Source of the DNA: a virus
Virus record (IMG/VR): IMGVR_UViG_3300045988_001431
Span: 1 to 6,299 of that record
DNA: 6,299 nucleotides
Strand: one strand, 5' to 3'
Under the pieces are notes generated by a model that saw nothing but the letters and a program-made list of their open reading frames with translations, did no database searches and was not told the origin of the DNA. The first letter of the stretch is position 1. Each line of letters opens with the position of its first letter. The position numbers were made by a program, and so were the translations under genes. Below are positions 1 through 6,299 of this stretch, piece after piece.

Positions 1-99
1 AAGCATAAACACGGGACGGACTATCGGAAGAAGCTAATGCACCAGGCATAACAGCTACCGAACCATACTGAGAGGATGGGAGAACTCCCATAAAATAGT
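1..99. repeat. Terminal direct repeat, copy 1: circular-contig overlap, identical to 6201..6299
   Basis: Reading directly, bases 1..99 (aagcataaacacgggacgg...cccataaaatagt) match 6201..6299 base for base. The capsid reading frame is continuous across the join, because the 6200-nt offset preserves the frame (position 2 maps to 6202, the same codon phase as ORF 5320..6291). Confidence 0.97.
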
Positions 100-847
100 C
101 TTTCGGGTAATCTGAGTAACGAATTTTGAACCATTCGTCTGAAGTATCCATTTCACCTCCAGTCCAATAATCTACGTTATAAGCATAGGCCAAATGCTTT
201 TCCCATTGAGAATTACTGTAAAAATCGAAGTAAATTTTCTGATAGGACAATAACGGTAACAAGTTTACCATCATAGATGTGCCATAGATTAACGGATTCT
301 GAGAATCAGAAGAAAAAACAGCACCTAGATAATTTTTGGTAATTTCGGATTTCTTCTGATTTCCTGTACCAATAAACGCACCATAACCAAGATAATCCAA
401 TAACTTACAAGCGCCATAAGACATATTAAAACCAGCATCATCAACAACACCATCACCGACGAAACGGGCCATTCCAGTTGAGATAGTACCGAGAGAAGTG
501 AACGGGACTTGAGTCAGTTGCTTCGTATTAGCAGCGGTACTGGCAGCAGACGTCATATAATCCGTCATTTGAGTAAATGCCTGAGGTAGAGCACGAGATA
601 TCAGACGTAAAGGCACAGCATAAACATCATAATACTCCTTAATACGAGTATACGCAGCAGTATTCACAGGGACAGTACGAGTAAACCAATCGGAAGAGAT
701 TTTATACTTATTCCCTGGAATAGCAATCTGCCAATAAACGGGCAAAATCTCACCAATTTTTGCCGTAAATAATTTTTTACTAGACAAATCAAAGGATGAG
801 CGATGAACGGCAACTTTCGCTCGGTCTAGCGGATTAAAATCACTCAT
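1..847 (-). CDS. VP1: Major capsid protein (Microviridae F/VP1 family), N-terminal part: codons 1-282 plus 1 nt. It continues across the circular junction into 6200..5320.
   Basis: This ORF is absent from the ORF track because it runs off the window edge. ATG is at 847..845. My hand translation is open all the way to position 1: MSDFNPLDRAKVAVHRSSFDLSSKKLFTAKIGEILPVYWQIAIPGNKYKISSDWFTRTVPVNTAAYTRIKEYYDVYAVPLRLISR...LLSYQKIYFDFYSNSQWEKHLAYAYNVDYW...YSDYPKDYFMGVLPSSQYG. The motifs RSSFDLS...G.L.PV....PG, RI.EYYDV..VP.RL, Y.KIY.D.Y and DYF...LP..Q.G are hallmarks of the microvirus capsid protein as I recall them. Confidence 0.93.
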   Translation of the reverse strand, partial: MSDFNPLDRAKVAVHRSSFDLSSKKLFTAKIGEILPVYWQIAIPGNKYKISSDWFTRTVPVNTAAYTRIKEYYDVYAVPLRLISRALPQAFTQMTDYMTSAASTAANTKQLTQVPFTSLGTISTGMARFVGDGVVDDAGFNMSYGACKLLDYLGYGAFIGTGNQKKSEITKNYLGAVFSSDSQNPLIYGTSMMVNLLPLLSYQKIYFDFYSNSQWEKHLAYAYNVDYWTGGEMDTSDEWFKIRYSDYPKDYFMGVLPSSQYGSVAVMPGALASSDSPSRVYA

Positions 848-863
848 AATTAATTAATTTAAA

Positions 864-2693
864 TTAGACCATATGGTTAAATATATCATTTGCATCATTA
901 AGTTTCTTATGCTTAATCATATCACGACAGAATTTCGATGAACGGTTATCCAAACACCTTTGTAAGTCGTCGCACAAATCGTTGTAATTTGCAGGTTGCG
1001 AGGCTTTAAAGGATGGTCCGACCAAACGAGAAAGAGCTGGGGAAAGTAATAATTTTCGGGGGTCATCAAAATGTAAGACGACCGGTTTGATTCCTGCCAT
1101 TCTGTCTCGAATAGTGTACGTGGAAAATGTTCCATCTTCTTCCTCCTTAACGGTCGACACTTCACATCCTGAGGCTGGTAAGTAAAAATATCGCAATAAA
1201 GGGAATTCGCATGTTTCTTGTATTCGCAACGAATCACACATTCGTACATAATCCGCTTTCTTTTCATATTCTAGACCCGTTTTAATGATAAAACTAATAC
1301 GATTGGCAAAAGGATACAAATTATCACCGATGCCAGGGAGATGCCAATTCCGGAGGAACTTGGAGACATAAAGGAACAGCCGATATAACTTATTAATAAA
1401 ATATTCAACATCGACATCGCTAGAACTGTTAACGAACCTAGTAAGACACCTAGCATTATGTAATATAATCTTATCTTCATCAGTTAATATATGATTTAAA
1501 GTTATATATCTATAATATGCACGCACAATAGATAAAATAGATTTACTATCATAATCTACAATGCCGAACCGTGCGATTCTTTTTGGCGCTGTTGTGACTG
1601 CTGAAATAACTCTAGATATCGCAACAACATCATCGCAGCGAGCTCCTGAGAATCTGGGGAGTAAGGAACGGATATACGATATGGGGGGAGTTGACTTGAC
1701 AACGATGCCATTAAAATTATACTCTCTTCCATTAACGACCGAATCGATTTTAGCTTCAATCTGCGCATAGACATCTTCACCCTCATCAAATGTTTCACCT
1801 TTCTCAAAAAATCCAAGGGACGCTCTTGAACGGGGTTTAAACGCACGGCATGAGCGATAAAGAGAGGGAGCAGAAGCCAAGCTGTTAACGTAACTCGCAA
1901 CGTACGAAGCGCATCCACCGTTGGAACATTGGATATCTGAACGACCGAACTTCCAACTTTTATTATGACACTCTCGAATGACATTGGAGATTTCCTTTGA
2001 GTTAAAGAATAATAGCAAATGGAAATGTGGGCGGAAATGGACTGGGCCATACTCGCCAACAGCGTAAAATGATATCTTTTCATTAGTATATCTGTCTAAA
2101 TGTCTACGTAAACGTTTAATATAATTCTGAACATCAACGTAATTCAGAAAAGGGATAAGGTTATTACCGTATCTACGGGAAAGTTCTCCATCCTTACCGT
2201 AAGGTGTAGCGGATTGAGTCTTATGGATAAAAGCACGCATAGAATCAATAGATACAAACCAATTATCCTTAACCGGCTCATACTCACCTGATTCACGGTT
2301 ATATGAAACCGTACCCTGAACCTGAGTAAAGAATATATGCTGTATTCGCTGAGGGTCAGCAGCACAGAATTCAGAAACCGGGACACGAGCATGCTCTTCA
2401 CATCCATAAACAACGCCGGAATCGCTTAAAACATCATCATATTCAGAATGGTATACTTCACAATTGAATAGAGGAACGTGTTCATTATCATAGGTGAGCG
2501 TAACAAACCAACAATACTTAAAGGCACTTCCGGCGGTCTTCACACGCATGGACGCCTTTTGAGCTCGCTTGTGTATACAATAGTCACATTGACCGCAATC
2601 TATAGCGATACGCTTACCTGTATATTTGTTGGTAATGAATGAACGATGTTGACAATGGTCAGCAGCCTTAAGCAAATCCGGCGTATATCTCAT
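864..2693 (-). CDS. VP4: Rolling-circle replication initiation protein (HUH endonuclease, Microviridae VP4 / gene A-like), 609 aa
   Basis: Motif I is FVTLTYD (2487..2507). Motif II is HFHLLLF, the HUH motif (2007..2027). Motif III is YVASYVNS with two Tyr spaced by 3 residues (1881..1904); compare phiX174 A YVAKYVNK, from memory. There is an N-terminal Cys cluster, CGQCDYC, preceded by HCQH. The start ATG at 2693..2691 overlaps the upstream stop as ATGA. The stop is TAA at 866..864. Confidence 0.95.
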   Translation of the reverse strand: MRYTPDLLKAADHCQHRSFITNKYTGKRIAIDCGQCDYCIHKRAQKASMRVKTAGSAFKYCWFVTLTYDNEHVPLFNCEVYHSEYDDVLSDSGVVYGCEEHARVPVSEFCAADPQRIQHIFFTQVQGTVSYNRESGEYEPVKDNWFVSIDSMRAFIHKTQSATPYGKDGELSRRYGNNLIPFLNYVDVQNYIKRLRRHLDRYTNEKISFYAVGEYGPVHFRPHFHLLLFFNSKEISNVIRECHNKSWKFGRSDIQCSNGGCASYVASYVNSLASAPSLYRSCRAFKPRSRASLGFFEKGETFDEGEDVYAQIEAKIDSVVNGREYNFNGIVVKSTPPISYIRSLLPRFSGARCDDVVAISRVISAVTTAPKRIARFGIVDYDSKSILSIVRAYYRYITLNHILTDEDKIILHNARCLTRFVNSSSDVDVEYFINKLYRLFLYVSKFLRNWHLPGIGDNLYPFANRISFIIKTGLEYEKKADYVRMCDSLRIQETCEFPLLRYFYLPASGCEVSTVKEEEDGTFSTYTIRDRMAGIKPVVLHFDDPRKLLLSPALSRLVGPSFKASQPANYNDLCDDLQRCLDNRSSKFCRDMIKHKKLNDANDIFNHMV

Positions 2694-2986
2694 ATTCGAT
2701 TTTCTATATGTTGATGACGATTTCTAGGACCAAAAGAAATGTGCATGAACCCATCATAAGTAATGAACTGGTCATAGGCGACATTATCCATAATATAAGA
2801 CGACAACTGATTATAAGTCGTAGAACCATAAGGCTTAAAGTCAATGGCTTCACCTTTTAAGTGCTGAGAGGTAGAAACACCTCCAGCAGCTTTATTCTGT
2901 TCGGGAGTACGATAAGCACTGGTTATAGTAAAATGATAGTTAAGCTGGAGCAAACCATCAAGAAAATGCATAAGAGCAGGATTCAT
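2690..2986 (-). CDS. Zinc D,D-/L,D-peptidase of the peptidase M15 (M15A / Peptidase_M15_3-like) type, 98 aa; putative cell-wall hydrolase (endolysin)
   Basis: The sequence ITSAYRTPEQNKAAGGVSTSQHLKGEAIDF matches the family pattern S.YR....N...GG...S.H..G.A.D. The H-x6-D zinc-ligand motif HLKGEAID lies at 2840..2863, and a distal His (MHIS, H82) at 2741..2743. I see no N-terminal signal peptide. Both ends form ATGA overlaps with the neighbouring genes. Confidence 0.85.
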   Translation of the reverse strand: MNPALMHFLDGLLQLNYHFTITSAYRTPEQNKAAGGVSTSQHLKGEAIDFKPYGSTTYNQLSSYIMDNVAYDQFITYDGFMHISFGPRNRHQHIENRI

Positions 2987-3069
2987 AAGCCTATCGCATT
3001 AAGAATGTAACCAAGAGCCGCACTGACAGCTCCAATAATAATTTTCCATATATTATTTTTAGTTGCCAT
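2983..3069 (-). CDS. Small 28-aa single-pass membrane peptide (MATKNNIWKIIIGAVSAALGYILNAIGL); candidate holin-like or membrane-targeting partner of the peptidase
   Basis: This is the C-terminal segment of track ORF 2983..3213, starting at the internal ATG 3069..3067. It has a short polar N-terminus followed by a ~22-residue hydrophobic stretch. It exactly fills the 72-nt gap between the 67-aa gene and the peptidase gene. Its ATG lies inside the last codons of the 67-aa gene (AATGGCAACTAA) and its TGA overlaps the peptidase ATG (ATGA). Evidence is positional and compositional only. Confidence 0.4.
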   Translation of the reverse strand: MATKNNIWKIIIGAVSAALGYILNAIGL

Positions 3070-3262
3070 TTTGAGTTGATTTAACAGGTTCGACGAATTG
3101 ATTCTCTTCTTTAATTGAATCCACAATAACAACAAGACCCAACGGAGAAATTCGCTCAGAATAATTTCCAAGACCATCCAAAGAATTGACAATATAAGGC
3201 GCAATAACATCACGTCCGGAATGTTTCTCTTTAATTGAAATAATAAATTTCTGCATAATCAT
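3059..3262 (-). CDS. Hypothetical 67-aa protein (MIMQKFIISIKEKHSGRDVIAPYIVNSLDGLGNY...); function unknown
   Basis: It is the first ORF downstream of the non-coding region on the coding strand and has a balanced, protein-like composition. The competing 76-aa ORF lies in its +1 frame, the frame that is spuriously open throughout this genome. I recognise no motif. Confidence 0.6.
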   Translation of the reverse strand: MIMQKFIISIKEKHSGRDVIAPYIVNSLDGLGNYSERISPLGLVVIVDSIKEENQFVEPVKSTQNGN

Positions 3263-3403
3263 AAATTTTAAACGTTAATAATAATAAGTTGGCTTCTACA
3301 GAGGACAAAGAAAGACATTATTTTTTATATATGCAAGATTTTTCGGATATTTTCCTTTGGTACGGTCTTGTGTGAGTTCAACGTTTATAGACAAGAGAGA
3401 GAG

Positions 3404-3426
3404 AAACTGAGAGGATAACTCAGTTT
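3404..3426 (-). terminator. Perfect 8-bp hairpin (AAACTGAG / loop AGGATAA / CTCAGTTT); candidate intrinsic terminator or attenuator
   Basis: Arms 3404..3411 and 3419..3426 are exact reverse complements. On the minus (mRNA) strand the stem is followed by TTTCTCTCTCTCTTG, and on the plus strand by a T at 3427 that extends the arm's TTT. The stem is AT-rich (3 GC pairs of 8), so it would be a weak terminator at best. Confidence 0.3.
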
Positions 3427-3447
3427 TGCATTCGCATTGAACTAGGG

Positions 3448-3571
3448 GCTTCGCTTGACAAAGTGCAAGATGTATACAGGGTGTATAGGCACGGCAAGGC
3501 AGAAAGTCTGTCTTGCCTTTGCGCACCTACGTGCTAAAATACCGCTTCGCTTCAAGGTAGGTCGCTTCGCT
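3448..3571. repeat. Three direct copies of GCTTCGCT (3448..3455, 3544..3551, 3564..3571); the last two are 20 nt apart
   Basis: Read directly from the sequence: gggGCTTCGCTtgaca, accGCTTCGCTtcaagg, ggtcGCTTCGCTccg. All three copies have the same orientation, as iterons do. Confidence 0.7.
3493..3517. other. 11-bp stem / 3-nt loop hairpin (GGCAAGGCAGA-AAG-TCTGTCTTGCC)
   Basis: Pairing runs 3493-3517 through 3503-3507, with a single G.T pair at 3499/3511. On the plus strand that position is a tolerated wobble. On the minus strand it becomes an A.C mismatch. Confidence 0.6.
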
Positions 3572-3586
3572 CCGTTTTTCGATCAG

Positions 3587-3633
3587 GCCCTACGCGGGCG
3601 GCGGGTGTATATCGCTCAAGCGCCGCGATGGGC
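3587..3633. other. GC-rich imperfect hairpin (GCCC-TA-CGCGG ... CCGCG-AT-GGGC)
   Basis: 3587..3590 pairs with 3630..3633 and 3593..3597 pairs with 3623..3627. The two stems are separated by a 2x2 internal loop, and the apical loop is ~25 nt and contains one GGGTGTATA copy. An alternative register, GCGGCG/CGCCGC, is also possible. Confidence 0.45.
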
Positions 3634-3730
3634 TTTTAGTCCTGAAGTATGTATACAAGAAAGGCCTACTCATCACGAGCGGGCCAATCAAAATTAAACA
3701 CAGAATTACTAAAGCAAAAAGATAGTATAA

Positions 3731-4864
3731 CTAATAACCTATACCATTAGAACCATTACGGGAAACCTGAGCACCGGGGCGCATAGCTCCAATTATATTA
3801 CCAGCACCCTGAAAAATACGAGATCCATAATCTATAGAATTACGTAAACCATAAGATTCAAAGTCCTTTCTGGCATTACCAGCAGACCACTTATAATAGT
3901 CTCGCAAGGCCTTATCTTTAGAATACTGCATATTCTTACGATTATTGACGTTCTTATAATCCCAAAGAGAATCATAATACTGTGTATAGTAAGCCATATT
4001 AGTAGCACTTACAAGAGAATCAGCAGTATCAGAAGCTATCTTATTAGTAATCTTCTGGCCTTGCGTCTGAGCAGCAACCTGGATTGCACGTTGAATTTCA
4101 GTTTGAATCTGTTTCTCAGTCAGAGCTCCTTGTTGTACAAGATTATAAAGATACTGGGCTTTTGTAAACAAATCTGCTTGCTGCTGAGCATCCATATATT
4201 TATTCAGGACAGCTTGAGAATCAGACTGTAAATAAATCTGAGTCGTTTGAGCGGCAGAAAGCTTACCAGCAGTAACAGCGTTATCTAATTGCTGACGCTC
4301 CATAGATTGGTCTAATTCAGCAGAAATACGGCCTGTTTCCTTATTCCAATAACCAGACTCACCGACACCAATATTCTTATAATTAGTATCACCTAACATC
4401 TTTTTTACCATATAAGGAAGAAGAGTGTCTATCTGTTTAGATTCAGATATAAACTTCTTAGCTTGAGCGAATGAAGCCAAAGCAGTATCCACACTTGAAA
4501 AGTCCGGATGAAAAGCCTGATACGGAATAGGACTGGCAGCAGAAGCCTGACCACCAGAGGGCGAAGAACCTGAGCCAGCACCAGTCTGAGCAGCAGAACC
4601 AGACATAAACGGATTCAAACCACGAGAAATCATAGCTTCAGGAGAATTATATTCTCGCGATTCATCAACCATCTTTTCTTGCCAATCACGTTGTTTCTTG
4701 GCTTCCAGCATATTGAACTTATTGGTAAGCTGAGTATTACGGAAATTAGCACGATTAGCAGAGGATTGCTGAAGAGCACCTCCAATAGCACTAATAGCAG
4801 CACCAATAAACTGCGGTTGGTTGCATGGAGAGAGCAAGCTCTCTCCAATTTCTAGAAACTTCAT
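3731..4864 (-). CDS. VP2: Minor capsid / DNA pilot protein (Microviridae VP2 / H-like), 377 aa
   Basis: There is an N-terminal small-residue hydrophobic segment, FIGAAISAIGGAL. FNMLEAKKQRDWQEKMVDESREYNSPEAMISRGLNPF (about 4607..4717) matches the FN..EA.K.RDWQE.M...Y......GLNP pattern I recall from gokusho/alpa-type VP2. It is followed by a Gly/Ser-rich linker and then a long Gln/Ala-rich region that is probably coiled coil. The start ATG 4864..4862 overlaps the upstream stop as ATGA. Confidence 0.85.
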   Translation of the reverse strand: MKFLEIGESLLSPCNQPQFIGAAISAIGGALQQSSANRANFRNTQLTNKFNMLEAKKQRDWQEKMVDESREYNSPEAMISRGLNPFMSGSAAQTGAGSGSSPSGGQASAASPIPYQAFHPDFSSVDTALASFAQAKKFISESKQIDTLLPYMVKKMLGDTNYKNIGVGESGYWNKETGRISAELDQSMERQQLDNAVTAGKLSAAQTTQIYLQSDSQAVLNKYMDAQQQADLFTKAQYLYNLVQQGALTEKQIQTEIQRAIQVAAQTQGQKITNKIASDTADSLVSATNMAYYTQYYDSLWDYKNVNNRKNMQYSKDKALRDYYKWSAGNARKDFESYGLRNSIDYGSRIFQGAGNIIGAMRPGAQVSRNGSNGIGY

Positions 4865-5307
4865 TGTGCAGCTGCAGCAGGTGCGGAAGCCTCAGGGGCG
4901 GGCGCTGACTGTTCCTCTGCCAACATACTCTTTGCGTAAGCAGTCAATTCAGAATGCTCAGAGGCCAACTGTTGTAAAACAGCCTGACGCTCTGACATAG
5001 ACTGACAGTGACGGGAGATAACAGACGCAAAACGTTCTTCATCCGTCATACCATCCATTACAGTAGACTGAGTAGGATGCATTTGAGCCAATATATTATT
5101 AACATTCATATCGCCAAGTAAACGACGATATTTTTCCTGATTCAGAAGAATGGAGGTCATATCCATAAACTGGAATTTTCCAGCTTCGACTTCTTCCAAC
5201 ATAACTGAATCATACGCAGATTCTTGATAAACGGGGTTTCCCTCAACAAATTGAGGAACATAATCATCCGGAATTAATTCCTTAGGGACATAAGCAAATT
5301 TTCTCAT
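4861..5307 (-). CDS. 148-aa acidic protein; putative internal scaffolding protein (VP3-like), assigned by position and composition only
   Basis: MRKFAYVPKELIPDDYVPQFVEGNPVYQ... starts at ATG 5307..5305, 12 nt after the capsid stop TAA (5322..5320). The track's start at 5319 is a TTG. The protein is acidic with an Ala/Pro-rich tail (SAPAPEASAPAAAAQ). The functional call is weak because I recognise no diagnostic motif. Confidence 0.8.
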   Translation of the reverse strand: MRKFAYVPKELIPDDYVPQFVEGNPVYQESAYDSVMLEEVEAGKFQFMDMTSILLNQEKYRRLLGDMNVNNILAQMHPTQSTVMDGMTDEERFASVISRHCQSMSERQAVLQQLASEHSELTAYAKSMLAEEQSAPAPEASAPAAAAQ

Positions 5308-5319
5308 AACGACACACAA

Positions 5320-6299
5320 TTAATAAGGTAAACCATTTCTATCCAAGTTCTGAACAGCGTAGACTTTGAAATTCACATTACACAGCAATTGGTCATAAGC
5401 TACATTATATGCAGTAGTAGAAACCTGAGATTGGAATATAGAATTCAATTGCTGAGGTCGAACCTTGAAAGATTGATAAGAAAATGAAGACTGACCAGAA
5501 ACCTGAGGCTGAGAACCTTGTAAAGGAGCAGCCCAAGACTGATAAGCAGTAAAGGGGCGGAAAGCGCCGTGAACAGTATCTATATTAGATTTCCATTGCC
5601 AATAGCGAAGATTATAACCGATATTACCTGTAGGACAAGACGGACTATTATTCAAAGCCAAAGCCGGAACAGGCTGCATACCTAATTGGTCGAATGCAGG
5701 TTGCGGAAAATCAGTAATACTAGTACACAACAATTGGGGGTTATGACCTTTTAATGCCCAATCCAATAAAGGCACAGAGTGATATACAATCATCAATACA
5801 CAATGTTCAGCACCACAATCATAAGTGAGAGTATGACCGGAATTAGAACCAACACCTTTACCAGCGATGACAGCCTGAGAAGTATCGGCTTCAAGATTGG
5901 TATTAAGAACTTCATTAATACTAATTACATTAGACCAACCTCCAACGAAATGAGAGTGATTACCCATATACTCAGGGGCTTTAATGCCGAATTGGGCAGC
6001 CATCTGGTCCGAATAATCCTTACTAGAGAACTGGACTACTTCTTTCCAGCGCTGGAGGTATTCAGTTGCACGGATTGACAAGGCAGATAGGTCAGAATTA
6101 AGAGTAGCATAACGAGTAGCGGAAGAAGTATTACTAGTAATAACAGAAGTAGAGGAGGGAGAGTTCATAATAGAACCAACAGAACCGGCACCCAAAGGAG
6201 AAGCATAAACACGGGACGGACTATCGGAAGAAGCTAATGCACCAGGCATAACAGCTACCGAACCATACTGAGAGGATGGGAGAACTCCCATAAAATAGT
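5320..6299 (-). CDS. VP1: Major capsid protein, C-terminal part. The unique sequence is 5320..6200; 6201..6299 duplicates 1..99.
   Basis: Track ORF 5320..6291 begins at an internal Met. The frame stays open to the window edge (..DYF-MGVLPSS..) and joins 1..847 in phase. The joined CDS is 1728 nt, giving 575 aa plus a stop. It ends ...LDRNGLPY-TAA. Confidence 0.93.
   Translation of the reverse strand, partial: YFMGVLPSSQYGSVAVMPGALASSDSPSRVYASPLGAGSVGSIMNSPSSTSVITSNTSSATRYATLNSDLSALSIRATEYLQRWKEVVQFSSKDYSDQMAAQFGIKAPEYMGNHSHFVGGWSNVISINEVLNTNLEADTSQAVIAGKGVGSNSGHTLTYDCGAEHCVLMIVYHSVPLLDWALKGHNPQLLCTSITDFPQPAFDQLGMQPVPALALNNSPSCPTGNIGYNLRYWQWKSNIDTVHGAFRPFTAYQSWAAPLQGSQPQVSGQSSFSYQSFKVRPQQLNSIFQSQVSTTAYNVAYDQLLCNVNFKVYAVQNLDRNGLPY
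6201..6299. repeat. Terminal direct repeat, copy 2: circular-contig overlap, identical to 1..99
   Basis: Same as copy 1. De Bruijn assemblers commonly leave an exact overlap of k-mer-like length on circular contigs. Confidence 0.97.

What the first reader, a model, noticed from the sequence alone, without database searches (positions are those of the whole stretch)
2690..2986. Minimal (98-aa) M15-type zinc peptidase in a microvirus: enzymatic lysis instead of E-type single-gene lysis
The SxYR / GG / S.H-x6-D / distal His signature of the peptidase M15A fold is intact, but the protein is very short and has no signal peptide or obvious cell-wall-binding domain. phiX174 lyses the host by MraY inhibition (protein E), and classical gokushoviruses have no recognised lysis gene. 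I recall M15-like peptidases being noted sporadically in metagenomic or prophage microviruses, but I cannot verify that here. This is a candidate minimal endolysin, or possibly an entry-associated peptidoglycan hydrolase.
Basis: partly seen in the sequence, partly recalled or inferred. Interest (0 to 1): 0.65.

Follow-up and report, generated by a model that had tools for sequence, protein, structure and literature searches.

The report
Short M15 cell-wall peptidase in microvirus
This small gut ssDNA phage really does encode a trimmed-down zinc cell-wall peptidase, but such peptidases were described in microviruses in 2012; the new detail is a tiny, strongly conserved membrane-peptide gene fused end-to-start to it, which may be its lysis partner.

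Summary
Window 2986..2690 (minus strand) is a 98-aa ORF that passes the Pfam Peptidase_M15_3 threshold. It keeps the SxxR, GG and H-x6-D...H motifs and models confidently as a LAS/M15 fold. It has no signal peptide or TM segment. The window is a complete 6200-nt circular microvirus.

The novelty claim fails. Hundreds of 80-91% identical proteins sit on ~6.2-kb contigs. GenBank relatives are annotated "peptidase". Roux et al. 2012 described M15_3 peptidases in gut microviruses and proposed an endolysin role.

The protein is short because it lacks the N-terminal 35-45 residues of ordinary 130-160-aa homologues. It is under purifying selection (dN/dS 0.23).

A 28-aa single-TM peptide gene (3069..2983) overlaps the peptidase start by ATGA. 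Its dN/dS is 0.10, and analogous 27-31-aa TM peptides hold the same position in divergent relatives. In this clade it also extends into a 75-aa form overprinted on the upstream ORF. It is not annotated as its own CDS in the GenBank relatives checked.

Best reading: a compact, translationally coupled membrane-peptide plus peptidase lysis module, which is inferred and not shown. Similar peptides also occur upstream of Rep in relatives without the peptidase, so "instead of single-gene lysis" is not established.

The parts
2690..2986 (-). 98-aa stand-alone M15_3 (LAS-fold) zinc peptidase, 11.2 kDa, pI 6.6. It lacks the N-terminal ~35-45 residues of the canonical domain. Putative Zn ligands are H42, D49 and H82; the substrate-binding Arg is R26.
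   Evidence: Pfam PF08291 E=1.7e-12, profile positions 42-107 of 108. PHROG 894 endolysin E=5e-21. AF2 mean pLDDT 88.4. Foldseek top PDB hit 1LBU, probability 1.0, rmsd 2.1 A over 73 columns. Profile alignment places H42 at H154, D49 at D161 and R26 at R138 of 1LBU. dN/dS 0.23. Mass, pI and hydrophobicity.
2983..3069 (-). 28-aa single-TM peptide MATKNNIWKIIIGAVSAALGYILNAIGL. It has a Lys-rich N-terminus and a TM segment that runs to the C-terminus. Its TGA stop overlaps the peptidase ATG (ATGA). Candidate membrane-lesion (holin-like) partner.
   Evidence: Conserved in 18 related genomes, with codon-position diversity 0.187/0.031/0.416 and dN/dS 0.10. Kyte-Doolittle 19-residue maximum 2.03. Divergent analogues of 29-31 aa hold the same position in L014/L016, L039 and L040/L041. 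tblastn finds it in 35 phage records, all of them peptidase carriers, and it is never annotated as its own CDS.
2983..3210 (-). Possible 75-aa N-terminally extended isoform of the TM peptide (76 aa if translation starts at GTG 3213). It is overprinted in the +1 frame of ORF-A. It has a hydrophobic N-terminal 33 residues, a KKR loop and the C-terminal TM segment.
   Evidence: The +1 frame of ORF-A has no stop in 14 of the 15 genomes simulated, where 3.6-5.6 are expected; P(open) is 0.0002-0.018 per genome. With four further relatives read by eye it is open in 18 of 19. The +2 frame shows the expected number of stops. Stop-creating xTA codons at at-risk positions number 1 of 272 in ORF-A, against 42 of 206 in the peptidase gene. 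211 database clusters call this ORF, on contigs of about 0.5-10 kb, many near 6.2 kb, with no Pfam match. It is not universal: half open in L040, closed in L041, absent in L014/L016.
3059..3262 (-). ORF-A, a 65-67-aa soluble conserved protein of unknown function. It is the first gene of the translationally coupled string ORF-A > TM peptide > peptidase > Rep.
   Evidence: Conserved in 19 genomes with the canonical codon-position pattern 0.281/0.138/0.356. Annotated 'hypothetical protein' in GenBank relatives. No Pfam, PHROG or NCBIfam hit.
864..2693 (-). Replication initiator (VP4-like, 609 aa). Its ATG overlaps the peptidase stop (ATGA).
   Evidence: PF23343 E=8e-16. PHROG 942 E=4e-36. Sequence read.

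Best explanation
The ORF encodes a catalytically competent, N-terminally trimmed LAS-fold zinc peptidase of the M15_3 (M15A-like) family. It has no export signal. I infer that it is the wall-degrading half of a very compact lysis module.

Shown here:
- Family membership, fold and conservation of the metal-ligand residues.
- Purifying selection on the peptidase and on the neighbouring TM peptide.
- The gene string ORF-A > TM peptide > peptidase > Rep, with 11-nt, 4-nt and 4-nt overlaps.

Inferred:
- The string is translated as a coupled unit.
- The 28-aa peptide, and possibly its 75-aa overprinted long form, inserts in the inner membrane with its Lys-rich N-terminus inside, and depolarises or perforates it.
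- The 11-kDa enzyme then reaches the periplasm and cuts peptidoglycan stem peptides or cross-links. The exact bond is unknown.
- The murein of a Gram-negative host, probably Bacteroidales, fails and virions are released.
For: - Family: Pfam score is above the gathering threshold, and PHROG 894 'endolysin' matches at E=5e-21.
- Fold: the AF2 model has mean pLDDT 88.4. Its best PDB match is the M15A enzyme 1LBU. VanY, LdcB and the phage endolysins LysECD7, LysB4 and Ply500 follow more weakly (E 3e-3 to 0.16).
- Viral structure library: the best matches are 'Peptidase M15A' proteins of caudoviruses and other microviruses.
- Active site: H42 and D49 align to H154 and D161 of 1LBU. The triad is invariant across 45 diverse homologues.
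- Selection: dN/dS is 0.23 for the peptidase and 0.10 for the TM peptide.
- Arrangement: the TM peptide abuts the peptidase ATG in every carrier examined, across four sequence-divergent versions.
- No signal or TM segment in the enzyme.
- Host: capsid relatives occur in contigs of Prevotella, Xylanibacter, Paraprevotella and Bacteroidales genomes and MAGs, with Rep and pilot genes alongside, which I read as prophages.
- Literature: the same role was proposed by Roux 2012, Kirchberger 2022 and for cultured roseophage microviruses.
Against: - No experiment on any microviral M15 peptidase was found in the papers searched.
- The protein lacks the first ~40 positions of the domain, so activity is assumed, not shown.
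- The catalytic base could not be assigned.
- The TM peptide fails several holin criteria. It is 28 aa, has no charged C-terminal tail, and has no homologue in Pfam, PHROGs or NCBIfam.
- Design-similar TM peptides sit upstream of Rep in peptidase-less relatives L051 and L052. The peptide therefore does not depend on the enzyme and may have another role.
- The Prevotellaceae prophage relatives lack the peptidase.
Confidence: 0.6

Rival explanations
1. The small TM peptide is the primary lysis effector. It could be a membrane-depolarising peptide or an amurin-like single-gene lysis peptide, ancestral to this clade. The peptidase would then be a later, horizontally acquired accessory that only speeds up or completes wall breakdown.
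For: - 31-32-aa TM peptides of the same design lie directly upstream of Rep in relatives without a peptidase, L051 and L052.
- The peptide is under stronger constraint than the enzyme: dN/dS 0.10 against 0.23.
- Peptidases are a patchy, horizontally transferred accessory gene in microviruses.
Against: - Homology between the peptides of carriers and non-carriers is only suggestive because the sequences are short and hydrophobic.
- tblastn with the window peptide finds only peptidase carriers.
- The peptidase itself is clearly maintained by selection.
Confidence: 0.2
2. The peptidase is an entry enzyme. It would be carried in or on the virion and would open the peptidoglycan locally during DNA delivery.
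For: M15A domains are often fused to tail, baseplate or tape-measure-like proteins in tailed phages. Examples are the 805- and 1000-aa proteins in L019 and L034 and the gp5 OB-fold fusions in the viral structure library.
Against: - Here the enzyme is a free 98-aa protein with no structural domain.
- It is encoded between a TM peptide and Rep rather than with or inside the pilot or capsid genes.
- From general knowledge, microvirus pilot proteins form their own DNA conduit and T=1 capsids have little spare room.
Confidence: 0.1
3. The enzyme has a non-lytic role. It might trim host stem peptides (DD- or LD-carboxypeptidase activity) to block superinfection or alter the envelope. Alternatively it is an inactive remnant.
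For: - The closest solved structure is a DD-carboxypeptidase, not an endolysin.
- The N-terminal third of the domain is missing.
Against: - The Zn ligands and R26 are invariant and the gene is under purifying selection, which argues against a remnant.
- The protein has no export signal, so it cannot reach its substrate in an intact cell.
- The genome is under tight size constraint, which I take from general knowledge.
Confidence: 0.07

Closest known systems
M15_3 peptidases of gut Alpavirinae and Gokushovirinae (Roux et al. 2012, PMC3394797), and the GenBank 'peptidase' CDS of Dulem viruses, Microvirus sp. and 'MAG TPA: peptidase [Microviridae sp.]'
   Same: Same Pfam family and same virus family, from gut, faecal, saliva and vaginal samples. 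The proposed role is the same (endolysin). The closest GenBank relative is 84.5% identical (Dulem virus 241). Unnamed database proteins reach 91% identity, all of 94-99 aa.
   Different: Nothing essential for the peptidase. The abutting 27-31-aa TM peptide gene is not annotated as its own CDS in the 35 related GenBank records. It is not discussed in the passages I read, which were keyword hits rather than full texts. Roux 2012 notes only that 5 of 11 peptidase genes sit next to an 'unknown' predicted ORF with no database similarity. That note may refer to ORF-A or to the long overprinted form.
Streptomyces albus G zinc D-Ala-D-Ala carboxypeptidase (PDB 1LBU; from memory, the type enzyme of MEROPS M15A)
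   Same: Best structural hit (E=3.5e-4, probability 1.0, rmsd 2.1 A over 73 columns) and best profile hit (E=3e-11). The SxxR...SxH-x6-D block aligns residue for residue.
   Different: 1LBU is 213 aa with an extra N-terminal wall-binding domain, and it is a secreted bacterial enzyme. The profile alignment stops before the last His. Only 23% identity.
Stand-alone phage M15 endolysins: T5 L-alanyl-D-glutamate peptidase (2MXZ), LysECD7 (8Q2G), Ply500 catalytic domain (2VO9), LysB4 (6AKV)
   Same: LAS fold, single-domain zinc peptidases used for lysis. The structural matches are weak (E 0.03-0.16).
   Different: They are 125-150 aa and mostly belong to other M15 subfamilies. The window protein is 98 aa and lacks the N-terminal segment. 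Sequence similarity is marginal (2MXZ E=0.008).
Holin-endolysin cassettes of tailed phages
   Same: A small membrane-protein gene lies immediately upstream of, and overlaps, a signal-less muralytic enzyme gene.
   Different: From memory, known holins are roughly 60 aa or longer and usually carry a charged C-terminal tail. This peptide is 28 aa, ends in its TM segment, and matches no family in Pfam, PHROGs or NCBIfam. No spanin-like genes are evident.
phiX174 protein E (overprinted single-gene lysis protein, MraY inhibitor)
   Same: Same virus family. It is a small membrane protein, and the possible 75-aa long form here is likewise overprinted on another gene.
   Different: No sequence similarity. 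Here the TM segment is at the C-terminal end, and a muralytic enzyme is encoded next to it. Any MraY-type target is untested.

Membership tests
Pfam PF08291 Peptidase_M15_3 (MEROPS M15, LAS enzymes) | Whole-protein score above Pfam's gathering threshold | tested here: met
   47.8 bits against 23.2; E=1.7e-12.
Pfam PF08291 Peptidase_M15_3 (MEROPS M15, LAS enzymes) | Zn-ligand pattern H-x6-D ... H, plus the SxxR substrate-binding arginine | tested here: met
   H42, D49 and H82 are invariant and S23 and R26 are at least 90% conserved in 45 homologues. H42, D49 and R26 align to H154, D161 and R138 of 1LBU. That those 1LBU residues are the ligands is from memory.
Pfam PF08291 Peptidase_M15_3 (MEROPS M15, LAS enzymes) | LAS fold: central antiparallel sheet flanked by helices | tested here: met
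   AF2 mean pLDDT 88.4. Foldseek gives probability 1.0 for 1LBU and VanY and 0.87-0.99 for LdcB, LysECD7 and Ply500. TM-score (query-normalised) 0.66-0.92 to viral M15A models.
Pfam PF08291 Peptidase_M15_3 (MEROPS M15, LAS enzymes) | Complete domain (profile positions 1-108) | tested here: not met
   Only positions 42-107 are matched. The N-terminal 'hFsl.Ef..s.ta...gi.N.P' segment of 130-160-aa homologues is absent. Other short forms exist.
Pfam PF08291 Peptidase_M15_3 (MEROPS M15, LAS enzymes) | Zinc binding and peptidoglycan peptide hydrolysis | not testable with these tools
   Needs biochemistry.
Phage endolysin (functional class) | Muralytic catalytic domain encoded by a phage | tested here: met
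Phage endolysin (functional class) | Route to the periplasm: a signal or SAR sequence, or an adjacent holin-type gene | tested here: inconclusive
   The enzyme has no signal or TM segment. A conserved TM peptide gene abuts it, but its pore-forming activity is unknown.
Phage endolysin (functional class) | Required for host lysis at the end of infection | not testable with these tools
   No isolate and no experimental report were found.
Holins (considered for the 28-aa or 75-aa membrane peptide) | At least one TM domain, with the gene adjacent to the endolysin gene | tested here: met
   Kyte-Doolittle 19-residue maximum 2.03. ATGA overlap with the peptidase gene.
Holins (considered for the 28-aa or 75-aa membrane peptide) | Typical size (about 60-150 aa) and a charged hydrophilic C-terminal tail | tested here: not met
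   The short form is 28 aa. Both forms end in the TM segment ...LNAIGL. Only the uncertain long form (75 aa) is in the size range.
Holins (considered for the 28-aa or 75-aa membrane peptide) | Homology to a described holin family | tested here: not met
   No credible Pfam hit (best E=0.13, below the gathering score) and no PHROG or NCBIfam hit. All 211 database homologues listed are unnamed or spuriously named, and they lie on contigs of about 0.5-10 kb, many near 6.2 kb.
Holins (considered for the 28-aa or 75-aa membrane peptide) | Timed, lethal membrane-hole formation | not testable with these tools
   Needs expression experiments.
phiX174 E-type amurin | Sequence or architectural similarity to protein E: N-terminal TM domain and basic C-terminal part | tested here: not met
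   No family hit. The TM segment is C-terminal.

The most novel reading that the evidence does not exclude
The 27-31-aa TM peptide, with a 75-aa overprinted long isoform in this clade, is a genuine membrane-permeabilising lysis factor. It would work together with the 98-aa peptidase as a two-component lysis cassette of about 380 nt in an ssDNA phage. That would make it by far the smallest holin-like protein paired with the smallest M15 endolysin. It would also contradict the textbook view that microviruses lyse only through single-gene amurins without a muralytic enzyme or holin.
Probability: 0.3. Interest if true: 0.6.

Novelty: already known. Interest (0 to 1): 0.3.

Why it matters
The peptidase itself adds only one more member to a family described in microviruses since 2012. 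Two things are worth keeping.

First, it shows how far the M15 domain can be trimmed. The protein is 98 aa and lacks the N-terminal third, yet it is still under purifying selection. That is useful for enzybiotic engineering.

Second, there is a strongly conserved membrane-peptide gene, not annotated as its own CDS, that is translationally coupled to the enzyme. If it is the export or lesion partner, gut microviruses use a miniature holin-endolysin system. The statement that ssDNA phages lack this machinery, quoted for example in PMC11946311, would then need revising. The pair would be an easily synthesised, testable lysis module.

Tried and rejected
- TM-peptidase fusion by frameshift or readthrough (a SAR-type endolysin). 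Rejected as a general mechanism. The two ORFs are in the -1 relation with ATGA overlap and no slippery heptamer in the window clade and in L039. They are in different frames in L014/L016. They share a frame, separated by one stop, only in L040/L041.
- The GenBank 124-aa 'peptidase' CDS of Dulem viruses 226, 238 and 243. These suggested an N-terminal extension, but the extension is the alternative frame of the TM peptide and is not hydrophobic. I treat it as a mis-called start.
- Is the open +1 frame over ORF-A a codon-usage artefact? Tested against other genes. Pilot, capsid, VP3 and the peptidase show observed stops close to expected. At-risk xTA codons are used at 20% in the peptidase gene but 0.4% in ORF-A. 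The frame is not universal, so I report it as uncertain.
- AF2 on the 75-aa form gave one continuous helix with pTM 0.39. This says nothing about topology.
- phmmer of the single sequence against PDB gave only a marginal hit, T5 endolysin at E=0.008. The profile search and Foldseek were needed.
- First prophage scan with the single capsid protein found nothing. An alignment query found Prevotellaceae and Bacteroidales hits, but none carries the peptidase.
- Rfam scan of the window found nothing.
- L031 and L032, which carry the M15 domain in a 285-aa protein next to a 798-aa ORF, were not pursued because they are probably not microviruses.
- Strict co-occurrence of TM peptide and peptidase is not supported. 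L051 and L052 have a similar peptide without the enzyme.
Full report
**What the window is.** All long ORFs lie on the minus strand. Bases 1-99 repeat at 6201-6299, so the window is a circular 6200-nt genome with an assembly overlap. The gene order on the coding strand is:
- major capsid protein, 575 aa, from 847 across the junction to 5320 (PHROG 514)
- a 152-aa VP3-like ORF
- pilot protein, 377 aa
- a 468-nt non-coding stretch
- ORF-A
- a small TM ORF
- the 98-aa ORF of the finding
- Rep, 609 aa (PF23343, PHROG 942)

The closest GenBank genomes are lemur, dog, marmot and human 'Microviridae' with the same order. An alignment of their capsid proteins finds relatives in contigs of Prevotella, Xylanibacter, Paraprevotella and Bacteroidales genomes and MAGs. 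Rep and pilot genes lie alongside, so I read these as prophages. The host is therefore probably a Gram-negative Bacteroidales, but this is an inference.

**Checking the observation.** The ORF at 2986..2690 exists and has the stated motifs.
- Pfam Peptidase_M15_3 scores 47.8 bits against a 23.2-bit cut-off (E=1.7e-12). M15_2 and M15_4 are sub-threshold.
- PHROG 894 'endolysin' gives E=5e-21.
- An AF2 model built on 23 homologues has mean pLDDT 88.4.
- Its best PDB match is the M15A zinc DD-peptidase 1LBU (E=3.5e-4, probability 1.0, rmsd 2.1 A over 73 columns). VanY, LdcB and the phage endolysins LysECD7, LysB4 and Ply500 follow, together with hedgehog N-domains, which is the usual LAS set.
- In the viral structure library it matches 'Peptidase M15A' proteins of caudoviruses and of other microviruses.
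- A profile of 45 homologues hits 1LBU at E=3e-11. It aligns R26, H42 and D49 to R138, H154 and D161.
- N31, G36, S40, H42, D49 and H82 are invariant across those 45 sequences.
- The protein has no hydrophobic segment of signal or TM grade.

**Why it is short.** The Pfam match starts at profile position 42. In a search of 1.84 billion cluster representatives, 1727 proteins match. The nearest clusters are 96-105 aa and align from residue 1. More distant ones are mostly 130-160 aa, with query residue ~19 opposite their residue ~50-55. The alignment shows that the microviral form lacks the N-terminal 'hFsl.Ef..s.ta..gi.N.P' segment and begins at the helix that precedes the SxxR strand. A few other short forms occur. 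The gene is not decaying: dN/dS is 0.23 over 133 genome pairs.

**Is it new?** No.
- 482 clusters at E<=0.001 were found. The best 120 are 80-91% identical, 94-99 aa long, many on ~6.2-kb contigs, and some are named 'MAG TPA: peptidase [Microviridae sp.]'.
- 126 phage records hold a relative, and many are annotated 'peptidase'.
- Roux et al. 2012 reported PF08291 genes in 11 human-associated microviruses. They argued for horizontal acquisition and suggested an endolysin role (PMC3394797).
- Kirchberger et al. 2022 list peptidases among the few microviral accessory genes and link them to lysis (PMC9239249).
- I found no experimental test of any of these.

**What else is there.** Reading the upstream DNA showed a 28-aa ORF at 3069..2983, MATKNNIWKIIIGAVSAALGYILNAIGL. 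Its TGA overlaps the peptidase ATG.
- It is present with the same ATGA junction in 17 further genomes whose peptidases are only 53-85% identical.
- Over its last 22 codons, diversity at codon positions 1/2/3 is 0.187/0.031/0.416, against 0.287/0.218/0.453 for the peptidase. Its dN/dS is 0.10.
- More distant peptidase-carrying microviruses have a different but analogous peptide at the same place:
  - MSTENNKKTNWITAVISAIVAALTSLLSNLA (L014, L016)
  - MKAETKSKLWAAIISALVSLLSNLANIL (mar62)
  - MKSETKSKIWSAIIAAAVSLLTSIAQIFS (L040, L041)
- All have a Lys-rich N-terminus and a TM-grade segment that runs to the C-terminus (Kyte-Doolittle 19-residue maximum 1.8-2.0).
- tblastn finds the window's peptide in 35 phage records. 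All are peptidase carriers, and none annotates it as a CDS.

**A possible long form.** In the window's clade the peptide's frame stays open back through the whole of ORF-A, in ORF-A's +1 frame. This gives a 75-aa hydrophobic protein from ATG 3210.
- Resampling synonymous codons of ORF-A predicts 3.6-5.6 stops in that frame. None is seen in 14 of the 15 genomes simulated (P(open) 0.0002-0.018 each). The +2 frame behaves as expected. With four further relatives read by eye, the frame is open in 18 of 19.
- Other genes of the genome show observed stops close to expected, except one stretch in Rep.
- Stop-creating xTA codons at at-risk positions are used 1 time in 272 in ORF-A, against 42 in 206 in the peptidase gene of the same genomes.
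- Gene callers have predicted this long ORF in 211 database clusters, on contigs of about 0.5-10 kb (many near 6.2 kb), with no Pfam domain.
- It is not universal. The frame is half open in L040, closed in L041, and absent with ORF-A in L014/L016.
- ORF-A keeps the canonical codon-position pattern, so it is the older frame.
- AF2 sees only one long helix.

I regard the short peptide as well supported and the long isoform as likely but unproven.

**Mechanism.** The string ORF-A > TM peptide > peptidase > Rep, with 11-nt, 4-nt and 4-nt overlaps, is shown by the sequence. An enzyme whose substrate is periplasmic but which has no export signal needs a membrane lesion. The abutting, strongly constrained TM peptide is the obvious candidate, as in holin-endolysin cassettes.

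I therefore commit to a two-component lysis module, with confidence about 0.6 for 'the peptidase is the muralytic lysis enzyme' and about 0.3-0.4 for 'the peptide is its partner'.

Against a simple holin reading:
- The peptide is far below holin size.
- It lacks a charged C-terminal tail.
- It has no known homologue.
- Similar 31-32-aa TM peptides lie just upstream of Rep in two relatives that lack the peptidase (L051, L052).

This last point keeps alive the rival that the peptide is an older, self-sufficient lysis or membrane factor and the enzyme a later add-on. Entry-enzyme and non-lytic roles are less likely, for the reasons given under the rival explanations.

**Verdict.** The family assignment is right. 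The functional idea is reasonable but already published and still untested. The claimed surprise is small. The added value is the conserved mini membrane-peptide gene, not annotated as its own CDS, and its possible overprinted long form. Together these turn 'a peptidase' into a testable miniature lysis cassette.

Noticed in passing
window 1-99 and 6201-6299: A 99-nt exact terminal direct repeat. The window is a circularly assembled 6200-nt genome. The capsid gene (575 aa) runs from 847 across the junction to 5320 on the minus strand.
   Followed up: yes
window 1556-2083 (minus strand), inside the Rep gene: The +1 frame of Rep holds a 175-aa ORF starting MKRY..., within a 179-codon open stretch. 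A 177-186-codon open stretch at the equivalent place is present in all 9 relatives checked, including genomes with only 41% capsid identity. Synonymous resampling gives P(open) 0.002-0.08 per genome. No PHROG or NCBIfam hit. It may be a second overprinted gene, by analogy with genes B and K inside gene A of phiX174.
   Followed up: partly
window 3059-3262 (minus strand): ORF-A is a conserved 65-67-aa soluble protein of unknown function at the head of the coupled gene string. It has no family match. A different small ORF holds the same place in mar62, L040 and L041.
   Followed up: partly
window 3263-3730: A 468-nt stretch between the pilot gene and ORF-A has no convincing ORF and slightly raised GC (about 0.42). 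No Rfam family matches. It may hold the origin or promoter region.
   Followed up: no
L035 3935-4309, L036 3985-4359, L037 3998-4372 (Dulem viruses 226, 238, 243): The GenBank 'peptidase' or 'hypothetical protein' CDS are 124 aa because the start is called 63 nt too early. The extension reads the alternative frame of the TM peptide gene, which is itself left unannotated.
   Followed up: yes
L040 about 4420-4515 and L041 about 4250-4340: In these two genomes the TM-peptide ORF and the peptidase are in the same frame, separated by one stop codon and one sense codon. Stop-codon readthrough would make a membrane-anchored peptidase. This is not the case in the window's clade.
   Followed up: partly
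L051 4342-4440, L052 4303-4398, L054 4863-5027: Relatives without a peptidase still carry a small membrane-protein gene directly upstream of Rep. L051 and L052 have 31-32-aa TM peptides. L054 has a 54-aa ORF with a lipoprotein-like signal (MRKLIILLILCCVCLVGVTSC...). This position looks like a hot spot for small envelope-active genes.
   Followed up: partly
L043-L050 (genome contigs): Capsid, Rep and pilot relatives occur in contigs of Xylanibacter rarus, Prevotella spp., Paraprevotella and a Bacteroidales MAG, which I read as integrated prophages. Short contigs labelled Saccharospirillum and Marinomonas also match. None of the six Bacteroidales and Prevotellaceae loci tested encodes the peptidase.
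   Followed up: partly

Follow-up and report, generated by a model that had tools for sequence, protein, structure and literature searches.

Several lysis cassettes are well described in tailed phages, including S105/S107-R of lambda, the pinholin S68/S71 of phage 21, and the holin of phage T5 with its M15-type L-alanyl-D-glutamate peptidase. The lysis protein E of phiX174 represents single-gene lysis and acts as an inhibitor of MraY. TisB, a type I toxin of 29 aa, and its kin demonstrate that a peptide of about 30 residues can be enough to collapse the membrane potential. Microviruses of the type analysed here are among the most abundant phages of mammalian gut, mouth and vaginal samples, and we know of no established lysis mechanism for microviruses beyond the phiX174 group.

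The M15 peptidase of microviruses was proposed as an endolysin by Roux et al. in 2012, who noted that no holin-endolysin system was present in microviruses and inferred that the peptidase had been horizontally acquired (PMC3394797). Kirchberger et al. in 2022 listed the peptidases among the lysis-associated accessory genes, and omitted overprinted genes from their analysis (PMC9239249). In the literature searched, no description of the peptide analysed below was found; the M15 peptidase was the only protein named as a possible endolysin, and no route across the membrane was named. The analysis presented here suggests that this peptide is the conserved core of a real, unannotated membrane gene of the lysis-cassette type, which is probably nested within a longer overprinted gene.

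The window, meaning the whole stretch of 6299 nt that was analysed, is a complete circular microvirus genome with terminal redundancy, and its genes lie on the minus strand only. Among public records, the nearest come from lemurs (Dulem viruses) and from human, dog and marmot samples (microviruses), with 65–85% nucleotide identity in this region. The genome encodes the VP1 capsid protein (5320–6291, continuing at 2–847), a 152-aa product (4861–5319) and the VP2 pilot protein (3731–4864), and the gene list then shows a non-coding stretch of 470 nt before orf67 (3059–3262, with a conserved start, MQKF, at 3256). A coupled chain follows, in which orf67, the peptide, the peptidase (2690–2986) and the 609-aa Rep (864–2693) succeed one another. 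The Rfam search of the window returned no match. The absence of Shine-Dalgarno sequences, together with the literature, points to a host among the Bacteroidales. No prophage or microvirus copies were found in a degenerate-pattern scan of 185,579 species genomes. A pattern match in Dehalococcoidia (IGAVSAALGY) was rejected as a chance match; it belongs to an unrelated membrane protein with open frames of about 420–570 codons.

An earlier note on this DNA, made from its letters, had described a 28-aa single-transmembrane peptide directly upstream of the peptidase and had considered it either an ultra-small holin or membrane partner of the peptidase, or non-coding filler. Translation of positions 2983–3069 on the minus strand confirmed the ORF, giving MATKNNIWKIIIGAVSAALGYILNAIGL (28 aa) followed by a stop codon. 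The ATG at 3069–3067 is situated 8 nt upstream of the orf67 stop codon (TAA, 3061–3059), and the two genes overlap by 11 nt (3059–3069), so that the start does lie inside the last codons of the previous gene, as described. This geometry suits termination-reinitiation. The ATG is retained across clades despite variation in the C-terminal residues of orf67 (NGN, DEK, NGK, DENK, NEA). At the other end, the TGA (2985–2983) overlaps the peptidase ATG (2986–2984) in an ATGA junction at 2983–2986, again in agreement with the note. A polar, basic head (MATKNNIWK) opens the peptide, and behind it come 19 residues, hydrophobic or small, whose mean Kyte-Doolittle hydropathy is 2.03; from W8 to the C-terminus there are 21 residues. 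The predicted helix is rich in small-xxx-small motifs, which the note had also pointed out, and displays a continuous small-residue face (GAVSAALG). The C-terminus (LNAIGL) is inside or at the end of the helix, and a hydrophilic, highly charged C-terminal domain is absent.

Relatives were collected from IMG/VR using a degenerate DNA pattern for IGA[VI]SAALGY. The search returned 110 microvirus genomes and one chance match; the 110 genomes are mutually related and do not constitute independent samples, and counts pooled over them overstate the evidence. The short ORF was intact in all 110 (26–28 codons), beginning with its own ATG in 109 and with GTG in one, and it was likewise intact in nine GenBank relatives, among them the microviruses of the Dulem, dog and marmot records. 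The observation that the note had named as a refutation, a broken or frame-shifted ORF beside a retained peptidase, was made in no genome. The peptide is annotated in none of the GenBank records inspected, because its 87 nt fall under the usual gene-calling size. The 124-aa peptidase CDS of Dulem viruses 226, 238 and 243, which extends upstream over the peptide, was rejected, since this extended frame carries stops in closer relatives, where the peptide frame is always open.

The pattern of substitution in the transmembrane core is that of a translated sequence. Among the 17 distinct sequences of this 21-codon core, 18 of the 21 third positions were variable compared with two of the 21 second positions, and a serine switches between TCN and AGY codons from one relative to another. 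Across 600 genome pairs, dN/dS was 0.05 in the core (dS 0.65) and 0.20 in the adjacent peptidase (dS 0.82). Together, the dN/dS values and the codon-position pattern indicate selection on amino acids and not on nucleotides, and the purifying selection on the peptide core is approximately four times stronger than on the peptidase. The notion that the ORF is non-coding filler between two genes could draw on its lack of annotation in every GenBank record inspected, but it does not accord with the codon-position pattern, the serine switch, the low dN/dS, the absence of frame-breaking indels or the intact ORF in every one of the 110 genomes. On this comparative evidence, the short ORF is a genuine coding sequence and the filler reading is excluded.

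A second, rarer lineage (L010 and L011) is without orf67 and has a stand-alone transmembrane ORF of 31 codons, MSTENNKKTNWITAVISAIVAALTSLLSNLA, which immediately precedes the peptidase; a stop codon five codons upstream closes its frame. The L010 and L011 versions differ at eight nucleotides, all of them synonymous. Further peptides of the L010 type were searched for and none was found beyond these two genomes, and the more distant peptidase loci (L013–L029) showed no consistent small transmembrane ORF beside the peptidase.

The 98-aa neighbour (2690–2986, minus strand) is a LAS-type zinc peptidase of the M15_3 family, with matches to Pfam PF08291 (E = 1.7e-12; 47.8 bits against a cut-off of 23.2) and to PHROG 894, 'endolysin' (E = 5e-21). 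Its nearest solved structure is the L-alanyl-D-glutamate peptidase of phage T5 (2mxz), and the S-x-H-x-x-G-x-A-x-D motif aligns SQHLKGEAID in the peptidase with SKHITGDAID in the T5 endolysin. The H-x6-D ... H zinc motif is also present. The earlier note had called this enzyme signal-less, and correspondingly the best 15-residue hydropathy window reached 0.78; the N-terminus holds D, Q, N and H and is not hydrophobic, and the protein is without a signal or anchor sequence. No signal-anchor-release domain was found at the peptidase N-terminus, so that the locus does not conform to a pinholin/SAR-endolysin pair.

The peptidase was present beside the peptide and coupled to it by ATGA in 102 of the 110 relatives; in nearly all of these, L069 being an exception, the peptidase match begins 3 nt short of the peptide ORF's end. 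The enzyme drifts to 55–60% identity among relatives while the peptide helix remains near-invariant. The remaining eight genomes (L039, L076, L086, L094, L096, L108, L117 and L125) have no M15 peptidase anywhere: when a profile made from about 100 of the peptidases was run against all six frames with hmmsearch, nothing better than E = 0.2 came back. All eight retain the peptide. In L086 the gene order is otherwise identical, with the peptide followed directly by Rep, and the long form described below is intact in L039, L076, L086, L094 and L125. On the Rep tree the eight genomes are scattered, requiring seven changes, of which at least four are forced by well-supported branches. A single loss of the peptidase was rejected on this basis, and the scatter indicates that the presence of the peptidase is polymorphic and the membrane gene constant. 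Since the gene persists in these eight genomes, its role cannot be limited to releasing the peptidase. The earlier suggestion of a peptidase partner is therefore upheld as regards the ATGA coupling in 102 of the 110 genomes, but not as regards strict dependence on the enzyme.

The reading frame of the peptide stays open upstream beyond 3069, as far as a GTG at 3213. This gives an ORF of 76 codons (2983–3213, minus strand; GTG 3213, ATG 3210) in the +1 frame of orf67, which lies over approximately codons 16–65 of that gene and ends in the same transmembrane helix. With respect to an ultra-small holin of 28 aa, the ORF does possess a conserved ATG of its own, but 28 aa is probably not the whole product, as the frame runs for 76 codons. 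In 108 of the 110 genomes, no stop interrupts the +1 frame over at least 54 codons ahead of the peptide ATG, and in 98 an ATG was present 46 or 47 codons upstream; it is missing, for example, in L003.

Several statistical features of orf67 are consistent with a second coding frame. In the window, its +1 frame contains one stop codon, compared with 5.4 expected from synonymous-codon resampling (p = 0.006), a control that was calibrated on the peptidase, VP1, VP2 and the 152-aa gene. Over all genomes, 28 stops were observed against 414 expected (ratio 0.07); the corresponding ratio was 1.07 in the peptidase and 0.86 in the large genes. Isoleucine, leucine and valine codons ending in A (NTA) before a purine amounted to 0.5% in orf67, versus 8% in its safe contexts, and to 13–17% in other genes. 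Across the overlap, orf67 shows frozen synonymous sites, many of the four-fold ones being invariant in about 100 genomes; in these genomes, the peptide and the peptidase use three or four bases at their four-fold sites. Mean third-position entropy stood at 0.80 over the opening 14 codons of orf67, fell to 0.42 within the overlap and returned to 0.80 in the peptide (Mann-Whitney p = 0.002). Furthermore, the first-position entropy rises in the overlap, as expected of a dual-coding pattern. Divergent clades have the hydropathy pattern of the long form in common: a hydrophobic helix at the N-terminus, then a basic loop, then the C-terminal helix. AlphaFold2 predicted helices at residues 2–39, 42–49 and 52–73 (mean pLDDT 77.6, pTM 0.38), the relative orientation of the helices being uncertain given the low pTM.

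These features would have another origin if only the stand-alone 28-aa peptide were made, and the open frame and frozen sites reflected a cis-acting DNA or RNA signal, codon-pair bias or shared ancestry. The short ORF's own ATG in all but one of the 110 genomes is in keeping with this account, as is the 31-aa version in L010 and L011, which occurs there on its own. Not all genomes share the start of the long form, and the extension is 35–43% identical between clades compared with 71–75% for the peptide. In L095 a nonsense codon in the extension, a TGG-to-stop change as in L100, leaves the short ORF alone intact. L100 also carries a nonsense codon in the extension, although an in-frame ATG follows at once, 35 codons upstream of the peptide, and this genome could therefore still make a 62-aa form. 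In addition, the +1 frame of Rep contains comparably long stop-free blocks, conserved in 105 genomes, so that stop depletion is not peculiar to orf67 and is by itself no proof of an overprinted gene; either several overprinted genes are present in the genome or some other factor holds the +1 frames open. The position and character of the frozen sites nevertheless argue against a short product only. The freeze starts around codons 11–16 of orf67, where the GTG and ATG of the long form are located, and runs to the end of the gene. At the third positions of the overlap, T and C predominate, so that the alternative frame stays hydrophobic, and an acidic residue of that frame (E/D15) is retained where the orf67 residue varies. 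No structured element was detected in the overlap: it folded more weakly than its shuffled versions, with z = +2.1 for RNA and z = +1.5 for DNA, and nucleic-acid structure is therefore an unlikely cause of the frozen sites. On balance, we consider it unlikely that the short peptide is the only product. A two-helix membrane protein of 75–76 aa overprinted on orf67 is probably a real product, and the case for the short form is stronger still, its conserved ATG and the L010/L011 precedent making it a likely one.

The protein encoded by orf67 itself was modelled by AlphaFold2 as a three-stranded sheet (pLDDT 79.5), with no fold match in the PDB at E <= 0.001 and no family match in Pfam or PHROG. 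Similarly, no family in Pfam, PHROG or NCBIfam was matched significantly by the 28-aa form, the 76-aa form or three variants, and no holin family was identified. The best sub-threshold match of the 76-aa form was phrog_1893, of unknown function (E = 0.013), and Phage_holin_3_3 was matched by the L010 variant only, under its cut-off (E = 0.033). Matches to SLATT_4, the LydA holin and Lgt were below their cut-offs and were discounted as effects of transmembrane composition. PF20096 (DUF6486), a family of peptides of about 31 residues, did not match the six-frame translation of the window at E <= 10, and hmmscan of four peptide variants gave no DUF6486 match. A profile of the long form searched against 1.84 billion proteins retrieved 24 matches, all from the same microvirus lineage or from chimeric assemblies thereof, and no relatives in bacteria or tailed phages. 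This lineage-restricted distribution fits a de novo overprinted origin.

We favour the interpretation that the gene encodes a holin-like or lysis membrane protein, to which we assign a probability of about 0.5. The product is small, with at least one predicted transmembrane domain, and its gene adjoins that of an endolysin-type enzyme. The lysis-cassette position, directly upstream of the peptidase in more than 90% of the genomes, supports this interpretation, and no other candidate for the crossing of the inner membrane is present in these 6-kb genomes. From its position and anatomy, we infer a holin activity along the following lines. Two forms would be translated. The long form of 75–76 aa, from GTG 3213 or ATG 3210 to 2983 and overprinted on orf67 in the +1 frame, would consist of an N-terminal hydrophobic helix with a conserved E/D and R, a strongly basic loop and the C-terminal helix IIIGAVSAALGYILNAIGL. 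Translation of the short form of 28 aa would start at ATG 3069, probably through reinitiation by ribosomes that have just completed orf67. The helix would span the inner membrane with the basic head or loop on the cytoplasmic side, and the small-residue face (G13/A14/S16/A17/A18/G20) could mediate oligomerisation. Late in infection, the oligomers may permeabilise or depolarise the membrane, and this opening would let the signal-less, ATGA-coupled M15 peptidase reach and cut the murein, which would amount to holin-endolysin logic in a ssDNA phage. Where a relative has no peptidase, the membrane protein would have to act alone or with host autolysins. Against a holin stand the missing charged C-terminal tail and the lack of a holin family match, and against a self-assembling pore stands the dN/dS of 0.05 of the helix, which is at least as compatible with a specific protein target.

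The latter point leads to the main rival reading, which we regard as doubtful, that the gene encodes a single-gene lysis protein ('amurin') of the phiX174 E type, which would bind and block a conserved host enzyme of envelope synthesis such as MraY or MurJ and lyse the cell unaided, with the M15 peptidase as a later and dispensable accessory. A near-invariant helix beside a drifting peptidase fits a fixed host target, and the horizontal acquisition of the peptidase proposed by Roux et al. in 2012 (PMC3394797) is compatible with an accessory role, as is the persistence of the gene in the eight peptidase-less genomes scattered over the Rep tree. The long form is, as judged by statistical evidence, overprinted within another microvirus gene, in its +1 frame as E is in D, and confinement to one lineage is to be expected of a gene that arose de novo by overprinting. 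However, an amurin would make the enzyme redundant, whereas 102 of the 110 genomes couple the gene through ATGA to an enzyme of endolysin type. The 76-aa ORF also shows no Pfam similarity, the E family included, and its conserved helix is C-terminal whereas that of E is N-terminal.

A role outside lysis, as a superinfection exclusion protein, a burst modulator similar to K of phiX174, or a membrane anchor for replication or assembly, appears distinctly improbable. It would account for the persistence of the gene without the peptidase, for the lack of a holin family match and for an adjacency to Rep that is as constant as the adjacency to the peptidase. It does not readily explain why the most conserved small gene of the lineage is found directly before an endolysin-type gene in over 90% of the genomes, nor what else would cross the inner membrane in viruses that contain no other candidate. 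We also considered, as a tentative and rather unlikely proposal, a new type of lysis gene born de novo by overprinting, in which the nested products of ~75 and ~28 aa, with one helix in common, would serve as effector and regulator, or in which the peptide alone, through its near-invariant helix, would act as a 'protein antibiotic' against a conserved envelope enzyme of Bacteroidales, the peptidase being optional.

This gene is a concrete candidate for the missing inner-membrane step in microvirus lysis. The peptide gene is present with or without the peptidase and is the more constrained of the two (dN/dS 0.05 versus 0.20). It is probably the second lysis-type gene of microviruses to have been born by overprinting, after E of phiX174. 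If the helix does hit a specific host target, this would also point to a new vulnerable step in the Bacteroidales envelope.

The locus resembles the holin-endolysin cassettes of tailed phages in that a small membrane gene lies directly upstream of, and overlaps, the gene for a signal-less muralytic enzyme. The resemblance extends to the helix, which is rich in small-xxx-small motifs as in the holins of these phages, and to the long form, which with its 75–76 aa and two predicted helices is of the usual holin size. The nested starts recall the dual-start motif of holin/antiholin pairs; however, the nested forms here are 48 residues apart, and not 2–3. In contrast to the tailed-phage holins, the peptide gene sits in a ssDNA microvirus of 6.2 kb, belongs to no holin sequence family and encodes no charged C-terminal tail, and it is probably overprinted on another gene and survives without the enzyme in some relatives. 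The neighbouring enzyme is of the same kind as the M15_3 peptidases of gut Alpavirinae and Gokushovirinae (PMC3394797; PMC9239249), although those papers describe no membrane partner.

The comparison with E of phiX174 is similarly divided. Both are membrane proteins of microviruses, overprinted (in the present case probably so) in the +1 frame of another gene, both have their conserved information in one transmembrane helix, and both are restricted to a lineage. The two share no sequence similarity, the conserved helix is C-terminal in the present case, and the gene is usually accompanied by a peptidoglycan peptidase, which is absent from phiX174. The short form is also similar in size and one-helix architecture to TisB-type membrane-toxic peptides; the genetic context differs, being without an antisense RNA here.

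The Rep gene (864-2693, minus strand) contains long stop-free blocks in its +1 frame, and these were kept across 105 related genomes. In the window, the corresponding +1 ORFs are located at 2144-2413, 1556-2083, 1271-1480 and 917-1267. In the 105 genomes, no +1 stop was observed over Rep codons 211-360 (289 expected), and only 5 were present over codons 91-180 (160 expected). Within these blocks, isoleucine, leucine and valine codons ending in A were absent before purines, compared with 19-42% in safe contexts. Either Rep carries overprinted genes within its long C-terminal extension, or the blocks reflect an unexplained compositional property.

The orf67 gene (3059-3262, minus strand) encodes a conserved protein of 65-67 amino acids. 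An AlphaFold2 model predicted a three-stranded beta-sheet (pLDDT of 79.5), and neither a family nor a fold match was found in Pfam, PHROG or the PDB. The sole non-coding region of the window (3263-3730) includes a GC-rich island at approximately 3420-3650, and no Rfam match was identified in this region.

In the GenBank records of Dulem viruses 226, 243 and 238 (loci L033, L034 and L035, respectively), a 124-aa CDS at locus positions 693-1067 is labelled as a peptidase or 'hypothetical protein'. This CDS begins at an upstream in-frame ATG and overruns the conserved peptide ORF in a different frame. As the frame of the upstream extension is interrupted by stops in closer relatives, the 124-aa annotation is probably too long.

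A stand-alone transmembrane ORF of 31 codons was present in L010 and L011 (locus positions 2903-2998), two genomes of a rarer microvirus lineage that lacks orf67. The ORF lies directly before the peptidase, which is 60% identical. The distance from the tryptophan to the C-terminus is 21 residues in both this ORF and the window's peptide; the two share 30% identity, and their homology is uncertain.

A membrane protein with open frames of about 420-570 codons was found in Dehalococcoidia and Chloroflexota genomes (loci L149-L166). Its C-terminal end reads ...GLEILGIGAVSAALGYGLGELLPRVLGF, and it therefore shares the decapeptide IGAVSAALGY with the phage helix, to which it is unrelated. The two proteins appear to have converged on this small-residue helix motif, and the shared decapeptide does not seem to indicate homology.

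Follow-up and report, generated by a model that had tools for sequence, protein, structure and literature searches.

The GC-rich island in the only long non-coding gap of this microvirus genome is a genuine, deeply conserved element of gut Bacteroidales microviruses, and we lean towards reading it as a complementary-strand origin that may contain the Rep nick site as well. As such it would most likely represent a known type of signal in a new form and in a new host group. The window, i.e. the whole 6,299-nt stretch of DNA analysed, is a circular microvirus genome of ~6.2 kb (bases 1–99 recur at 6201–6299), in which the ORF list places all long ORFs on the minus strand, here called the gene strand. 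Pfam recognises only Rep (family PF23343 in these phages), an M15 peptidase and the capsid protein among the phage proteins, and no primase is encoded. The gene strand is rich in T (33% overall and 43.5% at third codon positions), resembling the packaged strand of phiX174. From this composition and what is known of the family, we infer that the gene strand is the one that is packaged.

An earlier, sequence-only reading had drawn attention to a 468-nt non-coding region as the only long gap in a very compact genome, and the ORF list and the annotation of relatives bear this out (Table 1). The accompanying statement that all other gaps measure 16 nt or less is slightly too strong: the Rep and capsid genes are separated by 17 nt, and ~70 nt at 2987–3058 are also free unless ORF 2983–3213 is real. 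The reported GC enrichment holds, with a GC content of 0.51 in 3401–3700 vs. roughly 0.30–0.45 elsewhere. A terminator-like hairpin, the sequence of which is not kept among relatives, lies 3' of the DNA pilot gene and ahead of the element. On the far side, a −7-like box (TTTCTTTG, 3306–3313 of the gene strand) is imperfect in this genome, and 90 of 142 relatives have a perfect Bacteroidota-type TAnnTTTG at its position; this early promoter box is ~65 nt past the element and faces away from it. With the pilot-gene terminator-like hairpin on one side and the early promoter on the other, the element sits outside the mRNAs.

Table 1 Features of the intergenic region and its borders (window coordinates; minus is the gene strand).
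Feature	Position	Strand	Remarks
Whole intergenic region	3263–3730		468 nt; sole long non-coding stretch (ORF list; annotation of relatives)
DNA pilot gene	3731–4864	minus	Stop borders the intergenic region
First small early ORF	3059–3262	minus	Start borders the intergenic region
AT-rich early promoter region	3263–3369	minus	Directed away from the element
Conserved structured element	3370–3640	minus	Conservation, distribution, covariation, strand-specific mini-hairpins
Junction domain	3375–3443	minus	P1 surrounds the unpaired stretch, P2 and P3
Helix P1	3375–3381 with 3437–3443	minus	3 of 7 pairs with double compensatory changes
Conserved unpaired stretch	Inside P1	minus	Gene strand ...CTCTTGTCTATAAACG
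Hairpin P2	3404–3411 with 3419–3426	minus	Loop TTATCCT on gene strand; 6 of 8 pairs double compensatory
Small hairpin P3	3428–3435	minus	Within junction domain
Mini-hairpin GCGAAGC (GC-GAA-GC)	3448–3454	minus	First GCTTCGCT copy; then invariant CCCTAGTT on gene strand
Variable spacer	3456–3478		Includes TGTATACA at 3471–3478
Conserved block	3479–3492		Invariant core GTATAG.CACG; plus strand GGGTGTATAGGCAC
Hairpin P5	3493–3517	minus	Plus strand GGCAAGG...TCTTGCC; 4 of 6 pairs double compensatory
Hairpin P6	3523–3534	minus	GCAC/GTGC
Mini-hairpin GCGAAGC	3544–3550	minus	Second GCTTCGCT copy; gene strand
Mini-hairpin GCGAAGC	3564–3570	minus	Third GCTTCGCT copy; GCGGAGC in most relatives
Hairpin P9	3587–3599	minus	Plus strand GCCC-TACGC-GGGC; CG to UA, GC and AU changes
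Near-invariant 17-mer	3597–3613		GGCGGCGGGTGTATATC; gene strand GATATACACCCGCCGCC
Hairpin P10	3611–3629	minus	ATCGC...GCGAT; one pair GC to AU or CG
Terminator-like hairpin	3660–3691	minus	GGCCCGCUC-GUGAU-GAGUAGGCC, then UUUCUUGU

The ~270-nt core of the region (3370–3640) is the best-conserved DNA of the genome and occurs in ~200 related microvirus genomes overall. A BLAST comparison with other microviruses, proposed along with the initial observation, found it kept at ~78% identity in 34 GenBank records, in some of which it is the sole megablast-level similarity to the window, and IMG/VR holds it in ~125 microvirus contigs. A blastn search with 11-base words across 50,697 phage records returned the 34 clade members only, with no match to G4, phiX174 or alpha3. 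Among 80 fetched relatives with Rep proteins 59–90% identical, the junction domain is present in all and both domains in 78. The right-hand domain is absent from five genomes, so the right-hand half is not essential, and the junction domain is the part that is present in every genome and recognisable in outgroups. In outgroups with Rep only 27–30% identical the architecture is the same and the helix sequences differ; a covariance model built from the ingroup alone nevertheless picks up Dulem 257 (49.6 bits, E 4e-9) and mar62 (22.8 bits, E 0.008). These sequence comparisons indicate that the element is old. As separate observations, the "hypothetical protein" genes annotated over this region in GenBank relatives look spurious, and CRISPR evidence links the clade to a Bacteroidales host; the Rep relatives also include one record labelled as a Bacteroides phage. 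The CRISPR system involved is of type I-C, and the spacers split 6:6 by polarity. Since type I-C targets DNA and the split is even, spacer polarity is uninformative on transcription.

Comparison of related genomes, the check suggested for the claimed structure, yields ten helices backed by compensatory changes. Paired cells make up 97.7% of these helices vs. 29–42% when the partners are slid, and 18 pairs show double compensatory changes vs. 10.0 ± 1.4 in shuffles and 2–4 with slid partners; the island is far above chance. The GC-rich hairpins described from the sequence are real and correspond to P5, P6, P9 and P10. In P6, an A-T pair becomes G-C in 10 of 38 representatives (28 of 129 copies); the P9 loop sequence TACGCG is also present in outgroups, which carry AACC...GGTT at the location of P10. 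The spacer is deleted in some relatives and takes insertions of 35 nt and roughly 135 nt in others, and the adjoining conserved block is recognisable in Dulem 257 and mar62. The covarying pairs are strictly Watson-Crick, with wobble intermediates in ~0.3% of cells whichever the orientation (16 vs. 17 cells among the 129 copies), favouring neither strand. Pairing this strict is more in keeping with stems of DNA than of RNA. At the ends of helices, a few wobble pairs of the plus strand switch between U-G and U-A. Single-sequence folding gives z = −1.9 for gene-strand DNA, −1.5 for plus-strand DNA and −1.1 for plus-strand RNA, values that barely separate the alternatives and are too weak for a choice of strand or molecule. 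Several invariant unpaired blocks remain unaccounted for by a folded-DNA model and could pair on the plus strand as G.U-rich long-range helices; the near-invariant 17-mer GGCGGCGGGTGTATATC is a candidate protein contact or nick site. A hidden protein was considered as well and rejected, there being no conserved open frame and no codon periodicity: across 38 sequences the shortest of the longest stop-free runs is 18–26 aa in every frame, 232 of 287 alignment gap runs are not multiples of 3, and variable columns fall 52/51/49 by position modulo 3.

The most informative feature of the element is a set of very small hairpins. Three GCTTCGCT direct repeats had been noted, and all three are present (at 3448, 3544 and 3564), but the opposite strand, on which they are GCGAAGC mini-hairpins, gives the better reading; the gene-strand forms are GC-GAA-GC, CC-GAA-GG and GC-GGA-GC. 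Mini-hairpins of the type N-C-GNA-G-N' number two to four per element on the gene strand in all 129 copies (GAA 238, GGA 162), whereas 123 of the 129 copies are free of them on the plus strand and shuffled sequences show 0.25 per element. At the first site, the gene strand reads AAGCGAAGCCC in 111 of 129 copies, with GAA replaced by GGA in seven (AAGCGGAGCCC in five, ATGCGGAGCCC in two). At the third site it is GGAGCGGAGCGA in 115, GGAGCGAAGCGA in 13 and GGAGCGGAGCGT in one. Loop variation at both of these fixed sites falls on the N of GNA, the only loop position to vary at the third. The second mini-hairpin substitutes, in this lineage, for a larger hairpin, P7, of most relatives (GGAGCG-GAA-CGCTCC on the plus strand). 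In P3, covariation (GC, CC/GG, AC/GT) affects the pair next to the closing C-G on its outer side, and the loop is non-GNA in the outgroup Dulem 263. Four outgroup intergenic regions together hold 16 GNA motifs on the gene strand vs. two on the antisense strand. The other repeats fared less well. Of four TGTATA copies (3471, 3482, 3606 and 3650), those at 3482 and 3606 are conserved in relatives; the others are lineage-specific, so conservation does not extend to the proposed "symmetric array". The AGGCC(C)TAC pair is likewise present, but only AGGCCCTAC at 3585 is conserved in relatives.

GNA mini-hairpins are extraordinarily stable in DNA and are reported from known priming sites: the G4 primase priming site carries GCGAAAGC, St-1 and alpha3 carry GCGTTAGC, and RSF1010 ssiA carries CCGAAGG; the single-stranded promoters of N4 have GCGGAGC and GAA loops, and SSB reportedly binds such mini-hairpins poorly, its binding being restored when the GAA loop is changed to AAA (review PMC13037366). 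Because the GNA mini-hairpins lie on the gene strand and the other strand has nearly none, we read the island as a cis-acting region of folded single-stranded DNA in the packaged, gene-sense strand. A role as complementary-strand origin or primosome-loading structure was among those first listed for the island, and it is favoured by these mini-hairpins, by the Watson-Crick covariation, by the clade-wide presence and by the position between the terminator-like hairpin and the early promoter. In the mechanism we envisage, the circular single strand would enter a Bacteroidales cell and SSB would coat most of it, while the ~270-nt stretch would instead fold into the junction domain (P1/P2/P3) and hairpins P5, P6, P7, P9 and P10, topped by two to four GC-GNA-GC mini-hairpins of great stability. 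Folding would leave defined short unpaired stretches exposed, where a priming enzyme of the host would bind and lay down an RNA primer; if the microviruses G4, St-1 and alpha3 are a guide, this enzyme is most plausibly DnaG primase. From this presumed priming start, host DNA polymerase would extend the primer into the complementary strand. The junction domain, which lies just upstream of the Rep operon promoter, may additionally carry the Rep nick site, i.e. the viral-strand origin.

The closest parallels are the primase-dependent origins of G4, St-1, alpha3 and phiK, phages of the same virus family. The G4 origin is ~140 nt long; the element here is about twice that length, and it combines a three-way junction domain with two to four GNA triloops, where the G4-type origins have one GNNA hairpin. 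The hosts differ too, Bacteroidales here and Enterobacteria for the G4-type phages, and blastn against the 50,697 phage records gave no sequence homology to G4, St-1 or alpha3. What is shared is a non-coding stretch of the presumably packaged strand, with stable hairpins bearing GCGNNAGC or GCGNAGC on that putative packaged strand in 129 of 129 copies; G4's own GCGAAAGC stands at P3 in 12 copies. Signals outside the family also share traits with the element. The single-strand origins ssoA and ssoU of rolling-circle plasmids and the M13 minus-strand origin are 150–300 nt long, orientation-dependent, highly folded and non-coding, with structure kept more than sequence; they are modular, partly dispensable and located near the double-strand origin and rep promoter, and the element is similar in these respects. 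The M13 intergenic minus-strand origin, ssoA and ssoU are RNA-polymerase-dependent; the ssoA hallmark CS-6 (TAGCGT/A, i.e. TAGCG[AT]), which in ssoA lies in a terminal loop and is accompanied by the RS-B site, is absent from both strands of 3368–3650, and no promoter-like hairpin as in sso/M13 origins was identified in the element. RSF1010 ssiA has a CCGAAGG-capped hairpin, and exactly TCCGAAGGA occurs at P3 in 34 of 129 copies here; the 40-nt ssiA signal, however, is recognised by a plasmid-encoded primase (RepB' for ssiA and ssiB), whereas this phage lacks a primase gene. The early promoters of N4 have a 3-base GGA/GAA loop on a short G+C stem, GCGGAGC, matching the GGAGCGGAGCGA found in 115 of 129 copies, but N4 brings along a virion RNA polymerase, which this phage lacks, and the N4 hairpins extrude from double-stranded DNA whereas the element is proposed to act on a single strand. 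No similarity of the element to phiX174, where a hairpin acts as primosome assembly site (PriA/n' site) by activating the PriA ATPase, was found in the same blastn search. Finally, the region of G4-type origins is believed to keep clear of SSB and to attract the priming enzyme (PMC13037366), and we propose the same here.

The junction domain raises the question of whether the main function might instead be that of a viral-strand, rolling-circle origin, at which Rep would nick the gene strand and the hairpins would present or position the site; we consider this rather unlikely as the main function, and it could coexist with a complementary-strand origin. The nick would fall in the unpaired stretch within P1 (YCTYGYC-TATAAACG) or beside P10 (GCGATATACACCC). 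The junction domain is never lost and lies 60–110 nt upstream of the Rep-operon promoter, and in rolling-circle plasmids double-strand origins sit upstream of the rep-operon promoter. In addition, its unpaired sequence is kept within the clade and, in the outgroups, diverges in step with Rep, and the similarity blocks of relatives stop exactly at the element edges, as for a recombination hot spot at an origin. We also see what we take to be a faint, weak resemblance of the candidate site to the phiX174 origin CAACTTG/ATATTAATAAC. Phages of the phiX type, on the other hand, have the viral-strand origin inside the Rep gene and not in an intergenic region, and Rep family PF23343 has no defined nick motif in these phages. 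Moreover, the literature connects GNA mini-hairpins with priming and single-strand promoters rather than with nicking by Rep (PMC13037366).

A structured RNA had also been listed as a candidate role, and our own first reading was a ~270-nt ncRNA transcribed from the plus strand, antisense to every gene and divergent to the early promoter, with ten local helices and the long-range helices P4 and P8, acting on some phage or host partner. RNAalifold gives −56.3 kcal/mol and 63 pairs for the plus strand vs. −37.9 kcal/mol and 43 pairs for the gene strand, and plus-strand G.U cells are many (389 vs. 7 A.C). P4 and P8 are built of the most invariant blocks, changing only U/C opposite G and G/A opposite U, and a plus-strand TAnnTTTG box lies at −50 in ~24 of 142 relatives. 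This reading was demoted after a helix-by-helix test on 129 copies, and we now regard it as quite unlikely. The strand asymmetry arises because RNAalifold itself chose G.U-rich helices, and the 389-to-7 count is biased because helices were selected with G.U pairs permitted; the minor wobble variants at truly covarying pairs, as given above, are strand-neutral. Neither P4 nor P8 has a double compensatory change. P8 is disrupted in 12 of 129 copies, and the C/U polymorphism cited for it corresponds, on the opposite strand, to the N of a GNA loop; P4 conflicts with an extension of P1 and with mini-hairpin P3b, which covaries in outgroups. The small hairpins of the plus strand are UUC triloops, which to our knowledge have no special stability in RNA. 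On the plus strand, a good Bacteroidota promoter is missing from most genomes and an intrinsic terminator from all of them; a scan for sigma-70-type plus-strand promoters did not rise above shuffles. Rfam 15, searched with a permissive cut-off, yields nothing near threshold on the window, the best score being 14.9 bits against a 40-bit cut-off and on the terminator-like hairpin outside the element; three relatives give nothing at E ≤ 1, and a tRNA/tmRNA search of the window found none. With no Rfam match, no convincing plus-strand promoter or terminator and, after correction for the bias, no wobble specific to one strand, a structured ncRNA is not supported. If true, it would be the first ncRNA gene known in Microviridae, conserved across gut Bacteroidales microviruses.

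Since the core helices are strand-neutral, they would form in sense RNA too, and the structure might then serve the late mRNA as a structured 3' end or terminator region, or the early mRNA as a leader. In OP549867 and MG945488 the element and the stop codon of the pilot gene are immediate neighbours, and as RNA some loops of the outgroups (GUAA, GCGA) would form GNRA tetraloops. A function in gene-sense RNA nevertheless seems very unlikely to us. A terminator-like hairpin and T-run lie ahead of the element, both here and in variants with the junction domain only, and the early promoter lies beyond it, facing away. We know of no special stability of GAA or GGA triloops in RNA. The helices are nearly without G.U pairs, and the dominant loops are GAA/GGA triloops, which are specially stable in DNA (PMC13037366).

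It has been reported that Bacteroidales microvirus proviruses end in dif-like sites (Krupovic and Forterre, PMC3091885), and a host-derived attachment or recombination site had been suggested for the island, considered here as a Xer/dif-type site used for lysogeny. The provirus ends of PMC3091885 do correspond to the intergenic region. No dif-like site is present in the window at ≤3 mismatches, using as query ATAATRTAYATTATGTHAA, a 28-bp site that differs in source from the att consensus of PMC3091885. A search of 185,579 species genomes (596 Gb) with the invariant 17-mer listed at least 120 matches; those listed are all chance hits with unrelated flanks, because a 17-mer is too short for 596 Gb. 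The absence of true copies among the matches listed is suggestive of the element being absent from host genomes. All ~200 relatives are ~6-kb circles or concatemers with no host flank or integrated copy, and the contigs >6.5 kb examined are all mixed-strain concatemers with no integrated prophage. TGTATA resembles the spacer of E. coli dif, but a 28-bp recombination site would not explain 270 nt of covarying helices, and we regard an attachment site as extremely improbable.

Microviruses related to Alpavirinae rank with the most common phages found in the mammalian gut. Literature searches returned no description of how these microviruses initiate replication in Bacteroidales, and nothing relevant on a microvirus RNA or conserved intergenic element. 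The present analysis delimits a conserved element of ~270 nt, spells out its fold and indicates the mini-hairpins as its functional core. If its role as a complementary-strand origin is confirmed, the link between mini-hairpins and priming would reach beyond enterobacterial phages to another bacterial phylum, and the element would offer an inroad to the initiation specificity of the Bacteroidales primase, a cassette that could serve ssDNA vectors in Bacteroides as an origin, and a highly conserved marker to detect this phage clade.

The genome is a circle of about 6200 nt; the 99 nt at the start of the window recur at its end as a terminal repeat (1-99 = 6201-6299). All long ORFs lie on the minus strand, here called the gene strand. 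We assigned genes by Pfam search and from the annotation of relatives (see table). The T content of the gene strand is 33%, rising to 43.5% in third codon positions. This is comparable to the T-rich packaged strand of phiX174, and because of this resemblance the gene strand is probably the packaged one. There is a single long non-coding gap, the centre of which is GC-rich (0.51 vs. roughly 0.30-0.45 elsewhere) and contains all the island features listed by an earlier sequence-only reading. The same reading put all other gaps at 16 nt or less, which needs amending: since the annotation of relatives has a 64-aa gene alone in this region, separated from the peptidase by ~70 nt, the genome likely has another non-coding gap, smaller than the first. 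A 76-aa ORF with a GTG start (2983-3213, minus) overlaps both the 67-aa ORF and the peptidase gene.

Features of the window and of the conserved non-coding element
Feature	Position	Strand	Basis or context
Rep	864-2693	minus	Pfam PF23343
M15 peptidase	2690-2986	minus	Pfam and annotation of relatives
67-aa ORF	3059-3262	minus	ORF list
DNA pilot protein	3731-4864	minus	annotation of relatives
152-aa ORF	4861-5319	minus	internal scaffolding protein in outgroup annotation
Major capsid protein (Phage_F)	spans window ends	minus	Pfam and annotation of relatives
Long non-coding gap	3263-3730
Element (conserved core)	3370-3640
Imperfect -7 box	3306-3313		TTTCTTTG; region 3263-3369
Helix P1	3375-3381 with 3437-3443		left junction domain; encloses conserved unpaired stretch, P2 and P3
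Unpaired stretch in P1	3382-3403		gene strand CTCTCTCTCTTGTCTATAAACG
Hairpin P2	3404-3426		inside P1
Tiny hairpin P3			inside P1, left junction domain; gene strand TGCGAAGCA (56/129 copies), TCCGAAGGA (34/129), TGCGAAAGCA (12/129), TACGAAGTA (9/129)
Tiny hairpin after P1	3447-3455		gene strand AAGCGAAGCCC (111/129 copies)
Right part			hairpin row: P5, P6, P7 (replaced in window lineage), third tiny hairpin, P9, P10
Third tiny hairpin			gene strand GGAGCGGAGCGA (115/129 copies), GGAGCGAAGCGA (13/129)
Terminator-like hairpin and U-run	3691-3660	minus	after pilot gene

When the genome was compared by megablast with 50,697 phage records, it matched 34 microviruses, whose sources were lemur, dog and human samples. 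In several of these, e.g. Dulem virus 238, 3370-3642 is the sole matching stretch. In this BLAST comparison, which the sequence-only reading had proposed, the island proves to be conserved far beyond its surroundings. Positions 3370 and 3642 are also the exact ends of similarity blocks in other relatives (Dulem 243, 1152-3642; Dulem 226, 3370-6152). Two search patterns drawn from invariant blocks, a 17-mer and a second one, retrieved ~125 microvirus-sized IMG/VR contigs with the element. Its left part is present in every one of the 80 fetched Rep relatives (amino-acid identity of 59-90%, beyond which it falls to 30% or less), and both parts in 78. In the nearest outgroups (mar62 and Dulem 257, 244 and 263) the corresponding position is again occupied by a long non-coding gap, with the same architecture and different helix sequences; a covariance model built from the ingroup only detects Dulem 257 (49.6 bits, E 4e-9) and mar62 (22.8 bits, E 0.008), each where and on the strand expected. 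The early and the late gene modules appear to have been swapped around the element, as around a recombination hot spot or an origin.

An alignment of 38 representatives (<93% identity, mean 84%) yields a final core model of 46 pairs in ten helices, with 97.7% pairing, which drops to 29-42% if partners are shifted by 1-3 columns. At 18 pairs both sides have changed in a compensatory way; shuffling the columns gives 10.0 +/- 1.4 such pairs, and shifting the partners gives 2-4. The fold is modular: the right part is absent from five otherwise complete genomes that keep the left part (L254, L266, L249, L271, L261), and in L254 and L271 it is replaced by a clear gene-strand terminator, consisting of a hairpin and T-run (e.g. 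L271:1900-2160). Four of the five share TTTTTTCCGAAAGTA, which contains a C-GAAA-G loop. The variable spacer between the two parts has a 35-nt insertion in four genomes (L052, L090, L092, L086; alignment columns 101-143), a hairpin (GTCCTAGATCCATTACTAATAGATCCAGG) whose single wobble pair fits the gene strand; further inter-domain insertions measure ~135 nt (L014:3617-3754) and ~60 nt (L073:2583-2645).

As to which strand folds, RNAalifold energies strongly favour the plus strand over the gene strand (-56.3 vs. -37.9 kcal/mol), which would suggest a non-coding RNA antisense to the genes. The RNAalifold plus-strand helices also contain 389 G.U vs. 7 A.C cells, a count biased by the picking of helices with G.U allowed. 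The bulk of this excess comes from the long-range helices P4 and P8, neither of which has a double compensatory change; P8 is broken in 12 of 129 distinct copies, and P4 is in competition both with a P1 extension and with the small hairpin that follows, the latter covarying in outgroups. At truly covarying pairs, minor wobble variants number 16 vs. 17 cells by strand (~0.3% each, 129 copies), so the well-supported helices are strictly Watson-Crick and strand-neutral. Such scarcity of wobble pairs is more like DNA than RNA. Single-sequence folding does not discriminate: gene-strand DNA has a z of -1.9, plus-strand DNA one of -1.5 and plus-strand RNA one of -1.1. The non-coding RNA suggested by the sequence-only reading drew no Rfam match in the window or three relatives, and a tRNA/tmRNA search found none. 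We consider an antisense RNA improbable, and retain it mainly because the DNA fold model leaves several invariant unpaired blocks unaccounted for.

The smallest hairpins are strand-specific. The GCTTCGC repeats pointed out by the sequence-only reading are GCGAAGC on the gene strand, where all 129 copies of the element carry 2-4 N-C-GNA-G-N' motifs (2-bp stem, GNA triloop; 238 GAA and 162 GGA loops); on the plus strand, 123 of 129 copies are free of them, and shuffled sequences average 0.25. The whole window genome has three such gene-strand motifs, all within the island. Loop variation at the hairpin after P1 and the third site is confined to the N of GNA, and in P3 the pair outside the C-G closing pair covaries. 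In the four outgroup gaps, the gene strand bears 16 motifs with a GNA or GNNA loop and the antisense strand 2. GCGNAGC and GCGNNAGC are extraordinarily stable DNA mini-hairpins that are bound poorly by SSB, according to a 2026 review by their discoverers (PMC13037366). Examples are GCGAAAGC at the primase priming site on phage G4 ssDNA, GCGTTAGC at the corresponding site in St-1 and alpha3, CCGAAGG in RSF1010 ssiA, the signal recognised by the RepB' primase, and, in the promoters that phage N4 forms as single-stranded hairpins, GCGGAGC and GAA loops (PMC13037366). GCGAAAGC, CCGAAGG and GCGGAGC all occur in the element, each on the gene strand. The phage-record search shows no sequence similarity between the element and the G4 or phiX origins.

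Other explanations fare poorly. A protein-coding gene was rejected: no frame is open across relatives, indel lengths are mostly not divisible by three and codon periodicity is absent, for which reasons the GenBank 'hypothetical protein' calls over the element look spurious (PP511392.1, 3352-3678; OP549867.1, 3618-3914; PP511330.1, 3581-3784; PP511799.1, 3403-3555). The 17-mer is present in many bacterial genomes, at about the chance expectation for a 17-mer in 596 Gb, and flanks are unrelated in all 120 stretches listed; with no true copy among these, the host-derived origin once considered finds no backing. Prophage copies were likewise rejected, as in contigs that exceed one genome length, related strains are joined head to tail as concatemers. 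Six of them (L319, 14.8 kb; L320, 10.1 kb; L024, L028, L124, L249) have repeat units that differ (75-100% identity) and no host flanks, which suggests either assembly across mixed strains or genuine multimers. A dif-like site is absent at up to 3 mismatches, leaving the proposed Xer attachment or recombination site unsupported on both counts.

The genomic context fits a DNA-level role. A Bacteroidota-type -7 box (TAnnTTTG) lies ~65 nt beyond the element's left edge in 90 of 142 sequences, directed away from it; these boxes are perfect, with TTTG ~17-20 nt upstream on the gene strand, and the window's own is imperfect. Since a terminator-like hairpin precedes the element and the early promoter points away, it sits between transcription units. 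Two contigs filed as viral (L262:6329-13100 and L267:4500-6800, e.g. IMGVR_UViG_3300029016_000046) contain 26 nt identical to the element's left end. Their locus is a type I-C CRISPR with Cas5c, Cas8c, Cas7, Cas4, Cas1c and ~20 repeats (GTCACACCCTACGTGGGTGTGTGGATTGAAAC); of its 18 spacers, 12 have a match in the microvirus clade (six per polarity), one of them at the left end of the element. The closest named Cas8c relatives (81-87% identity) are from Bacteroides, Parabacteroides distasonis, Phocaeicola sartorii and B. thetaiotaomicron. Because the clade-matching spacers sit beside a Bacteroidales-like Cas8c, the host of the clade is a gut Bacteroidales, with which the promoter boxes agree.

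Among the roles proposed by the sequence-only reading, the gene-strand mini-hairpins, fold and context favour the one listed first, a complementary-strand origin, over an ncRNA or a host-derived or attachment site. The junction domain may, also or instead, carry a putative Rep nick site, as it is never lost and adjoins the Rep operon promoter. The unpaired stretch inside P1, with the pattern YCTYGYC-(T)TAT(A/T)T kept even in outgroups, is a possible candidate for this site and faintly resembles the phiX174 viral-strand origin, CAACTTG/ATATTAATAAC. The best-supported reading is of a cis-acting element, folded in the packaged strand, that serves as a complementary-strand origin. Such a region would stay free of SSB on the packaged single strand, expose short defined single-stranded stretches beside very stable mini-hairpins and recruit a host priming enzyme. 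We found no published description of the element in the searchable literature. A signal of this kind is already known; its form is new in its length (~270 nt), its lack of sequence similarity to the G4 or phiX origins, the junction domain, the presence of several GNA mini-hairpins and the fact that the host belongs to the Bacteroidales.
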